Positions 1 to 64,000 of a stretch of 64,000 nt of DNA are shown here, in pieces. The notes beneath the pieces were generated by a model. It was not told where the DNA came from and did no database searches. It saw nothing but the letters and a program-made list of their open reading frames with translations. The position numbers and the translations under genes are program-made. The stretch comes from a bacterium (GTDB taxonomy: Bacteria > Electryoneota > JAOADG01). How positions within the stretch are numbered: position 1 is the first letter of the stretch; each line of letters starts with the position of its first letter. The DNA lies in assembly GCA_963681965.1 (NCBI GenBank), contig OY820579.1:3936001-4000000 (forward strand), in the 5' to 3' direction.

Positions 1-1303
1 GCTTCTCATTCTGGCGGAGACTCTCTTCGGCTAATGCGACATTCGCTTCCTGTTTGCGATACCGATATTCGGCATCGCGCAATTTCCGGTAGGTCTGTTC
101 GACCCACAATTTTACTTTTCGCGAAGCATCGGCGCGCATCGCGGCGACTTCCCTGGTCAAATGTCGATCGGATTGCGTGCGATGATAGGATTGTAACCCG
201 TCGAAGAGTGTGATACTGGCTTGGATCCCGATCACCCACCGGGGATCAAGACTCGATTGATATTGCGGATAGGTCTCGTATTTACCGAATGCAGCCACTG
301 TCGGGAGCATATCGGCACGATCTGCTACTATTTTCGTTTTGGCGGAACTCTGCTTTGCATCGATCATTTGAAGCAACGGCTGATTCCGCTCGGCAAGTGT
401 TAAGAATCTCGCGAGCGAATCGTTGATCATCGCCGGATGGAGCGTATCGGATAGTTCGATAACATCGCTGTTGGAATATTGCACGGTCAAACGCAAGGCG
501 GTACGAGCCAATTCCAAGCGATTGCGGTCATCACTGAGGTTGCGTTCGGCATCGGCGACGGCTACTTCCGCGCGCAGCAGTTGTGCCCGCGCAATCAAAC
601 CTTCCTGAAACAGTTTCCCGGCATCGGAACGATGTCGATTCATCCCGTCGAGTACGTCAGCTCGCACCTTCACGACATCCTGCAAGAGCAAGACCGCGAG
701 ATAATTCCGGACCGTTTCAAACAACACTTCGTCGTCGACTTTGGTCAATTCCGCTTCGGCAAATTTTCGCTCGGCGTGAGCATATCGCTTTCCAGCCACT
801 ATTTTACCACCGGTAAAAAGTGGTTGTACACCGACGACTGCAAGCGTTTTATAATCCTGTTGTTTGATCCGGTCGACAAATCGTGGAATCGCCGCGTCTA
901 GTTGCGCAAACGCCTGTTGATAGACGGCTTGACGTTGCGCCGGAGTCAGCGCCGGCTGCGATGCAAGCAATTTTCCGATGTTGGTAAATTCCACCTGATT
1001 GCTTGCCTGCAGTTGAATCATGGCACTGCGAATCGGCGACAAATCGAATTCCAATGGGTCGTTCAGATGGTTGTAACTCCCATCCAGCCGTATCGTCGGG
1101 AGGAACCGTCCTAACGCTACCCGGTCTTCGAGTTTACGCTCTTCGAGTCGTTCGCGGTATTGCTGCACAGCGGGATGTCCCTTGTGCGCCAACCCGATTG
1201 CCTGTTTTAGTGTCAATGGTTCGGAATGGACTGTGACAAAATTGCACAGCGCAACCAGAACAGTGAAATAGGACACTAAATATTTATGTGAGTATATTTT
1301 CAT
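1..1303 (-). CDS. TolC-family outer membrane efflux protein (partial, runs off the left end; absent from the ORF track)
   Basis: Manual translation of the start, middle and left end from ATG 1303: signal-like N-terminus MKIYSHKYLVSYFTVLVALCNFVTVHS, then LTLKQAIGLA...FLPTIRLDGSY, QPLFTGGKI, GLIARAQLLRAEVAVADA and VALAEESLRQNEK, all typical OEP repeat motifs. No stop codon in the segments checked. Confidence 0.9.
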   Translation of the reverse strand, partial: MKIYSHKYLVSYFTVLVALCNFVTVHSEPLTLKQAIGLAHKGHPAVQQYRERLEERKLEDRVALGRFLPTIRLDGSYNHLNDPLEFDLSPIRSAMIQLQASNQVEFTNIGKLLASQPALTPAQRQAVYQQAFAQLDAAIPRFVDRIKQQDYKTLAVVGVQPLFTGGKIVAGKRYAHAERKFAEAELTKVDDEVLFETVRNYLAVLLLQDVVKVRADVLDGMNRHRSDAGKLFQEGLIARAQLLRAEVAVADAERNLSDDRNRLELARTALRLTVQYSNSDVIELSDTLHPAMINDSLARFLTLAERNQPLLQMIDAKQSSAKTKIVADRADMLPTVAAFGKYETYPQYQSSLDPRWVIGIQASITLFDGLQSYHRTQSDRHLTREVAAMRADASRKVKLWVEQTYRKLRDAEYRYRKQEANVALAEESLRQNEK

Positions 1304-1382
1304 TGTGAGCGAATGCTCCCCTAGAAATCCCGGTCGTTTTAATTTTCCGGCAATCCGTCTCGAAATCTCGAATGGACTTACC

Positions 1383-1400
1383 AAACTGACTGGTTGGTTT
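1383..1400. promoter_or_regulatory. Imperfect palindrome, TetR-type operator candidate
   Basis: AAACTGACTGGTTGGTTT (AAAC-N2-AC-N2-GT-N2-GTTT symmetry) in the divergent intergenic region between the TolC and ABC exporter genes. Confidence 0.45.
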
Positions 1401-1483
1401 AAATTATCTTATTTTTATACCAAATGCAATTGTCGTTGATATTATTGCATTTACAACATTCAATCTGAGAGTAGCACAGCAGA

Positions 1484-3283
1484 ATGCCCGATTTCGATCA
1501 ACAGGATTTGGAAGAACACCACTCCAGCTCGTTGCGTAAACGCGTAGCGGCACTTCGTCGTGTCTTGCCTTATGCCCGACCCTACCTAAGCAGTTTTGTC
1601 TTGGGGGGGATATTCATGTTGATTACGACGGCTGCTTCGGTCTTTCAGCCATTGCTTTTCCGCCGCATTTTCGATGTCAACCTCCCGGCGAAAGATTCAT
1701 TCGGTGTCATCATTTCCTCTTCGATCTTCTTGGGATTACTCGGTATTGCGACGTTCTTCCGGTATCTGCACAATATTTATCTCGGTAAAGCGGGCGTAAG
1801 CGTTGTCAACGATCTGAAGCGGGTTGTGTTCGACAAGATGCTGACGTTCGAGCTGGCATACTATGACAAGAATCCGGTCGGCAGGTTGGTTGCGCGCGTG
1901 GAATCGGATTGCGAGCGTTTGGTTAGTTTGTTTACGACGGTCGGGTTGCAACTCATCTCCACCTTTATTTTCATCGCCGGTATTCTGGCGGTGTTGTATC
2001 CGATCGATTGGCGGCTCGCAGTAGCACTCAATCTGCTGGTGATCATCGTTATTACCAGCGCGCTGATATTCTTCAACCGGATGCGTCCGAAATTCCGCGA
2101 GGAGCGTGCGAAAATCGCCGCCGTTACAGCAGTTGTCACTGAATTTACACAAGGTGCAAGATTGCTGCGCATGATGGGTCGGGAGGCTTATGCCGAGCAG
2201 CGATTGAGTTCGGTGAATGCGGATAAAGTCTCCTTTCAAATCGGTATCTTCATCCGGTTCACGACATTCTTCCTGCCGCTGGGATTGTTGAATATTGCCG
2301 CCGTCGGTGGAATACTCTGGATTGGTGCCGATTGGCAGCGGGTCGGCGCATTTACTGTCGGTACGGTGGTGATGTTTGCGCAGTATCTCGCACAACTCTT
2401 CCAACCTTTGTTTGAAATGACCGAGCAACTGGGTGAAATCCAGCGCGCACTGGGATCGGCAGATCGGATTCTGGAATTGTTGGATCGCACACCGGTCGTT
2501 TCGAATCCGAGTAGTCCGAAACCATTGCCAGCGCTGACGAGTACAATCTTGCTGAACAATGTCAGCTTCGCTTATGATGCCGAAAAACCGGTACTCAAGA
2601 ATGTTTCGCTGGCGATTCCCGCAGGAAAGCGAATTGCCATTGTGGGACCGACCGGTGGCGGTAAATCGACGATCATCAATCTGCTCTGCCGGTTTTACGA
2701 TCCGATCGCCGGAACGATTACCTGGGATGGGATCGACCTTCGCAACGTGTCGCAAGAAGAACTCCGCTCGCGGATTGGTTTGGTGTTGCAGGATCTCTAT
2801 CTCTTCCCCGGAACCGTCGAAGAGAACCTGAAAGTGTTGCGCACCGATGTACCTCGTGAGCGCGTTCAACGCGCAATCGACCGGCTCGGAACCGGCGATC
2901 TGATTGCGAAATTGCCGAATGGACTGGACTCGGTGTTTGCCGAACGGAGTGCGAATATCTCCTTCGGCGAACGGCAATTGATCGCCTTTACGCGCGCACT
3001 GGTATTCGATCCGGAACTACTGATCCTGGACGAAGCCACTTCCAGCGTCGATCCCGAAACAGAACGGGCAATCGAGGATTCATTACAGAAGTTACTTTCC
3101 GATCGCACTGCGGTGATTGTCGCGCACCGGCTTTCGACGATTCGCAACGCCGACGCGATTGCCGTCGTGAAGAACGGCGAAATCATCGAATTGGGAACAC
3201 ACGATCAATTGCTGGCAAAGCAAGGGTTCTACAGCAAATTGTACCGGATCCAATTCCCCGGGAGCGACCATGTTCCAGCATGA
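1484..3283 (+). CDS. ABC exporter, fused TMD-NBD subunit (MdlB/YheH-like)
   Basis: TM helices, Walker A GPTGGGKST, degenerate signature ISFGERQ, Walker B LILDE, switch AHRLST. Confidence 0.93.
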   Translation: MPDFDQQDLEEHHSSSLRKRVAALRRVLPYARPYLSSFVLGGIFMLITTAASVFQPLLFRRIFDVNLPAKDSFGVIISSSIFLGLLGIATFFRYLHNIYLGKAGVSVVNDLKRVVFDKMLTFELAYYDKNPVGRLVARVESDCERLVSLFTTVGLQLISTFIFIAGILAVLYPIDWRLAVALNLLVIIVITSALIFFNRMRPKFREERAKIAAVTAVVTEFTQGARLLRMMGREAYAEQRLSSVNADKVSFQIGIFIRFTTFFLPLGLLNIAAVGGILWIGADWQRVGAFTVGTVVMFAQYLAQLFQPLFEMTEQLGEIQRALGSADRILELLDRTPVVSNPSSPKPLPALTSTILLNNVSFAYDAEKPVLKNVSLAIPAGKRIAIVGPTGGGKSTIINLLCRFYDPIAGTITWDGIDLRNVSQEELRSRIGLVLQDLYLFPGTVEENLKVLRTDVPRERVQRAIDRLGTGDLIAKLPNGLDSVFAERSANISFGERQLIAFTRALVFDPELLILDEATSSVDPETERAIEDSLQKLLSDRTAVIVAHRLSTIRNADAIAVVKNGEIIELGTHDQLLAKQGFYSKLYRIQFPGSDHVPA

Positions 3284-5018
3284 TTTCCGATGGTTCATGA
3301 ATTACTGGAAACAACGCCGCGGGCTGATGTTGACGGTCTTGATCCTGACGGTATTTTCGATCGTCGCGCGAACGGCATACCCGCTGATGTTCAAATTCGT
3401 GCTCGACAAACTGACAGCAAAAGCGGCACCATCGGAAATTCGCACTTGGGTCTGGTTCCTGATTATCGTCGGAGTCTATCAAGGGTTGATGTTCGCCATC
3501 CTCCCCAACTCGCGTGCTTACGGCAATCTGGTGTTCGGGCGATTGATGCGGGAAACGGTATTCCGGAAAATCCTGCGTAAAGGACACGACTTCTTCCTGA
3601 AATTCCGTACCGGCGATTTGATCACGCGCTTGACCGACGACATCGAAGGATCGGATCTAAAACTGTCGTGGTATAGTTGCAGCGGCGTGATGCGCCCGGT
3701 GGAAATGTCGCTGGTAATTCTGTTTTCGCTCGGTGTGATGTTCTCGCTGAATTGGAAATTGACATTACTAGTGTTTATCCCCCTGCCGTTTTTCATCTGG
3801 CTCTTGGCTCGGACGATGGGCATGCTGGAGAAACGCGCGCAGGAGCGACAGAAGGCGATCAGCGAAGTAAACGATTTACTGGAAACAAGTATCAGCGGGA
3901 TTCGGATCGTTAAAGGATTCTGCGCCGAAAAGCAATTGGGCGAAAAATTGACAGCGACGCTCTCGCATCGGGTCGATACCGAAGTCAGCTTTATTCGCAT
4001 CAATGCGATGGTCCAGACGGTCGGATTGATGGTGCAGAATTTCGGAATCGTAATCGGATTGTTTGTCGGTGGCGTATTGACGATTCGCGGCGAAATGACC
4101 GTCGGTAGTTTCTTCGCATTCGCCAATTATTTTCAATTCCTCGTCGAACCAATTTTTACGATCGGCTATTTCTTCGCGATTACGAAGATCAATTTTGCTT
4201 ATGTCGATCGGTTGAAGGAAGTTGAAAATTTCCCTGAACCGAAGCGATCGACAGTTGCCTGCTCCGAATCGATGCAGAAATTGGAATTCAAGAATATTTC
4301 CGCGAAGTTCCCCGATACCGAACGGATGATTCTCGAAGACGTGAGTTTCGCAATCGAGCCGCGACAAACCATTGCGGTGGTTGGACCGATCGGCTGTGGT
4401 AAATCGACACTGGTGGAAGTTGCCCTCGGCGAAATGAAGCCGGAATCGGGAGCAGTCTATTGGAATGATCGGAATATCGATCAACTCGAGCCACACAGCC
4501 GGCTATCGCACATTGGACTAGTACCACAAGAACCGCTGCTGTTCAGCGAGACAGTGACCGAGAATATCCGCCTGGGCGATCCTTCGATCTCCGATCAAGC
4601 GATCACGCAATCGTTGAATGCCTCGCGACTGGAATCCGAATTGAAGTTATTCCCGCACGGCGGCAACACACTGCTGGGTCAACGCGGTATCGAATTAAGT
4701 GGTGGTCAGAAACAGCGGCTGGCGTTAGCACGAGTATTAGCGCGCCGTCCCGATTTGTTATTACTCGACGACGTGACCAGTGCACTGGATGCCGAAACCG
4801 AACAAATGTTCTGGCGCAATTTCCGGACGGAATATCCCGACACGGCTGTATTGGTAGTGACCCACCGGCTCGCGACAGCGGCACAAGCCGATCAGGTATT
4901 GATGCTTGACGATGGAAAAATTGTTGCCTACGGACCACACCTGACATTGATGGAGACCAACGATCGGTATCGGGCATTTGTCGAACGCGAAGAGACGGAA
5001 GAGGCGGTAACGAAATAA
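3270..5018 (+). CDS. ABC exporter, fused TMD-NBD subunit (MdlA/YheI-like)
   Basis: TM helices, Walker A GPIGCGKST, signature LSGGQKQR, degenerate Walker B LLLLDD; overlaps the upstream partner by 14 nt. Confidence 0.93.
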   Translation: MFQHDFRWFMNYWKQRRGLMLTVLILTVFSIVARTAYPLMFKFVLDKLTAKAAPSEIRTWVWFLIIVGVYQGLMFAILPNSRAYGNLVFGRLMRETVFRKILRKGHDFFLKFRTGDLITRLTDDIEGSDLKLSWYSCSGVMRPVEMSLVILFSLGVMFSLNWKLTLLVFIPLPFFIWLLARTMGMLEKRAQERQKAISEVNDLLETSISGIRIVKGFCAEKQLGEKLTATLSHRVDTEVSFIRINAMVQTVGLMVQNFGIVIGLFVGGVLTIRGEMTVGSFFAFANYFQFLVEPIFTIGYFFAITKINFAYVDRLKEVENFPEPKRSTVACSESMQKLEFKNISAKFPDTERMILEDVSFAIEPRQTIAVVGPIGCGKSTLVEVALGEMKPESGAVYWNDRNIDQLEPHSRLSHIGLVPQEPLLFSETVTENIRLGDPSISDQAITQSLNASRLESELKLFPHGGNTLLGQRGIELSGGQKQRLALARVLARRPDLLLLDDVTSALDAETEQMFWRNFRTEYPDTAVLVVTHRLATAAQADQVLMLDDGKIVAYGPHLTLMETNDRYRAFVEREETEEAVTK

Positions 5019-5423
5019 CGCGAAGTCGGGTCAAATCTTGCATTTGTCTAACTATACTAATAACCGTTATATACCCGTCAGCTGATCCGCAAATCATTGA
5101 ATAATTTCGATACCAATAAAACTCATTTTTGCGGTTATTTCTCATTGATTATGAAAGCATTAAATCTTTACTACTTGTATTTATAGAAATTTACGGTATT
5201 TTTTATTAATTTCGGATTTACAATTCATATCCTCTCGCGACACCGACACATTCATACCGTAACTAATTAAATATCATTTTATTATAATCACCATTCAAAG
5301 AATTGAAATTTATATAACCGATTTTGCGCTGCAAATTCGATTCATAGTGAGAATTAATAAAAATTATATTATATTTGTAGTACAATTTGTACTCTTACAA
5401 GAATAGACGAAATCGGGGGACCT

Positions 5424-6236
5424 ATGACGACAGAAAAAGGCATCGAGACGACTTTCGCACAGCACCTTGGTGATCTCACAAAATTGGTATTGCAACACCG
5501 AACTGAGTTAAATAAACAACTCGAACACAAAGAATTCGAAAAAGCCAAAGTAACCATCGATTCAATCCAATCGATTCTGGAAATATTGACTCGTCTGCGT
5601 ACGATCGAAATCGACTGGAAACGATTACAATCACTCACGGCTCCGGTAAGTTCCGATATCGTAAAGGGACCGAAAGGCAAGCGGGGTCGGCAAGCAAAAC
5701 CGGTTGCTCTGGAACCACTTACGGAAACGGTCGAGCTGGTCGAACCGAAGAAACGTGGTCGGAAACCGGGTCAGAAGAACGTCAAGACCGACAAACGAAA
5801 AGGAAAGCGGGGACGAAAACCCCGCAACGAAAGTTCCTCGTTACCGCATTTGAGTCAAAAAGAGTATTATCGACCGATACTCGAAACGCTGCACGAAAAC
5901 GGTGGTCAGCTCGAAAGCAATCGTTGCCGCGATCTATTGCGCAATCGCTTGACTCATGTCTTACAACCGGGCGATTTCGCTCCGGTCGGCGATACGAAAA
6001 TTGAGCGCTGGGCGTATCTCATTCCGTGGGCGAAATTAAAATTAGTGAAAGCCGGGTTAATGAGGGACGATGTTCCTCGAAAAATCTGGGCTATTTCCGA
6101 TCACGGGAAAGATTGGTTGACCGGAAAACTGGAATTGACGATCTCCAATATCGATAAACTTCATGGAGTACCGGGTGTTCCGGAAAGCGATGCGAATGCG
6201 GAACCGAAACGTCGCGGACGGAAACCGAAAAAATAA
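5424..6236 (+). CDS. Basic DNA-binding protein: N-terminal helical region, RGR(K)P repeats, Mrr N-terminal-like winged helix
   Basis: YYRPILETLHENGG...RW...WAKLKLVKAGLM...PRKIWAISDHGKDWL matches the Mrr_N pattern; KRGRQ, KRGRKP (x2) and RRGRKP motifs; no nuclease domain. Confidence 0.75.
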   Translation: MTTEKGIETTFAQHLGDLTKLVLQHRTELNKQLEHKEFEKAKVTIDSIQSILEILTRLRTIEIDWKRLQSLTAPVSSDIVKGPKGKRGRQAKPVALEPLTETVELVEPKKRGRKPGQKNVKTDKRKGKRGRKPRNESSSLPHLSQKEYYRPILETLHENGGQLESNRCRDLLRNRLTHVLQPGDFAPVGDTKIERWAYLIPWAKLKLVKAGLMRDDVPRKIWAISDHGKDWLTGKLELTISNIDKLHGVPGVPESDANAEPKRRGRKPKK

Positions 6237-6262
6237 CCGACTAAGTTGTTTACGATCCTTAT

Positions 6263-6294
6263 AAAAACGCCGCTTAGCGGCGTTTTTCTTTTTT
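6263..6294 (+). terminator. Rho-independent terminator
   Basis: aaaaACGCCGC-tta-GCGGCGT-ttttctttttt downstream of 6236. Confidence 0.85.
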
Positions 6295-6388
6295 CGATGA
6301 TGCGAGTATAAACGACAACAGATATTCCGTTTACTAACAAAAAGATGAAAACTGACACAGATTTTTGCACTTTCACAAGAGAATAACT

Positions 6389-6404
6389 TGGAATGAAATT
6401 TGCT
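6389..6404 (+). promoter_or_regulatory. Sigma-54 (-24/-12) promoter candidate for the GT4 gene
   Basis: TGGAATGAAATTTGCT = GG-N10-GC with TTGC. Confidence 0.55.
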
Positions 6405-6424
6405 TCAATTTATGTTATCATATC

Positions 6425-6558
6425 TCTTGAAAAAATGTGTCATTATTCAGTGTCAGCCTTCGATTGATAGGTACAGACAAGAGTGTCTATCTGTACAGTT
6501 CATTACGGACGTCCATTATATAGCGGATCGCCCATATTGGGGTAACAATTTTTTTGAG
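6425..6558. repeat. Degenerate copy of the modular REP/inverted-repeat element
   Basis: Left end TCTTGAAAAAATGTGTCATTATTCAGTGTCAGCCTTCG resembles the 11469 and 30204 copies; hairpin GTACAGACA-AGAG-TGTCT(ATCT)GTAC is shared with the 44396 copy. Confidence 0.6.
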
Positions 6559-6596
6559 AAACACTAAAGACTAACCGTCACGCGACAGGAAATTCA

Positions 6597-7898
6597 ATGA
6601 CTACAGGACATTCATCCACAACTCTGCGAAAAATTGTGGAAATTACTGCCGGATTCCCGGTGATCTCCGAGACTTTTATCCTTGACATGCTAACCGGACT
6701 GATCGATCGCCAGTTACCAATGGAACATTGGACAACGGATCGTATCGAGCAATCGACGATTCATCCGAATGTTCTTAAATACGATTTGATGAATCGTACT
6801 AAATTCTTAAAAATTCCGCCACTCGTCGGTAATGACAGTGCCTGGACGCTGCAGTTCTGTAGGCTGAACAGCATCGATTCCATCGACACGATCGATGCGT
6901 ACCATGTTCATTTCGGTACGACATTTTTGCGATTGGCACCATATTTCCGGATCAATCAGCAACCGTTAATCGTCTCTTTTCACGGTTTCGATGCGTCGCG
7001 CACATTTCTCGAACTGGGCGACCATTGCTATGACGAATTGTTCGCTCGTGCATCGCTCATCACGACTCCCAGCCATATTATGAAAGCGGCATTGACGTCG
7101 CGCGGCTGCCCCGAACAGAAAATTCGGGTGCATCGCTATGGCATCGATATCACGAAATTTCATCCACAGGAGAAGCCGCTTCGACCCGATCGGATTGAAT
7201 TATTGACCGTCGGTCGGTTTGTTGAAAAAAAGGGGATTGGCGATTCGCTGCGAGCATTCGCGAAGCTTCCGAACCGGGAACGGTGCCGGTATCGGATCAT
7301 CGGCAATGGTCCGTTACTGGAAGAGATGCAGGCGATTATTGCCGAAACCGGGATATCAAAACTAGTTGAGTTATTAGGCGAGAAGACGAGCGACGAAGTC
7401 GCACAAGCAATGCGCGAAACCGACATTTTTATCCTGACGAGTGTCACCGCATCGACCGGCGATCAGGAAGGATTGCCGGTATCGCTAATCGAGGCACACA
7501 CCAATGGTTTGCCGGTTATCAGTACAATCCATGCCGGAATTCCGGAACTGGTCGCGCACGGCGAAACCGGTCTGTTGGCGGCAGAACACGATATCGATAC
7601 GATTGCCTCCCACCTATTCCGTTTGACGGAAGACGATCAACTACGTGCGAATATGGCACGTAACGCGCGAATTCGTGCTGTAAAAGAATTTAATATTGTG
7701 TCATTGAATGATAAACTGGCAGGCTATTTTTTCGAATTGCATGCTCAACATCACGAAGAAGTCGAAGACCCGATCGTGAAGGCGATTGGAATGGCGCAGA
7801 AAGGATATAAACGCGCCGCGAAGGCACAACTGGAACGATTGCTGACCGATCCGGTGTATGGCGAAGCAGCAGTAAAAGCACTTGCAGATCTAGAGTAA
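6597..7898 (+). CDS. GT4 glycosyltransferase (WcaL-like)
   Basis: FPVISETFI, HVHFG, SFHGFD, VGRFVEKKG, DQEGLPVSLIEA, HAGIPELV. Confidence 0.9.
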   Translation: MTTGHSSTTLRKIVEITAGFPVISETFILDMLTGLIDRQLPMEHWTTDRIEQSTIHPNVLKYDLMNRTKFLKIPPLVGNDSAWTLQFCRLNSIDSIDTIDAYHVHFGTTFLRLAPYFRINQQPLIVSFHGFDASRTFLELGDHCYDELFARASLITTPSHIMKAALTSRGCPEQKIRVHRYGIDITKFHPQEKPLRPDRIELLTVGRFVEKKGIGDSLRAFAKLPNRERCRYRIIGNGPLLEEMQAIIAETGISKLVELLGEKTSDEVAQAMRETDIFILTSVTASTGDQEGLPVSLIEAHTNGLPVISTIHAGIPELVAHGETGLLAAEHDIDTIASHLFRLTEDDQLRANMARNARIRAVKEFNIVSLNDKLAGYFFELHAQHHEEVEDPIVKAIGMAQKGYKRAAKAQLERLLTDPVYGEAAVKALADLE

Positions 7899-7913
7899 TT
7901 CGGTGTGCTTATT

Positions 7914-10328
7914 TTAAGGTTTTTGGAGCAGGATCTTCAATCCGGTGGTTGCCAAATCGTCGTCGGATAACGATTGAAAGAGAGGTAATAGTTTCGATTT
8001 GAGATCTTGCGGAAGGGTACTGTCGGAAATACTCTCTTCCGATAATACGACATAACCGGTCGATTTCGCCAATTCGAGGATTTGCGATTTCCGCAATTTA
8101 TTGCTGACGCTATGTGGGTCATCATCTTCGCACGTTAAGAACGACCAATAGTGATATCGTTCCGGTTCGGAATAGACGCGATGATCGACCAGATCGATTT
8201 CGTGATAGGACAATCCGCCCGACGGCTGCATTTTGAAGAGCGTGGCAAATACCTGCGATAAATCGGTACAGTGTTCGAGCACTGCAGTAGAATTGATTAA
8301 ATCGATACTCTCCGACTGATATCGCCCCGGATAACCAGCATCCCCGACTTGATAATGAATCGGAACCGCGGCAATTCCCTGTTCCGGTTTGCCATCTTTC
8401 AATGCCGCTAAATTGAATTCACGAATCCGGCGTTCGTAATCGACTAAATCGATTTCCTCCTGCCACCACTCCTGCGGATGTGCCAATGCCGCAAGCAACT
8501 CGTCGTAGAGCGCTTCGGCTGCGCGTTGTGGTTCAGCATGATCGTCATCGATCGCGTAACAGGTACCGGCACCATTGATAAAGAAGAAGGCGATTGTGCC
8601 GTACGGATGATAATGACCACATCCGAGATCGAGATATTTTTTTCCGGTTATGGAAGTATGGGCATGAAATTGATCGTAGACTTTTTTCGAAACTTTGAGT
8701 ACCCGATCGGGACCGTGCCGCCAGCGCTCCGACACCGATTGCAGGTAGCGTCGGGAAGTGGTAAAGACGGCATCCATCGCATTCCAAGTGAATGGGTGAT
8801 CGCGTTCGGACAACTGTCCGACATAATCCACGATCTGCACCATATTCTCTTCAGTCATCCGATTAACCGGCTTGGGCGTTTGAGGTGCAAACACAATTTC
8901 CGATTCAATGCGGTCGAACAATCGCTCATATTCCGAGAAGTGGTAAACTCGCTCGGATTCGACGATGGGTTCTGCCGGTTGATTCAGTAACTCCTTGACC
9001 AGCGCCAAAGCATTCGCGTGCTCGCGCAGAGGAATATAGGTCGAGAAGGGATAGCACTCGGCAATGGTCTCCGGCGAATCGGGCAAGAACGGTGAACAGA
9101 ACAAACCGATCTTGCGGGTGAACATAGAAGCTTCCATCACCATCGAACCGGGCGATGCCAATATCACATCGGCAACAGAAAAGAGATCGTATTTCCGGTC
9201 GCTGCTAGCAATGAAAGTACGGATACTATCGGCACGGTGATTGGCAATATCTTCGTAACCGGGGTGAGGTCTGATCAGAATCTGGATATCGTCCGAGGAC
9301 TGAATTAATGCGTCGATCAGCCAGTATAGATTCTGATAATCCTGTTTCCCGCTCGTGACAATCAGGACGACACGTTTTCCCGTCAAACGGTATTTATCAC
9401 GGATTTCGGCAATATTCGTGGGATCGGGACGATACAAGCGGAATTCCGACATTCCATTGTGATAGGAATTTTCGATGCGGCAAAGTGGATCGTTTTTGGG
9501 AATTTGACGGGTCGGCATACAAAACAGCGAGTAAAACCGATCCAACGACAGGTGCTCTTCCTGATATCTTTGAACAGGTGGCAGTGGCGGGAACGGTTCA
9601 CTGTTCCCGTAATCTTTATAGGCGTGCTGCACTTGAATCACGCCAAAGGGATTGCGCAGTCCGGCAGTGAATTCAGAGCCTCGACCACCGATGATGGCGC
9701 GCACCTGAAAATTAACCGCCAGTGCCTGCTTCAAAACGATATGCTGAAGAATTCCTTCGAGCGAGAGATAGATTGCAGCCAGATCGCGGGCTTCTTCGAT
9801 CCATTCCGCTGGAAACGGAGTCGCTTGAAATAGCTGACCAATCGCTTGCCGGAATAATCGGGTTGCGGTATCGATTTCATGTTGGGTCGGTTTAACCGTT
9901 TCGAAGAGACATTCGTAGGGAATAGTATTTTGGGCAAATCGACTCAGCAGATACTTACTGTCAACAGCGCCACCGGAAGGTTCTTCCAGAATCAAGAACG
10001 TAGAACCGCGACGCGACAGATATTCAAACAAGTCGAGATAGTGCACCGGCTCGACGATATCGGGATCGGTAGTTCGCATCGACGATTTGATGAAGAAGAG
10101 ATAGTCGTAGGATCGGTCGAGTAGCGCGGCTTTCTTTAAGAAATCGGCGCGCCGCACAGCATCGAAAATACGCGCTGGTCCGGGAACTTGCGGATTAAGT
10201 CGATTGATAAAAAGTTCTTTGGCAACATGGTACCACGGGTACCCGAAATGATCGATTCGATAGAGGTTCGTGTGCTCTTCGATGAATTGGAAGAAATTAC
10301 GCAACCGCTCATACGAATCGATTGCCAT
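7914..10328 (-). CDS. Fusion of a GT-B-like capsule/sialyltransferase-type N-domain and a class I SAM methyltransferase
   Basis: N-half IQVQHAY, LIRPHPGYE, ADVILASPGSMVMEA; C-half YLDLGCG, SIDLINSTAVLEH, YHEIDLVDH; start overlaps the pseB stop. Confidence 0.65.
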   Translation of the reverse strand: MAIDSYERLRNFFQFIEEHTNLYRIDHFGYPWYHVAKELFINRLNPQVPGPARIFDAVRRADFLKKAALLDRSYDYLFFIKSSMRTTDPDIVEPVHYLDLFEYLSRRGSTFLILEEPSGGAVDSKYLLSRFAQNTIPYECLFETVKPTQHEIDTATRLFRQAIGQLFQATPFPAEWIEEARDLAAIYLSLEGILQHIVLKQALAVNFQVRAIIGGRGSEFTAGLRNPFGVIQVQHAYKDYGNSEPFPPLPPVQRYQEEHLSLDRFYSLFCMPTRQIPKNDPLCRIENSYHNGMSEFRLYRPDPTNIAEIRDKYRLTGKRVVLIVTSGKQDYQNLYWLIDALIQSSDDIQILIRPHPGYEDIANHRADSIRTFIASSDRKYDLFSVADVILASPGSMVMEASMFTRKIGLFCSPFLPDSPETIAECYPFSTYIPLREHANALALVKELLNQPAEPIVESERVYHFSEYERLFDRIESEIVFAPQTPKPVNRMTEENMVQIVDYVGQLSERDHPFTWNAMDAVFTTSRRYLQSVSERWRHGPDRVLKVSKKVYDQFHAHTSITGKKYLDLGCGHYHPYGTIAFFFINGAGTCYAIDDDHAEPQRAAEALYDELLAALAHPQEWWQEEIDLVDYERRIREFNLAALKDGKPEQGIAAVPIHYQVGDAGYPGRYQSESIDLINSTAVLEHCTDLSQVFATLFKMQPSGGLSYHEIDLVDHRVYSEPERYHYWSFLTCEDDDPHSVSNKLRKSQILELAKSTGYVVLSEESISDSTLPQDLKSKLLPLFQSLSDDDLATTGLKILLQKP

Positions 10329-11371
10329 TATGCCGCACCTCGCGCAACATGATGCACCTGTTCCGAATGATTGTTGCCAGTTTCCGGTTCGCCGTCCGGT
10401 TCGACCAGATTGCGCAATTCCTCATCGGTCAGCCATTGCGAGTTGAAATCGCTGGTGTAATGAAATCCTTCCGGGCACGGTTTTCCGTTCGACCAATTGA
10501 TCGGTTTCCACCACGGGTATGCCGGTCGAATAACGAACATATCGTCCAATTCGACGGTACTTCGCGCTTCATCTTCGCCGATCAATGCCTCGTGCAATTT
10601 CTCGCCTGGTCGGATACCGATATTTTTGACAGCACATTCCGGAGCGACTGCTCGTGCAAGATCGAGAATCTTCATACTGGGAATTTTCGGAATAAATACT
10701 TCACCGCCGTGCATCTGTTCGACGCAGCGAATGACGAACCGGGCAGCTTGATCCAGTGTCAGCCAGAATCGGGTCATCCGATCGTCCGTCACGGTCACTT
10801 CTCCAGTCAATCGTTGCTGTTTGAAGACCGGAATGACACTTCCGCGACTGCCTACAACGTTGCCGTAGCGAACGCAACTGAGCATCGTTTGACCACCACG
10901 GGCATACGAATTACTCTGGATAAACAGCTTTTCGGCACATAGTTTGGTCGCACCGTAAAGGTTGACCGGGTTGACCGCTTTATCGGTACTCAATGCAATC
11001 ACGCGCTCGACTTGACTGTCAATTGCCGCCTCGATCACATTCTTGCCGCCGATAATATTGGTCAGGATTGCTTCCATCGGATTGTATTCGCATGCCGGAA
11101 CCTGTTTTAACGCAGCCGCGTGGATTACCACCGTGACCCCGTTCATGGCGCGCATCAGACGGTCGCGATCACGGACATCGCCGATAAAATAGCGGATGCG
11201 CGAACCGGTTTCGTCGGAATATAGTTGCCGCATTTCATGTTGTTTTAGTTCGTCACGGCTGAATACGATCAATCGTGCCGGACGATACTCTTCCATCATG
11301 ATTTTCGTCAATTTCTTTCCGAGCGATCCGGTACCACCGGTAATCAACACTTGCGCGGACGACCAATCCAT
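10328..11371 (-). CDS. pseB: UDP-GlcNAc 4,6-dehydratase (inverting)
   Basis: GGTGSLG, FSRDELKQ, HAAALKQVPACEYNP, STDKAVNPVNLYGATK, VRYGNVVGSRGSV, GIRPGEKLHE. Confidence 0.95.
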   Translation of the reverse strand: MDWSSAQVLITGGTGSLGKKLTKIMMEEYRPARLIVFSRDELKQHEMRQLYSDETGSRIRYFIGDVRDRDRLMRAMNGVTVVIHAAALKQVPACEYNPMEAILTNIIGGKNVIEAAIDSQVERVIALSTDKAVNPVNLYGATKLCAEKLFIQSNSYARGGQTMLSCVRYGNVVGSRGSVIPVFKQQRLTGEVTVTDDRMTRFWLTLDQAARFVIRCVEQMHGGEVFIPKIPSMKILDLARAVAPECAVKNIGIRPGEKLHEALIGEDEARSTVELDDMFVIRPAYPWWKPINWSNGKPCPEGFHYTSDFNSQWLTDEELRNLVEPDGEPETGNNHSEQVHHVARGAA

Positions 11372-11429
11372 TGTGAACTCCTACTACATTGCTTTACTAC
11401 ATAACACTCAATCAGACACTGGTCTATTG

Positions 11430-11445
11430 AGCAAATCTCACGCCA
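11430..11445 (-). promoter_or_regulatory. Sigma-54 promoter candidate for pseB
   Basis: Minus strand TGGCGTGAGATTTGCT (GG-N10-GC), about 60 nt upstream of the ATG. Confidence 0.7.
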
Positions 11446-11468
11446 TTCAACAGCTCAAATATTATGGA

Positions 11469-11568
11469 TCTTGAAAACAAGTTGTCATGATTCGGTGTCA
11501 GGCTTCGCCTGACCTGCGGGCGGACGCGGGGGTTCGCCCCTACTATCGATATCAACTTATTAGCAATA
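11469..11568. repeat. 100-bp modular REP element
   Basis: Near-identical to 30204-30303; minus strand reads GTAG+GGGCGAAC..GTCCGCCC hairpin then GCAG+GTCAGGC-GAA-GCCTGAC hairpin. Confidence 0.85.
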
Positions 11569-11585
11569 GATTCTATACCAACGAT

Positions 11586-12644
11586 TCACGCTGATTCGAT
11601 CAAGCTCCAATCCAGCGGTGTACCGCGAGAAATATCACATTTCGCCCGCTTTCCGACGATTTCCGGTAAATTCTTTGGTGGCAGTCCATTACTCGGTCGA
11701 ATTGACCGAATATTTTGGGTGGTAAATTCCGCTCCGGCAGCAATATTTTCCACTACGAACAGTGACCGACGGAACGCGAGACTTGCCCGCTCATCCTCGG
11801 TCGGACCGAAACTTGGTGTTCCGAGCGCTTGCTCCAGATTGCGTATGGTGGAAACCATCTGCTTGAATTCGTGCGGTTCGAGTGAAAAAGCACTGTCGGG
11901 ACCACCATCCGCGCGGGAGAGTGTAAAGTGCTTTTCCAGTACCCGTGCGCCCAGCGTAACGGCAGCTAACGGTACTTCCAGCTCGAGTGAGTGATCGGAC
12001 AATCCGACCAAACAACCGAAACGCTGGTGCAATACCGGTATCGAGCGCAGATTCATCGTTGACGCTCGTGCGGGATAGGCGCTGGTACAGCGCAAAAGCA
12101 CGATATTATCGTTACCAACTGCGAGACACGTGTCGACGGCATCGGCAATCTCTTCGAGGCTCGCCATACCGGTTGATATGATCAAAGGTTTGCCTGTTAG
12201 AGCAGCATGCCGGATCAGCGGGAGATCGACGATTTCGAATGAAGCGATTTTGTGACAGGGTACGTTGAATGATTCGAGGAAATCGACGGCAGTGTGATCG
12301 AATGGCGTTGAGAAAACCGGAATATTGTGCGACTTCCCGATTTGAAAAATATCCCTGTGCCATTCCCACGGGGTATAGGCTTCCCGATACAATTGATAGA
12401 GTGTCTTGCCAGCCCAGATTGTACCGACACCGATCCGGAAACAGTCGTTGTCGCAATCGATCGTTAGTGTGTCGGCGGTATAGGTTTGGATCTTGATCGC
12501 ATCGGCACCAGCTTCCTTTGCCGCGACGATGAGTTTTTCAATCTGATTGAATTCCTGTCGATGATTCGCCGACAATTCGGCGACGATCCAGACGGGATGC
12601 GCTTCACCGATCCAACGGTCAGCGATGGATAATTCGGATTTCAC
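11586..12644 (-). CDS. pseI: Pseudaminic acid synthase
   Basis: AELSANH, KIQTYTADTLT, YTPWEWH, KIASFE, GLSDHS, EKHFTL..GGPDSAFSLEP, C-terminal SAF domain RRSLF. Confidence 0.95.
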   Translation of the reverse strand: MKSELSIADRWIGEAHPVWIVAELSANHRQEFNQIEKLIVAAKEAGADAIKIQTYTADTLTIDCDNDCFRIGVGTIWAGKTLYQLYREAYTPWEWHRDIFQIGKSHNIPVFSTPFDHTAVDFLESFNVPCHKIASFEIVDLPLIRHAALTGKPLIISTGMASLEEIADAVDTCLAVGNDNIVLLRCTSAYPARASTMNLRSIPVLHQRFGCLVGLSDHSLELEVPLAAVTLGARVLEKHFTLSRADGGPDSAFSLEPHEFKQMVSTIRNLEQALGTPSFGPTEDERASLAFRRSLFVVENIAAGAEFTTQNIRSIRPSNGLPPKNLPEIVGKRAKCDISRGTPLDWSLIESA

Positions 12645-13873
12645 TTCGCTCCCTCGCGGGTGTAGATCATCCGGAGTGCTTCCGTACCGCTCAGTTGCTC
12701 GGTGCCATCGGGTACATATCCCGCTTTGGCAAATGCTTTGACAGAAGCGTCATTGTCAGGTTTGATATAGGCGAAAACCGCCTCGATTTCGGGATTATCG
12801 GCAAGGATTCGATCGGAACCGATGCGAATCAACCGTGCACCGACTCCCTTCCCGCGCGCTTCCGGTGCAACGTTCACTGAGATCACGGCTCGTTCGTTTT
12901 CACAATCGAAGCGAACCAATCCGACTTTCTCACCAGTCTCGCGCTCGCCAATAAACATGTGGCTTCCAGAGCAGATTAGTTTGCGTCGAAACCAGGCAAA
13001 ATGAACTTCCCACGGAATGGGATCGGGTGAAAACGAAACACTGCGCGAAACCGGATCATTAGCCCAATTCCAGAGAATCCAAGCATCGTCTTCGATTACA
13101 TCGCGGAGTGAAATCGCTTGACTAGCACTTTTTCCGGTTAGTTCATCAATCGGTTTTTGAGAGATACCACTGTTGATCAACTCCCATTCGGGATGGATCT
13201 GAGTACCCGCCAATACTTCGGTCCAAGTGAATTGGTTCGATCCGAAATAGCGGTAGACTTCCCGCACAAATGCGAAATCTTCGGGGGTATCGACCGTCCA
13301 GCGGTGGTTGGAACAATCGGAATTATGACAGAAATTCCGTTGTGGAAAGCGATCGGGTTGCGACCAGATAAAGGGGGTGACGTGCTCGCGTTGAGCGGTC
13401 TGCGATGCCTGTTCCCATGCGCTCTGCAGCGACTGAAAAGTGAATACTTCGGTATCCAAACCACGCGGGAATGTTCGAATTGGGATCACATTGCTGGCAT
13501 AGACGCAGGTTTCGCGATGATCGATTAGTTGCTCGATGACTTGATCGATCACGACAGGATCAATCAACGGGCAATCGGCGGTGATGCGGACTACGATCGT
13601 TGCTTTGTGTTGAATTGCTGCTTGGTAATAGCGATCCAAAACATCATATTCCGAACCGCGATAACAGGCAATATCTCGCTGCCGGCAAAGCGATTCGACG
13701 GGATCGTCTTTCGGATCGGTGGTGGTGGCAAGTACGATTTCATTCAGCAATTTCGAGCGTCGTACACGCTCTACGACCTGCACCAGCATGGGAATATCGA
13801 GCAACGGCATCAGGATCTTGCCGGGCAACCTCGTACTCCCCATCCGCGCCTGTATGATTGCGACGATCTTCAT
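12641..13873 (-). CDS. SpsF-type cytidylyltransferase fused to a GNAT (PseH-like) acetyltransferase
   Basis: Start revised to ATG 13873 (ATGA overlap with pseC): IIQARMGSTRLPGK, RITADCPLIDP, WTVDTPED; C-terminal WANDP..R..SF, GLVRFD, RGKGVG, NDASVKAFAKAGY. Confidence 0.88.
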   Translation of the reverse strand: MKIVAIIQARMGSTRLPGKILMPLLDIPMLVQVVERVRRSKLLNEIVLATTTDPKDDPVESLCRQRDIACYRGSEYDVLDRYYQAAIQHKATIVVRITADCPLIDPVVIDQVIEQLIDHRETCVYASNVIPIRTFPRGLDTEVFTFQSLQSAWEQASQTAQREHVTPFIWSQPDRFPQRNFCHNSDCSNHRWTVDTPEDFAFVREVYRYFGSNQFTWTEVLAGTQIHPEWELINSGISQKPIDELTGKSASQAISLRDVIEDDAWILWNWANDPVSRSVSFSPDPIPWEVHFAWFRRKLICSGSHMFIGERETGEKVGLVRFDCENERAVISVNVAPEARGKGVGARLIRIGSDRILADNPEIEAVFAYIKPDNDASVKAFAKAGYVPDGTEQLSGTEALRMIYTREGAK

Positions 13874-15123
13874 TTGGCGTAGGCTCCACATACTTTGGCG
13901 ATTGCCGCAATGACATCTTCGCAATCGGCATCGGTCATTTTCGGAAAGAGCGGTAACGTCAAAATCTGTTCGTAGGCAGCTTCCGCTACCGGGCAGAGTC
14001 CGGGGTGTGTTCCATAGGTTTCGCGATAGTATGGGTGCAAATGAACGGGGATATAGTGGACATTTACACCGATGCCTTCGCTGCGCAACGCGCGGAAAAT
14101 TTGTCCACGATCGACGGAAAGTTGCTCAAGCGCTAACTTCACGACATAAAGATGATAAGCGTGGATGCCGTTACTGGTCGTCGATAAGGGCTTTACGAAT
14201 GACGATTTACCGAAAACTTCATTGTACTTTCGCGCCATCAGTCGTCTACGCCAGATCCACATCGGCAGCTTACGCATCTGCTGCACACCAAGCGCTGCCT
14301 GCAAGTCTGACATCCGATAATTAAATCCGAGATCGACAACTTCATAGAACCAATTTCCCGCGGTTTCACGCTGCCGGAAATCGGTGGCGATATTGTGATT
14401 GCGGAATCGTTTCATGCGCGAAGCATATTCGGGGGAATCGGTAACGATCGCACCCCCCTCGCCACTGGTTACAGCTTTCACTGGATGGAAACTGAAGCAG
14501 GTAACATCGGCTAATGTGCCAACCGGATGATGTTGATAAGTGCCACCGATCGAATGACAGGCGTCGGCAATGAGTTTCAATCCGAAGCGGTCGCAGAGAT
14601 CGCGTAAGGCAACGTAATCACATGGTTGCCCGGCATAATCGACAGCGACGATTGCCTTGGTGCGTTTGGTGATGAGCGCCGGAATTTTCGCAGGATCGAT
14701 CAGCAACGTTTCGGGATCGACATCGCAGAAAACCGGTACACCGCCGAGGTAAATCGCCGCATTCGCGGACGCGGCAAAGGTCATCGGGGGTACAATTACT
14801 TCATCGCCGGGTTGGAGATCGATGGCATACATGGCAGCATGGAGCGCTGCAGTACCGCTATTGACGGCGATGGCGTGGCGCGCTTTGGTCGCATTTGTCA
14901 ACTCTTCTTCGAAGGCGCCGATTTGCGGACCGGTAGTCAACCAGTCGGAACGCAAGACATCGACAACGGCTTGGATATCCGCTTCGTCGATCCACTGTTT
15001 GCCGTACGGGAGCAATTCCGTGCGCACGGGATTGCCACCATCGATTGCCAACTGACCCATTGCACCGATTCGATAATTGGATTGTCGATGACGACCGTCA
15101 TCGTACTCTTTTACGGCAAACAT
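13870..15123 (-). CDS. pseC: UDP-4-amino-4,6-dideoxy-N-acetyl-beta-L-altrosamine transaminase
   Basis: LPYGKQWID, LTTGP, DACHS, FSFHPVKAVTSGEGG (PLP Lys), GFNYRMSD, VHYIPVH; start placed at ATG 15123 after GAGG (alternative 15060). Confidence 0.92.
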   Translation of the reverse strand: MFAVKEYDDGRHRQSNYRIGAMGQLAIDGGNPVRTELLPYGKQWIDEADIQAVVDVLRSDWLTTGPQIGAFEEELTNATKARHAIAVNSGTAALHAAMYAIDLQPGDEVIVPPMTFAASANAAIYLGGVPVFCDVDPETLLIDPAKIPALITKRTKAIVAVDYAGQPCDYVALRDLCDRFGLKLIADACHSIGGTYQHHPVGTLADVTCFSFHPVKAVTSGEGGAIVTDSPEYASRMKRFRNHNIATDFRQRETAGNWFYEVVDLGFNYRMSDLQAALGVQQMRKLPMWIWRRRLMARKYNEVFGKSSFVKPLSTTSNGIHAYHLYVVKLALEQLSVDRGQIFRALRSEGIGVNVHYIPVHLHPYYRETYGTHPGLCPVAEAAYEQILTLPLFPKMTDADCEDVIAAIAKVCGAYAK

Positions 15124-15130
15124 ATTCGCC

Positions 15131-16309
15131 TCACTCGGTTGAATGAACTGTTCCATACGCAGTCGGTTCGCCCCAGATCGTATCCTTCACCCATTGACCG
15201 TTCTCGATTCGCCAGACCCGTCGATCGCGAAACGTATCGCAGATCCGGTCGAATTCGGCTTCGGTCATATCGACATATTTTAGCCAGCGGTCGAGGTCGC
15301 GTCGCGATTTTACATGGTCGTATTTGCGCACCATTTCGATCCCCTGCTCGCGGGTCATGATCCCGGCGCGAATATCCTTGCAGGCGTGATCGGTTCCTCG
15401 TCCATAGCCGACTTTGATAAATTTGAGATAGTCGTGAATCCCGTTTTCATGCATATCGTCGAGATTCGACATCCGGCGATAGGTGCGCTCGAACGGCTCT
15501 TGCGCTTCCAACCAGTCGTAATGCTCTTTCACCAATTTCACATGGTCGTTCGCTTCCCACTTCGCGAAATTGCTGAGATAAATTCCGCGGACACCGACAT
15601 CGTCGATTTCATCGTCGGATGGATACTGTGCCCAGAGGAGATCGTGATCGGTCAAGCCTTCGCATAATTCGGGACGACCGAGTTTCTTCAAGCCTTCATC
15701 GGTAAAATCGTACCAGTCGTACCCGCGCAGCGCATGTTCCTTGCGGAATTTGGCGGTGAATTCGACCAGATCCTTATAGGAATACATGCCGCCGAGATCC
15801 ATAAAGCCATGTTCGCCCCACAACATGAGCGGCACTTTGTAGCGCACGGCTACTTGAATCGGAACTGTGAAAATTCCGCAGTGACCGTGCCAATTCATAT
15901 CGCCCTGCAACTTGAAGCAAAGGCGATTCATCTTGATCAGCGTTTTGACGCTCGGACGAACGATGATGTGATCGCAATCGAAAACATCGCGCATCCGGAA
16001 GAGATTGTATTCCCCTTCGGGGGTATAGTTGTTGCCGTGATAGGTTACCAGCAGTGGTTTCAAACCGAGTGAAATCGCGACATGCGTTTGATAATAGGAA
16101 TCCTTGCCACCACTGACTGGAATCAGAATGTCGTATTGGCTCTGCGACCGGTACTCGTTCACAATTTTCCGGAACCATTCCCAGCGCTCGTCCCAATTAA
16201 TTTTGTCCCGCTGATCGGCAGTGCGGCAACCGCTACAAACGCCGAGCTCGTCAAAGAACAGCGGAGTGGCGGATATTGCCGGATAGACACAACGCGAGCA
16301 GTATTGCAT
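15131..16309 (-). CDS. N-acetyl sugar amidotransferase (PseA/WbpG/WbuX family)
   Basis: CSRC..CSGC Zn motif, PP-loop VSGGKDS, WGEHG, HDYLKFIKVGYGR, IRAG.MTRE. Confidence 0.9.
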   Translation of the reverse strand: MQYCSRCVYPAISATPLFFDELGVCSGCRTADQRDKINWDERWEWFRKIVNEYRSQSQYDILIPVSGGKDSYYQTHVAISLGLKPLLVTYHGNNYTPEGEYNLFRMRDVFDCDHIIVRPSVKTLIKMNRLCFKLQGDMNWHGHCGIFTVPIQVAVRYKVPLMLWGEHGFMDLGGMYSYKDLVEFTAKFRKEHALRGYDWYDFTDEGLKKLGRPELCEGLTDHDLLWAQYPSDDEIDDVGVRGIYLSNFAKWEANDHVKLVKEHYDWLEAQEPFERTYRRMSNLDDMHENGIHDYLKFIKVGYGRGTDHACKDIRAGIMTREQGIEMVRKYDHVKSRRDLDRWLKYVDMTEAEFDRICDTFRDRRVWRIENGQWVKDTIWGEPTAYGTVHSTE

Positions 16310-16312
16310 GGA

Positions 16313-17113
16313 TTATCCTTTCACAATCGGGCGAACATCGATCCCGGCTTTCGCCATGGCGCGTTTGCCACTGCGATCGGTGAGTTCCTTGAAATGCCAG
16401 ATATTGGCAGCCGCAACGGCAGAAGCACCGGCTTTGATACCCTCGACATAGTGTTCGAACTGACCGACACCACCGAGCGCAATCACAGGAATTTTCGTCA
16501 CCGCAGTTACTTCGGCGATCAAATCACAATCGTAACCATTCCCTTCGCCATCGCGATCGATACTTTGCAGTAAGATTTCTCCAGCACCGAGATCTTCGAC
16601 CCGTTTTGCCAATTCCATGGGAGAGCATCCGACTGGTGTCTTGCCCCATTCGATAAACGCATCCCAACTATGAATCGCATTTCTACGTGCATCGATACAG
16701 ACGACGACTGCCTGATTGCCGAAGGTTTTCGCACATTCAGTGATTAACTCGGGCTGAGTAACAGCGGCAGTATTTAAAGTGATTTTATCAGCTCCGGAAT
16801 TGATGCGCACGCGAGCATCATCGAGTGATCGAATCCGCCCACCCCACGTCAGCGGCATGAAACAGCTCTTGCTCACTTGCTCGAGAATCGCCAGTGAATT
16901 GTCGAGGTTTTTGATTTTCGCATCGTCGCGACGAAGATCGTATGTATCGTCGGTGGAAATATCGATGTAAATCAGCTCGTCGACATTCCACTCGTTAAAT
17001 CGCTCGACTTCGTGAATGGGATTGCCGAGACCCTGATGGATCGAGAATGCTTCACTCCGCACCAGCAGACCATTCTTCAATAACAGAACCGGAATCAGGC
17101 GTTTCTTCAGCAT
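16313..17113 (-). CDS. HisF-like cyclase paralogue (WbuZ/AglZ type)
   Basis: MLKKRLIPVLL, VDELIYIDI, CFMPLTWGGRI, GAGEILLQSIDRDG; located in a sugar locus. Confidence 0.88.
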   Translation of the reverse strand: MLKKRLIPVLLLKNGLLVRSEAFSIHQGLGNPIHEVERFNEWNVDELIYIDISTDDTYDLRRDDAKIKNLDNSLAILEQVSKSCFMPLTWGGRIRSLDDARVRINSGADKITLNTAAVTQPELITECAKTFGNQAVVVCIDARRNAIHSWDAFIEWGKTPVGCSPMELAKRVEDLGAGEILLQSIDRDGEGNGYDCDLIAEVTAVTKIPVIALGGVGQFEHYVEGIKAGASAVAAANIWHFKELTDRSGKRAMAKAGIDVRPIVKG

Positions 17114-17739
17114 CGGAGATCTCCTTTAGTGAGGAAATTCTTCAGCACGCGCAATCCGGCATGTTGACTTTTTTCGGGATGAAATTGAACTGCGGCGATA
17201 TTGTCCTGTTGTAGCGCGGAGGCAAACACGATGCCGTATTCAGTGGTACCGACAATAACTTCGGGATCTTCCGGTATAACGATGTAGCTATGAACAAAAT
17301 AAAACGAGGATCGATCGGGAATTCCGGTGAATAACCAATTGTTGTTCCGGATCTCGACATCGTTCCAGCCGATATGCGGTATGCGGAGGGATTGATCGGC
17401 ACATTCAATTCGTACCACTGATCCGGGGATCCAGCCGAGTCCTTGATGAGTGCCGTATTCGGTACCGGTGGTGGCGAGCAGTTGCATCCCGAGACAAATT
17501 CCGATGAATGGTTTGCGATCGACGATGACATTGCGCTCGAGCGCTTCGAGATATCCACGCTCCCGTAAGTTGTGCATGGCATCGCCAAATGCACCAACGC
17601 CCGGCAGAATAATTTTATCCGCTTGATCCAACTCATTCGGATCATGGACAATCATTGCTTCGAAACCGAGTCGCTCGACTGCATTTGCGACCGAGCGTAA
17701 ATTCCCCATTCCGTATTCAATGATTGCTACCGGTTTCAT
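17107..17739 (-). CDS. HisH-like glutamine amidotransferase (WbuY type)
   Basis: YGMGNLRSV, LPGVGAF, GICLGMQ, PHIGWN, YFVHSY, QFHPEKS. Confidence 0.92.
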   Translation of the reverse strand: MKPVAIIEYGMGNLRSVANAVERLGFEAMIVHDPNELDQADKIILPGVGAFGDAMHNLRERGYLEALERNVIVDRKPFIGICLGMQLLATTGTEYGTHQGLGWIPGSVVRIECADQSLRIPHIGWNDVEIRNNNWLFTGIPDRSSFYFVHSYIVIPEDPEVIVGTTEYGIVFASALQQDNIAAVQFHPEKSQHAGLRVLKNFLTKGDLRC

Positions 17740-18794
17740 TCGACTGCCTGTTCGATTTCCAACATGGTTTGTACTACTCGTTCCGCCCCTTTGCCATCGA
17801 TCATCTTGCGGGCATTCTCACCTAGCTTCTCGCGCAATGGGTTATCGCGGATGGCATGTTGAATCACTCCCGCCAGCATTTTTTCCGTCATCAACCGTGC
17901 TTCACCGAGATTGATCGCAGCATCGTTTTCGATCAAACCAGCGGCGACGATATTTTGATTTTCCGCAGTGGTCATCACGATCATCGGTCGAGCCAGCGAC
18001 GCCAATTCCCAGCAAACACTTCCAGCAGCAACGATCGCCAGTTCCGATTGAGCGAAATACGGCTTCAGATTGCGAATTCCGGATAGGATCTCCACTCGAT
18101 GGTGAGCCGTTTTCACAAATGTTTCGACCAAATCGTGGTATTGAAATCCGGGACCGAGCACTACTTTTATCAGTAAATCGGGATCGTTTACATGACTCAA
18201 CGCTTTTAGTACTAGCGTGGTGTAATTGTTTCGATCGGATCCACCCATCAACACCAGTATCTGCTTATCGCCATCGGATAAAAATTCGGTCTTGATCCGG
18301 TATTCGCGACGCAACATCGCATAGTGAGTACCACTCAATACTTTACAATCGGTATTGATCGGATAATTCAAGCGGTCGGAAGCGGGGTTTTGATTGACTA
18401 GCAGGTCAGCTTGATATTCGGGAAGGTGAGCATAATCGTCGATCACGCAGGTCAGTAAGCCGATATTCCGCAAATTGGATTGGTATTCGGTATCGAACTT
18501 GTAACCATCGAGTACGATCCATGCGGGACGCTCGGTATGCGGGATTGCACAATATCGTTCGGTTAATTCACTGATTTCTGCGATTGCTCCGGTTTGCTTG
18601 AATATCGTGAGGTGACAACCTTCTTCCAGCAGCCACTCGCGAATCATCGGTAACATATCGCGGCAGAAAAATTCGACTTTTCCCCCGGCATCGCGCCAGA
18701 CCTGTGCTAGAGCGAGACACCGCATCACGTGACCGATCCCGATCTCACGATCGGCATCGACCCGGATCCATAACCAGCCATCGACGAAATTCAT
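17736..18794 (-). CDS. pseG: UDP-2,4-diacetamido-2,4,6-trideoxy-beta-L-altropyranose hydrolase
   Basis: RVDADREIGIGHVMRCLALA, VLDGY, IDD, MGGSD, AAGSVCWE, AENQ; start revised to ATG 18794. Confidence 0.9.
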   Translation of the reverse strand: MNFVDGWLWIRVDADREIGIGHVMRCLALAQVWRDAGGKVEFFCRDMLPMIREWLLEEGCHLTIFKQTGAIAEISELTERYCAIPHTERPAWIVLDGYKFDTEYQSNLRNIGLLTCVIDDYAHLPEYQADLLVNQNPASDRLNYPINTDCKVLSGTHYAMLRREYRIKTEFLSDGDKQILVLMGGSDRNNYTTLVLKALSHVNDPDLLIKVVLGPGFQYHDLVETFVKTAHHRVEILSGIRNLKPYFAQSELAIVAAGSVCWELASLARPMIVMTTAENQNIVAAGLIENDAAINLGEARLMTEKMLAGVIQHAIRDNPLREKLGENARKMIDGKGAERVVQTMLEIEQAVE

Positions 18795-18805
18795 GTTTCC
18801 CCCGG

Positions 18806-19405
18806 TTACTTCCGTTCGAACAGCCACCAATGCGAGCGATCAAAGCCGTGTTGATCATCCCAGTATCCTTCGCGAACTAGCGATAAATCGGGAAATTGTG
18901 TGAGGTAGTGCTGTTTAAAGTTGCGCTTCCACAAGAGATTGGTATGATCGCGATAAGGAATTTCGGTTTCCTGTAGGTCAAAATATTCGATTGCGAGGAT
19001 GTACCGGTTCGACACCCGATAGATTTCAGCTAGCGCTTTCGGTAAATCCTGCAGAGATATATGGATCAAGACCCCGGCAGTGAAACTGAGATCGAAAAAT
19101 CGATCTTTAAAAGGAAGGTTGAACACATTTCCTTCCAAGGCATCGATATCCTCATTCTGTTTTGCCATATCGACTGCATAGCGGTTCGGATCGATACCGA
19201 TTGTCGACAATTCCGGAAAGATTCGCTTAAGGGCAATGAGATTGTGCCCCTTGTTGCAACCGACTTCCAAAACGCGCTCAAGCTGTAGATCACCGATCAT
19301 GGCTTGAAACGCGATCATCCGGTCTTGCCAGCGAACAGCATTCCGGTCGGTGTAGGCAACCCCGAAATCGCTCGACCATTCTTTTAATTGTTCCGTGACG
19401 GGCAT
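18806..19405 (-). CDS. Pseudaminic acid biosynthesis-associated methyltransferase
   Basis: W..DFG..YTDRN, LEVGCNKGHNL, FTAGVLIHI, EYF...EIPYR..LWKRNF, WWLFE. Confidence 0.85.
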   Translation of the reverse strand: MPVTEQLKEWSSDFGVAYTDRNAVRWQDRMIAFQAMIGDLQLERVLEVGCNKGHNLIALKRIFPELSTIGIDPNRYAVDMAKQNEDIDALEGNVFNLPFKDRFFDLSFTAGVLIHISLQDLPKALAEIYRVSNRYILAIEYFDLQETEIPYRDHTNLLWKRNFKQHYLTQFPDLSLVREGYWDDQHGFDRSHWWLFERK

Positions 19406-19552
19406 AATTCATCCAATCGATGATACTTAGTTAACTCCACTCAACCAATACTAATTATTTATTAATAATTAGATAGCTAATATTCAAAGCAATAACTATA
19501 CAACTTCTTTGCATTTCAATAGAAATTAGCATACTTCTTCGCCTCCTTATGG

Positions 19553-19568
19553 AGCAAAGAGTACGCCA
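19553..19568 (-). promoter_or_regulatory. Sigma-54 promoter candidate for the pse operon
   Basis: Minus strand TGGCGTACTCTTTGCT (GG-N10-GC) upstream of the first operon gene. Confidence 0.7.
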
Positions 19569-19820
19569 ATTATTGAAAGCATCTAATAACAAAGATTATC
19601 AGTAGAACTTGAGTAATTCTGCGAGGCTTTGATCAACGTTTTCCACTAACTAGGCAAATTTGACCTAGAGTGGAAACGAATGATCGAAAAACGAAGAAAT
19701 TGCTCGGTGGAGTTCGGTATCGAAAGGGATCATTCAAATCAGGTAAGGTTGTCAGGCTGAAGATTAACCTCCAATGAAGTAGTCAGGCTGATGGCTTTTA
19801 ACTATTTATCTTTACATCTT

Positions 19821-19960
19821 TGGTAGGGGCGGTTCGCGAACCGCCCGAAACGTGATGTCTGAAAGACATCACGCGAATATGAAAAATAAATCAATGTATG
19901 AATCCGGAAATATTTCTGCGTCATCAATGGATTAGGGCGGTTCGCGAACCGCCCCTACCA
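19821..19960. repeat. Inverted GTAG-REP pair (REPIN-like)
   Basis: TGGTAGGGGCGGTTCGCGAACCGCCC (19821-19846) and its exact reverse complement (19935-19960); internal hairpin CGTGATGTCT-GAA-AGACATCACG. Confidence 0.88.
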
Positions 19961-20262
19961 TAAACACGCTGATTTGTCGATTCGATCTTCAATCCGCAAT
20001 TCTTGATAATATGATGCTGAGAATGGACTAAAGTAAACGCTACAGCGAAGTCAATTTATTTAGTTTTAAAGCCATAAGCCTGACCTCCGATAGTAGTTTA
20101 TTGTGGATAATCACCACATTCCGGGAATGAAAAGATGAGATATTACATCTACATTCAACATAGTTTTCCTGTTAGGTCACAATCGCTTATTTTAGTGCGT
20201 TCCAGTTGACCAAACAGTAGGTTTCAGCGGGGTTATTTCATACCGAAATTCGAAGGATATCC

Positions 20263-21630
20263 ATGAGCGACAGTATTTCCCGGCAGATTGCGCGATTCGC
20301 CTGCCAATTGAGTTACAAGGACCTGCCAGAAGCAGTTGTCACCGAAGTCAAACGTTATTTGTACGACTCCGTCGGGTGCTCGTTCGGCGGGTACCACACG
20401 AAAGACGTAAAAATTCTGCGCGACCTCTATCTAACGATGGGCGGCACGGGCGAAGCGACAGTATTGGGTTATGGCGATAAACTACCCGCCGTGAATGTTA
20501 CTCTGATCAATTCACTGATGATCCGCGCACTCGATTTCAACGACATCTACTGGCGTGAAGATCCATCCCACCCATCCGATATCATTCCCGCCGCACTTTC
20601 GATTGGTGAATTGGTGAATGCGTCAATGGAAGAGGTCATTGTCGCGATCGTGCTAGCCTACGAATTCGAGCAGCGACTGTGCGAATTCGCCGTTCCCGGT
20701 GTGCGCGAACGGAAGTGGCACCACGCGACTTTGACGCAATTCGTTTCGCCGATTGTCGCCGGTAAACTTCTGGGATTGACTGAAGACCAGATGGTCAACG
20801 CGATCGGTATTTCCGGATGCCACAGCCACACGATCGGTTGTCCGACAGCCGGCGGCTTGACGATGATGAAGAACACCGTCGATCCGATGGCAGTGCAAGC
20901 CGGTGTATTTGCAGCACTGATGGCACAGCGCGGTTATACCGGTACCGAAAAAGTGTTCGAAGGGAAAGAAGGATTCATGGAATGCTTCGGACCCGATTGG
21001 GCAATCGACAAATTGGTCGACGGTCTCGGAACAAATTACAAGATCCTCGAATGCGGTATGAAAGCATTCCCGACCGAAGCCTTGACGCATACGCACATCA
21101 CGGCGACGTTGAAAGCGATCATCGATAACAAAATTTATCCCGAAGATATCGAAGAAGTCGTGGTAACTACGATTGCGCGCGCCTGCGATATTCTCTTCGA
21201 TCAACACAAATACGAACCGAAGTCGCGCGAGACAGCGGATCACTCGCTGCCGTATTGTATCGCACGCGCCATCCTCGACCGGAAGATCACCACCCAATCG
21301 TTCAGTCAGGAAATGATCGATGATCCGAAATTGAAAGAAGTCATTTTCAAGATCAAAGGGGAAGCCAGTCTCGAATTCGAGCAGATGTTCCCGGCGAAGC
21401 AACCGTCGCGCGTGACGATCAAGACAAAAGCCGGCAAATCGCATTCGGTGTATCTCGAATACCCGAAGGGCGATCCGCGCGAACCGATGACGATGAGCGA
21501 TCTGGAAAATAAATTCAATGCGCTATCGGCACCGTTGCTTTCACCGGAACGTCAACGCGAATTACGCGACATGATCTTCTCGTGTGAAAAATTTACGACC
21601 CGCGATTTCATGAATAAAATCGTTGCCTAA
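20263..21630 (+). CDS. prpD: MmgE/PrpD family protein (2-methylcitrate dehydratase-like)
   Basis: IRALDFND, SHPSD, WHH, KAFPTEALTH, RETADHSLPY, YPKGDPREPM. Confidence 0.85.
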   Translation: MSDSISRQIARFACQLSYKDLPEAVVTEVKRYLYDSVGCSFGGYHTKDVKILRDLYLTMGGTGEATVLGYGDKLPAVNVTLINSLMIRALDFNDIYWREDPSHPSDIIPAALSIGELVNASMEEVIVAIVLAYEFEQRLCEFAVPGVRERKWHHATLTQFVSPIVAGKLLGLTEDQMVNAIGISGCHSHTIGCPTAGGLTMMKNTVDPMAVQAGVFAALMAQRGYTGTEKVFEGKEGFMECFGPDWAIDKLVDGLGTNYKILECGMKAFPTEALTHTHITATLKAIIDNKIYPEDIEEVVVTTIARACDILFDQHKYEPKSRETADHSLPYCIARAILDRKITTQSFSQEMIDDPKLKEVIFKIKGEASLEFEQMFPAKQPSRVTIKTKAGKSHSVYLEYPKGDPREPMTMSDLENKFNALSAPLLSPERQRELRDMIFSCEKFTTRDFMNKIVA

Positions 21631-21641
21631 ATGCTGTTCCT

Positions 21642-21677
21642 GAGGCGGGAGCAATTCCCGCCTCGTTGTTTTTTTTG
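21642..21677 (+). terminator. Rho-independent terminator
   Basis: GAGGCGGGA-gcaat-TCCCGCCTC followed by gttgtttttttt. Confidence 0.8.
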
Positions 21678-21703
21678 TTATTACCGAAGTAAGAAGTACC
21701 GCT

Positions 21704-24391
21704 ATGGATATTCACAACCTCGATCCCATTTTTCATCCGAAACGCATCGCGCTAATCGGTGTCAGCTCAAACCCTAACAGTGTCGGCGGCAAAGTACTTG
21801 CCAATATCGTCGGCAGCGGTTTCACCGGCGTGGTATATCCGGTGAATGCCGATTTCGAAGCAGTGATGGGGATCCAATGTTATCCCGATCTGAAATCGGT
21901 ACCGAATCTTCCCGATCTGGCAGTGATCTGCACCGGCGCCGAGAAAGTACCCAGCTTAGTGCAAGAGTGTGCCGAAATCGGGGTCTTGGGTATCATCATT
22001 CTCTCCGCTGGATTCAAAGAAGCGGGTGAAGCGGGAAAGAAACTAGAAGCCGAAATCATCGCAATTCACAATCAGTATCCGAAGATGCGGATCATCGGAC
22101 CGAATTGTCTCGGTGTGATTGTTCCCGGATCGAAATTGAATATCAGTTTTGCCTCGGGAATGCCGAAGGCGGGAAATGTCGCCTTTATCTCGCAATCGGG
22201 AGCACTCTGCACCTCAGTCCTCGATTGGGCACTGGAAGGGAAAGTCGGTTTTTCCTACTTCATTTCGATCGGCAATTCACTCGATGTAGAATTCGGCGAT
22301 TTGATCGACTATTTCGGAGACGACGAAGCGACACAATCGATCGTACTCTATATCGAATCGTTGCAACAAGCTCGCAAATTCATGACTGCCGCGCGCGCAT
22401 TCGCCCGCAGCAAACCGATTCTCGCATACAAAGCGGGACGGTTCCCGGAATCGGCGCAAGTCGCAGCATCGCATACGGGCGCATTGGCAGCGGAAGATGC
22501 CGTGTACGACGCGGCATTCCAACGCTCGGGACTCGCGCGGGTCTACGATATTGGCGATATCTTCGATGTCGTTGGTCTGATTGGACGTGGTAAATTTCCC
22601 GAAGGACCGAATCTTGCGATCGTTACCAATGCCGGTGGACCGGGCGTCATGGCGACCGATGCGCTGATTGCCGCCAATGGCAGTTTAGCGAAATTGAGCG
22701 ATTCCTCGATGGCTCAACTCAATGAGGCGCTGCCACCAATCTGGTCGCACGGAAATCCAGTCGATGTGCTCGGCGATGCCCGATCGAAACGAATTGAAAA
22801 AGCGACGCAAATCGTCATCAAAGATCCCGGGGTCGATGCCGTACTCGTTATTATCACTCCACAGGCGATGACGAATCCAACAGCGATTGCGAAAGTGATT
22901 GGAAAATTAGCGGAAACGACATCGAAACCGATTCTTGCCTCATGGCTCGGTGGCGAATCGATGCGTGAAGGGATGCGGATTTTAATCGAGAATGGTGTTG
23001 CTGCTTATCAGACTCCGGAACAGGCAATTCGCTCATTCATGATTCTCGTGCAGTACAACCGGAATCTGAAGACACTATACGAAACGCCACTCGATCTGCC
23101 AGTCAATTTCCAATGGGATCGCAAACAAAAGCGGGATGAGTTCGTTGCGAATCACTTCCCCGAAAAAGGGATCTTGAACGAAGAGATTTCGAAACGATTG
23201 ATTGAATCTTACGGAATTCCAACATCGATTCCGGAACCGGCTGCGACAGCCGAGGAAGCTATTCAAATCTCGGAACGATTGGGTTACCCCGTCGTCTTGA
23301 AAATCCACTCTCCTGACATTACGCATAAAACCGATGTCGGTGGCGTCGTACTGAATGTCGAAGACGCGGCAATGGTGCGCTCATCGTTCGAACGCATTGT
23401 TGACGGCGCCAAGGCAAAACGACCGGATGCACGGATCGAAGGTGTTACGGTACAGCCGATGATTCGCGCGAAAGATTCGCTGGAGTTAATTGTCGGAATC
23501 AAGAAAGATCCGGTGTTCGGTACTGTCATTCTGGTGGGTATGGGTGGCATTACCGCCGAATTGTTTGCCGATCGTTCACTCGGTTTTCCACCGTTGAATG
23601 AGCGTCTCGCGCGCCGGATGCTGGAATCGCTGCGAATCTACCCGCTCCTCACCGGTTATCGCGGGCGCGCTCCAGTGAATATGGAAAAATTGCTCGATGT
23701 GATTATTCGCCTTTCCTATTTAGCAGTCGATTACCCGGAAATCACCGAATTGGATATTAATCCTCTATTGGCATCACCCGGTAACGTAGTAGCACTCGAC
23801 GCGCGAGTTGTGATCGATCGCACTCCAATTTCGAAGGATGGCGATCCCTACGCTCATTTATCGCTGCGACCTTATCCGGAAAAATTCGTCAAGCGGATCG
23901 TTCTGAAGAATAAGAGTGAAGTTCTGTTACGACCGATTAAACCGGAAGATGAGCCGCATTGGATGAAATTGCTTGCGAGTTGCTCGAAAGAGTCGATTTA
24001 TTCGCGATTCCGGTACTTTTTCCATTGGGAATCGCATGAAGTTGCCAGTCGGTACTGCTATATCGATTACGCACGCGAATTGGCAATTGTTGCAGAAATC
24101 GAAGTCGATGGGGAACGCAAATTTGTCGGTATCGGTCGCTTGATTGCCGATCCGAACAACGACACCGCGGAATATGCCGTCCTGATTCAAGATGGCTGGC
24201 AGCACAAAGAACTGGGAAGTGTTCTGACCGATTATTGTATCGATGTCGCTCAGCAGCAATGGAACATTAAAAAGATTTATGCTCAGACGACTACCGACAA
24301 CCGTCCGATGATTGCAGTGTTTGAAAAGCGGGGCTTTACAGTCACTGTCGATGAAAGTGGCTCTGCGGTAGACTGTATTAAGGTATTATAG
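21704..24391 (+). CDS. Bifunctional ADP-forming acyl-CoA ligase / GNAT protein acetyltransferase (Pat/YfiQ-like)
   Basis: CoA-binding GPNCLG, SQSGAL, SHTGALA, TNAGGPG, HGNPVD, ATP-grasp HKTDVGGV, DINPL; C-terminal GNAT LRPIKPED..IDYARE. Confidence 0.92.
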   Translation: MDIHNLDPIFHPKRIALIGVSSNPNSVGGKVLANIVGSGFTGVVYPVNADFEAVMGIQCYPDLKSVPNLPDLAVICTGAEKVPSLVQECAEIGVLGIIILSAGFKEAGEAGKKLEAEIIAIHNQYPKMRIIGPNCLGVIVPGSKLNISFASGMPKAGNVAFISQSGALCTSVLDWALEGKVGFSYFISIGNSLDVEFGDLIDYFGDDEATQSIVLYIESLQQARKFMTAARAFARSKPILAYKAGRFPESAQVAASHTGALAAEDAVYDAAFQRSGLARVYDIGDIFDVVGLIGRGKFPEGPNLAIVTNAGGPGVMATDALIAANGSLAKLSDSSMAQLNEALPPIWSHGNPVDVLGDARSKRIEKATQIVIKDPGVDAVLVIITPQAMTNPTAIAKVIGKLAETTSKPILASWLGGESMREGMRILIENGVAAYQTPEQAIRSFMILVQYNRNLKTLYETPLDLPVNFQWDRKQKRDEFVANHFPEKGILNEEISKRLIESYGIPTSIPEPAATAEEAIQISERLGYPVVLKIHSPDITHKTDVGGVVLNVEDAAMVRSSFERIVDGAKAKRPDARIEGVTVQPMIRAKDSLELIVGIKKDPVFGTVILVGMGGITAELFADRSLGFPPLNERLARRMLESLRIYPLLTGYRGRAPVNMEKLLDVIIRLSYLAVDYPEITELDINPLLASPGNVVALDARVVIDRTPISKDGDPYAHLSLRPYPEKFVKRIVLKNKSEVLLRPIKPEDEPHWMKLLASCSKESIYSRFRYFFHWESHEVASRYCYIDYARELAIVAEIEVDGERKFVGIGRLIADPNNDTAEYAVLIQDGWQHKELGSVLTDYCIDVAQQQWNIKKIYAQTTTDNRPMIAVFEKRGFTVTVDESGSAVDCIKVL

Positions 24392-24423
24392 AATAGATAC
24401 TTCAAGTAAACGGAGAGCTTCAA

Positions 24424-24708
24424 ATGAAATGTCCGATATGCGATGAAACTCTTCATCTCGCCGATCGCAATGGAATCGAAATTGATTTTTGTCCGAAGTG
24501 CCGAGGCATCTGGCTGGATCGGGGTGAATTGGATAAAATTATTGAGCGTTCTAATTCACCGATCTATCAGCAGTACAATCCTTACTCCAATGGTAACGCG
24601 GATAAATCCAGTGAATCTCCTCGTCATTCCGATTCCAGACTGGATGAACACCGTGATGCGGATCACCAGAAGAAGCGTGGTTTTCTTGGTGAACTATTTG
24701 ATTTTTAA
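24424..24708 (+). CDS. zf-TFIIB zinc-ribbon domain protein
   Basis: MKCPIC...EIDFCPKCRGIWLDRGELDKII; C-terminus KKRGFLGELFDF. Confidence 0.9.
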   Translation: MKCPICDETLHLADRNGIEIDFCPKCRGIWLDRGELDKIIERSNSPIYQQYNPYSNGNADKSSESPRHSDSRLDEHRDADHQKKRGFLGELFDF

Positions 24709-24779
24709 TATATTAATTCTATTTTTAATCAATAGCCGCTGATCGATTGTCAGAGAGCTAAGCCACTACTCGGAAAATC

Positions 24780-24795
24780 TGGCTTTGCGATTGCG
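24780..24795 (+). promoter_or_regulatory. Weak sigma-54 promoter candidate for the first C25 gene
   Basis: TGGCTTTGCGATTGCG (GG-N10-GC). Confidence 0.3.
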
Positions 24796-24941
24796 AATCG
24801 GTATGAATTTGTTCGTCAAATCATTATTGTATAGAAAATTGATTTCGATCACAGAAAAAAGCAATTTTGCTGTAGATTTGTTTGAATGATTTCGAAACGT
24901 ATTGTATGATTCCGATAGCACTGAATACTCGGGAGACCATC

Positions 24942-27900
24942 ATGTTACTGCGAGCCACATCCTTGCGAAAACTACCGACCCCCATTCTACACGCGTTGGT
25001 TGTTTTTTCCTTACTATTTACCGCGCATCCTTCGATAAGCCGTGCACTCACACCGGCGGATTACGATTTCGATGGCGTACCGGTTACAAATTCGATTCAT
25101 ATCAACGTGACGACACTCGGTGTCGGACATCTGTTCCTCCGGTTCGAAGCCCCGGCTATTTCGATGGAATCGGTTACTGCAAACGATCGCGATTGGACGC
25201 TAGTGAAGCTTGATGGCGAAGGGCGGATTTGGGAAACCGGGAAACCCGCACTACCAGCGGTGATGCGTGCCGTACGGATGCCCAATACCGGGAATGTAGA
25301 AGTACGAATTCGCAATGCTCAGTATCAGGATTATTACAATATCGATATACTTCCTCAGCAACCGTTTGCCGATGTCGATGCAACCGGAAATTCGCTAATT
25401 CCGCCTTTTGTTTACGATGATAAAACTTATTTATCCGATTCATGGTACCCCTCGAATCCATACTTATTAAACAATACCGCGATCATGCGCGATGCGCGAA
25501 TTTCTTTATTCAGCTATTATCCGGTGCAATATCAACCGTCAACGCGAACCCTGCGGGTGTACACGCAATATGAACTTGAAATAATTCCGGTCGGTGGTGT
25601 CGGTGTCAATGAATTGCTTTCCAGCCCCAAACCGGTCCCAAGTTTCGCATCGTTGTATCGGGATATTCTGGGTGCCGACGATTTAGTCGAAGACAATCTT
25701 GCAGCCACTCCGGGACAGATTCTGGTTATTGCACGCAGCAGTACTAGTACTACCGCGGCATTCCAGAGTTACATCGAATGGAAAACATTATCGGGACATC
25801 CGGTTCGACTCATGGCTCCCGCCAATCAGGGGTGGAGCACATCCGATGTAATGAGTGTCATTCAGACGGCATATACTACTTGGAATCCACCACTCGAATC
25901 GGTCATACTCGTCGGTGAAGGTGGCTCGACGATGCAATCATTGTACTTGCCGTCGTACATCGTTGGCGAAAATCTGGCAACCGATCATTCCTATATGCAA
26001 CTGGCAGGCGACGATATTCTCGCCGATGTTCCGCTCAGTCGCATGTCTACTTCTCAGATCTCGCAATTGCAGACAATGATCAGCCGCACGATCGGTTTCG
26101 AGAAAGCACCACCGATTTCCGATTCGATTTACTTTACTACCGGTTGGGGTTATGCCGGAGTTTCGCACGAAGTATTATCCAATCGACCGGCAGTGCGGTT
26201 TATGTTGGAGATGATGAATCGTCGCGGAGTCACGAATACCCGGTACGACGAACATAGCTCTTCGGTCAATTACACAACGATTCAGCAAGCAACGATGCAC
26301 TCGATTCTCTGGGCACATCGAGCGGCGTGGGTCGGTGAATTGGATCCCGCAAATTTCCTCACGTTCATGAATACGTTTCGACCATTCGTCTCGCTCAATC
26401 TGACCTGTGGCAGCGGAAATTGGTTCGGGGATCAGTTGACCGGAATAAACGAAGCGTTGATTCGCTCCGGTTCATCGGCACTACCAACCGGTGCGCTTTC
26501 TGGGATGTCGACGGAATCATCGGAAACCAAACCGGCATTTAACAATGTGGTTGCAACGGGTGTTTACTACGGATTTGGCGTGAATGACAACACCAACCCT
26601 GGATCGATGTATTTGGCTGGAAAATTCAATCTCTGGCGCAACTTCCAAGTAAGTCAAGCGGATCAGGTGACGAACTTCTCGCAATGGAACAACATCATGG
26701 GCGATGTCACGCCCTTGATCTGGACTGGTATGCCGAAGCGAGTGACTTGTACGATGCCGGATACCATCTCGCGCAATGCAACGCAAATGATCTGTAACGT
26801 TACTCGTAACGATGAACCGCTCGGAAAAGCCTTAGTGACAGCTTGGAAGCGCAATGCCACAGGTACGAACGAAACGTATGTACGCGTTACTACCGATGCC
26901 AATGGGAATGCAATTATTCCATTGACCAATCAAACCGACGGTGTCATGCTGATATCCGTAACCGGTAATCTTCCCGGACAAAATATTTATCCTTATGTCG
27001 ATTCTGTCCGAGTGCTTCGACAGTCAGTCGATTTGACCGTCGGCACGACAATCGTCAACGACAGCGATACCGGCACTGTCGGCAACGGTAATGGACAATT
27101 AAATCCGGGCGAAACGATCCGCGGTGCAATACAATTGACAAATTCGGGCGATGTTGCACTGACAAATCTTAATGCAGCGATTTCTTCCAGCGATCGTCGC
27201 GTTACGATTCTCGACACGAGCGTTTCTCTTGCCAGTATCGGAACCGGCAGTTCGGTTACGTTACCGTCGATCAGACTTCAAGTAGCTTCTACATACAGCG
27301 ATGGCGAGACAGTACCGCTCGCATTGAATATTACTACGACTCAGGGCAGTTTGAAGGTCTATGTCAACATTCCGGTTCGCTCGTTCCACCTGAATCTGGT
27401 AACAACCCATTTAATCAATTTTCCTGCGCTAGAACCGCAGATGATCAGCGATTTTGCCGTGACGGTCAACAACAGCGGTGGTTGGTATCCCAGCAGTGCG
27501 ACTTCGGCGGTATTGTATTCGTTGAATCGTGAAATCCGGGTTACCCGCAGTACGACTTCGTTTGCCTCACTTCCCAACAATGTCGATGTGACGAATTTAG
27601 CGACCGATCGTTGGGAAATTTCTACTACCTCGTTACTGGATCCGGGTCTACCAGCATCGATGATGGTTGTTTTCAGCAATGGGAGTATTCGCGACACAAT
27701 TCGATTCGATATTCCGGTAGTGGGACCATCCTCTTCACAACCAACCGGACCCGATAGTTACGGTTATCGCGCATTCGACATGAACGATATCGATTACGGT
27801 CAAGTTCCGTCCTACAATTGGCGCGAGATTATCGATAACAGCCTCGGGTATCGTCTCGATCTTCACGACGATGCCTACAATCGCGATTCCAGCGTGGTCG

Positions 27901-30167
27901 TCCGATTGCCATTCCCAGTGCAGTATTACGGCAAGCGGTACGATTCGTTGACGATCTGCTCCAATGGTTGGGCAGCATTCGGCAGTCAGCCGATGTACAA
28001 CAATTTCCGGAATTGGCACTTACCCGCTGCTGAAGGTCCGCGGAATTTGGTGGCAGTGTTTTGGGAAGATTTGATGTTCGGTACTCCGACCAGCGGTGTT
28101 TATATCTACAACGATACCGCATCTCATCGGTACGTCGTGACCTGGAGGACGCAGAATACTTTCGGAAATATGCCGAATGAATTTCAGTTGTTGATCTATC
28201 AGCAGGAAAATTGGCCGACTTTGACCGGCGATGCGCCGTTGACGTTCCAATACAAGGATTTCAACAATATCACCGGCGACACCTACGAACCGGATTTTGC
28301 GACGATTGGAATCGCCGACAACAGTCGCCTCTCGGCAATCGAGTACAGTTATGAAAATTTGTATACGCCGGGGAGTTCCTTTATCGCGAACAATACCGGT
28401 GTAAATTTCGCGATATCGTTTACTACTTCTCCGACCGACACGATGCTGCATATCTATACTCCGAATGGTCGGGATACCCTGCAAGTCGGATCTCCCTACC
28501 GGTTCTCGTGGTCCGGTCGACCCGCCCTCGCTACTCTTCATATCGAGTTGAAGCGGGACTTCCCGAATGGTGTTTGGGAACGAATTCTCCGCAATGTTCC
28601 CAATACTGGTTCGGCAACTTGGACGGTTGCCGGGAATGTTTCAAATCATGCCCGTTTCCGGCTACTGTCGTTGGATGGAATTGATAGCGACACTTCGAAG
28701 GCATCGGTAATTTCGAGTGGAACTTCGACACTGGCACTAACCAACCATGATTATCTCGATTGGGTAATTGGCGATCCGGTCGCGATCAATTGGGATGGTG
28801 CGATGCTGGTCGGTACCGTTCGCATCGAGTTAAACCGCGACTACCCAACAGGTACTTGGGAAACGATCGTACCCGATGCCGTTTCTTCGACTCGTACGGC
28901 AGTTTGGACGGTTACCGGACCGGTCACCGACCATGCGCAATTCCGGATTTTCTTCAATCATCTACCGACAGTTGGCGATACTAGTTCGGTGGTGGTGATT
29001 TCGCAACCGGCACACTTAATTGTTGATCCGAATCCCATCAATCGAACGGTTTCTCCTGCCGACTCAACCACTTCGATCATCACTGTCACGAACGATGGTG
29101 GATCGCCGTTCGTCGGTACGCTGTCTGCGAATTGCGGCGTCGATGGGTTCACCTTCATCAAGTCGAGTGAGGTGGGTGGTCCGACTTACTCTTGGATCAG
29201 CAATACTAGCGGGACAAGAGTCAATCAATTGGTAAATGGACCGTATACGTTACCGTTTACATTCTCATTGTATGGGACGGCATACACACAAATGTGGATC
29301 GGTTACAACGGCTGGCTCACGTTCGAAAATCCAGGCGCGAATCAAGCACTTCATCAGCAGCAGTTGCCGTATACGGTGATGCAAAGCTTCCTGACACCGC
29401 TGTGGAGCCATTACCAGTCCGGATCGGGGACAGTACGGTATACTTTTAATCGACAATACTGCTTGATCTCCTGGGAAGGGATGCAACGATATCAGATGAC
29501 CGGTTCCTCTTATACTTTCGAAGCCATGCTCTATCCCGATGGCTCGATCGTGTATCAATACCAGACAGCAGTTGAGGCTGATACCGTTTGCTGCTCAGGG
29601 GTACAGAGCAGCGATCACACGATGTATCTCAATGCGATCCATCGCGAACCGGTACCGACTCCATCGGCTACAAAATTTTATACGTCGCAACGGTGGTCAG
29701 TTCCACAATTGACCAGTTTATCCATTCCGAGTGGCGGACAGCAGCAAATCACTGTAAGTTGGAATGCCCGAATTCGGGTGTTAGGTGATTCACTGGTTGG
29801 GAACTATGTGTTTGCCGGAAATGAAAATCGAGTTCGATTGGTGGTTCCGGTTAGTATGGTCGTTCGCACGACCGATGTTGCGAACACCATGCTGCAATTG
29901 CCCGATCGGTTTGCTCTGCATCCCAATTATCCCAATCCATTCAATCCAGAAACGATGATCCGATTTGATCTGGCGCATTCCGATTTGACTTCGGTAAAAG
30001 TCTTCGATGTGACGGGACGCTTGGTTTCTACTCTGATGAATGGAAAACAGATTGCGGGTCGGCATACGATTCGATTTAATGGAAACCGATATGCCGCCGG
30101 GGTCTATTTCGTGCAGGTGAAGAGCGGCCCGAATACCGCCACGCAGAAGATTGTTCTGGTGAAGTAG
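24942..30167 (+). CDS. Secreted C25 (gingipain-like) cysteine peptidase, multidomain, with T9SS-type C-terminal domain
   Basis: Signal peptide; propeptide GKPALP; VILVGE, TDHSY..LAGDD.LAD; putative dyad WAHR / NLTCGSG; NNIMGD; Ig-like GNGQLNPGE; PTGPDSYGY; CTD NYPNPFNPET...GVYF...KIVLVK. Start placed at ATG 24942 after GGGAG. Confidence 0.88.
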   Translation: MLLRATSLRKLPTPILHALVVFSLLFTAHPSISRALTPADYDFDGVPVTNSIHINVTTLGVGHLFLRFEAPAISMESVTANDRDWTLVKLDGEGRIWETGKPALPAVMRAVRMPNTGNVEVRIRNAQYQDYYNIDILPQQPFADVDATGNSLIPPFVYDDKTYLSDSWYPSNPYLLNNTAIMRDARISLFSYYPVQYQPSTRTLRVYTQYELEIIPVGGVGVNELLSSPKPVPSFASLYRDILGADDLVEDNLAATPGQILVIARSSTSTTAAFQSYIEWKTLSGHPVRLMAPANQGWSTSDVMSVIQTAYTTWNPPLESVILVGEGGSTMQSLYLPSYIVGENLATDHSYMQLAGDDILADVPLSRMSTSQISQLQTMISRTIGFEKAPPISDSIYFTTGWGYAGVSHEVLSNRPAVRFMLEMMNRRGVTNTRYDEHSSSVNYTTIQQATMHSILWAHRAAWVGELDPANFLTFMNTFRPFVSLNLTCGSGNWFGDQLTGINEALIRSGSSALPTGALSGMSTESSETKPAFNNVVATGVYYGFGVNDNTNPGSMYLAGKFNLWRNFQVSQADQVTNFSQWNNIMGDVTPLIWTGMPKRVTCTMPDTISRNATQMICNVTRNDEPLGKALVTAWKRNATGTNETYVRVTTDANGNAIIPLTNQTDGVMLISVTGNLPGQNIYPYVDSVRVLRQSVDLTVGTTIVNDSDTGTVGNGNGQLNPGETIRGAIQLTNSGDVALTNLNAAISSSDRRVTILDTSVSLASIGTGSSVTLPSIRLQVASTYSDGETVPLALNITTTQGSLKVYVNIPVRSFHLNLVTTHLINFPALEPQMISDFAVTVNNSGGWYPSSATSAVLYSLNREIRVTRSTTSFASLPNNVDVTNLATDRWEISTTSLLDPGLPASMMVVFSNGSIRDTIRFDIPVVGPSSSQPTGPDSYGYRAFDMNDIDYGQVPSYNWREIIDNSLGYRLDLHDDAYNRDSSVVVRLPFPVQYYGKRYDSLTICSNGWAAFGSQPMYNNFRNWHLPAAEGPRNLVAVFWEDLMFGTPTSGVYIYNDTASHRYVVTWRTQNTFGNMPNEFQLLIYQQENWPTLTGDAPLTFQYKDFNNITGDTYEPDFATIGIADNSRLSAIEYSYENLYTPGSSFIANNTGVNFAISFTTSPTDTMLHIYTPNGRDTLQVGSPYRFSWSGRPALATLHIELKRDFPNGVWERILRNVPNTGSATWTVAGNVSNHARFRLLSLDGIDSDTSKASVISSGTSTLALTNHDYLDWVIGDPVAINWDGAMLVGTVRIELNRDYPTGTWETIVPDAVSSTRTAVWTVTGPVTDHAQFRIFFNHLPTVGDTSSVVVISQPAHLIVDPNPINRTVSPADSTTSIITVTNDGGSPFVGTLSANCGVDGFTFIKSSEVGGPTYSWISNTSGTRVNQLVNGPYTLPFTFSLYGTAYTQMWIGYNGWLTFENPGANQALHQQQLPYTVMQSFLTPLWSHYQSGSGTVRYTFNRQYCLISWEGMQRYQMTGSSYTFEAMLYPDGSIVYQYQTAVEADTVCCSGVQSSDHTMYLNAIHREPVPTPSATKFYTSQRWSVPQLTSLSIPSGGQQQITVSWNARIRVLGDSLVGNYVFAGNENRVRLVVPVSMVVRTTDVANTMLQLPDRFALHPNYPNPFNPETMIRFDLAHSDLTSVKVFDVTGRLVSTLMNGKQIAGRHTIRFNGNRYAAGVYFVQVKSGPNTATQKIVLVK

Positions 30168-30203
30168 ACACTGAACGATCGGTATTCTTGCTTTTATAGT
30201 GGT

Positions 30204-30303
30204 TCTTGATAATATGTTGTCACAATTCGGTGTCAGGCTTCGCCTGACCTGCGGGCGGACGCGGGGATCCGCCCCTACTAGTGATAACAACTTATTTTCA
30301 AGA
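30204..30303. repeat. 100-bp modular REP element with terminal inverted repeats
   Basis: TCTTGATAATATGTTGT ... ACAACTTATTTTCAAGA enclosing two hairpins; paralogous to 11469-11568. Confidence 0.88.
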
Positions 30304-30315
30304 GATGCTACAAAT

Positions 30316-30346
30316 AAAACGGGCGACCACGATGGTCGCCCGTTTT
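30316..30346. terminator. Bidirectional terminator-like hairpin
   Basis: aaaaCGGGCGACCA-cga-TGGTCGCCCG-tttt between convergent genes. Confidence 0.75.
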
Positions 30347-30367
30347 CATATCAACTATCCGTCAATA

Positions 30368-33300
30368 TTATGCGTGGATTGCTTTCCGGTTAATTTTGCC
30401 GATCCAGATCAGCAATACTACGATGATGATGGCATCGAAGATCGCGACCTGCCAGATGAGCGGCTGGTATCCCGCCTCGACACAATACATTGTCAATCGA
30501 GCCAGAATAACTGTCATCCCAGTGATCAGATACACCATCGGATGCGGATCGATGATGAATTTCAACACGAGATACATCACCCCGACCGTCGCAATCGCAT
30601 TGATGAAACCGTATAGCCATTCACCGGGATAGATGGCTTGACCCGGCATAAAGGCAATGACGAGGATCGCACCCAATAGCAGCCTTTGCAGCGGTTTCTG
30701 CCATTTCTGCGACCAGATGTAGAGGATGAATGCACCTAGAGCAAATATCGAGATACTCATCCCGATTAATTCCGAAATCAGTTGAAATGCTTGAACCGGT
30801 GCGAACATAAATTCATTACTCAATAGCTGTTGCGGTGGTAAGAATTTCGTACTGACCGATGCCAACAGACTGGAAATGACACCGAGAAGCAACCGCCCAC
30901 CGATAACAGCAGCAACTGCAATCAGGATCGATTGGAAATTGATTTTCAATTTGGGTTTTCGCAACGACTCGAAAGCATTCGGGAACAGACCGAGCAATAC
31001 CCCGAAGACCAGCCAAACACCGACCCAGATCGAAATACCGGATATCACCCAGGTGACAAATTGGGTAACCCGGAATACTTGCAAAGGAATTTCGGGATTA
31101 TCGAAATGCATATCGCGCATCGTCACGAAAGTGTTGTAGTTACTAATCAAGATCAGAATTCCCGGTACAATCGACCACATCAACGCCTTTTTCCACGGGA
31201 TGAGACCCTTGCGAGCAATCAGGAAAATCGTGACAATCAACCCAAAAACGATGGTTGCGATGGCGAGGATATTGATGGTTCGATAGATCGCGCGACTTGG
31301 GGTTGTAGCGTGATGGTCGCGAATCCATTTCTCCGGGACCTTGAAGTAGTAATTCGGACCAAACTGAATCTTATTACCGGTAACGACACCAGTCACTCGA
31401 TACTTTGCATCGAAGAAATGGCGGGAGTCGCCGTCTTTTGCTTCGTAGGTGATGTAGTGATCGATCCGCTTCGGTTTTTTCTCCTGATTGTACTCTTTGA
31501 CCTCCCACTGCGATAGATCCATTCCCCTTGCCCGCATTAACACTTCGATCATTGCCTGAGCGGAATCGCGACTCAGTGAATCGCCGGGCATTTCCTCCGG
31601 TGGAATCAGTCCAAGAGAGAGAATATTTCCAGTTGCAATGGATGCGCGTCCCCAGTATTTCAATCGAGATTCCGGTTTATATGCATTGACGATCACCGAC
31701 GGTTCGCGGAAACGCGTTTGCAACAAATTGTTTGCTTCTTTGATTGACCGGGAATGTTTGAGGAGGTACGCATTGAAATCGGGATCGGTACTATTATCGT
31801 TCTGTTGAACCGGCACATACATCGTCAGGGTGTCGGGATTCGCCCAGCCACTGCTGCGGAGGGTATCGGCGAAGTTCTTCAGCATCGTCGCTTTCGACGC
31901 TTTATACGTGATGTAACTGCGGAATTGATCGATCGGTAGCAACGACCCAGCGATACCGACGATCAGCAAGATTACTACGAGTGCCCAACCACGACCGTGC
32001 GAACTTGGCAGGGTTTCGATCGCTGGTTCGGAAATGAATGCCGATTCTGAAGTAGCTGCACTAGCCTCGGATGATCCCGTAACCGGTTCATCGGGCTCCG
32101 GAGGCAAATCCGGTGCAAGTGCAGTGGAACCGACATCGGCATTCGCTAAGCCAAGTTCCGGTTCGAACGAATGTCTCCGGATGTAGGCGATGATTGCAAT
32201 GAGCAATGGGATAATTAACAGACCGGCAGCGATTCCACCGGTTAATTGGAAATATAGATTCTGACTGCGGAGCATCAGGAACGCCGTGTACAACGCATCA
32301 ACGGAATAGTGCCAAACCAAACAGGCAAGAATTCCGAACCGCAGCATGATGATCCCGACAATGATACCGCCAATACCGACTTCGACACCGCGAATCCACC
32401 ACGGTTCATTCGGATAAGCGGCATGTCCGAAACCCCAGATAATCGCCGGGATAAATATTGCCAACCAATTGAACCTCCCTTTAAACAGTTTCTGCAGGAA
32501 GGGGATCGAGAACATTCGGCTCATAAATTCTTCGGAGACTGCCGGGAAGAATCCCATCATCAACACGGCTGCCCACGGGAAAGAGGTCTTTAACAGGTCG
32601 TCGTAGGGTACATCGGCAGGGCTCCAAGCCCCGAATTTACCGGCAATGAGATAGTAGGCAATCTGATAGGAAAAGAAGAATGCCGTCATTGAGATGCCGA
32701 GCAGAATGCTCTTGAAAGTGGATTTGGTGCGCAATGCTCTAACCGAGAACATGCGACCGAGCGCCATTGCGTTGGGATAGCGCTCGCGATACATCGTCTC
32801 GGCGGAGGCGGTCAGGAGCAGTATTCCGACGCCAGCCATAAGCGCCATGAAAATGTTTCCGCCGATCGTCTTGATGAGAAATCCCGACCAAGGGTCGGTC
32901 GTATTATAATAGACGAAACCAGCAGTCAGATTGTTCATCGAATTGAGGAATGCGAGAATCGTTGCGACAATACCGAACCAGACCGCGGTTCGCCACTGAA
33001 TATCCTTCTTCCGGATCCGGATGATGAGAATGATACCGATCGCGAGTGCCGTCAAAATCATCCCGATACCATCAACCGATCCTGCAGCATTGTTATAACT
33101 GCGCATCTTGGTGTACTTCGCACTCCACGCCTCGGGAACAAACAACTCCTCGCGGTACTGCGAAATCTTACCGCATTGAACCCGGACATAATAGCGGTAA
33201 TCGGAGCCAGAAACCGGTTGAATCGAGGAATCGCGATAGGTAAAATCCCAATCGGTACGGTTAGGGCGACCGAGTTTACTGGTTTCGAAGAACTTTACCC

Positions 33301-33805
33301 GGGTCGAGTCAAGTGCACGGGTTTTATAGATGTACTCATTCGCCACTTGGATCGCTTCGGCTTCGGTGGGTGACGGTCCCGAAGCTTCTTCCGGAATCGC
33401 ATGAAAGAAACCAACCATCCGCCCATCGGGTGAGATATGTACGGAGAACTCTTCTTTCGTTGATGGCTTAAACCAGCGATGCCACCAGTACCAAATTGAG
33501 ATTGGCTTTCCATAGTAGGCTTGCGCTTTGGTGTTACCGAGTTCCTTCTCGAGGTAGGTCTTCGACCAACCATTGTAATCGAATGCGCTACCGTGGATGT
33601 ATCCGGGTGGTACGGTCACTTGGTGATCAGTCAGGACTGTTTGCGCCAGTGCCTGCGAACCGTCGCGATCATACTTGAAATCGATCGAAGCTTCCGGGAA
33701 GGCATCGCGAAAAAATGCGCGACTAAACAGGAAGCCACCGATTAGTATTGCACAACAGATAACGATAAAAATCCAATCAGAGCGGTTAAGGCGATTAGTA
33801 TTCAT
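30368..33805 (-). CDS. Large CPBP (type II CAAX/Abi) intramembrane metalloprotease with duplicated extracytoplasmic modules
   Basis: AVSEEFMSR, WGFGH and WHYSVD correspond to CPBP motifs EExxxR, FxxxH-like and HxxxN/D; many TM helices; internal repeat. Confidence 0.85.
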   Translation of the reverse strand: MNTNRLNRSDWIFIVICCAILIGGFLFSRAFFRDAFPEASIDFKYDRDGSQALAQTVLTDHQVTVPPGYIHGSAFDYNGWSKTYLEKELGNTKAQAYYGKPISIWYWWHRWFKPSTKEEFSVHISPDGRMVGFFHAIPEEASGPSPTEAEAIQVANEYIYKTRALDSTRVKFFETSKLGRPNRTDWDFTYRDSSIQPVSGSDYRYYVRVQCGKISQYREELFVPEAWSAKYTKMRSYNNAAGSVDGIGMILTALAIGIILIIRIRKKDIQWRTAVWFGIVATILAFLNSMNNLTAGFVYYNTTDPWSGFLIKTIGGNIFMALMAGVGILLLTASAETMYRERYPNAMALGRMFSVRALRTKSTFKSILLGISMTAFFFSYQIAYYLIAGKFGAWSPADVPYDDLLKTSFPWAAVLMMGFFPAVSEEFMSRMFSIPFLQKLFKGRFNWLAIFIPAIIWGFGHAAYPNEPWWIRGVEVGIGGIIVGIIMLRFGILACLVWHYSVDALYTAFLMLRSQNLYFQLTGGIAAGLLIIPLLIAIIAYIRRHSFEPELGLANADVGSTALAPDLPPEPDEPVTGSSEASAATSESAFISEPAIETLPSSHGRGWALVVILLIVGIAGSLLPIDQFRSYITYKASKATMLKNFADTLRSSGWANPDTLTMYVPVQQNDNSTDPDFNAYLLKHSRSIKEANNLLQTRFREPSVIVNAYKPESRLKYWGRASIATGNILSLGLIPPEEMPGDSLSRDSAQAMIEVLMRARGMDLSQWEVKEYNQEKKPKRIDHYITYEAKDGDSRHFFDAKYRVTGVVTGNKIQFGPNYYFKVPEKWIRDHHATTPSRAIYRTINILAIATIVFGLIVTIFLIARKGLIPWKKALMWSIVPGILILISNYNTFVTMRDMHFDNPEIPLQVFRVTQFVTWVISGISIWVGVWLVFGVLLGLFPNAFESLRKPKLKINFQSILIAVAAVIGGRLLLGVISSLLASVSTKFLPPQQLLSNEFMFAPVQAFQLISELIGMSISIFALGAFILYIWSQKWQKPLQRLLLGAILVIAFMPGQAIYPGEWLYGFINAIATVGVMYLVLKFIIDPHPMVYLITGMTVILARLTMYCVEAGYQPLIWQVAIFDAIIIVVLLIWIGKINRKAIHA

Positions 33806-34076
33806 GATGGATCCTCGATCAAGGCGTTGTAGCGGATGGTAATAATCTATAGATAATACAATATTTTTAAATTTATTTCAACGATTTGGTGGTTTCCGGA
33901 ACTTTTTTGGTCTTCAGGTAAACGTTCGGCTTTTAGGGTTATCGGCGTTAACTCGAGATTTCATCTCAAGTTCGGTCGATGATCGTGAAAATTTGCCCTC
34001 TAGAGTACTAAAATCTTTATAAAAGTAGTGTTCGACAGTGTATTTTGTCTTGAATATTTCGTACGTTATTGTACTT

Positions 34077-37000
34077 ATGCCAAACACCGATTCGCGCCCC
34101 CGGCTCCGGCGCTTACTACCGATCAAACTAGCAATTCCGGGAATCGGAATCGTTTTGTTCGCGATTCTGCTATTCGTCTCGCTTTCCATTGCAGCCGAAC
34201 CCCCGGTTCGAATACTCCACCGCGCCAAACAACTGCATTCACAGGGTCTGTTGATCGAGGCAAGCGATCAATACGCCAGCTATCTTCGGGTTGCTCCCGA
34301 CGATTTGGATACCCGTTGGCTGCTGGTGGAATTGCTGGTCTTTCTTAAACGTTACGAAGCGGCTCAATCAAATTTGGAATTCCTCCGGGCGAAATCGCCG
34401 AATGATCCCCGGCTAAAACTGTTCAAACTGGATAAATACACGAAACGCGAAAAGAAACGAGTTCCGTTCGATCATCGCACCGAAAAAGAGTTTGAAGAAA
34501 TCATCGCCAAAGGGAATCCTAAACCGGAAATCCTACTCGACTATGCTCGATATTTGACTTCGACCAATCATCTTCCGCGAGCAATCGAAATCTATCGGAT
34601 GTACCTCAAACAACGCCCTGAAGATGTTACCTCGCGCCTGAATCTGGCAAAAATTTTTTCATGGACGAAAGGGTTCGATGCCGGGCGAGCGGAATGCCAG
34701 ATTCTCTTGAAACAGAATCCGAAAAATGCCGATGCATTGGGTGTTCTGGGCGATATTTATGCTTGGAGTAGTCAGGAAGAAACCGCCATAACCTATTACC
34801 GGCAGGCACAGCAATTTGCTTCCAATCCCGGTTTCTATGCAGAGAAAATAAAACGTTTGCTTGCGACCCCGGGTTATAAAGAAATCGATATGATGAGTCG
34901 CGCGAAGAAGGATCATACTGGTAAAGTCGCCTTGGAGCTGGCAAAACTATTACTCGATCAAGGTCGCGAAGACGAAGCCGATTCGCTGGTACAAGTTCGA
35001 CTGGAATATACCTCGCAGGATTCCGAAGCAATCAATTTATCCGAAACGATTAAAGTGCATCGCGAGAAACGACTCACGGAGAATCGCATTCGACTCAACG
35101 AGCGGCTTCTCACCAATCCGAAAGATACACTTGCCTTGCTGGGTCTCGCACAGACGCTTTATCAATATCCCGATTCGATTATGGTCGCATCGCGGATTTA
35201 TGTTCGGTATCTCAATCTCCGCCCCTCGGACAATCAGGCACGATTGGAATACGCCAACACCCTGTTGTGGGCAGGACGGTGGGAGGAAGCGGAAAAAGAG
35301 CTACGGTCGTTAAGCATCGTAATGAAGGACAATCTCGATGTGCAGTTGGGATTGGCTGATGCGATGCTGCGTAGTTCGCACGATCCTTCCGCATCGGAGC
35401 GGATCTACCGCTTGGCATTGATGAAGAAACCGGACGATATCACGATCAAAACCGGATTAGGCGAAGCGCTGCGGATGCAGGGTCGGTATAACGAAGCGCG
35501 TCAGATTTTTTCGGAAGTATTGGAAGCCGACTCCACCAATAAGTGGATCAGTTTTATTCTCGGTTACATGGATGAAGATTACGGACCCCTGATTCATGCT
35601 GCTGAGAAAGCCGTCGAAGCTGCACCCGACGATCCCGATGCGATCAAACGTCTAGCAGAATATTATTTGAAGTCGAAGCGGTATCGCGATGCCGAAACCA
35701 GTTATCGAAGATTGTTGAATATCGAGCCGAATAATCCGATTGCACTCGAAATCGTACATAATCTCGAACGTCGAAAACTCGGCTGGCAATTCGAGCAATT
35801 CAACAACACGATGTTCGAGATGGGAACGAATCCCGAGAGTGCCGAATCGCATTTATTACTCGCCGATTTCTTGATCAGCGAAGAAAATTATCCGGAGGCG
35901 ATCGAACAGTATAAAACGGTACATCAGATGAAACCGGACGATCGCGACATTGAGTTGCAGCTAGCCGATTTATACGAATCCAATAAACAACTAAGTGAAG
36001 CGATTGAAATCTATCGTCGGTTGGCAACCGATTTCCCGAACAATTACGAATATCGCTATCGATTGGCGCAAGCCTTGTTGGAACGTGGCGACAACACAGC
36101 AGCTCTGCAGGCATTTGAAACTGCCAATACGATGAATCCGGATGCCGTCGAAACCCTCTTGGGAATCGCCGAATTGTATCAATTAAAAAACGAAACGGAA
36201 CTAGCGATCGAGAAGTATCTCGCGATTCTATCCGCACATCCGGAAAACGAACCGGCTAAAACGGCATTGTCGGACATCAAAGGTTCGGTTATTCGCGGTA
36301 TTCAGTTCTCCGCGAATCAGGAATCCGACAACGGCGACTACTCGACTCAAGCGCAAGAAGCGACGATCGATCTCGGACTATCCATCCGTAATGCTTACCG
36401 CATCGGCTACGGTCAGTTGAAGATCAAACAGAAATCGGTTGAGTACAAAGCGTGGCAAATTTTCGCAGAAACAGATATCCGGTTGGCGAAAAACTTCTGG
36501 AATTCCAGCTCGTATCACCAATATCAGTGGGAAGAGAGTTATTCGCCATCCTATCGAACCGAATTCCGTTATCTCTGGTCAGATGACAAATTGGGTTCTA
36601 ACGCCGAATTACGTGTATCGGGTTCGAAACAGGACGCGATCTTCGATATTGGCAGTGAAGATTCCTTGCGAAGTATGTCAAAAGGGCTCAGCTCGGTCGT
36701 GGGCGGTGTCCATGGACTGTTTTCTTACTGGCGGTTTGGATTGGAAGGGGATTATACCTACACCGATATCTCGGATAACAATCACCGGGATTGGTCGTGG
36801 GGTGAATTGGGTTATCGTCTGAATCCCTATCTAACGGTGGGTGCGCGCCGGGAAAGCTTGCGGTTCACCAATCCTTCGCAGCTCTATTGGTCATCGAAAA
36901 TTTACGACACGTTCGGCGGATGGGCTCAGATAAAACGGTCATCGACCAAATTGGACTTTTCCGCTAAGGGAATTGTCACAAAAGTATTTCACACCAATTC

Positions 37001-37148
37001 TACCGAGCGAACCGTGGAAGCAGAGCTTGAGTATAAATTGAAAGAGTGGATTTCGATCGGGGGAAGTTACAACGCGATTGCAACTCAACACGAAACCGGC
37101 AAGTACACGTCGCAAGGATTTACCGTAACGCTCAATACTAGTTGGTAA
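34077..37148 (+). CDS. TPR-repeat protein with predicted C-terminal outer-membrane beta-barrel (PgaA/PelB/BcsC-like architecture)
   Basis: Many TPRs (RLNLAKIFSW, LGDIYAWS, RLEYANTLLWAG); last ~290 aa of alternating beta-strands ending in aromatic W; start placed at ATG 34077. Confidence 0.75.
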   Translation: MPNTDSRPRLRRLLPIKLAIPGIGIVLFAILLFVSLSIAAEPPVRILHRAKQLHSQGLLIEASDQYASYLRVAPDDLDTRWLLVELLVFLKRYEAAQSNLEFLRAKSPNDPRLKLFKLDKYTKREKKRVPFDHRTEKEFEEIIAKGNPKPEILLDYARYLTSTNHLPRAIEIYRMYLKQRPEDVTSRLNLAKIFSWTKGFDAGRAECQILLKQNPKNADALGVLGDIYAWSSQEETAITYYRQAQQFASNPGFYAEKIKRLLATPGYKEIDMMSRAKKDHTGKVALELAKLLLDQGREDEADSLVQVRLEYTSQDSEAINLSETIKVHREKRLTENRIRLNERLLTNPKDTLALLGLAQTLYQYPDSIMVASRIYVRYLNLRPSDNQARLEYANTLLWAGRWEEAEKELRSLSIVMKDNLDVQLGLADAMLRSSHDPSASERIYRLALMKKPDDITIKTGLGEALRMQGRYNEARQIFSEVLEADSTNKWISFILGYMDEDYGPLIHAAEKAVEAAPDDPDAIKRLAEYYLKSKRYRDAETSYRRLLNIEPNNPIALEIVHNLERRKLGWQFEQFNNTMFEMGTNPESAESHLLLADFLISEENYPEAIEQYKTVHQMKPDDRDIELQLADLYESNKQLSEAIEIYRRLATDFPNNYEYRYRLAQALLERGDNTAALQAFETANTMNPDAVETLLGIAELYQLKNETELAIEKYLAILSAHPENEPAKTALSDIKGSVIRGIQFSANQESDNGDYSTQAQEATIDLGLSIRNAYRIGYGQLKIKQKSVEYKAWQIFAETDIRLAKNFWNSSSYHQYQWEESYSPSYRTEFRYLWSDDKLGSNAELRVSGSKQDAIFDIGSEDSLRSMSKGLSSVVGGVHGLFSYWRFGLEGDYTYTDISDNNHRDWSWGELGYRLNPYLTVGARRESLRFTNPSQLYWSSKIYDTFGGWAQIKRSSTKLDFSAKGIVTKVFHTNSTERTVEAELEYKLKEWISIGGSYNAIATQHETGKYTSQGFTVTLNTSW

Positions 37149-37172
37149 TATTACATAATCGGGGATTTCATT

Positions 37173-39008
37173 TTGAAACATATCCATAAATTTCTTTTCA
37201 GTCTGATCACGATCCTCCTGGTATCGAATGGATATGCCTTTACCTCGTTGCTTCCCCGTCCCGATCCGATTCGGGTATTGGTAATTTCACCTGCCGAATC
37301 CGACTGGTACGAAATGGGTACTAATCGCATTCACGGACCGAATCCATTTCATAATTACCGTCCCGAAGCAACCGTCGATAGTGTTTTCGAATTCGATTTT
37401 ACGACCGAAACCAACTTCGATAAATTAGCACGCGATTACAATGTTATCGTTGCGAATAACACCGCATTTCTTTCGAAACGGCAAGCGAAGATATTGTCCG
37501 ATTTTACAGCCAAGGGTGGTGGTCTGCTGCTAGCTGGTGAAGTATCCTGCTACGACCGGAATCGCAAATTCACCGATTACGACTATATTTCGAAAATGAT
37601 TGGCGACGAACCGGCGCGCACCGAGATGGTTCGTCATGTCCCTGCCGCGTTGCGGATTCGTTTTGGCGCTCCCGGCACACTGAATTTGGCACCTGGTTTG
37701 ATGCTGGGTTTTTCACCCACGAAAAAAGTACTCTACCTGAAATCATTGAATAATAGCCAGCCGATTGGCTATTGGGCGGAAGACGAATACACCGAATCCG
37801 ATCCGCTCTCGATACCGCGGTTAATCGGAATGGCAGCACGATCGTATAAGAATGGTCGGGTCGTCTGGTATGGCGGCGATCTACAAGATTTTTACGACGA
37901 CGAAGCGAATAAACGGTTTGTACAGATTCTCAATCGTGATCTGCTCTATTGGTTAGCCGGTCGCGCCAACGCGAGTATCGCTCCTTGGCCCGATGGAAAA
38001 AAGACGGCGATTCTGATTCACGGCGATATCGAAGATCAATTCGAGAAAGTCATGAATTTGATGCCGGTACTCAAAAAATATAAAATTCGCTCGACTTTCA
38101 ATATCCTAATGGATGTCGGCGATAAATTTCCCGAAGTGATCGTCGCGATGCGCGAGACCGGAGCCGAACTTGGTATTCACGGCGATGTTCACGACGCGTT
38201 TGGCGGTCAACCATTCGAACTGCAAAAACAGCGCATCACCACCGTACAAGATTTCGTCGAACGATTTGGACCGCGTCCGAAGGGTCTCCGCCCTCCGACG
38301 ATTTCATACGATGCGAATACTCTTCGTGCCGCTAAGGACTGCGGTCTGATTTACGTAGCCGCCGACGAGGATCCCGATCGGTACTATCCCCGACTCGTGC
38401 CCTATTTCGCCGAAGATACCACTGCGGGGTATGTAGTAGTCTATCCCAAATGCGAGTTGGATGACTACGATTTGATGGTCCGATTCGGACTGCTGGACAA
38501 CAATCAGATTGTCGAGATGTGCCTTACCGACTATGACCTGATCGACGATTGCGGTGGATTATATAAATTCAATTACCACAGTCAGTACCTAGCGAAAAAA
38601 GAATTCATGCCGTCGATCGACAATTTATTCGCAAAGATCACCAAGGAAGATCACTGGATTGCACCACTCGTCGATATCTCGACCTGGATTCTGAAACGGG
38701 CGTATCTGAATGTTCAATCGACCCAATCCGACAGCGCCTTCACGGTCCTTGTGAAAAACTACGGCACCGAAACGGTGAATGGTGCATCGTTAGTCGTTTC
38801 ACCACCAGCTACCTTCCCACTGAAAGAGATCCATGTCGTAGCCGACAATCAACGATGCTACACGAAAATCGACAATGGAAACCTGATTTTTTCGCTTCCT
38901 ACTATCAGTCCCGGACAAGAGACATTGGTTCAAGTCATTCTTCCCGGGCAACCCGGATACGATCTGAAAACATCGTACCTCGAATCATCCGGTCGTACCG
39001 ACCGATAA
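37173..39008 (+). CDS. Exported polysaccharide deacetylase (CE4/NodB-like) with N-terminal GATase-like domain
   Basis: Signal peptide; KGGGLL..GE domain; HGDIED, ELGIHGDVH (HxxxH), GLRPP, FNYH. Confidence 0.8.
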   Translation: MKHIHKFLFSLITILLVSNGYAFTSLLPRPDPIRVLVISPAESDWYEMGTNRIHGPNPFHNYRPEATVDSVFEFDFTTETNFDKLARDYNVIVANNTAFLSKRQAKILSDFTAKGGGLLLAGEVSCYDRNRKFTDYDYISKMIGDEPARTEMVRHVPAALRIRFGAPGTLNLAPGLMLGFSPTKKVLYLKSLNNSQPIGYWAEDEYTESDPLSIPRLIGMAARSYKNGRVVWYGGDLQDFYDDEANKRFVQILNRDLLYWLAGRANASIAPWPDGKKTAILIHGDIEDQFEKVMNLMPVLKKYKIRSTFNILMDVGDKFPEVIVAMRETGAELGIHGDVHDAFGGQPFELQKQRITTVQDFVERFGPRPKGLRPPTISYDANTLRAAKDCGLIYVAADEDPDRYYPRLVPYFAEDTTAGYVVVYPKCELDDYDLMVRFGLLDNNQIVEMCLTDYDLIDDCGGLYKFNYHSQYLAKKEFMPSIDNLFAKITKEDHWIAPLVDISTWILKRAYLNVQSTQSDSAFTVLVKNYGTETVNGASLVVSPPATFPLKEIHVVADNQRCYTKIDNGNLIFSLPTISPGQETLVQVILPGQPGYDLKTSYLESSGRTDR

Positions 39009-39041
39009 ATTGTGTCATATTTTCGATTGCGAGAGGCGAAA

Positions 39042-42000
39042 GTGAGCACTTTCAAATTTGATTTACGAGCATTTGCTTTGCCGAGCTTGCTATATCTTTT
39101 GCTGGTGGTGGCAGTGTGCTTTCCACTACAGTCGTTTGCAGTTCGCGATTGGACTGCTAATGACGATGCAATCATCGGGATACCCTCTGCCGAAGAGATG
39201 CCGTTGACCTATCGGACGCTGGATAACGGACAGTACGCCTTTCGATTCGAACGCCCAGTGCTGAAGCGAGAACTTGTTCAAGCGAACGGAAGCGCATGGA
39301 CGTTGCTCTCAATCGATGGTGAAACGAAACGATGGGAAATTGGCAAACCATCGTTACCACTGGTCGTTCGAAGTATCCTCCTCCCCAATAAAGGAAATAT
39401 CGAAGTAAAGATCGTCTCGTCGAAATTTGAAGAATTCAACAATATCGATGTGCTGCCGCAGCAACCGATGACTCTGGACAAAGTACCGTTTGTAACCGAT
39501 GAAAAAATTTATCGAACCGACCAGTGGTTTCCGGAAAACATCGTCGAAATCTGTCCTCCGGCAATCATGCGCGATGCGCGTGTAGCGCCGTTGGCGTATT
39601 CACCAGTTCAGTACAATCCTGTAACCAGAAAACTTCGGATCTATACCGAAGTGAATGTTGAAATCATTCCTAGTGGTGGGCAGGGCATTAACGAATTGAC
39701 TTCTTTACCTCGACCGGCACCCAGTTTTGCCTCGCTGTACCGGAACATCATCGGTGCCGATGAGTTGACTGAAATCAATCAACAAGCCACTCCCGGTCAA
39801 ATTCTGATGATTGCGCGCAATCAAACTACAGTAACGACAGCACTGAATTATTTGATTGAATGGAAGAAATTGAGTGGACACCCGACTCAACTTGTAACGG
39901 TAGATGCGAATGCCACTGCCGATCAGATTCATCAAATTATTGCCACCGCTTATGCATCCTACAATCCACCATTGGAGTATGTGATACTAGTCGGTGAAGG
40001 CGGTACTACCGGCACGATGCTCCCCTCGTATTTTCAATACACCGAGTGGTCCGATCACCCGTATATGGAAATTGTCGGCAACGACCGACTCGCCGATGTT
40101 TGTGTTTCCCGCTTCTCGTTTTCGCAGATGACCGAATTGCAAACGATGGTGAATCGCTCGGTCATTTACGAAAAGACCCCGCCAACCACCGATACTACGT
40201 GGTTCACGAAAGGGTGGGGTTATGCGGGGTATTCACACGATGTGTATTCTATTCCTCCGGCAATCCGATTTTGTATTTCGATGATGAATCAGCGTGGGAT
40301 CAATACTGTCCCGTATGACGAACACAACGGTCGGGTCGATGCCGGATTGATCAGTACCCGGTTATCGCCCGGAGCGACCTTCTGGGCGCATCGTCCGGCA
40401 TGGATTGGCGAAATTCTGCCAGCCGATTTTCAGAATTTGAATAATGTCGGCAAGCCGTTCGTCGCATTCAATTTGACTTGCGAGAGCGGAGCGTGGTATG
40501 GTGAAACCGTCACTGGTGTACATGAGGCACTGACACGACTGGGAACACCATCGCAACCGAAAGGCGCAATTGCCGCGATGGCTACCGAAACAAGTCACAC
40601 TCACCCCTCGCCGAACAACTGCGTGATCACCGGTGGTTTTCAAGCACTCGGTATCAACAACGCAATTCACCCCTCGGAAATGTATCTGGCAGGCAAGTAC
40701 CAACTCTGGCGTAATTTCTCAGCCTATTCACCAGCAGTCGTCGATAGTTTTTCGAGTTGGAACAATATCATGGGCGACGCTTCCACAATCATGTGGACTG
40801 CCGCTCCGCGCACGCTTTTGGCAGTGATGCCGCAACAACTTGGCATCGGCGACAATCGGTTTGGCGTATCGGTCACAGTGCGCGGCAATCCGGCACCGAA
40901 TGCATTAGTGACGGCATGGAAGCGAAACGGTAGCGGCGTGAATGAGACCTATACTTCGGTTCGAACCGATGAATTGGGCAATGCACTACTCACTTTGACC
41001 AACGCGACTGCCGGAAATATGTATGTCTCGGTTACTTCGGGTGAATCGGGTCTGAATTACAAAGCGTTCCTCGATACCGTAGTGATCGCGCAAGCGACTG
41101 CTGATTTGGCGTTATCGAGTGTCACCGTAAACGATACTCCGGGCGGTGGAATTATCGGTAACAGCGATACCCAAGCAAATCCCGGTGAAACGGTCGAATT
41201 GCAAATCCGACTAACCAATGTCAGCGCGACATCGGTGACGGGCATAAGCGGTACACTGCTCTCGCTCGACTCGCGGATCGCGGTAGTCTCCAATACTGCG
41301 AGCTGGCAGGATCTGGCGAGCGGCGCATCGATCGTCAACACCGGCTCGCTGCGCGTACAGATGCATCCAGCCTTGCATGACAATGAGATTATACCGCTCC
41401 GACTGAATGTGAATTCAACGGAAGGGTCGCTCTCGTTAACCGTACCGTTGCTGATCAGATCATTGGCATCGGCGTTTGTTTCCGATACGACAATCGGCTC
41501 GGCTAGACTCAATCCCGGTGCGACAGCTCAACTAGCGGTGACACTGAAAAATAATGGTGGATTGGCTCTCTCGACTCCGACCACAGCGACACTAACCTCA
41601 CTCAATCGATTTGTAACGGTGGGAAGTGCGACTGCAAGTTTTTCCTCAATTCCTTCTAATGGAATCTTTTCCAATCTTGGTGGAGTCACTTGGACGGTTA
41701 GTGCAAGCAGTGCCGCAGTACCCGGCACTCAGGCGAGTTTTCAAATCGTTCTTGCGAATGGTGCTGTTCGCGACACCTTATTTTTTACCAAGACAATTGG
41801 AACGGTTCGAACAGTCGATCCGACTGGTCCCGACGGTTACGGTTATCGTGTGTTCGACGATACCGATACCGAATACAACCAGATGCCAACCTATCAGTGG
41901 GTCGAACTCCGTCCCGACCTTGGTGGCAGTGGCACGCGATTGAATATTCCCGATATCCAAGTGGAACACGATACATCACTCGTTATCCGGTTGCCATTCA

Positions 42001-44288
42001 CAATCCAGTTTTACGGAATCCGATACGATACACTTTCTGTCTGCTCCAATGGCTGGGCGGCATTCGGCAATCAACCGTTATATAACAATTTCCGCAACTG
42101 GCGGCTTCCGGCAAATGAAGGTCCGCGCAATATTCTTGCAATCATGTGGGACGATCTGAGTTTCGATACGACTCAGCATCAAGGTGTTTACTACTATTAC
42201 GACAATGCCAACCATCGCTTAATTCTGACGTGGTGGGCACGCACGAATACTGCCGATTTGGATCCCAATGAATTCCAGATGATTCTGTACGATCAGCAAT
42301 ACTGGCGAACACCGACCAACGATGCACCGATCGTGTATCAATACAAGACGCTGAATAATGTCAATGAATTCGATCCGCTGGAACCGAATTACGGCACCAT
42401 CGGGATTGCCGATGCGAATTACCGGAATGCGCTGGAATATTCGTATTACGGTCGGTTCTCTACCGGTAGTTCGACGCTCGCAAATGGAACGAATGTAAAT
42501 CGCGCAATTAAGTTCACAACTTGTTATGCCGATTCGATGCTGCACTTGATCGCACCGACATCGACCGATTCGCTGTTGATTGGATATCCCGCTCAAATTC
42601 TTTGGAGTGGTCGACCAACGCTGGGAACCATCAATATCGAAATCGATCGTAACTATCCCTCCGGCACTTGGGAACCGATCCTGACGGGAACTCCGAACGA
42701 TGGATTCGAACTCTGGACGGTAACCGGCACTGCGACAAACAATGCCCGGTTTAGAATTCTCTCGACCAATTCGACTGACGGCGACACGTCATTGAAATCG
42801 ATCACGATGATGATGCCGCAACCGTTTCTCGATCTTTCGGTTCCGAACGGTGGCGAACTCTGGACGGAAACGACAGAGCAACTGATACTATGGAATCACC
42901 CGCCGATGATCGGAACGGCAAAGATTGAATTGAATCGGGAATATCCCTCGGGAAATTGGGAGACGATCGTCGATTCAATCGATGTAAACTCCGGTGTTTA
43001 TGGGTGGACTGTCTCAGGTCCCAGTACGACCAGTGGTCGCGTACGGATCTCTTCCAATGCATTTGTCGGGGTTGGCGACACTTCCAATAGTGAATTTGGT
43101 ATCGTCTCACCGTCACATCTGAGTTTCTCGCCTTCGCCGAATATTATCCACCTCTTTCCGGCTGATACTTTCCGTCAGAGCGTTTCACTCAGCAATAGCG
43201 GGGGATCGGCATTTACCGGAACCCTGACGCCAACTCTGGGAATTGAAGGGTACGGATATCTTGAGAATGGCGATCCGGGTGGACCGACATACCGCTGGGT
43301 CGAAATCAGCGAAGAAGGCGATTGGATGGAATGGGGCGACGATAATGTTTCCGACGTGATCAATTTACCCTTCACATTTCCATTTTACGGAGAACAATTT
43401 ACGACTGCCTATATGTGCACGAACGGGTGGGTCTCATTCAGCGATCCCGATGGGATCGGATCGCACATGAATCGAGTCCTCCCCTATTTCGAATTCGGCG
43501 CATTTGTACCGGTTTATTGGGATCATGTCATTGTTCCAGAAGGTGGCAATATCTACTACTCCGACACGATCAATCATCGGGCGATCTTCGAATGGAAAAA
43601 TTGCTGGGTGGCACGCGATACCACAGCGCGATTGACCTTCGAATTGATCATTTATCCCAACGGAACTATTGATTACGTCTATTCCCAATTGTCGGTGGGA
43701 CGTGCAGATCAAACGATCGGTCTGCAAGGTCCCGGTGCCACGCCGGTATTCAATATTTATCAACATCAGCAGATTACGACTCCGCACATCATTCGATTCT
43801 CGAATATGCATGCTTGGGGAACACCGAGCACTACGACACTCTCGGTACCGGCGGGTGGAATTCAGTATTTATCGATTTTGTGGGATTCACACGGGTTTGC
43901 CCTCAATAATGTTTTGAATGGTTCGGTAACGATTGCGGGATTTGCCGACAACACACCGTATGTGATCCCGATGACCATGAATCTCGATGGCAATGCCGTC
44001 GGCGACGATCCAGTAGCGCTCCCGACCACGACGAAATTGTTGCAGAATTATCCCAACCCATTCAATCCCGAAACCGAAATTCGGTTCCAGTTAAATCAGA
44101 CGAATGAAGTTCGACTCGTAGTCTTCGATATTCTCGGACAACCGGTACAAACGCTGGTAAACCGTTCGTTAACTCCCGGCGAGCACCGCTACCGATTCGA
44201 TGGTTCGAAGGTTGCTGCCGGGGTTTACTTCTACCGGTTACAGGCAGGAAACTTCACGCAGACACGGAAAATGGTACTCGTGAAGTAA
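39042..44288 (+). CDS. Second C25 gingipain-like peptidase with T9SS-type CTD (paralogue of 24942-30167)
   Basis: Colinear motifs GKPSLP, VILVGEGG, WAHRPAW, NLTCESG, NNIMGD, PTGPDGYGY, NYPNPFNPET..KMVLVK; GTG start after GAGG. Confidence 0.88.
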   Translation: MSTFKFDLRAFALPSLLYLLLVVAVCFPLQSFAVRDWTANDDAIIGIPSAEEMPLTYRTLDNGQYAFRFERPVLKRELVQANGSAWTLLSIDGETKRWEIGKPSLPLVVRSILLPNKGNIEVKIVSSKFEEFNNIDVLPQQPMTLDKVPFVTDEKIYRTDQWFPENIVEICPPAIMRDARVAPLAYSPVQYNPVTRKLRIYTEVNVEIIPSGGQGINELTSLPRPAPSFASLYRNIIGADELTEINQQATPGQILMIARNQTTVTTALNYLIEWKKLSGHPTQLVTVDANATADQIHQIIATAYASYNPPLEYVILVGEGGTTGTMLPSYFQYTEWSDHPYMEIVGNDRLADVCVSRFSFSQMTELQTMVNRSVIYEKTPPTTDTTWFTKGWGYAGYSHDVYSIPPAIRFCISMMNQRGINTVPYDEHNGRVDAGLISTRLSPGATFWAHRPAWIGEILPADFQNLNNVGKPFVAFNLTCESGAWYGETVTGVHEALTRLGTPSQPKGAIAAMATETSHTHPSPNNCVITGGFQALGINNAIHPSEMYLAGKYQLWRNFSAYSPAVVDSFSSWNNIMGDASTIMWTAAPRTLLAVMPQQLGIGDNRFGVSVTVRGNPAPNALVTAWKRNGSGVNETYTSVRTDELGNALLTLTNATAGNMYVSVTSGESGLNYKAFLDTVVIAQATADLALSSVTVNDTPGGGIIGNSDTQANPGETVELQIRLTNVSATSVTGISGTLLSLDSRIAVVSNTASWQDLASGASIVNTGSLRVQMHPALHDNEIIPLRLNVNSTEGSLSLTVPLLIRSLASAFVSDTTIGSARLNPGATAQLAVTLKNNGGLALSTPTTATLTSLNRFVTVGSATASFSSIPSNGIFSNLGGVTWTVSASSAAVPGTQASFQIVLANGAVRDTLFFTKTIGTVRTVDPTGPDGYGYRVFDDTDTEYNQMPTYQWVELRPDLGGSGTRLNIPDIQVEHDTSLVIRLPFTIQFYGIRYDTLSVCSNGWAAFGNQPLYNNFRNWRLPANEGPRNILAIMWDDLSFDTTQHQGVYYYYDNANHRLILTWWARTNTADLDPNEFQMILYDQQYWRTPTNDAPIVYQYKTLNNVNEFDPLEPNYGTIGIADANYRNALEYSYYGRFSTGSSTLANGTNVNRAIKFTTCYADSMLHLIAPTSTDSLLIGYPAQILWSGRPTLGTINIEIDRNYPSGTWEPILTGTPNDGFELWTVTGTATNNARFRILSTNSTDGDTSLKSITMMMPQPFLDLSVPNGGELWTETTEQLILWNHPPMIGTAKIELNREYPSGNWETIVDSIDVNSGVYGWTVSGPSTTSGRVRISSNAFVGVGDTSNSEFGIVSPSHLSFSPSPNIIHLFPADTFRQSVSLSNSGGSAFTGTLTPTLGIEGYGYLENGDPGGPTYRWVEISEEGDWMEWGDDNVSDVINLPFTFPFYGEQFTTAYMCTNGWVSFSDPDGIGSHMNRVLPYFEFGAFVPVYWDHVIVPEGGNIYYSDTINHRAIFEWKNCWVARDTTARLTFELIIYPNGTIDYVYSQLSVGRADQTIGLQGPGATPVFNIYQHQQITTPHIIRFSNMHAWGTPSTTTLSVPAGGIQYLSILWDSHGFALNNVLNGSVTIAGFADNTPYVIPMTMNLDGNAVGDDPVALPTTTKLLQNYPNPFNPETEIRFQLNQTNEVRLVVFDILGQPVQTLVNRSLTPGEHRYRFDGSKVAAGVYFYRLQAGNFTQTRKMVLVK

Positions 44289-44310
44289 GGCATTTCAAGT
44301 ACTTTTGACG

Positions 44311-44345
44311 ACACTCGATCCGATCACGGGTCGAGTGTTTTTATT
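44311..44345 (+). terminator. Rho-independent terminator
   Basis: ACACTCGATCCG-atca-CGGGTCGAGTGT followed by ttttatt. Confidence 0.7.
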
Positions 44346-44395
44346 ATCATGATACCATTGCCTTGCAACGACTTTGTTTAGGCTGAAATGGTGAC

Positions 44396-44524
44396 TCTTG
44401 AAAATTAGACTCGGTTATCGGCTTGACCAAACATGTACAGACAAGAGTGTCTGTACCTACAAAAGCTACCTGCGGGCGGATACGGGGATCCGCCCCTGCT
44501 ACCGATAACAACTAATTTTCAAGA
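44396..44524. repeat. 129-bp modular REP element with perfect 13-bp terminal inverted repeats
   Basis: TCTTGAAAATTAG ... CTAATTTTCAAGA; minus strand GCAG+GGGCGGAT..ATCCGCCC and GTAG+GTACAGACA-CTCT-TGTCTGTAC. Confidence 0.85.
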
Positions 44525-44785
44525 GATACTCGATAACCCTGAATATCGAGCCGATTCGATTGCATCGGAGCTTCCTCACCCCTACATTTAGCACGTTAGT
44601 GGCGTTCTGAAAGCCGTAAATCCCTTACTACCTATTCCGGTTTCTATGCCATCACAAATGCTGCATCCTTTCGACCCACCACCGCTCGATCCGTGCGGTG
44701 AAGTGATTGCTACCCCCGCTTTCTCCAGCTTGTTACCGACGCTACCACAATCATCGAATTTGTTACTTTTTCCGGGAGTATACGC

Positions 44786-45742
44786 ATGAATGAAGTTGTC
44801 GCTGGTCTCGATATCGGTGGAACCAACAGTGCCATCGGCATTGTCGATCGTTCGGGAAATTGTCTTTCGTCCAGTGTCATACCGACTGCGGCTTTTGCGG
44901 AAGTAGACCAATTTGTCGCAGCGGGCGAGCAAGCGATCCGCGAATTGCTCCACAATAATCCTGAATGGAAATTGGCTGGGATCGGCATCGGCGCTCCGAA
45001 TGGAAATTATTACCGCGGTACGATCGAATTCGCTCCGAATCTCCACTGGAAAGGGATCATTCCACTAGCTGATTTATTCGGTAAACGGTTCGGTGTCAAA
45101 AGTGTCTTAACGAATGATGCGAACGCCGCCGCCATTGGCGAGATGATCTTCGGCGGTGCAAAGGGGATGCGCGATTTCATCATTATTACGCTCGGAACCG
45201 GTGTCGGCAGCGGGATCGTAGTCAATGGCGAGCTTGTATATGGACACGACGGCTTTGCCGGTGAAATCGGTCATACGATTTACGACCCGAACGGACGCGA
45301 CTGCGGTTGCGGACGAAAAGGGTGTCTGGAGACCTATACTTCGGCAGGTGGTATCAAAAGAACGCTGTTCGAATTGATGGGTCAGCGAAACACCAAATCG
45401 AGTTTTCGCGGCAAGAGCTTCGACGAAATCACCGCTGCCGATATTGCGACTGCGGCAACAGCAGGCGATGAACTGGCACTGGAAGCGTTCGATATCACCG
45501 GAAAAATTCTCGGCTTGAAACTGGCGGATAGTGTGGCACATACCAGTCCGGAAGCTATTTTCCTGTTCGGCGGTCTGGCGAAATCCGGGAAGTTGATCTT
45601 CGAACCGACGCAGCGCTATATGGAAGAGAATATGCTCAACATCTTCAAGAATAAAGTGAAACTACTGCCATCGCTGCTGAAGGAGGAGAATGTCGCGATC
45701 CTCGGCGCAGCGGCACTGGCATGGAAAGAGTTGGATAAATAA
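44786..45742 (+). CDS. ROK-family sugar kinase (glucokinase/mannokinase-like)
   Basis: GLDIGGT, GIGAP, NDANAAAIGE, TLGTGVGSG, GEIGH, CGCGRKGCLE. Confidence 0.93.
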   Translation: MNEVVAGLDIGGTNSAIGIVDRSGNCLSSSVIPTAAFAEVDQFVAAGEQAIRELLHNNPEWKLAGIGIGAPNGNYYRGTIEFAPNLHWKGIIPLADLFGKRFGVKSVLTNDANAAAIGEMIFGGAKGMRDFIIITLGTGVGSGIVVNGELVYGHDGFAGEIGHTIYDPNGRDCGCGRKGCLETYTSAGGIKRTLFELMGQRNTKSSFRGKSFDEITAADIATAATAGDELALEAFDITGKILGLKLADSVAHTSPEAIFLFGGLAKSGKLIFEPTQRYMEENMLNIFKNKVKLLPSLLKEENVAILGAAALAWKELDK

Positions 45743-45764
45743 TGTTCATCCGATTGAGGTTGAA

Positions 45765-46931
45765 ATGAAACTGTGGTATCTCCCGATTGCAATATCGTTT
45801 GCCGCGATGGCTTTCGCTCAACCGAATTTCGATCTTGAGCAGACACACTTAGCATCGCTCGACGAAATGCAAACCTATCCCTGTTATAAAACTGATTCAC
45901 CGATCGTGATCGATGGCGATCTTTCCGAACCCACTTGGAAGGAAACACCGTGGAGTCGCGCCTTCATCGATATCGAGGGGAAAGCGAAACCGTTACCGCG
46001 TTTTCAAACCAATATCAAGATGCGGTGGGACGATCAATATTTCTATATCGCTGCAATGCTTCAGGAGCCGCATGTCTGGGGAACCATCACGAAGCGCGAC
46101 GAAGTGATTTTCCGCGATAACGATTTCGAAGTATTTATGGATCCTGACGGCGACAATTTTGAATATGGCGAATTCGAGATCAATGCACTGAATACCGGTT
46201 GGGATTTGTTTCTACCGAAACCGTACAAAGATAACGGTCAGGCGGACAATAGCTGGGATATATCCGGAATTAAGACGGCAGTGAAAATTATCGGTACGAT
46301 CAACGATCCGTCGGATAACGACGTCGGTTGGATGGTAGAGATTGCAATGCCGTGGAAATCGCTGTCAAGAATTTCACATACCGACAAAGCACCAATCGAC
46401 GGTCAGCAATGGCACATCAACTTTTCACGTGTCGAATGGACCACGAATATCGTCGATGGCAAATACGTGAAAGTTGCCAATCGAGCGGAAGACAATTGGG
46501 TCTGGAGTGCTCAGCGCAAGATCAATATGCATCTGCCGGAAATGTGGGGGATTGTTCAATTCTCGACCAAGCCGGTCGGGACCAAATTACGGATAGAGGA
46601 CTGGTATAGCAGCGAACGCGCAACATTGCATTTGTTTTATTATGCTCAGGTTGAATATCAGAAAGAAAACAAAGTTTATGCCGATCAGCTAAAGCAATTG
46701 TCAAGGTCTGAATCGTCGATTTTACACTCTTTTTCGAATCAACCAATTAATCGCAATTCAAAGACACCAATTCAGGAGTATCCATCTCACGATTCGGAAC
46801 TGACGTTGAAAACCAATGCGACAAAGGATCAGTACATTATTACAATGCCGTGCACCGATCGGCAAGGTAATCCGATGCAGGCAAGTATCAATCAAGATTC
46901 GCACTTTACCGTCGAACCGGTTAAAAAGTAA
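45765..46931 (+). CDS. Exported CBM9-like (DOMON-type) sugar-binding protein
   Basis: Signal peptide from ATG 45765 (after GAGG); IDGDLSE..W, FIDIEG, DNDFEVFMDP, EFEINALNT.WDL, W.VEIAMPW, NFSRVEW, NWVWS, MH.PEMWG. Confidence 0.85.
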   Translation: MKLWYLPIAISFAAMAFAQPNFDLEQTHLASLDEMQTYPCYKTDSPIVIDGDLSEPTWKETPWSRAFIDIEGKAKPLPRFQTNIKMRWDDQYFYIAAMLQEPHVWGTITKRDEVIFRDNDFEVFMDPDGDNFEYGEFEINALNTGWDLFLPKPYKDNGQADNSWDISGIKTAVKIIGTINDPSDNDVGWMVEIAMPWKSLSRISHTDKAPIDGQQWHINFSRVEWTTNIVDGKYVKVANRAEDNWVWSAQRKINMHLPEMWGIVQFSTKPVGTKLRIEDWYSSERATLHLFYYAQVEYQKENKVYADQLKQLSRSESSILHSFSNQPINRNSKTPIQEYPSHDSELTLKTNATKDQYIITMPCTDRQGNPMQASINQDSHFTVEPVKK

Positions 46932-46974
46932 CAACGATTTCATTCACTTCTTTTCGTAACGACATGGAGCAATC

Positions 46975-48225
46975 ATGGAGCAGAAAGGTTACAAATCCGC
47001 CTTTGCCATCATCACCATCATGTTTTTCATGTGGGGCTTTCTCACCTGCCTGAACGACATTCTGGTGCCGCATCTCAAAGCCGTCTTCGATATGAATTAT
47101 ACCAAGACGATGCTGATTCAATTCACGTTTTTCGGCGCCTATCTGCTGATGTCGATTCCCGCAGGAAAAGTGATTGCGCGCGTCGGTTACCAGTTGGGTG
47201 TGGTGATCGGTCTTTGCACCAGTGGTCTCGGAGCACTGCTATTTTATCCGGCAGCCGGACTGCTCTCGTATCCGTTGTTCCTGCTCGGTCTGTTTATTCT
47301 CGCGACCGGTATTACGCTGCTGCAAGTGGCAGCGAATCCATATGCCTCGGTACTCGGTAAACCGGAAACTGCTTCCAGTCGATTGAATCTCGCGCAAGCG
47401 GTGAATTCCTTCGGTCACACCACTGCTCCCTACATCGGCGGAATGCTGATTCTCGGAACGGCATTGACAGCCGATCAGATTGGCGCACTTCCCGCGGCAG
47501 AACAGCACGCTGCGAAAATTGCACAAGCTTCCAGCGTTCAGATGCCGTATCTCGGACTGGCTGCGACCCTCTTTTTGCTCGCCGTCGTGATGAAGTTGTT
47601 CAAGCTGCCGGTGATTGCTACCGTCGAGAGTCACGACACCAAAAAAGTAAAATTGTCCGATGCGTTAAAGTATCGCCATCTGAAATTAGCTGCTCTGGGT
47701 ATTTTCCTCTATGTGGGTGCGGAAGTATCGATCGGCAGTTTTCTGGTGAATTTCTTCGGGCAGCGTGAAATTGGCGGATTGGCTCCAGCCGAAGCCGCGA
47801 AATATGTTTCCTTCTATTGGGGTGCGGCGATGGTGGGTCGATTTATCGGATCAGCCCTGTTACAGAAACTGAAATCACGGTCGGTACTGGCAGTTGCAGC
47901 CAGTTGTGCGGCAATCTTAGTTTTTGCCACCATCTTCCTGACTGGAACACCGGCGATGTGGACGATCCTCGCAGTCGGATTCTTTAATTCAGTGATGTTC
48001 CCGATCATTTTCACGCTCGGGATTGAAGACCTCGGCGTCCTGACCAGTCAGGGTTCCAGCGTGTTGGTCATGGCGATTTTCGGTGGTGCCGTCATTCCGC
48101 AGATTCAAGGATTTCTTGCCGATACGATCGGGATTCAGTTGGCGTTCTTCCTACCGGCGATCTGTTATCTCTATATCATCTACTACGCAGTTAAAGGGTC
48201 GCATCATCCAACTGTAGCGGCATAA
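46975..48225 (+). CDS. FucP/GluP-family MFS sugar:H+ symporter
   Basis: FFMWGF, LQVAANPY, SRLNLAQ, FLYVGAEV, NSVMFP.IF. Confidence 0.92.
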   Translation: MEQKGYKSAFAIITIMFFMWGFLTCLNDILVPHLKAVFDMNYTKTMLIQFTFFGAYLLMSIPAGKVIARVGYQLGVVIGLCTSGLGALLFYPAAGLLSYPLFLLGLFILATGITLLQVAANPYASVLGKPETASSRLNLAQAVNSFGHTTAPYIGGMLILGTALTADQIGALPAAEQHAAKIAQASSVQMPYLGLAATLFLLAVVMKLFKLPVIATVESHDTKKVKLSDALKYRHLKLAALGIFLYVGAEVSIGSFLVNFFGQREIGGLAPAEAAKYVSFYWGAAMVGRFIGSALLQKLKSRSVLAVAASCAAILVFATIFLTGTPAMWTILAVGFFNSVMFPIIFTLGIEDLGVLTSQGSSVLVMAIFGGAVIPQIQGFLADTIGIQLAFFLPAICYLYIIYYAVKGSHHPTVAA

Positions 48226-48241
48226 CATTATTAGACGATTC

Positions 48242-48278
48242 GGGCGGGCATGAGGTAAATGTCCGCCCCTGTTTTTTT
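48242..48278 (+). terminator. Intra-operon terminator-like hairpin
   Basis: GGGCGGGCAT-gaggtaa-ATGTCCGCCC followed by ctgttttttt. Confidence 0.6.
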
Positions 48279-48295
48279 CTTGGGTTGGAGTTAAA

Positions 48296-51200
48296 ATGTC
48301 ACATCATAAAAAAATCTATCCGTGGTTGGTGCTACTATTCGCGTGCCTTGTAATCGTCGTTCTGGCAGCGGTTGCCGCCGATCCACCGAAAGCCAAAGTC
48401 GATCCGAAACCGGCAACCACCGATCCTCAGAAGACGGTCAAACCTATGGAACCACCCAAGAATACGAAACCGGTTGAAACAGGTAAAGCTGTCAAAGCAC
48501 CCGAGCCAGCGAAGAAACCGGCAACTGCACCGGCGAAAGTAGACGCGAAGCCAGCAATCAAGCGCCCAGTGGAGTTTGTCAATCCGTTCATTGGTACGGA
48601 TGGACACGGTCATACCTATCCCGGTGCAACGGTACCGTTCGGTATGGTGCAACTTAGTCCGAATGGCGGTAAGCGCGGTTGGGACTATTGTTCCGGCTAT
48701 CACTATTCCGATTCGCTGCTGGTCGGATTCAGCCATACCCAGCTTTCCGGTACCGGTTGCGAGGATCTCGGCGATTTTCTTTTTCTTCCGCTACTCGGAT
48801 TACCGAAGCCGGATGTACAGACAAAACTACCCTACAAACATAAAGATGAACACGCTTTCCCGGGCTACTACTGGATCACATTACCCTCGCAGTATATGAC
48901 GGTCGAATTGACGACCACCAAGCGTGCGGGATTTCATCGGTATACCTTTCCGAAATGCGAATCGTCGTGCATCGTGATTGATGGCGGTTACGGACAAGGA
49001 GATACACCCCTCGAATCGTCATTCAAAATCGAAGGACCAAAGCAAATTTCCGGTCGGCGCCTCTCGTCGGGTTGGGCATGGGAACAGGATCTTTATTTCT
49101 ATGCCGAATTCTCGAAACCGTTCACCTCGGCAAAATTCGTCAAAGAAGGGGCATGGTCGAATACAAAAAGCGATGTGAAAGGCAAAACTGCGAAAGCGAT
49201 GCTGCTATTCAAAACTGCAGCGAATGAAAAAATCATGGTGAAGGTCGGAATTTCGGCAGTCTCGGCGGAAAATGCAAAGAAGAATCTCGATTTTGAAATT
49301 CCGAATTGGGCATTCGATTCGATTCGCGTTGCCAGTTATGAGGCGTGGGACAAAGAGTTATCCAAGATCAAGGTTTCGGGAAGCAGTAGTGCCAATCGCG
49401 AGACATTCTACACGGCACTGTATCATACGATGTGCGCACCGACGCTATTCAGCGATGTGAATGGTCAATATCGCGGCGGTGACGGCAAGGTGCACACGAC
49501 CAGTGGTTTTGAGAACTACAGCACCTTCTCGCTGTGGGATACTTATCGCGCGGAACATCCGTTATTCACGATGATGCATCCGGATCGCGTACCGCAAATG
49601 ATCAATGCGATGATCAATTTTCAATCGGAGTATGGCTATCTCCCAGTCTGGCCGCTACAAGGTTACGAAACTCAGTGCATGATCGGATATCACTCGATAC
49701 CGGTCATTACCGACGCCTATCTGAAGGGGATCAAAGGATTCGATATCAACCGCGCTTACGAAGCGATGAAGGTCAGTGCGCTGGCAAATCATAAGGGACT
49801 CGAGTATTACAATCTCGCCCGTCCGGAGTCGATCGAACAGAAGCTTGTTCAACTTCACGCGAAAGATATCGATTCGAAATTCGATTATTCCACGACATTG
49901 CGGGGAACGAATGGAAATTATTTACAAGGATACTCCTCCTCAGTTTCAGGCGAGAAGATCGATTATCATTCTGCCTACCCATATGTGAAACGAGCACTAC
50001 TGGTTCGCTCTACAACCGGTAAGATGACGATCGAATGGCAGACGGAGTCACTTCCGACCGACTACCGCGCCCCGTATGCGACTTTTATGTGGCTCGCGGG
50101 TCGCTCCGTCAGCAAGGGTTCGCACCTGTTCGATCTGTACGTCAACGATCAAAAATGGTTCACTTACTCCACCGGTCGCGACACCAGCGATAAAGTGTGT
50201 CAGTTGAAACACACCAATAGCGCAGAATTATTCTTCGTACCGACGGTCAAGGATGTTTTCGACGATCAATTCGGCAATATGTTTCTGCGGATACCGACTG
50301 CGTTGTTGAAGCCCGGCGAACCGGTTTCGCTGAAAGTGATTGGTGAAAAGGGAGACAGCTACGACTGGTATATGACGTTCGAATATGCCAACAGTTCCGG
50401 TAATCGGGTCGAACAGCAATACGCGTTTGCGCGGGAACATAGCACGAATTACCAATTTGCTCAACTGATGATCGAACACACCTCCGAACCAATACCGGCA
50501 GTCGTTTCGATCGACGGAAAAGAACTCAAACAACTGAATCTTCAACCCGGATTGAATGTTGTCGACATTCCGATTGCGATCGAAGACAGTGCAAAGACGG
50601 TACAGTTATCGGTGCTCAGCGGCGGTGCGACTTGGGAAATGCCATGTACAGTTAAGCCGATTCGACCCTTGGAATATGTTCCCGCCGACAAGGAGCGCGA
50701 ATCGGTCTCGAAGACATTGGAATATGCATTCGACGACTGGTGCATTGCGCGGATCGCGAAAGAACTCGGAAAAACCGACGAATATAAACTATTCACGAAA
50801 CGGTCGGAATATTGGAAGAACCTGTACGATGCTTCGTCAGGATTCATGCGCGGTAAAAATTACGATGGTAGTTGGGTGACACCGTTCAATCCCCGCAATT
50901 CGACTTCACTGCAGCCGGAATACACCGAAGGTAACTCGTGGCAATGGACTTGGTCGGTGCAGCACGATATCCCCGGATTAATTCAAACGATGGGCGGGAA
51001 GATAGCGACCAGTATCAAACTCGACTCGCTGTTCGGTCAGAGTTCCGATCTAACGGGAACGGGATCGCCACCGGACGTAAGCGGTCTGATCGGGATGTAT
51101 GCACACGGCAACGAGCCAAGTCATCATGTCAGTTATCTGTATGACTTTGTCGATCAGCCGTGGAAGACCCAGGAAATAGTCCGTCGAATCATGCGCGAGT

Positions 51201-51592
51201 TCTATTCCAACAAACCGGATGGTTTGTGCGGCAACGAGGATTGCGGGCAGATGTCGGCATGGTTCGTACTCAGTGCGCTCGGCTTCTATCCCGTCAATCC
51301 GGCAGATGGATCCTATCAACTCGGTTCGCCGTTGTTCGATAAAATTGAAATGAAGTTGGGTTCGGGTAAAACCTTTACCGTTGATGTGAAGAATGGATCG
51401 GAAAAGAATATATATGTGAAGTCGGTGACATTGAATGGCAAGCCGTTGACAATTCCTATGATCACCCATCGCGATCTGCTAGATGGTGCGACGTTGTCAT
51501 TTGAAATGGATGCCAATCCACATCCCGAATGCTATTCGCGATCGCTTCCGATAAAAAAAATTGAATCACACACAGAGCCGGGTGAACGATGA
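48296..51592 (+). CDS. GH92 alpha-mannosidase with Pro/Lys/Ala-rich N-terminal linker and a large internal insertion
   Basis: VNPFIGT.GHGHTYPGA..PFGMVQLSP, FSLWDTYRA.HP, SVSKTLEYAFDDW, EGNSWQW, HGNEPSHH, GNEDCGQMSAW. Confidence 0.93.
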   Translation: MSHHKKIYPWLVLLFACLVIVVLAAVAADPPKAKVDPKPATTDPQKTVKPMEPPKNTKPVETGKAVKAPEPAKKPATAPAKVDAKPAIKRPVEFVNPFIGTDGHGHTYPGATVPFGMVQLSPNGGKRGWDYCSGYHYSDSLLVGFSHTQLSGTGCEDLGDFLFLPLLGLPKPDVQTKLPYKHKDEHAFPGYYWITLPSQYMTVELTTTKRAGFHRYTFPKCESSCIVIDGGYGQGDTPLESSFKIEGPKQISGRRLSSGWAWEQDLYFYAEFSKPFTSAKFVKEGAWSNTKSDVKGKTAKAMLLFKTAANEKIMVKVGISAVSAENAKKNLDFEIPNWAFDSIRVASYEAWDKELSKIKVSGSSSANRETFYTALYHTMCAPTLFSDVNGQYRGGDGKVHTTSGFENYSTFSLWDTYRAEHPLFTMMHPDRVPQMINAMINFQSEYGYLPVWPLQGYETQCMIGYHSIPVITDAYLKGIKGFDINRAYEAMKVSALANHKGLEYYNLARPESIEQKLVQLHAKDIDSKFDYSTTLRGTNGNYLQGYSSSVSGEKIDYHSAYPYVKRALLVRSTTGKMTIEWQTESLPTDYRAPYATFMWLAGRSVSKGSHLFDLYVNDQKWFTYSTGRDTSDKVCQLKHTNSAELFFVPTVKDVFDDQFGNMFLRIPTALLKPGEPVSLKVIGEKGDSYDWYMTFEYANSSGNRVEQQYAFAREHSTNYQFAQLMIEHTSEPIPAVVSIDGKELKQLNLQPGLNVVDIPIAIEDSAKTVQLSVLSGGATWEMPCTVKPIRPLEYVPADKERESVSKTLEYAFDDWCIARIAKELGKTDEYKLFTKRSEYWKNLYDASSGFMRGKNYDGSWVTPFNPRNSTSLQPEYTEGNSWQWTWSVQHDIPGLIQTMGGKIATSIKLDSLFGQSSDLTGTGSPPDVSGLIGMYAHGNEPSHHVSYLYDFVDQPWKTQEIVRRIMREFYSNKPDGLCGNEDCGQMSAWFVLSALGFYPVNPADGSYQLGSPLFDKIEMKLGSGKTFTVDVKNGSEKNIYVKSVTLNGKPLTIPMITHRDLLDGATLSFEMDANPHPECYSRSLPIKKIESHTEPGER

Positions 51593-52497
51593 GAAAATTA
51601 CGCTTTGCCATGCTTGCTTGGTGCATGTTGATCGCAGTGAATATCGCGATGGCACGACCCGATCGCTCAGCGCCGATTCGGGTAATGACTTACAATCTCC
51701 GGTACGACAATCCGGATGACGGTCAGGACAACTGGAAATTTCGGAAGGAATTTATTCTCTCCACTTTTCGATTCTACAAAGTCGATCTCATCGGAATTCA
51801 GGAAGGGCTTTCGCATCAGGTAAAATATCTCTCCGATTCACTTCCCGATTTCGACTGGTGCGGTGTCGGTCGCGACGACGGCAAGACTGCTGGTGAATAC
51901 AGCGCGATCTTCTTTAACAAGCATCGATTCGAATTGATCGATCACGGAAACTTCTGGCTCTCGCCAACGCCGGACGTACCGTCGAAAGGGTGGGATGCCG
52001 CGTGTATTCGAATTGCCACCTGGGCGAAACTTCATGATCGGAAATCGAATACTACTTTTCTGTATGTCAATACGCACTTCGATCATATCGGTGGCGTCGC
52101 GCGCGAAAATAGTGCGAAATTGATTCGGTCCAAGATTACCTCACTCACTTCCGACAGGATGCCGGTCATGCTTTCAGGCGATTTCAATTCGTGCGATACC
52201 GACTCAAGCTACATCACACTCGTTCGTACCGATCTGAATGATTCGCGCTACCTGATCGATTCCAAATCGCTTTCGGCTACCGGTCATCACGGACCACTCG
52301 CAACATTCTGCGGGTTCGATGTAATAAAGAACTACAACAAAGAACGCATCGATTTCATTTTTGTTTCACCCGGAATTGCAGTGAAGTCCCACGGCACATT
52401 GACCGATTTTAAAGACAATCTGCATTTTCCGTCGGATCATCTCCCGGTGTTGGCAGAAGTGGTTTTACCCTGTTTCGTAACGAAATTCGAATACTAA
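51589..52497 (+). CDS. Exported endonuclease/exonuclease/phosphatase (EEP) family protein
   Basis: MTYNLRYD, GIQE, GVGRDDG, NTHFDH, GDFN, IDFIF, SDHLPV. Confidence 0.92.
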   Translation: MRKLRFAMLAWCMLIAVNIAMARPDRSAPIRVMTYNLRYDNPDDGQDNWKFRKEFILSTFRFYKVDLIGIQEGLSHQVKYLSDSLPDFDWCGVGRDDGKTAGEYSAIFFNKHRFELIDHGNFWLSPTPDVPSKGWDAACIRIATWAKLHDRKSNTTFLYVNTHFDHIGGVARENSAKLIRSKITSLTSDRMPVMLSGDFNSCDTDSSYITLVRTDLNDSRYLIDSKSLSATGHHGPLATFCGFDVIKNYNKERIDFIFVSPGIAVKSHGTLTDFKDNLHFPSDHLPVLAEVVLPCFVTKFEY

Positions 52498-52516
52498 GTT
52501 TTCGATTAGGAACAAC

Positions 52517-54463
52517 ATGAATCTCAATTTCTTCGACTGGCTCATCGTCATTATCTCGATTACGGGATTAATAGCGGTAGTCAATATCAGCAAGCGGTAT
52601 ATGCGCAGCGTTGCCGATTTTTTGTCGGCGGGTCGTTCGGCGGGGCGGTATCTGATCAGTGTCTCGCAAGGGATGTCGGCGCTCGGATCGATCACGATCG
52701 TCGGTATGTGGGAGATGAATTACATCGCGGGGTTCTCACTCCGCTGGTGGGAATTCACCATGGGCGTCGTATTGCTCATCATCACGGTATCGGGGTGGGT
52801 GATTTATCGCTTCCGGCAGACGCGCGCATTGACGATGGCGCAATTTTTCGAAATTCGCTATAGCCGGAATTTCCGGATCTTTGCCGGACTACTCGCATTC
52901 ACTTCGGGAATTGTTAATTTCGGCATCTTTCCCGCGGTTGGAGCACGATTCTTTATCTACTTCTGTGGCTTGCCGCAAACGTTTACGCTGCTGGGGTTGG
53001 CGATTCCGATGTTTCCCGCAGTGATGGCGATCTTTCTGGCGATTGCAATCTATTTTCTCTTTGCTGGTGGACAGATTGCCGTCATCATCACCGAATTTAT
53101 CCAGGGCATTTTCGTCAATACGGTGTTCATCATTATCGTGATCTACTTCCTGACTACCATTGACTGGAATCAAATTTTCATCGGACTGACCGCGGCACCA
53201 CCGGATGCATCGCTGATCAATCCCTACCATACGAGCAAGGTGAAGGATTTCAATCTTTGGTACTTCCTGATCGGCGTGGTCGGTGTGATCTACGGAAAGA
53301 TGTCGTGGCAAGGAACGCAAGGCTACAACTCATCGGCAAAGAGCGCGCACGAAGCGAAGATGGGCGAAGTGCTTGGCAATCTGCGCGACATTCCCAAATG
53401 GTTGATGTTGATCTTTGTGCCGATCGTAGCCTATACCGTGATGCACAATAAAGATTTCTCGGTTGTCGCACAGAGTGTAACCGGTATTCTGAACGGCGTC
53501 GATTCGAAAGCGCTGCAGACACAACTCACCGTGCCGCTCGTGCTATCGAAATTATTACCCTTCGGATTGATGGGTGCTCTCACGACGGTGATGCTGATGG
53601 CGACCATCGGCACGCACGACAGCTATCTCCATTCGTGGGGTAGCATCTTCATTCAAGATGTCATCATGCCGTTCCGCAAGAAAGCGTTCGAACCGGAACA
53701 ACACCTCCGTGTACTGCGACTGGCGATCCTCGGGGTCTGTATTTTCATCTTCTGTTTCAGTATCATCTTCAATCAGAGTGAATATATTTTCCTGTTCTTC
53801 GCGATAACCGGCGCGATTTTTACCGGTGGTAGCGGGGCTGTGATCATCGGTGGATTATACTGGAAACGCGGCACGACCGCAGCGGCGTGGAGCGCGCTGA
53901 TCACTGGTTCGGTGATTGCGGTCGGCGGAATTATTCTGCAGCAGATCGACAAGGATTTCCCGATCAACGGTCAGGAGTTTTGGGGTCTCGCAATGGGCTG
54001 CTCATCGATCGTCTATATCGTGGTTTCGCTACTGAATAAGAATAAAGCATTCGATATGGATCGATTGCTGCATCGCGGTCAGTATGCGATTCAGGGCGAA
54101 TTGAAAGTCGTGGACGAAGTTCCGGTGAAGGGGTGGAAGATGCTCGGCATGGGGCGCGAATTCACCCGTGGCGACAAATTGATTTACATCATCGCCTATG
54201 GCTGGGTGATTGCGTGGACGATCGCATTTCTGATCGGCACCTTCTTCAATCTGACCGGGACAGTGAGCGATTCCTCGTGGATGAGTTTCTGGAAGATCTT
54301 CCTGACGGTCAATGTGATTGCATCGATTATCATCATCATCTGGTTCTCGATCGGTGGAATGCGCGATTTGAAAGACATGTTGCATCGGTTACGCACGAAT
54401 ATCCGCAATCATCAGGACAGCGGTTTCGTCGATCGTCCCGGGAGCGAGGAGCCGAAATCATGA
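52517..54463 (+). CDS. Sodium:solute symporter (SSS) family transporter
   Basis: DFLSAGR, TMAQFFEIRYSR, GLYWKRGT, many TM helices. Confidence 0.88.
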   Translation: MNLNFFDWLIVIISITGLIAVVNISKRYMRSVADFLSAGRSAGRYLISVSQGMSALGSITIVGMWEMNYIAGFSLRWWEFTMGVVLLIITVSGWVIYRFRQTRALTMAQFFEIRYSRNFRIFAGLLAFTSGIVNFGIFPAVGARFFIYFCGLPQTFTLLGLAIPMFPAVMAIFLAIAIYFLFAGGQIAVIITEFIQGIFVNTVFIIIVIYFLTTIDWNQIFIGLTAAPPDASLINPYHTSKVKDFNLWYFLIGVVGVIYGKMSWQGTQGYNSSAKSAHEAKMGEVLGNLRDIPKWLMLIFVPIVAYTVMHNKDFSVVAQSVTGILNGVDSKALQTQLTVPLVLSKLLPFGLMGALTTVMLMATIGTHDSYLHSWGSIFIQDVIMPFRKKAFEPEQHLRVLRLAILGVCIFIFCFSIIFNQSEYIFLFFAITGAIFTGGSGAVIIGGLYWKRGTTAAAWSALITGSVIAVGGIILQQIDKDFPINGQEFWGLAMGCSSIVYIVVSLLNKNKAFDMDRLLHRGQYAIQGELKVVDEVPVKGWKMLGMGREFTRGDKLIYIIAYGWVIAWTIAFLIGTFFNLTGTVSDSSWMSFWKIFLTVNVIASIIIIIWFSIGGMRDLKDMLHRLRTNIRNHQDSGFVDRPGSEEPKS

Positions 54464-55416
54464 AACGACACTCCGCGAATCCGATTATCACGCGCTCCGA
54501 TATTCCGAATATTCCACCCGATTTGATCGATGTAACGTCGGTTTTCAATCCCGGCGCGATTCAGGTGAATGGCGAAACAATTCTCATTTTACGCGTGCAG
54601 AATCGCGGACGAGAAACCTCGTTCGTCGTGGCACGCAGTTCCGATGGTATCCTCTTCCAATGTGCGAAGAAAGCGGTTACACTGCACGGCATCGAATCGG
54701 TAAACGAAACGATCTATCATTGCTACGATGCCCGGATTACACGGCTGGACGATACTTTCTACGTCATGTTTGCCATGGATATGGATCACGGTTGCAGTCT
54801 CGGGTTAGCGAAAACTGCTGATTTCGATCATTTCGAATTTCTCGGGATCGCTTCGACCGGCGATATTCGCAATGGTGTGATCTTCCCGGAAAAATTCGAT
54901 GGAAAATATCTGCGACTCGATCGTCCGAACGATCTTCAGCTCGATGGCGGACCGACTTCCGGCACGGTGATTTGTCTTTCGGAATCCGACGATCTGTTGC
55001 ACTGGCAACGCACCGCACACATCATGCAGGGGCGGTTCCATTATTGGGATGAATTGATTGGACCGGGCGCTGTACCGATTAAGACGCGCCACGGCTGGCT
55101 CTGTCTTTATCACGGAGTGGCGACACATTTCGGCAGTGCGAATATTTATCAGGCGGGTGTCTTCCTGCTCGACCTGCACGACCCGAGCAAATTGCTCGGG
55201 CGCAGCCGGTTCAATATTCTGGAACCACGCGAGTTGTACGAACTCGCTGGACAAGTACCGAATGTAGTGTTCCCGAGTGGCGCTGTCGTGCAATCGGTCG
55301 ATGCCGACGGTTTCGCGACAGACGATAGTGAAGTCTATGTGTACTATGGTGCAGCGGATACCTGTGTCGGGTTGGCGGTGACGACGGTAAGAATGTTAGT
55401 AGAAGCGACCATTTAA
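54460..55416 (+). CDS. GH130 beta-mannoside phosphorylase/hydrolase
   Basis: Start revised to ATG 54460 (ATGA overlap); NPII, VFNPGA, YDARIT, RNGVIFPEK, LDRP, YHGV, PNVVFPSG, YYGAADT. Confidence 0.92.
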   Translation: MKRHSANPIITRSDIPNIPPDLIDVTSVFNPGAIQVNGETILILRVQNRGRETSFVVARSSDGILFQCAKKAVTLHGIESVNETIYHCYDARITRLDDTFYVMFAMDMDHGCSLGLAKTADFDHFEFLGIASTGDIRNGVIFPEKFDGKYLRLDRPNDLQLDGGPTSGTVICLSESDDLLHWQRTAHIMQGRFHYWDELIGPGAVPIKTRHGWLCLYHGVATHFGSANIYQAGVFLLDLHDPSKLLGRSRFNILEPRELYELAGQVPNVVFPSGAVVQSVDADGFATDDSEVYVYYGAADTCVGLAVTTVRMLVEATI

Positions 55417-55548
55417 GTATTTAGATAATAATAACAATCACTATTTTATGAGATCATATTGTGATCTCATTCTATATCAGTTATTTTTTATTCTGTATTC
55501 CTATCTCCCACATCTATGGCAATGTACACACTTGAATTGGAGTCGTCG

Positions 55549-57876
55549 ATGCCAAAGAGAATCCTCTGTTTGATTAATACTTTCCTCATTTTGATCGTAA
55601 GCTTGTCGATCTTCGATTCGATGGTATTGGCTCAGGATAGTTCGGGCGTACGTTGTATTCAGCGAATAGTCAATAACAGGTCGGTTAACTTAATAGCTAG
55701 CAATGGCAATTATCTCTGTGCTTTAGTCAATAATCAAGTAAAGATTTTCGATATATCCATTCCGAACCACCCACACGAGATATCTTCGATTCCAATTATT
55801 GGTGACGTAAAAAAATTTATCTTAACATCGAACCGACTTTATCTTGCAAATGATTTCGATGGTATCCGGATTTACAGTCTTACCGATCCATATAACCCTG
55901 CATTGATTACTACCTATCGATTACCAGATACTGCGATAGACATGGCTCTTCAAAACGATCATTTGTATCTAAATATCCATGAACACGGTCTATTAATTAT
56001 CGACGTTGGAGATTCCCAGAATCTTAGATTGTTGGGTAGCTTGGATAGTATCAATTTTGCATATTTTGTGGTGTCAGGTAGATATCTTTATGGAGTTGGA
56101 TGCTGTCTTTGGACTTATGATATCTCAAATCCCGACAGTATACAGCTCATGTCGGAATATGAACTTCCCTACACTTGGGTTTTGGTATCCATCACAAAAG
56201 TCGGATCAAACGTCTATTTAGGGGGTCAAGGAACAGCTTGGTATACTTGTTTCGGCATCTTGATCGGCATCGATGTTTCCGATCCAACTAATCCTGTTGA
56301 GCGCGGTCGTTTTTATGAACCAGCTCAAGGCTCAAGAGAGCAATTGAATTCATATAGTAACATCAACCAAGTAACAAACATTGGAAATAACGTTGTCGTT
56401 TCGGCAGAAATATCCGAACGACAGTACAATGGTTCCTTCAGAACTTCCAATATTGTACAGATCTTGGATATTACAAATCCAGACAGCATCGAATCGAGTT
56501 GGGGAGTGACTTTATACTCCGACACGACATACTACCGGAGTAGAGCTGTTCGTGAGTTATCGGTAACCGAAAGCACTATCTATTGTGCCGAAGGCGAACT
56601 TGGACTCGCGAGTATTCCCACAAGAACAAATTCCTATTCTACGAGTGTACTCTCTTTTCAACCTCGATTGATCACTCACATCGGAAATTATCTCGTTGCT
56701 TCCACCAATAACCAAATCAGCATCTCCGATATCTCTGATCCGGCTCATGCAAGTTTGGATGCTCTCATCGATGTATCGGATTCGATCGAATTTTTGGGAT
56801 CCTTCAACAATACATTACTACTTGGAACGGCACATCGTGATTCTTTATCTGCGATAAATCATGAGATGGTGTTGTATAACTTATCCAACATCAATACACC
56901 GGTCCACCTGAGTAATTGTGAGGTTCCAGCACAAATACAGGATATCGCAATCGACGGCGCTTATGCATATGTTGCCACTGGTGATTCTGGAATGAAAATC
57001 GTAAATATTGCCAACCCACAATCGATACAGATTACTGGATCCATGCCGGTACCAACCGATCAGCTTGAAATCAGTGATCACTATTTATTCGCATTGAACA
57101 AGCATCAATTCCGGAGTTATCGATTGACGGATCCGATTCATCCCGAACTTATCAGCGAATTTTCGGATACGTCGCTGGTTTTTCGTAATCTTGCTGTGAT
57201 CGGCAACCGGCTCTATTATTGCGAGGCAAGTTCCATTTATCATCCCGACCAGAATTACTATAACTCTCAAGCGTTTATTAGAGAATTTAACATCTCCGAT
57301 CCAACCCATCTTGTTCCGATGCGAAGTTATATGTTGGCGGAGTATAATTCAGCCTATCACGCTTTTCTGAATGCCAGATTTCTTATCCCAGCGAGCACAC
57401 ACTTATTCTATCAATCCGATTTTTTGGGAACGATAAATATATTAGATCTTACCCGACCCGATAGCATCAGACGATGTGGTTATTATCATACAAACGGATA
57501 TGGTTCCACTGTGATTGGTAACAATATTTTCTTGACGAGAGATTATTCTATTGACCTCTTTGACTGTTCCCAAGCACTCGGCGTAGTCGATCACCGATCC
57601 GAATCTATTCCGACCACCTTCGCACTCAAACCGAATAACCCGAACCCTTTCAACGCCACAACTGAGATTCACTACACGATTCCAGCGACCGCAAAAGTCG
57701 AGTTAAAAGTATTCGATCTGACCGGGCGCGAGGTTGCAAAGTTAGTCGATTTCAATCAGAATCCGGGCGAGTACACTTACCATTTCGACGGCAAAGCGCT
57801 TGCCTCCGGCACCTATTTTGTGAGGTTGAAAGTAGGTGCTTTCATGCAAACGCAGAAAATAATTTTATTGAAGTAA
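55549..57876 (+). CDS. Secreted LVIVD-repeat beta-propeller protein with T9SS-type CTD
   Basis: Repeated IFDISIP / IYSLTDP / YDISNP / IDVSDP / IVNIANP; CTD PNPFNATT...SGTYF...KIILLK; start placed at ATG 55549 after GGAG. Confidence 0.85.
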   Translation: MPKRILCLINTFLILIVSLSIFDSMVLAQDSSGVRCIQRIVNNRSVNLIASNGNYLCALVNNQVKIFDISIPNHPHEISSIPIIGDVKKFILTSNRLYLANDFDGIRIYSLTDPYNPALITTYRLPDTAIDMALQNDHLYLNIHEHGLLIIDVGDSQNLRLLGSLDSINFAYFVVSGRYLYGVGCCLWTYDISNPDSIQLMSEYELPYTWVLVSITKVGSNVYLGGQGTAWYTCFGILIGIDVSDPTNPVERGRFYEPAQGSREQLNSYSNINQVTNIGNNVVVSAEISERQYNGSFRTSNIVQILDITNPDSIESSWGVTLYSDTTYYRSRAVRELSVTESTIYCAEGELGLASIPTRTNSYSTSVLSFQPRLITHIGNYLVASTNNQISISDISDPAHASLDALIDVSDSIEFLGSFNNTLLLGTAHRDSLSAINHEMVLYNLSNINTPVHLSNCEVPAQIQDIAIDGAYAYVATGDSGMKIVNIANPQSIQITGSMPVPTDQLEISDHYLFALNKHQFRSYRLTDPIHPELISEFSDTSLVFRNLAVIGNRLYYCEASSIYHPDQNYYNSQAFIREFNISDPTHLVPMRSYMLAEYNSAYHAFLNARFLIPASTHLFYQSDFLGTINILDLTRPDSIRRCGYYHTNGYGSTVIGNNIFLTRDYSIDLFDCSQALGVVDHRSESIPTTFALKPNNPNPFNATTEIHYTIPATAKVELKVFDLTGREVAKLVDFNQNPGEYTYHFDGKALASGTYFVRLKVGAFMQTQKIILLK

Positions 57877-57909
57877 TTCACAGTTTAAATTTTTCTACGA
57901 GTTTGACAA

Positions 57910-58266
57910 ATGGCTTCAGCATTTCTAGTATTATTCTCAATTATTCTCACGGTCGCGATCAAACTCGGCATCGTGTGGGCTTCCATTCTGTGGGGCGTTC
58001 AGGATAACAAACTGGAATTCAAGCATATTGTCTACATCGCGTTGGTCGTGTATCTCCCGGCAGCAATGATCGCTGGATTATTAGAAAAAACCATCGGTGA
58101 AGTGCCTGCGATGCTCCTTGAATTTGTCCTGCGCACGTTGGCACTCTATCTGGCAACGATGAATATGTATTCGCGCGACGCCGTCCTTAAAATCATCATC
58201 GCATTTGTACCACTGACGATCGTCGCGAAGCTATTTTTTAGTGCGATCAAATATTTTATCGGATAA
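57910..58266 (+). CDS. Small hydrophobic membrane protein (about 4 TM), function unknown
   Basis: 118-aa ORF made almost entirely of hydrophobic helices. Confidence 0.7.
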   Translation: MASAFLVLFSIILTVAIKLGIVWASILWGVQDNKLEFKHIVYIALVVYLPAAMIAGLLEKTIGEVPAMLLEFVLRTLALYLATMNMYSRDAVLKIIIAFVPLTIVAKLFFSAIKYFIG

Positions 58267-58270
58267 GAAA

Positions 58271-58298
58271 AACGGGAGACTGCGATGAGCCTCCCGTT
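58271..58298. terminator. Hairpin between convergent genes
   Basis: AACGGGAG-actgcgatgagc-CTCCCGTT. Confidence 0.5.
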
Positions 58299-58355
58299 GA
58301 AACAAGCAAATGCATGATAAGAACGATTGGTAAACCACGCCAACCGGAGAACGGA

Positions 58356-59609
58356 TTAATCGTCGATAAAAAACTGGCGCGACGATTTCATCACTTTATC
58401 CCACAAGAATGTACCACGCTCGATTCCGAAAATGAATAGATAATTGTCGATGTGGACGCGTGCCGACTTCCACGAAGTCAGTTGCGCCACTTTATTTACC
58501 CAATTATCGTACTCCGCCTCATTGCGCGTTCGCAACGCCATCATCAACGCTTTTCGATTCGTCTGATCGAGGAATGTCTCTTTCCACGTCCCCTTCGGTT
58601 CGAAGACTGCGCCTACTTTCGGTGCTGCCGGTGCTGCCGGAGCAGTTGGTGCTTGTGGTGGAGTTGCCGCTACCGGAGCGGGTTTCGGTGGTTCCGGCAC
58701 GGGTGCTGCCGGTTTCGGAGCCATGGCTGGAGGTGGTGTCATCGCCGGTGGCTTCACTGCCGGAGTTGCCACTGGTGCCGGTCGCGGTGGTGGCGGTGGC
58801 GGCGGAACCGGACGTGTTGGTGTGGAAACACCTAATCCAAACGCATCATCTTCATCGATCTTGGCTGGCTCTGGCGGCTTCGCTGTCATCGGTGGCGGTG
58901 TCTGCGCTGGTGCCGGTCGTGCCGCTGGTGCAGGTGCCTGTGCAGGTGCTGCCGGCATTACCGATTCCAGCGGTTCTTCGGTCGTCGTGCTCAGGTCGTG
59001 GAACGAACCACCCGAAATCATCTTGCGGGTGACAACGTAATCTTTCCGCAATGCATTATAGCGCGCCATAATCAGCGCGAGATCGTCGACACCGATCGCA
59101 TTCATTCCGAGCGATTCTTCCAACCGCACCACATCGGCAAGCACTTTCACTTCCGACATATTCAACACGGTGGCGATCACACCGGGTTCCAGCGTCGTTC
59201 CACTGAAACCAAGACCAGTCGCGCGTTCGAAGACCTGTTTTGCCAAATCGATCGAATCGGCTTCCAACCCGCGCAAATCGATCGGGTTGTCCGACCAGGT
59301 TGTACGCACTTGATCGAATGACTTTCCAACCGCTTCCTGCAATTCATTTTGCGAAAAGGTGAACGCATTGAGAATCGCTTCGACGACTGCTTCACGCGTT
59401 TTGGCATCGACCAATGCAACATCGAATTGCGGGAGTGTCAGCAAGCGATCGATTTCGGCTTCTACCGACTCTTTCGCTTTCGCCGACAGTCGGTCGCGCA
59501 CCTCAGGCGACTTGTTCCATTGCGTCAATTCGCGGTACGGAAGACTCGCTCTCCCTTTCAGTAAATCGTCGATCCAGCCGGCAGGTACGGTTTGTTGTGA
59601 CACGCCCAT
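58356..59609 (-). CDS. Hypothetical protein: helical N-domain, long Pro/Ala linker, small helical C-domain
   Basis: 417-aa ORF with GGAGG Shine-Dalgarno; polyproline-rich middle; last gene of the mgl-like operon. Confidence 0.85.
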   Translation of the reverse strand: MGVSQQTVPAGWIDDLLKGRASLPYRELTQWNKSPEVRDRLSAKAKESVEAEIDRLLTLPQFDVALVDAKTREAVVEAILNAFTFSQNELQEAVGKSFDQVRTTWSDNPIDLRGLEADSIDLAKQVFERATGLGFSGTTLEPGVIATVLNMSEVKVLADVVRLEESLGMNAIGVDDLALIMARYNALRKDYVVTRKMISGGSFHDLSTTTEEPLESVMPAAPAQAPAPAARPAPAQTPPPMTAKPPEPAKIDEDDAFGLGVSTPTRPVPPPPPPPRPAPVATPAVKPPAMTPPPAMAPKPAAPVPEPPKPAPVAATPPQAPTAPAAPAAPKVGAVFEPKGTWKETFLDQTNRKALMMALRTRNEAEYDNWVNKVAQLTSWKSARVHIDNYLFIFGIERGTFLWDKVMKSSRQFFIDD

Positions 59610-59631
59610 AGATTTGTCCTCCTAATCGCTA

Positions 59632-61560
59632 CTACGAATTCGGATGTTTAGTTTGATATTTATCGCGAATTGATTCTAATTGAAGTATGTCTAGATGATC
59701 GACGCCGACATAAGCCACGATCTCGACCCCTTGCGCGACTTCCTTCTCATTGACCCCTTTCAGGATCTGCATCACGCATTCGATCGGAACTTGCGTCTCC
59801 GGCATTCCCATCTCGAGAATGAATCCTTCCAACCGGCGGAATTGTCGGATCACCAATTCCCAGCGGCGTTTGATCGGCATTCCGTCGATATATTCCATAA
59901 AAGACGATTTGAGATTGGCATCGGAATAACCGGTCTGAATGGTTTGCGAAAGAATCGTCCGAAATTCCGGATCGATCTGATCGCGGGTAATAATTTCGTG
60001 CAATGCAGCTTCGATCGATTGATAGTTCGTTAATCGATTGCAGAACGCTGTCAATGTCGGTAATGGTTCCAGAACCAGTCCGATTTCCAATGCAATCGCG
60101 CGCCGAACGAGTTCCATCCATTCCCGTTTCGTTACCATCCGCTTCTTCGCCAGATGATTGCGCAACTGCATCAGGATCGATCTGCTCTCTTCGTCATGCA
60201 GATCGAAGGCATGCGTCAATTTTCCGATCGTGCCGTCGACATCTTCGGTCATCATCAAAACGACCCAGCTCCCAATTCGCGGAGGTATTTTCGCCATCGG
60301 AATTTTATCGATCGGAAGCGATTCGACTTTATCCTGCCAACTCTCCTTGGCAAGGTCGTGCATCTTGACAAATAGCTCGGCAATTCGCTCGGTCGTTCGA
60401 AAATCCTGCATCTCCTCGCGATGTTCGCGTACTTCCGGTTTATTTGCCGGACGTTCCGCTACTGCCGGCGGGGGGGTACGCGGTTGCATAACCGGTTGCG
60501 GTGCCGGTTGAGCTGCGGGTTGCGGCATCGGATGCACCGGCGGCGGAGTGGGAGCGGAAACCGGCATCGGTTGGCGCGCGGTTTTCGATTGAATCGTTTC
60601 CGCCGACAACGGCGCTGCGAACGAGAAGCGTTTGGATTCCGAAACTGGTTCCTGCAATTCCTGCGGAGCAATTTCATCGAGTGCCGAAAAGGTCTCGATC
60701 GGCGGTGTCGTCACTTCGGGTTTTCGATACGGCGTGTTGATCGACGTCTTCTTGATACTGGTAACCGGTTCGATGAATTCGATGTCGTTGTTTTCGATGT
60801 CGTCTTCACCGAGTAATTCATCGGAAGCACTCGCTTCGTCCGATACGCGCGCCGCATCGATGACCAGCGTTTGCCATTGCTTGCCGATCGTCTTTTGGGT
60901 GCGGACATACGGACCGACCGTAAATTTTCCGCCGGGCCATTGAAACATTTCGTAGAAGGCATCGACACCGACATTCGCAACCGTTTTCGCGTGGATGATG
61001 ATACCATTGTCGATTGCGATGATTCCTTCATTGCGACCGGAATTCACTTTCAACGTAGATTTTCGACCGCTGATTCCGAGTAGCTGAATCACCTCCGCCA
61101 TGTGCAGTTGTCCGACAATCCCCTCGAATCCACTCTTATCCTTATCGGAAAGAATGTTGGTTACTTCGCGTCGCAGCAATTCGAAATCGAATGGTTTCTC
61201 GATATAGTGTACTGCGCCGAGTCCGTAACTTCGGGTACGCAACTCGGGGCTGGAGAATCCGGTCATGACGATGAATTTGATATTGGGATGTTCTTGCTGC
61301 ACCCGCACCATTAAATCCAAACCGGACAGATTCGGCATTCGGATATCGGTGATAATTACTTCGACTTCAGGATTTTCCCGAATGATACTCTCGACTTCCA
61401 ACGGGTCGGTAGAATAAAGCGTCTCGATATTTTCGTCGATCGAGTCGAATAGTCCCCGCAACGCGAGTACGATATCCTCCTCGTCGTCGACGACGATAAT
61501 TTTATGGAGGGGAACGTCTTGATCGTTCGGGTCCGGAATTTTTCTCAGTCGATTTGGCAT
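59632..61560 (-). CDS. Response regulator: REC + DUF4388/PatA-N + Pro-rich linker + helical C-domain
   Basis: VVDDE, ITDIRMP (phospho-Asp), MTGF, IEKPF; GFEGIV.QL...EVIQL..GIIIHA..GVDAFYEMFQWPGGKF. Confidence 0.88.
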   Translation of the reverse strand: MPNRLRKIPDPNDQDVPLHKIIVVDDEEDIVLALRGLFDSIDENIETLYSTDPLEVESIIRENPEVEVIITDIRMPNLSGLDLMVRVQQEHPNIKFIVMTGFSSPELRTRSYGLGAVHYIEKPFDFELLRREVTNILSDKDKSGFEGIVGQLHMAEVIQLLGISGRKSTLKVNSGRNEGIIAIDNGIIIHAKTVANVGVDAFYEMFQWPGGKFTVGPYVRTQKTIGKQWQTLVIDAARVSDEASASDELLGEDDIENNDIEFIEPVTSIKKTSINTPYRKPEVTTPPIETFSALDEIAPQELQEPVSESKRFSFAAPLSAETIQSKTARQPMPVSAPTPPPVHPMPQPAAQPAPQPVMQPRTPPPAVAERPANKPEVREHREEMQDFRTTERIAELFVKMHDLAKESWQDKVESLPIDKIPMAKIPPRIGSWVVLMMTEDVDGTIGKLTHAFDLHDEESRSILMQLRNHLAKKRMVTKREWMELVRRAIALEIGLVLEPLPTLTAFCNRLTNYQSIEAALHEIITRDQIDPEFRTILSQTIQTGYSDANLKSSFMEYIDGMPIKRRWELVIRQFRRLEGFILEMGMPETQVPIECVMQILKGVNEKEVAQGVEIVAYVGVDHLDILQLESIRDKYQTKHPNS

Positions 61561-62057
61561 TAAAGATCCAGCGGCTCGTCACCGCCCCCCCGTATGGCGT
61601 CGACAATATCCTTCCACTTTCCCTTCTGAGGATCGATATCGGCGTCAGCCTGTTGACTTCGTTCAGTAATGATTTCGCCGATTTGCAGCGCAATCTTCTC
61701 CGAATACATTTTCACCATTCCCAATGTGGTTGCTTCATTGAAGATCGCAACCAGCAGATGATCGGTAGTCAATTTTACGACAAATATTCCGTTCTTTTCC
61801 CCTTTCCAGAACGTCGATTCGAAATTCGTTTCGCCGGCAACTTTCGCCGTTTCCTTGGCGGCGCCGAACGAAGCGGCGATCAGGGTTGCCAATCCGATCG
61901 GATCGGTCAGCTCGCTCGAACCGACTCGGGCATAGATATAGCCATCCTCACCGATCAACAGCGCCGTCGAAGCTTGTGCCTCTTCGATCAGTACCGTGAG
62001 ACAGGTGGTTATGACTACAAGAGTCGATTCGTCGATGGTCGTGTCGCGGATAATCAC
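61560..62057 (-). CDS. mglB: MglB-like Roadblock/LC7 protein
   Basis: ALLIGEDG, LATLIAASFGAAKETAKVAGE..F...F.KGE, LVAIFN..TTLGMVK; directly downstream of mglA. Confidence 0.85.
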   Translation of the reverse strand: MIIRDTTIDESTLVVITTCLTVLIEEAQASTALLIGEDGYIYARVGSSELTDPIGLATLIAASFGAAKETAKVAGETNFESTFWKGEKNGIFVVKLTTDHLLVAIFNEATTLGMVKMYSEKIALQIGEIITERSQQADADIDPQKGKWKDIVDAIRGGGDEPLDL

Positions 62058-62059
62058 GG

Positions 62060-62827
62060 TTACTTGCCCTTACCGAATAACCGACCAAGCCATGCGAACA
62101 TGCCGGGTTTCTTAGCCGGAGCTGCCGCTTTTTCTTCCGGTTTGGCTGCCGGTGCACTCTTCGGTTTTCCGATCGTGGTCGATGGTGTCGGCGGCACTTC
62201 GGGTGCTGGTGCCGATGCTGCAGCAGCATCGACTTCGGCGAAAATTGTTCGTTTGAAATCTTCAATCACACAGGTAGTGATCGCTTTCAACGTATCGAAT
62301 ACCCCTTGTCCGGTCAGCGCTACCGCCTCGACAAACGGCAATCCCTTCGAATTCAATTCGATATTAAGAATATCGAGTGGAATTACGCCTGGGATGTCAC
62401 GCTTGTTGAATTGAAACACGAGTGGAATCGTATCGGGATTCATTTTCAGTTCGCGCAAGTTCGCCATCAAATTTTCGAGACTCTCTTTGTTCTCGGCGAT
62501 TTTTCCATGCTGCGAATCGGCAACGAAAACGATGCCGTCTGCACCCTGCAACACGAGTTTCCGCGACTGGTTGTAATAAACCTGACCCGGAACGGTGAAG
62601 AGTTGCATGCGCAACGAAAATCCCTTCACTTTTCCGATTTCCAGTGGAAGTAAGTCGAAGAACAACGTGCGATCCTGCTGGGTTGCAACTGAAGACAATT
62701 CGCCTCGTTTATCGGCGGGTAGCATTCGATGAATCGTCTGAAGATTCGTGGTTTTACCGCATAGCCCCGGTCCGTAATAAACGATTTTACATTCTAATTC
62801 GCGTTTTGCATAATTGATGGTTGCCAT
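62060..62827 (-). CDS. mglA: MglA-like small GTPase with C-terminal extension
   Basis: Start revised to ATG 62827; KIVYYGPGLCGKTTN, DRTLFFD, TVPGQVYYN..RKLVL.GADG.VFVADS, NKRD, GQGVFDTL. Confidence 0.93.
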   Translation of the reverse strand: MATINYAKRELECKIVYYGPGLCGKTTNLQTIHRMLPADKRGELSSVATQQDRTLFFDLLPLEIGKVKGFSLRMQLFTVPGQVYYNQSRKLVLQGADGIVFVADSQHGKIAENKESLENLMANLRELKMNPDTIPLVFQFNKRDIPGVIPLDILNIELNSKGLPFVEAVALTGQGVFDTLKAITTCVIEDFKRTIFAEVDAAAASAPAPEVPPTPSTTIGKPKSAPAAKPEEKAAAPAKKPGMFAWLGRLFGKGK

Positions 62828-62858
62828 ATCGGATCCTCTGCAAGATCGGTTGAGTTGC

Positions 62859-63212
62859 TTACTCTCGTGAATAATTGCCAATACTATCCAATCGCGTTTG
62901 AAGCGAACCGGCAAGTGCCAGTAGCTGACCGTAATTGGCGTTGGGTTCGGTTATTGCCGTTAGCAGCACCGAACCGCCATCGACGGTCACGACCGTTCGA
63001 TCGTCCAACGTCAGCAGCATCGTGCGGTAGTTGTCGTCGTCGATCTGCGCCAATGCGGTTCGCAAATCGTTGGCATAATTCGCCAGCCGCGGACCCAAGT
63101 GGTCGGTCTTCGATTCCGGAAAATGCTCGATCACAATTCCATCCCGGTCGATTAACTCGACTTCAAGGATGCCGTCCGCTGTAATAAAACTATTGAAAAA
63201 AGAATTCTTCAT
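62859..63212 (-). CDS. Roadblock/LC7-like protein (MglC-like)
   Basis: GILEVELIDRDGIVI...ANYGQL; size and alpha/beta pattern of the Roadblock fold. Confidence 0.65.
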   Translation of the reverse strand: MKNSFFNSFITADGILEVELIDRDGIVIEHFPESKTDHLGPRLANYANDLRTALAQIDDDNYRTMLLTLDDRTVVTVDGGSVLLTAITEPNANYGQLLALAGSLQTRLDSIGNYSRE

Positions 63213-63221
63213 ACCCTTAAC

Positions 63222-63596
63222 TCATAATTTGATGAGTGGTAGTAAAAAACGTGCCGTCTGCTGGCTCAGTTTCCAGGAATGATCCACTTCCGTATTCCAG
63301 CAATAGACAATCAGGTATTCGCGATAAACCAAACAATGCAATTGCGTCGATGGAAGCGATACCGAGAATTGATCGAACGCTTTCTCGGAATGCTCACTCG
63401 CGGTTCGCAATACCCGTAAGTACCGGATCGCTTGTCCGGCGACCGTCAGCTGTTCCTGACGCTCCATCGATCCGCATTGAAGAACCGGAAGTCCTACCGC
63501 CGAAACGATCATCACATGACGCATTCCCGGTTTTCCGGTAATCGTCGCAAGCACCGATTCCAGCGATTTGGGCGGAAAGAGGCGCCAGTACCACAT
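63222..63596 (-). CDS. Divergent Roadblock/LC7-like protein
   Basis: LESVLATITGKPGMRHVMIVSAVGLPV resembles the Roadblock N-terminal alpha-beta-beta unit; start revised to ATG 63596. Confidence 0.55.
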   Translation of the reverse strand: MWYWRLFPPKSLESVLATITGKPGMRHVMIVSAVGLPVLQCGSMERQEQLTVAGQAIRYLRVLRTASEHSEKAFDQFSVSLPSTQLHCLVYREYLIVYCWNTEVDHSWKLSQQTARFLLPLIKL

Positions 63597-63597
63597 T

Positions 63598-64000
63598 TTA
63601 TAAGCCTTCCAGGAAATTGGTAAAGCTGCTGACTTCTTGTTCTGCCAATTGCGCAATGTCTTCAGCCTTCGTCAGCAATCCTTCCTTGTTCATCAGATGC
63701 AATCGCTCGATCGCTTTCAACCATTCGTCACCGGTTAACGATTCGCCGCGAAGTTTCGCTTCCACATTGATCGCGTGAACATAACCGCCTAATCCGCGAT
63801 CGGTCAACATTTCCGCGATATCTGTCGATATAAATTTTCCGTCCCACTCTTTATCGCGTGCAAGCAACGTGGAAATGTCGCGGACAATTTCCTTGATTCC
63901 ATTCAATGGTTGCGCTGCATACGATTTCTCGACGGCATTCGAAATCGATACTTGAAATTCCCGTCGCGAGAGTTTCAGTTGCGGTGAATCCTGCAAGAAC
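63598..64000 (-). CDS. Hypothetical helical protein, C-terminal part only (runs off the right end)
   Basis: Open frame to the window edge; stop 1 nt before the next start codon. Confidence 0.75.
   Translation of the reverse strand, partial: FLQDSPQLKLSRREFQVSISNAVEKSYAAQPLNGIKEIVRDISTLLARDKEWDGKFISTDIAEMLTDRGLGGYVHAINVEAKLRGESLTGDEWLKAIERLHLMNKEGLLTKAEDIAQLAEQEVSSFTNFLEGL

What the first reader, a model, noticed from the sequence alone, without database searches (positions are those of the whole stretch)
58356..64000. Expanded MglA / triple-Roadblock / REC-DUF4388 operon: candidate undescribed cell-polarity or GTPase signalling module outside myxobacteria
Seen: seven tightly packed minus-strand genes (gaps of about 30 nt or less, one TAATG overlap): helical protein, two divergent Roadblocks, MglA with intact DRT, TVPGQ and NKRD motifs, MglB, a REC-DUF4388-Pro-rich protein and a Pro-rich protein. 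Known: in Myxococcus xanthus MglA (GTPase), MglB (GAP), MglC and RomR (REC + Pro-rich linker) set leading/lagging pole polarity, and eukaryotic Rag/Ragulator also uses multiple Roadblocks. Inference: this is a self-contained polarity or localisation switch with its own scaffolds in a probable FCB-group host. No histidine kinase lies in the visible part.
Basis: partly seen in the sequence, partly recalled or inferred. Interest (0 to 1): 0.82.

Follow-up and report, generated by a model that had tools for sequence, protein, structure and literature searches.

The report
Expanded MglA GTPase switch operon
A real nine-gene operon joins a Ras-like MglA GTPase with a membrane-binding tail to four Roadblock proteins, a kinase-fed PATAN response regulator and three copies of an unnamed helical domain; it is a lineage-specific form of a widespread, untested bacterial switch that most likely steers type IV pili.

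Summary
All seven minus-strand genes exist, are tightly packed, and carry the stated domains and motifs. The operon continues past the window: the helical protein is 289 aa, and upstream lie a fourth Roadblock-fold ORF (117 aa) and a soluble PAS-PAS histidine kinase. That makes nine genes, ending at a terminator-like hairpin.

- **Conservation.** The gene order recurs in four families of the host's unnamed phylum, but patchily: MglA was found in 12 of 41 genomes.
- **New details.** MglA carries a Pro/Ala linker and a tail resembling the MinD membrane-targeting sequence. An unnamed helical domain occurs three times: stand-alone, at the C-terminus of REC-PATAN, and at the N-terminus of the Pro-rich protein.
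- **Likely output.** Among the 80 loci with the most similar MglA, 46 hold a PATAN gene. In 18 (labelled Zixibacteria or Ignavibacteria, or unnamed), pilB-pilT-pilC follow mglB directly. I therefore favour control of type IV pili.

The MglA/MglB/PATAN association and two-MglB systems are already in print (2006, 2014). This scan had 53 earlier notes of the kind on other DNA. My verdict is a new variant of a known, uncharacterised kind. Interest 0.5.

The parts
58271..58298 (-). Terminator-like hairpin closing the operon
   Evidence: an 11-pair stem with 6 G-C pairs followed by a T-rich tail, at L002 2298-2271. This lies about 58 nt after the stop of the last gene. It is a consensus match only.
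58356..59609 (-). 417-aa protein: N-terminal helical ('Hel') domain, a linker of about 135 aa (33% Pro, 22% Ala), and a conserved C-terminal domain of about 70 aa
   Evidence: - ORF. No Pfam family.
- The N-terminal profile (A7) matches the Hel289 profile (A6) by hhalign at 94.4% probability, E 8.5e-8, over 198 columns.
- The C-terminal residues 337-397 match the C-termini of proteins P0024, P0026, P0028, P0031 and P0034. Those proteins' N-termini match the Hel profile.
- Linker composition.
- Orthologues sit after REC-PATAN in G003, G036, G009 and G006.
59632..61560 (-). Response regulator, 642 aa: REC, PATAN (DUF4388), Pro-rich linker, C-terminal Hel domain
   Evidence: - Pfam Response_reg 1.3e-19 (residues 21-133) and DUF4388 7.9e-14 (residues 147-243).
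- The acidic pair, the phospho-acceptor Asp (IITDIRMP), the Thr (VMTGF) and the Lys (EKPF) are visible in the translation.
- The C-terminal profile A8 matches the Hel289 profile at 98.8% probability, E 1.2e-16, over 252 columns.
- It is the only DUF4388 match in the genome.
61560..62057 (-). MglB (Roadblock-fold GAP partner), 165 aa
   Evidence: - Pfam Robl_LC7 5.8e-7, 29.6 bits against a cut-off of 23.
- NCBIfam MglB model 1.9e-15, 57 bits against a cut-off of 200.
- It follows mglA by 2 nt. Its stop overlaps the next gene's start in TAATG.
62060..62827 (-). Group 1 MglA GTPase, 255 aa: G domain plus a Pro/Ala-rich extension of about 60 aa ending in a basic amphipathic tail
   Evidence: - Pfam Arf 1.5e-5.
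- P-loop, DRT (intrinsic Arg beside the G2 Thr), TVPGQ and NKRD are invariant among 8 relatives.
- The tail ...GMFAWLGRLFGKGK is conserved in kind in relatives.
- It is the only MglA match in the genome with this query.
62859..63212 (-). Roadblock B, 117 aa (MP1/LAMTOR3-like by Pfam)
   Evidence: -: MAPKK1_Int 1.9e-7 and Robl_LC7 3.7e-6, both above cut-off.
- 8 of 9 family members match Robl_LC7.
- Profile A2 matches PDB 7f8m (Thorarchaeota Roadblock) at 1e-7 and MglB 6h5b at 2.3e-4.
63222..63596 (-). Roadblock A, 124 aa (divergent)
   Evidence: - Pfam Robl_LC7 is only 0.098 / 0.072, below cut-off. 3 of 9 family members match weakly.
- Profile A1 matches nine Roadblock / dynein LC7 chains at E 1.4e-6 to 0.0024 over nearly full length.
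- Its start or stop abuts or overlaps that of Roadblock B in relatives.
63598..64000 (-). Hel289: stand-alone helical-domain protein. It continues to window-equivalent position 64467 (289 aa). Upstream of it, outside the window, lie a 117-aa Roadblock-fold ORF and a 635-aa PAS-PAS histidine kinase.
   Evidence: -, in L002 coordinates: Hel289 at 7598-8467; the small ORF at 8477-8830; the kinase at 8847-10754, with PAS, HisKA and HATPase_c.
- No Pfam family for Hel289.
- AlphaFold2 model: pLDDT 89.2, pTM 0.82.
- Small ORF: model pLDDT 77.7. Foldseek's listed hits are Roadblock-fold chains, best E 1.6e-3, TM 0.41-0.55.

Best explanation
This is a nine-gene operon, about 8.4 kb long, that encodes a complete small-GTPase signalling module.

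**Shown**
- It contains a Group 1 MglA, an MglB, three further Roadblock-fold proteins, a canonical REC-PATAN response regulator, a soluble PAS-PAS histidine kinase, and three proteins that share one unnamed helical domain.

**Inferred mechanism**
- The kinase senses a cytoplasmic signal and phosphorylates the REC-PATAN protein.
- MglA cycles between GTP and GDP under MglB (the GAP), with the extra Roadblock proteins acting as modulators or scaffolds. They probably work as dimers, and Roadblock A-B may form a heterodimer.
- MglA sits on the inner membrane through its MinD-like C-terminal amphipathic tail, at the end of a flexible Pro/Ala linker.
- The helical domains and the PATAN domain link the switch to its target.
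- The most likely target is the type IV pilus motor (PilB/PilC/PilT). The module would then set where or when pili are made, that is, surface-motility polarity or reversal.
For: **Domain identities and packing**
-.
- Group 1 signature (TVPGQ and an Arg next to the G2 Thr): sequence; definition in PMC4316618.
- Roadblock status of the small ORFs.

**Conservation of the order Hel289-RoblA-RoblB-MglA-MglB-REC-PATAN-ProRich**
- Found in G003, G036 and G009. G006 has the same order without the two small Roadblocks.
- A variant, X160-RoblA-RoblB-MglA-MglB-REC-PATAN, is seen whole in G023, G039 and L027. Only its front part (no REC-PATAN) is visible on the cut contigs of G019 and G035.
- The MglAs of this phylum form one clade in a quick tree: 10 rows, SH-aLRT 99.

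**Kinase to regulator**
- The kinase lies in the same gene string in G000 and G003.
- The REC domain has all its phospho-acceptor residues.

**Membrane tail**
- Long MglA goes with the mglA-then-mglB order in 54 of 55 complete cases. Short MglA goes with mglB-then-mglA in 19 of 19.
- Tails in the loci with pil genes read like GFFKRLFG or GFLKRLFG, against the E. coli MinD membrane-targeting sequence KGFLKRLFGG (PMC5471200, passage).
- Tails in loci labelled Planctomycetota are hydrophobic.
- No protein of the operon has a transmembrane-like stretch.

**Pilus link**
- 18 of 80 MglA loci have pilB 4-141 nt after mglB, followed by pilT, pilC and a PilS-like kinase. That is 18 of the 62 loci with at least 2.5 kb of downstream DNA.
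- 46 of 80 loci hold a PATAN-domain ORF.
- G000 has a type IVa pilus cluster (PilM, PilO, secretin, PilB with MshEN, PilC, PilD) and a PilT-sized ATPase.
- In Synechocystis the PATAN domain binds PilB1 and is sufficient to reverse phototaxis (bioRxiv 10.1101/2021.06.11.447907, abstract).

**Roadblock A-B pairing (weak support only)**
- Score 0.58 (median of three runs); best of 3 controls 0.00.
- The mark was reached by 116 of 157 solved complexes and 2 of 215 mismatched pairs. At 0.60 or under, only 18 of the 157 solved complexes and both passing mismatches reached it.
- The runs agree in at least 85% of contacts, and the partner's pLDDT is at least 65.
- Roadblock dimers are solved, so the pass may come from memory.
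Against: - In G000 the pilus genes lie about 3.6 Mb away from the operon.
- PilM was found in 39 of 41 genomes of the phylum sample, but MglA in only 12 of 41. Module and pili therefore do not co-vary.
- The same-genus genome G001 (96% complete) and the same-family genome G002 (100% complete) have PilM but no MglA match.
- The PATAN-PilB interaction is shown only for cyanobacterial PatA-type proteins, whose domain order (PATAN then REC) is the reverse of the one here.
- The kinase is linked to the module only in family f1.
- The membrane role of the tail rests on motif likeness and a hydrophobic-moment estimate, not on an assay.
- The Hel domain has no recognisable fold relative, so its role is a guess.
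Confidence: 0.6

Rival explanations
1. The same GTPase switch controls another polar or membrane process, such as gliding or type IX secretion placement, cell division or a developmental programme. The pilus link in other phyla would then be a lineage-specific wiring.
For: - The operon is unlinked from pil genes in G000 and in every locus of its phylum that I examined.
- The module is patchy while PilM is near-universal.
- A type IX secretion cargo gene lies next door.
- Group 1 MglA neighbourhoods vary widely (PMC4316618).
- Earlier notes of this scan report MglA/Roadblock/PATAN sets beside chemotaxis, DnaA-like or ParA-like genes (I did not check these).
Against: - The only direct contextual clue I have is pilB-pilT-pilC after mglB, in 18 of 80 loci.
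- The only experimental knowledge of PATAN points to pili.
- No gene of another machinery is conserved beside the module in this phylum.
Confidence: 0.25
2. A Ragulator-like membrane platform. The four Roadblock proteins form two dimers that tether and regulate the membrane-bound GTPase as a signalling hub unrelated to motility, for example nutrient or redox sensing through the PAS kinase.
For: - There are four Roadblock-fold proteins.
- Roadblock B matches the MP1/LAMTOR3 Pfam family in 6 of 9 members and LAMTOR5 in 6 of 9.
- The small ORF's model aligns with LAMTOR2, MP1 and p14 chains.
- MglA carries a membrane tail.
- There is weak support for Roadblock A-B pairing (score 0.58, best control 0.00, with the caveats given under the best explanation).
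Against: - There is no LAMTOR1-like anchor.
- MglA has no C-terminal Roadblock domain as Rag GTPases do.
- The likeness is at fold level, which all Roadblock proteins share.
- No nutrient-sensing or transporter gene is conserved in the module.
Confidence: 0.1
3. The extra small ORFs are decaying duplicates of mglB without function, and only MglA/MglB and the response regulator matter.
For: - Roadblock A and the 117-aa ORF are very divergent: 12-21% identity to their orthologues.
- G006 lacks both small Roadblocks.
- The own copy of the 117-aa ORF has a shortened, low-confidence middle.
Against: - The reading frames are intact and the genes are tightly coupled.
- They keep their order across families f1, f2 and f3.
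- The profiles still recognise Roadblock structures.
Confidence: 0.05

Closest known systems
Myxococcus xanthus polarity module (MglA, MglB, MglC, RomR/RomX, RomY)
   Same: - A Group 1 MglA with TVPGQ and an intrinsic Arg.
- An MglB Roadblock partner.
- Extra Roadblock paralogues, as MglC is one.
- A REC protein with a Pro-rich linker.
- A probable role in pilus polarity.

Sources: PMC4316618 passages; listings and abstract starts of PMC4719450, PMC7949163, PMC9481161 and PMC10329633; abstract of PMC13408092.
   Different: - The gene order is mglA-mglB, not mglB-mglA (the Myxococcus order is recalled).
- MglA has a 60-aa linker and a membrane tail.
- There are three extra Roadblocks, all in the operon.
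- The REC protein carries PATAN and a Hel domain, whereas RomR as I recall it has an acidic tail.
- I did not search for RomX or RomY homologues.
- The kinase input sits in the operon, rather than coming from a Frz chemosensory system.
PATAN / MglB / MglA gene neighbourhoods (Makarova et al. 2006; Wuichet and Sogaard-Andersen 2014)
   Same: This is the same co-occurrence of PATAN proteins, Roadblock/MglB and Group 1 MglA. It includes a subset with two MglB-like genes per MglA (PMC4316618).
   Different: - Those surveys, in the passages I read, do not describe four Roadblocks, the MglA membrane tail, the Hel domain or the pilB-pilT-pilC adjacency.
- I did not read their supplementary tables, which may list such loci.
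- Makarova 2006 was not read.
The string PATAN - small membrane protein - TPR-Roadblock - 322-aa membrane protein - Roadblock - long MglA - MglB - PilB - PilT - PilC - PilS, found here in loci labelled Zixibacteria or Ignavibacteria or left unnamed
   Same: - Long MglA with a MinD-like tail.
- The mglA-mglB order.
- A Roadblock gene directly before mglA.
- A PATAN protein and several Roadblock domains in one string.
   Different: - The window's form has no membrane proteins and no TPR.
- Its PATAN is fused to REC and Hel.
- It adds Hel289 and the Pro-rich Hel protein, and has its own soluble kinase.
- It is not next to pil genes.
Cyanobacterial PatA-type regulators (PixE, PixG and others)
   Same: Each is a REC plus PATAN response regulator fed by a kinase. 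The PATAN domain is the output and binds PilB1/PilC (abstract).
   Different: - The domain order is reversed (REC first here).
- There is an extra linker and a Hel domain.
- The protein is embedded in an MglA operon, not a chemotaxis-like one.
Eukaryotic Ragulator-Rag (LAMTOR2-5 Roadblock dimers)
   Same: Several Roadblock-fold subunits sit around a membrane-associated small GTPase. There are Pfam and fold matches to MP1/LAMTOR3, p14/LAMTOR2 and LAMTOR5.
   Different: - There is no LAMTOR1.
- The GTPase is MglA-type, without a Roadblock C-terminal domain.
- The likeness is at fold level only.

Membership tests
Group 1 MglA (Wuichet and Sogaard-Andersen 2014) | G3 motif TVPGQ instead of DxxGQ | tested here: met
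   TVPGQ is present and invariant in 8 of 8 aligned relatives. The definition is in PMC4316618.
Group 1 MglA (Wuichet and Sogaard-Andersen 2014) | Intrinsic arginine next to the conserved G2 threonine | tested here: met
   D53-R54-T55 are invariant in alignment A4.
Group 1 MglA (Wuichet and Sogaard-Andersen 2014) | Coupled MglB within four genes | tested here: met
   mglB starts 2 nt after mglA.
Roadblock/LC7 (Pfam PF03259) | Score above the Pfam gathering cut-off (23 bits) | tested here: met
   MglB scores 29.6 bits and Roadblock B 27 bits.
Roadblock/LC7 (Pfam PF03259): Roadblock A | Score above the Pfam cut-off, or a full-length profile match to solved Roadblock proteins | tested here: inconclusive
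   Pfam gives 12.8-13.3 bits, below the cut-off. The family profile matches nine solved Roadblock/LC7 chains at E 1.4e-6 to 0.0024. Its fold was not modelled on its own.
Roadblock/LC7 fold: the 117-aa ORF upstream of Hel289 | Alpha-beta-alpha sandwich matching solved Roadblock structures | tested here: inconclusive
   - Model pLDDT 77.7, with residues 34-60 weak.
- Foldseek found no hit at E <= 0.001. The listed hits are Roadblock-fold chains at E from 1.6e-3, TM 0.41-0.55.
- hhalign against the Roadblock B profile: 72% probability.
- Pfam finds nothing for the own copy.
PatA-type (PATAN) response regulators | PATAN/DUF4388 domain above the Pfam cut-off | tested here: met
   52.2 bits against a cut-off of 25.
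PatA-type (PATAN) response regulators | N-terminal PATAN followed by a C-terminal REC | tested here: not met
   Here REC is at 21-133 and PATAN at 147-243. The PatA order is taken from the abstract.
RomR | REC, Pro-rich linker and an acidic C-terminal tail, with no PATAN (the architecture is recalled, from no call) | tested here: not met
   REC and a Pro-rich linker are present. However, a PATAN domain follows REC, and the C-terminus is a 250-aa helical domain homologous to Hel289.
Two-component phosphorelay | HisKA with a conserved His plus HATPase_c in the kinase; a phospho-acceptor Asp in the REC domain | tested here: met
   The kinase has HisKA 4.4e-9 and HATPase_c 6e-10, with the H-box AHDIRNP visible. 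The REC residues are visible. Phosphotransfer itself cannot be tested here.
MinD-type C-terminal membrane-targeting sequence | A short terminal amphipathic, basic helix resembling KGFLKRLFGG | tested here: inconclusive
   - The own tail is AWLGRLFGKGK. Relatives have WWKRLFGKGK, GFFKRLFGIK and GFLKRLFGNK.
- The MinD motif is taken from PMC5471200.
- Membrane binding cannot be tested with these tools.
Ragulator (LAMTOR) | A LAMTOR1 anchor and Rag GTPases with Roadblock C-terminal domains | tested here: not met
   MglA has no Roadblock domain, and no operon protein has a membrane anchor. Only fold-level likeness to LAMTOR2, 3 and 5 was found.

The most novel reading that the evidence does not exclude
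Bacteria have a membrane-tethered small-GTPase platform built on the same logic as eukaryotic Ras or Ragulator systems.
- MglA is held at the inner membrane by a flexible hypervariable-like linker plus an amphipathic or tail-anchor end.
- Two Roadblock dimers (Roadblock A-B, and the small ORF with MglB or with itself) act as its scaffold and regulators.
- A new helical domain, present in three paralogues, serves as the effector adaptor that reads the GTP state and recruits the PATAN output to the pilus motor.
Probability: 0.18. Interest if true: 0.8.

Novelty: new variant of a known kind. Interest (0 to 1): 0.5.

Why it matters
MglA is the best-studied bacterial Ras-like polarity switch, but almost all of that knowledge comes from Myxococcus.

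- **A second, widespread design.** This locus and its relatives show a long MglA with its own membrane anchor, encoded before mglB. It is surrounded by several Roadblock and PATAN proteins and, in some phyla, is fused into the pilus motor operon.
- **A testable route.** That gives a path from a small GTPase to PilB/PilC that does not depend on Myxococcus-specific effectors.
- **An evolutionary question.** It offers a prokaryotic case for how membrane anchoring and Roadblock scaffolds of small GTPases arose.
- **A new domain.** The unnamed helical domain, in three paralogues of one operon, is a clean candidate for a new GTPase-effector or adaptor domain.

Tried and rejected
- **Single-sequence search with Roadblock B.** Over 41 related genomes it found only G000. 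This reflected divergence, not absence: profiles and synteny later found orthologues.
- **The search for related loci with the Hel289 alignment.** It failed for lack of a conserved stretch. I used the MglA alignment instead.
- **Word-based homologue search for Hel289.** It gave only 3 proteins. The exhaustive profile search gave 44.
- **Fold of Hel289.**
  - Foldseek's best hits were EF-hand proteins at E 0.015, TM 0.26.
  - VIA-align over 48,161 chains gave a best Z of 7.1 (rmsd 3.0, 80 residues aligned, ScpA N-domain). The tool's own note says this is within the range of chance for helical models.
  - The ESM Atlas gave no usable hit.
  - I assign no fold.
- **A c-di-GMP link.** An HDOD gene and a REC-HD-GYP gene lie divergently next to the operon. 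The HD-GYP domain recurs in none of the other loci, and HDOD recurs only in G036. My earlier 'RECHDGYP' labels were matches to REC only. I dropped this link.
- **Co-variation of module and pili.** PilM is in 39 of 41 genomes, so the test is uninformative.
- **An internal MinD for comparing tails.** No match reached the MinD cut-off in G000.
- **Hel HMM against the proteins of the loci with pil genes.** No hit. The 322-aa membrane protein there has no Pfam family, and its C-terminus looks Roadblock-like only by eye.
- **MglA tree.** The careful search did not finish, so only the quick tree was used. Long, mglA-first MglAs do not form one clade in it (11 changes).
- **Host phylum.** The loci of its relatives are labelled only 'uncultured bacterium', so I could not name it.

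Full report
**1. The observation**

The window is G000:C1:3936001-4000000 of a single-contig genome of 4.24 Mb. Pfam and NCBIfam confirm their identities:
- REC (1.3e-19) plus DUF4388/PATAN (7.9e-14) in the 642-aa protein.
- Robl_LC7 (5.8e-7) and the NCBIfam MglB model (1.9e-15, below its cut-off) in the 165-aa protein.
- An Arf/Ras-type G domain in MglA.
- MAPKK1_Int (1.9e-7) and Robl_LC7 (3.7e-6) in the 117-aa protein.
- Only a sub-threshold Robl_LC7 hit (0.098) in the next small ORF.

Alignment with relatives places the MglA start at the ATG at 62827, giving 255 aa. It places the Roadblock A start at 63596, giving 124 aa. With these starts the gaps are 1, 9, 31, 2 and 22 nt. There is also one TAATG stop/start overlap between mglB and the REC-PATAN gene. 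DRT, TVPGQ and NKRD are present and invariant among eight relatives.

**2. What lies beyond the window**

I fetched 19 kb around the window's end (L002; window coordinate = L002 coordinate + 56000). On the same strand:
- The helical protein is 289 aa (Hel289).
- Nine nucleotides upstream a 117-aa ORF ends.
- About 13 nt upstream of that ORF a 635-aa histidine kinase ends. It has two PAS domains, HisKA and HATPase_c.
- No protein of the string has a transmembrane-like stretch.

A strong terminator-like hairpin follows the last gene (a consensus match only). The unit is therefore nine genes over about 8.4 kb. An HDOD gene and a REC-HD-GYP gene are transcribed divergently from the kinase.

**3. 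Are the small ORFs Roadblocks?**

- **Roadblock B: yes.**
  - It passes two Pfam cut-offs.
  - 8 of 9 family members match Robl_LC7, 6 of 9 match MAPKK1_Int and 6 of 9 match LAMTOR5.
  - Its profile matches an Asgard Roadblock (7f8m, 1e-7) and MglB structures at 2.3e-4 and weaker.
- **Roadblock A: very probably.**
  - It fails Pfam on its own (3 of 9 members match weakly).
  - Its nine-sequence profile matches nine solved Roadblock or dynein LC7 chains at E 1.4e-6 to 0.0024, over almost its full length.
- **The 117-aa ORF: probably, with a degenerate middle.**
  - It has positional orthologues of 113-170 aa in relatives (alignment A5).
  - 3 of 11 members touch Robl_LC7 weakly.
  - hhalign against the Roadblock B profile gives 72% probability.
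  - An AlphaFold2 model (pLDDT 77.7, pTM 0.68, residues 34-60 weak) finds no Foldseek hit at E <= 0.001. The listed hits are Roadblock-fold chains (Asgard Roadblocks, MP1-p14/LAMTOR, dynein LC7, HBXIP) from E 1.6e-3, with TM 0.41-0.55.

So the operon holds four Roadblock-fold genes. In this genome Pfam Robl_LC7 and DUF4388 match nowhere else.

**4. Conservation**

A single-sequence search with Roadblock B found only G000 among 41 genomes, which was an effect of divergence. MglA was found in 12 of 41 genomes of the phylum sample, G000 included. It was not found in the same-genus genome G001 (96% complete) or in the same-family genome G002 (100% complete). In G003 it is 70% identical.

After fetching the neighbourhoods and labelling ORFs with phmmer and profile HMMs, the picture is:
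- **Full order.** Hel289-RoblA-RoblB-MglA-MglB-REC-PATAN-ProRich recurs in G003 (family f1), G036 (f3) and G009 (f2).
- **G006 (f4).** It has the same order without the two small Roadblocks.
- **Variant.** G023, G039 and L027 carry X160-RoblA-RoblB-MglA-long MglB-REC-PATAN. On the cut contigs of G019 and G035 (all four genomes are in f2) only the front of that string is visible, up to MglB or MglA.
- **Divergent copies.** G020 and G010 carry X160-RoblA-RoblB-MglA-MglB.
- **Kinase.** It is linked to the module only in G000 and G003.
- **Coupling.** Roadblock A and B genes abut or overlap in relatives.
- **Tree.** In a quick tree the ten MglAs of this phylum form one clade with SH-aLRT 99. The careful search was unfinished. 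Rows L001, L014, L015, L095 and L096 were left out. The clade fits vertical descent with losses.

**5. The wider family of loci**

A scan of one genome per species with the MglA alignment kept the 80 best loci. They are labelled Zixibacteria, Ignavibacteria, Fibrobacterota, Planctomycetota, Gemmatimonadota, Acidobacteriota and others.

Two designs separate cleanly:
- mglB-then-mglA with a short MglA of about 195 aa: 19 of 19 cases.
- mglA-then-mglB with a long MglA: 54 of 55 complete cases.

Other counts:
- 46 of 80 loci hold a PATAN-domain ORF within 8 kb.
- In 18 of 80 loci, pilB starts 4-141 nt after mglB. That is 18 of the 62 loci with at least 2.5 kb of downstream DNA. All 18 are labelled Zixibacteria or Ignavibacteria, or are unnamed.
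- In most of these 18 loci pilT, pilC and a PilS-like kinase follow.
- Upstream in the Pfam-checked locus (L033) lie PATAN, a small membrane protein, TPR-Roadblock, a 322-aa membrane protein and a Roadblock; by phmmer labels the same genes recur in most of the 18.

The full set with Hel289, Roadblock A and the Pro-rich protein appeared only in the window's own phylum. Among the 80 loci it appeared only in L015, which is G009 itself. L027 has the variant.

**6. New details**

*(a) The MglA extension.* It ends in a basic amphipathic tail.
- The own tail is ...AWLGRLFGKGK, and G003 has ...WWKRLFGKGK.
- The pilus-linked loci have ...GFFKRLFGIK or ...GFLKRLFGNK.
- This is close to the E. coli MinD membrane-targeting sequence KGFLKRLFGG (PMC5471200, passage).
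- Loci labelled Planctomycetota end in hydrophobic, tail-anchor-like stretches. Fibrobacter copies end in ...ELRPYVPKKK.
- I infer that long MglAs are membrane-tethered. This is not shown.

*(b) The Hel domain.*
- Hel289 has no Pfam family. Its family is rare: 44 proteins at E <= 1e-3 and 19 at <= 1e-30 among 1.84 billion representatives.
- The remote hits are C-terminal domains of PATAN and REC-PATAN proteins (P0035, P0039).
- Other remote hits are N-terminal domains of 420-520-aa proteins. Their C-termini match the C-terminus of the Pro-rich protein.
- Profile-profile comparison confirms the homology. REC-PATAN C-terminus against Hel289: 98.8% probability, E 1.2e-16, 252 columns. Pro-rich protein N-terminus against Hel289: 94.4% probability, E 8.5e-8, 198 columns. 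The two against each other: 65% probability.
- One helical domain thus occurs three times in the operon.
- Its model is confident (pLDDT 89.2, pTM 0.82) but has no clear solved relative.

**7. Mechanism**

*Shown:* the parts list and its conservation.

*Inferred:*
- The soluble PAS kinase phosphorylates the canonical REC domain.
- MglB is the GAP.
- The other Roadblocks act as dimeric modulators or scaffolds.
- MglA works at the membrane.
- PATAN and Hel domains connect the switch to its target.

The Roadblock A-B pair has weak support from the complex test:
- Score 0.58 (median of three runs); best of 3 controls 0.00.
- The mark was reached by 116 of 157 solved complexes and 2 of 215 mismatches. 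At 0.60 or under, only 18 of the solved complexes and both passing mismatches reached it.
- The runs agree in at least 85% of contacts, and the partner's pLDDT is at least 65.
- Roadblock dimers are solved, so the pass may come from memory.

I favour the type IV pilus motor as the target, for three reasons:
- The pilB-pilT-pilC adjacency in related loci.
- The complete type IVa pilus gene set in G000.
- The demonstration that a cyanobacterial PATAN domain binds PilB1 and reverses phototaxis (abstract).

Against this reading:
- The operon is far from the pil genes in this genome.
- PilM is near-universal in the phylum (39 of 41), while the module is patchy.
- The PATAN evidence comes from proteins with the reverse domain order.

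**8. Comparison with what is known**

MglA here meets the Group 1 definition. The association of MglA/MglB with PATAN proteins, and a subset of Group 1 systems with two MglB-like genes, are in print (PMC4316618; Makarova 2006 is cited there and was not read).

Myxococcus has MglC, RomR/RomX and RomY as accessory factors (listings and abstracts), and it has uncharacterised PATAN proteins (PMC11580455). The REC-PATAN-Hel protein is not a RomR. It is not a PatA-type regulator by domain order.

My searches found no paper describing a membrane-targeting tail on MglA, the Hel domain or this operon. The library lacks most subscription journals, and I did not read any supplements.

This scan already holds 53 notes on MglA/Roadblock/PATAN operons in at least 53 other genomes. 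One of them lies beside pilus genes.

**9. Verdict**

This is a real, conserved operon. It is a new lineage-specific variant of a known but experimentally untouched kind of bacterial G-protein module. The parts most worth testing are the MglA membrane tail, the four Roadblocks and the triplicated helical domain.

Noticed in passing
L033:4115-15647 and 17 further loci (L024, L028, L031, L032, L035, L036, L041, L047, L052, L056, L057, L063, L073, L075, L079, L082, L089): A long conserved gene string in genomes labelled Zixibacteria or Ignavibacteria, or left unnamed: PATAN, a small membrane protein, TPR-Roadblock, a 322-aa membrane protein, Roadblock, long MglA, MglB, PilB, PilT, PilC and a PilS-like kinase. 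The GTPase switch is written into the pilus motor operon.
   Followed up: partly
L015-L094: Gene order predicts MglA length. mglA-then-mglB goes with a long MglA (54 of 55), and mglB-then-mglA with a short one (19 of 19). The long tails differ by lineage: MinD-like amphipathic in the loci with pil genes, hydrophobic and tail-anchor-like in Planctomycetota, and ELRPYVPKKK in Fibrobacter.
   Followed up: partly
L011 (G009:C4) and L012 (G019:C123): Two genomes of the window's phylum carry a second, short mglB-mglA pair. It has its own divergently placed REC-PATAN gene and another Roadblock gene, beside the long-MglA operon.
   Followed up: no
P0024-P0031, P0034: A family of 420-520-aa proteins of unknown origin. 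Each has an N-terminal Hel-like domain, an acidic low-complexity linker and a strongly conserved C-terminal domain of about 60 aa, shared with the window's Pro-rich protein. No Pfam family matches.
   Followed up: partly
L009:2150-3619, L010:7213-8796, L027:3468-5198: In family f2 the MglB gene is three times longer (about 490-577 aa) than usual. The extension was not analysed.
   Followed up: no
L002:11377-13408 (just beyond the window, + strand): An HDOD protein and a REC-HD-GYP (c-di-GMP phosphodiesterase-type) protein are transcribed divergently from the kinase. HDOD also follows the module in G036 (L004:14114-15121). The HD-GYP domain recurs in no other locus.
   Followed up: partly
window 55516-57876 (+): A 786-aa LVIVD-repeat beta-propeller protein with a type IX secretion C-terminal sorting domain. 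This fits an FCB-group host.
   Followed up: no
window 57910-58266 (+): A 118-aa hydrophobic ORF without any Pfam family, lying between the secreted propeller gene and the end of the operon.
   Followed up: no
L002:15924-18977 (-): A protein of more than 1017 aa made of about ten repeats of a roughly 100-aa unit (motifs such as NTGN..L.LTG.P and F.V.FTP). It was seen only in the ORF list.
   Followed up: no
G000 genome: No MinD above the NCBIfam cut-off was found in this genome. The MinD-like tail on MglA is therefore not matched by a Min system here.
   Followed up: partly

Follow-up and report, generated by a model that had tools for sequence, protein, structure and literature searches.

MglA is the model Ras-like switch of bacteria and is regarded as a single-domain protein of the cytosol whose placement depends on its partners. 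The window (the whole stretch of 64,000 nucleotides that was analysed, from contig OY820579.1 of a member of the Electryoneota) contains an mglA gene whose product continues well beyond the G domain, which raises the question of whether an MglA can carry a membrane anchor of its own. A first-pass annotation had described this extension as a linker followed by a MinD-like membrane-targeting helix, and had suggested Ras-like tethering and possibly Min-like patterning with MglB as GAP. Our results retain the first part of that interpretation, as the tail is real, conserved and MinD-like in shape, whereas Min-like patterning is not supported by the evidence collected here. Judging from the sequence, the protein is probably an active group-1 MglA equipped with its own membrane anchor. 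The host is known here from assembled genomes; its genome is designated G000, and the other G numbers denote relatives in its phylum.

The mglA gene and its G domain

The features of the locus are listed in Table 1. The ATG start codon of mglA is preceded at a distance of 6 nt by GAGGA, and given this pair a longer, 284-aa product initiated at a TTG codon is not needed. A plus-strand ORF of 286 aa (61554-62414) was rejected as a shadow, since both mglA and mglB scored above it in dicodon analysis. A tblastn search revealed a single MglA in G000.

Table 1. Features of the mgl locus, with positions in the window
Feature	Position	Strand	Basis and remarks
mglA, 255-aa product	62060-62827	minus	ORF translation; ends in KKPGMFAWLGRLFGKGK, then stop
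MglA G domain (aa 1-195), predicted group-1 type	62243..62827	minus	G21, K25, R53, T78, Q82 and NKRD present
Ala/Pro/Lys-rich linker (aa 196-238), 43 aa	62114..62242	minus	Composition; length and sequence not conserved
Basic, predicted amphipathic C-terminal segment KKPGMFAWLGRLFGKGK and stop	62060..62113	minus	Putative helix core MFAWLGRLF at 62075-62101
MglB, 165 aa, Roadblock/LC7	61560..62057	minus	PF03259; MglB structures, E 3e-11; NF052242 below cut-off
117-aa member of the Roadblock family, next to mglA on its upstream side	62859..63212	minus	PF08923 and PF03259 over cut-off
Probable second Roadblock-like protein, at most 144 aa	63222..63656	minus	Weak PF03259, E 0.098; small ORFs at this place in relatives
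Response regulator (REC, DUF4388, Pro-rich linker, C-terminal part), 642 aa	59632..61560	minus	Domain pair also in G003, G036, G006 and G023
417-aa protein, long Pro/Ala-rich middle between two domains	58356..59609	minus	No family; last ORF of the probable operon
289-aa ORF, 3' part in the window	63598..64000 (runs to 64467)	minus	No family; several relatives have an ORF of about 300 aa in the corresponding position

The alignment with M. xanthus MglA (6hjh; E 1.3e-66) covers residues 1-193 and contains no gap, and the protein also matches T. thermophilus MglA (E 7.8e-64). The M. xanthus chain comprises 195 aa and does end soon after the G domain, as the first-pass annotation had it; together with the gapless match, this defines an extension of about 60 aa. 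Translation, alignment and composition bear out both the place of the tail and its content, an Ala/Pro/Lys linker with a predicted terminal helix. The intrinsic arginine finger (R53), the catalytic glutamine (Q82) and the TxxGQ motif that replaces DxxGQ are all present, and by its sequence the G domain is that of an ordinary group-1 MglA. A FastTree phylogeny of 279 G domains defines a clade of 28 rows to which the protein belongs, all of which retain R53, T78, Q82 and NKxD. In M. xanthus, two α-5 lysines are described as contacts for the MglB tail (PMC6785124); of these, K181 is kept in all 28 rows and K185 in five; in the present protein position 185 is occupied by Thr.

Gene organization around mglA

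The mglA gene lies in a run of minus-strand genes, in the order 635-aa ORF, 148-aa ORF, 289-aa ORF, two Roadblock-like genes, mglA, mglB, the REC-DUF4388 gene and the 417-aa ORF, with gaps ranging from -77 to 31 nt. The mglB gene starts 2 nt downstream of mglA and is overlapped by 1 nt by the REC-DUF4388 gene; its product is likely to be the GAP of this MglA. The 635-aa and 148-aa ORFs lie beyond the window. The former (G000:C1:4000847-4002754), which points the same way as the mgl operon and is separated from it by short gaps, resembles by eye a receiver-PAS-histidine kinase. For the 289-aa ORF no Pfam family was found, and an Atlas search with its 297-aa counterpart from G036 gave no usable match.

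We compared this organization with 10 tailed mglA loci in relatives, scanning 24 neighbouring ORFs against Pfam. A Roadblock gene follows mglA in G003, G036, G009, G023 and G039, and a REC-DUF4388 gene does so in G003, G036, G006 and G023. ORFs similar in size to the 417-aa ORF also close the operon in G036, G009 and G006. We take DUF4388 to be the same as the PATAN domain. PATAN-domain neighbours of group-1 MglA have already been described (PMC4316618).

Polar placement of MglB in M. xanthus depends on three basic residues, two of which are retained in the present MglB; to this extent, the tail does not visibly replace that route of placement. Among the MglBs of the tailed loci, R115 is kept as Lys or Arg in nine of ten and K120 as Lys in four of ten, while the K14 region aligns poorly.

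Composition of the tail and chance tests

Residues 198-239 include 13 Ala, 9 Pro, 5 Lys and 4 Glu among 42, a composition from which we infer that the linker is disordered. No Cys occurs in the last 60 residues, and hence there is neither a C-terminal prenylation cysteine nor a CAAX motif, which argues against lipidation. The core of the terminal segment, MFAWLGRLF, has a hydrophobic moment of 0.69 and a mean hydrophobicity of 1.08, and the last 17 residues carry a net charge of +5. The corresponding values for the E. coli MinD control are 0.62, 0.44 and +2, so that the resemblance to MinD in shape, proposed earlier, is borne out by the moment; the MinD end KKGFLKRLFGG that had been cited for the comparison also agrees with the fetched E. 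coli sequence.

To classify C-terminal ends we used the following rule: an 8-residue window inside the last 20 aa with a hydrophobic moment of at least 0.6 and at least four bulky hydrophobic residues, including Phe or Trp, together with a net charge of at least +2 over the last 18. The rule was tuned after these sequences had been viewed, a first version with an 11-aa window having missed the short KKRGFFKRLFGIK class. Both controls, E. coli MinD and the FlhG-like protein of G000 itself, pass. Among the 2672 ORFs called in G000, 78 pass the rule and 74 have a polar linker; this MglA is the only one with both.

When the 60-aa tail was shuffled, 0.3% of 10,000 trials passed, as did 49 of 11,300 shuffled tails from 113 tailed homologues. 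Shuffling the last 20 aa alone gave 9.6%, and the rule also fires on four of 39 short, tailless MglAs; on account of these two figures the moment alone is moderate evidence. It is conservation that bears most of the weight for the helix.

Conservation of the tail

The tail is a common property of the clade. A survey of homologues, which had been proposed as a check, found that 25 of the 28 rows pass the amphipathic-end rule, one further row being cut by a contig end. Tail lengths vary from 34 to 144 aa and the linkers are not conserved, whereas the end is retained. In 23 long-form ends that can be read in register, the pattern is G-hydrophobic-hydrophobic-x-[KR]-hydrophobic-x-x-hydrophobic-hydrophobic-[KR], with the leading Gly in 20 of 23, Lys/Arg likewise in 20 of 23, and small residues at the two adjacent x positions. 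It is kept by residue class: Phe, Leu, Ile, Trp, Met and Val swap freely at the hydrophobic positions. G000 and G003 share their last seven residues exactly, although four codons differ by synonymous changes. Such class-wise conservation, combined with synonymous change, is the pattern expected if selection maintains a helix that faces lipid.

Matches to MglA occur in 15 of the 79 genomes of the phylum, 12 of which contain strong orthologues, one of them cut by a contig end. Nine of the 11 complete orthologues pass the rule; those of G036 and G006 fail it, and their ends (MWKKLPFRFRK and LWERLTTFLNPGR) are basic aromatic motifs. The absence of the tail from close orthologues, which would have told against the anchor, was thus not observed. 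No MglA match was found in G001, a member of the same genus (96% complete, 720 contigs), or in G002, of the same family (100% complete), and the mgl module is therefore patchy even among close kin. Two genomes of the phylum also contain tailless MglA paralogues of 193 aa, in a distinct mglB-mglA locus. The nearest protein that bears a species name (P0006, from Ca. Electryonea clarkiae) falls inside the same clade. A search for related loci with MglA alone as the query gave five distant ones.

These data bear on the possibility that the tail is neutral read-through or an assembly artefact with a helix that arose by chance. The variable linker would suit such an origin, as would the lack of an MglA match in the same-genus G001, and amphipathic windows are not uncommon in ends that are basic and rich in aromatic residues, as the shuffled last 20 aa demonstrate. 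Nevertheless, the end is conserved across the clade in independent genomes and over synonymous changes beneath identical residues, whole shuffled tails seldom pass, and one contig, which may be the source of this DNA itself, spans 61400-63300 without differences. The possibility is largely refuted by conservation, and we consider it very improbable. The tailed MglA is real and conserved.

C-terminal ends in other MglA clades

In an IQ-TREE analysis of 60 chosen rows, three clades with amphipathic ends were recovered with support of 97/99 (that of the present protein), 97/93 and 99/90, and a clade with transmembrane ends with 100/99; the backbone is unresolved, and a 51-row tree was similar. 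Members of the second amphipathic clade, which includes proteins named Zixibacteria, often end in KKRGFFKRLFGIK, a near-copy of the E. coli MinD end. In the transmembrane clade, which includes proteins named Planctomycetota, a C-terminal transmembrane helix follows the same kind of linker. A transmembrane helix thus stands, in a sister clade, at the very position of the amphipathic end.

The best 120 full-length matches comprise 79 amphipathic, 13 transmembrane-like, 7 short, 7 acidic ELRPY, 7 beta-type and 7 other ends. Since full-length searches favour tailed proteins, the search was repeated and scored on residues 1-193 only. Among the 120 proteins that are then nearest by G domain, 30 have amphipathic and 5 transmembrane ends, 39 are short, 38 end in the acidic ELRPY motif (the named ones being Fibrobacter proteins) and 8 end otherwise; 19 of the nearest 26 are amphipathic. 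A profile search of 50%-identity representatives added 149 new proteins, of which 50 have amphipathic ends, 16 a transmembrane stretch, 2 ELRPY and 81 other ends. The 38 ELRPY proteins among the G-domain neighbours indicate that many tailed MglAs end in motifs other than membrane anchors.

The Fibrobacter MglAs (P0280-P0344 and the P0094 cluster) have a long linker followed by a conserved acidic DDEIELRPY[VI]PKKK, which looks like a protein-binding motif. Single proteins carry a FliN C-terminal domain (P0167; PF01052, E 5.7e-23) or a TPR (P0200) at the end of the tail; these could be links of MglA to the flagellar switch, or assembly chimeras. In P0024, P0061, P0203, P0219 and about 45 relatives the end is small and beta-rich, with no Pfam match in the members scanned.

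Taken together, the ELRPY, beta-type, FliN and TPR ends suggest that MglA tails also carry modules for protein contact. The end of the present protein might likewise be a short motif that docks on a protein (Roadblock, the REC-DUF4388 protein, the acidic MglB tail or a polar landmark) and not on lipid. The MglB tails in its clade are acidic, and the MglA ends carry net charges of +3 to +8 in 26 of the 28 rows; moreover, M. xanthus MglA is placed by protein partners, in agreement with what PMC3199381 describes. On the other hand, the end is conserved by residue class and not by identity, its motif resembles known membrane-targeting sequences, and another clade has a transmembrane helix in the same position. 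Protein docking therefore seems to us rather unlikely, and the reading of the tail as a membrane anchor is well supported by comparison of the sequences.

A proposed membrane leash for MglA

The arrangement that we favour is one in which the terminal helix would lie in the inner membrane and the linker would leash the G domain to it. On anionic inner-membrane lipids the last 17 residues would fold as a helix; M243, F244, W246, L247, L250 and F251 would insert, and the flanking Lys and Arg residues would rest on the head groups. In E. coli MinD, according to PMC6803595, the anchor binds weakly and has to be present in two copies, which ATP-driven dimerization supplies; B. subtilis MinD is described in PMC13246001 as binding the membrane as a monomer. 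The predicted helix of the present protein exceeds the E. coli MinD anchor in both hydrophobicity and basic charge, so that a single copy would probably be enough and the bound nucleotide, GTP or GDP, would probably make little difference to binding. Thanks to the linker, MglB dimers and effectors close to the membrane would be within reach of the G domain; T. thermophilus MglA is reported to be a monomer in both nucleotide states and to bind the MglB dimer 1:2 (PMC3199381).

With one helix of greater strength and a long leash, MglA would be expected to reside fairly constantly at the membrane, and the transmembrane clade fits this, as such MglAs cannot cycle off the membrane. As with Ras and Rab, the site and timing of MglA activity would then be governed by its GAP and its activators and not by membrane cycling. 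On balance, this MglA is likely to be a signalling or polarity GTPase that is leashed to the membrane by its tail and whose position is set by MglB, the Roadblock proteins and the REC-DUF4388 protein. Its output, the least certain step, would most likely be the placing or switching of a polar machine under two-component input.

A different arrangement is a switched anchor, in which the helix would be hidden on the G domain, or too weak, in one nucleotide state and exposed in the other, and MglA, with MglB as its GAP, would cycle on and off the membrane, self-organizing like MinDE or ArcoAB. There are precedents: FlhG hides its anchor in the monomer, as described in PMC6803595, and ArcoA is reported to oscillate from pole to pole in a manner that needs an N-terminal amphipathic helix (bioRxiv 10.64898/2026.07.23.738820). 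Also in its favour, MinE has no match in any of the 79 genomes of the phylum, with or without MglA, and G000 contains no MinD or MinC over the cut-off; furthermore, the scarcity of K185 in the clade indicates that the surface of the MglB-tail pocket has changed. However, it is not obvious how nucleotide state would act on a helix held by a 40-aa leash, linkers of 34-144 aa uncouple the helix from the switch regions, the transmembrane versions are unable to leave the membrane, and MglA as known from T. thermophilus is a monomer. The Pfam scans of the neighbours found no SepF- or MinC-like gene, and 64 of the 79 genomes have neither an MglA match nor MinE, so that this is not the general division-site system of the phylum. 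We regard a switched anchor as unlikely. The same grade applies to the wider proposal that tailed MglA and MglB form a membrane-bound, self-organizing pattern former, a Ras-family counterpart of MinDE and Arco, with exchangeable C-terminal tags that MglA repeatedly acquired across several phyla; the tags would be an amphipathic helix, a transmembrane helix or protein-binding motifs, on a Ras-like hypervariable leash with no lipid modification.

The Min-like patterning suggested in the first-pass annotation is thus speculative: the T. thermophilus protein is described as monomeric (PMC3199381), MinD as needing dimerization (PMC6803595), and MglA occurs in so few genomes of the phylum. Replacement of Min by MglA was considered and rejected, since MinE is lacking in all 79 genomes regardless of MglA and no link is shown. 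A link to type IV pili was considered as well. PilT, present in G000 together with flagellins, has a match in all 79 genomes; neither PilT nor MinE therefore tracks MglA. G000 also codes for an FlhG-like MinD-family ATPase (G000:C1:1479072-1479989), located in a flagellar cluster and bearing its own C-terminal amphipathic end.

Comparison with known systems

Like the group-1 MglA-MglB pairs of M. xanthus and T. thermophilus (6h17, 6hjh, 5ymx and 3t12), the present MglA has a gapless G domain with R53, Q82 and TxxGQ and an adjacent MglB, and it shares PATAN-type neighbours with known group-1 MglAs (PMC4316618). Unlike those of the two model species, which end at about 195 aa, it has a 60-aa tail with a predicted terminal helix and Thr in place of K185, the gene order is mglA-mglB, and extra Roadblock genes lie upstream. 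M. xanthus MglB itself is reported to bind liposomes weakly (10.1101/577387).

As in MinD and FlhG, a short, basic, Gly-flanked segment, predicted to be an amphipathic helix, occupies the extreme C-terminus of an NTPase and passes the same rule. The present protein is, however, a Ras-family GTPase and not a dimerizing ATPase of the ParA/MinD type; its helix is more hydrophobic, its polar leash is longer, and neither MinE nor MinC was found in G000.

ArcoA (DipA) of Haloferax volcanii is likewise a prokaryotic Ras-superfamily GTPase with an amphipathic helix; it is reported to be membrane-bound through this helix, with a partner that stimulates hydrolysis, in the same preprint that calls the MglA family cytosolic (bioRxiv 10.64898/2026.07.23.738820). 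In the present protein membrane binding is predicted. ArcoA belongs to a separate family, its helix is N-terminal, its partner is the SepF-like ArcoB and it carries an FtsZ antagonist, ArcoC, whereas here the helix is C-terminal and the neighbours are Roadblock and REC-DUF4388 genes.

The layout of a G domain, a flexible, unconserved linker and a terminal anchor, the last predicted here, is that of Ras and Rab (PMC4915359), and anchoring by an amphipathic helix is described for Asgard ArfR (10.1101/2024.02.28.582541). The analogy to the Ras tail, made in the first-pass annotation, is thus reasonable as an analogy and not as descent, as this tail lacks Cys and CAAX; Arf differs in that its helix is N-terminal and nucleotide-switched. 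For archaeal Rab-like proteins, PMC4915359 and PMC10933270 report no C-terminal membrane signal, and PMC3718981 mentions MglA in passing.

In the literature covered, which included few subscription journals, we found no account of MglAs that are anchored at their C-terminus by an amphipathic or a transmembrane helix, and such proteins are apparently undescribed in print. The reference survey of MglA left out sequences longer than 240 aa (PMC4316618), and it is this length filter that caused the main survey to miss the tailed MglAs. At 255 aa the present protein exceeds the surveyed range of 150-240 aa, which is a filter and no functional criterion.

Should the tail bind lipid, the MglA switch of many little-studied bacteria would operate at the membrane, held there by an anchor of its own. 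The layout of Ras and Rab, with its G domain, variable leash and anchor, would then have been reached without prenylation, a point of interest for the possible origins of signalling by small GTPases at membranes. Among eukaryotic GTPases, Rheb has reportedly been the subject of a study on changing membrane anchors. MglA with and without its tail, MglB and liposomes would form a small, reconstitutable set with which to ask whether anchoring a GTPase together with its GAP suffices for membrane patterning.

Divergent copies

The phylum also contains divergent MglA orthologues of 281-485 aa, encoded at L038:8548-9393 (G020), L039:8996-10402 (G010) and L054 (G054). These have lost R53 and Q82, end in GGLWRRLA[KR] and fail the amphipathic-end rule. 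Their P-loop end is altered, and their genes still lie beside Roadblock-like genes; by sequence, they are candidate membrane-leashed pseudo-GTPases. In addition, two tailed loci code for MglBs of 490 and 528 aa (L035:2147-3619 in G023 and L037:7210-8796 in G039), in which the Roadblock domain is followed by a very long C-terminal extension.
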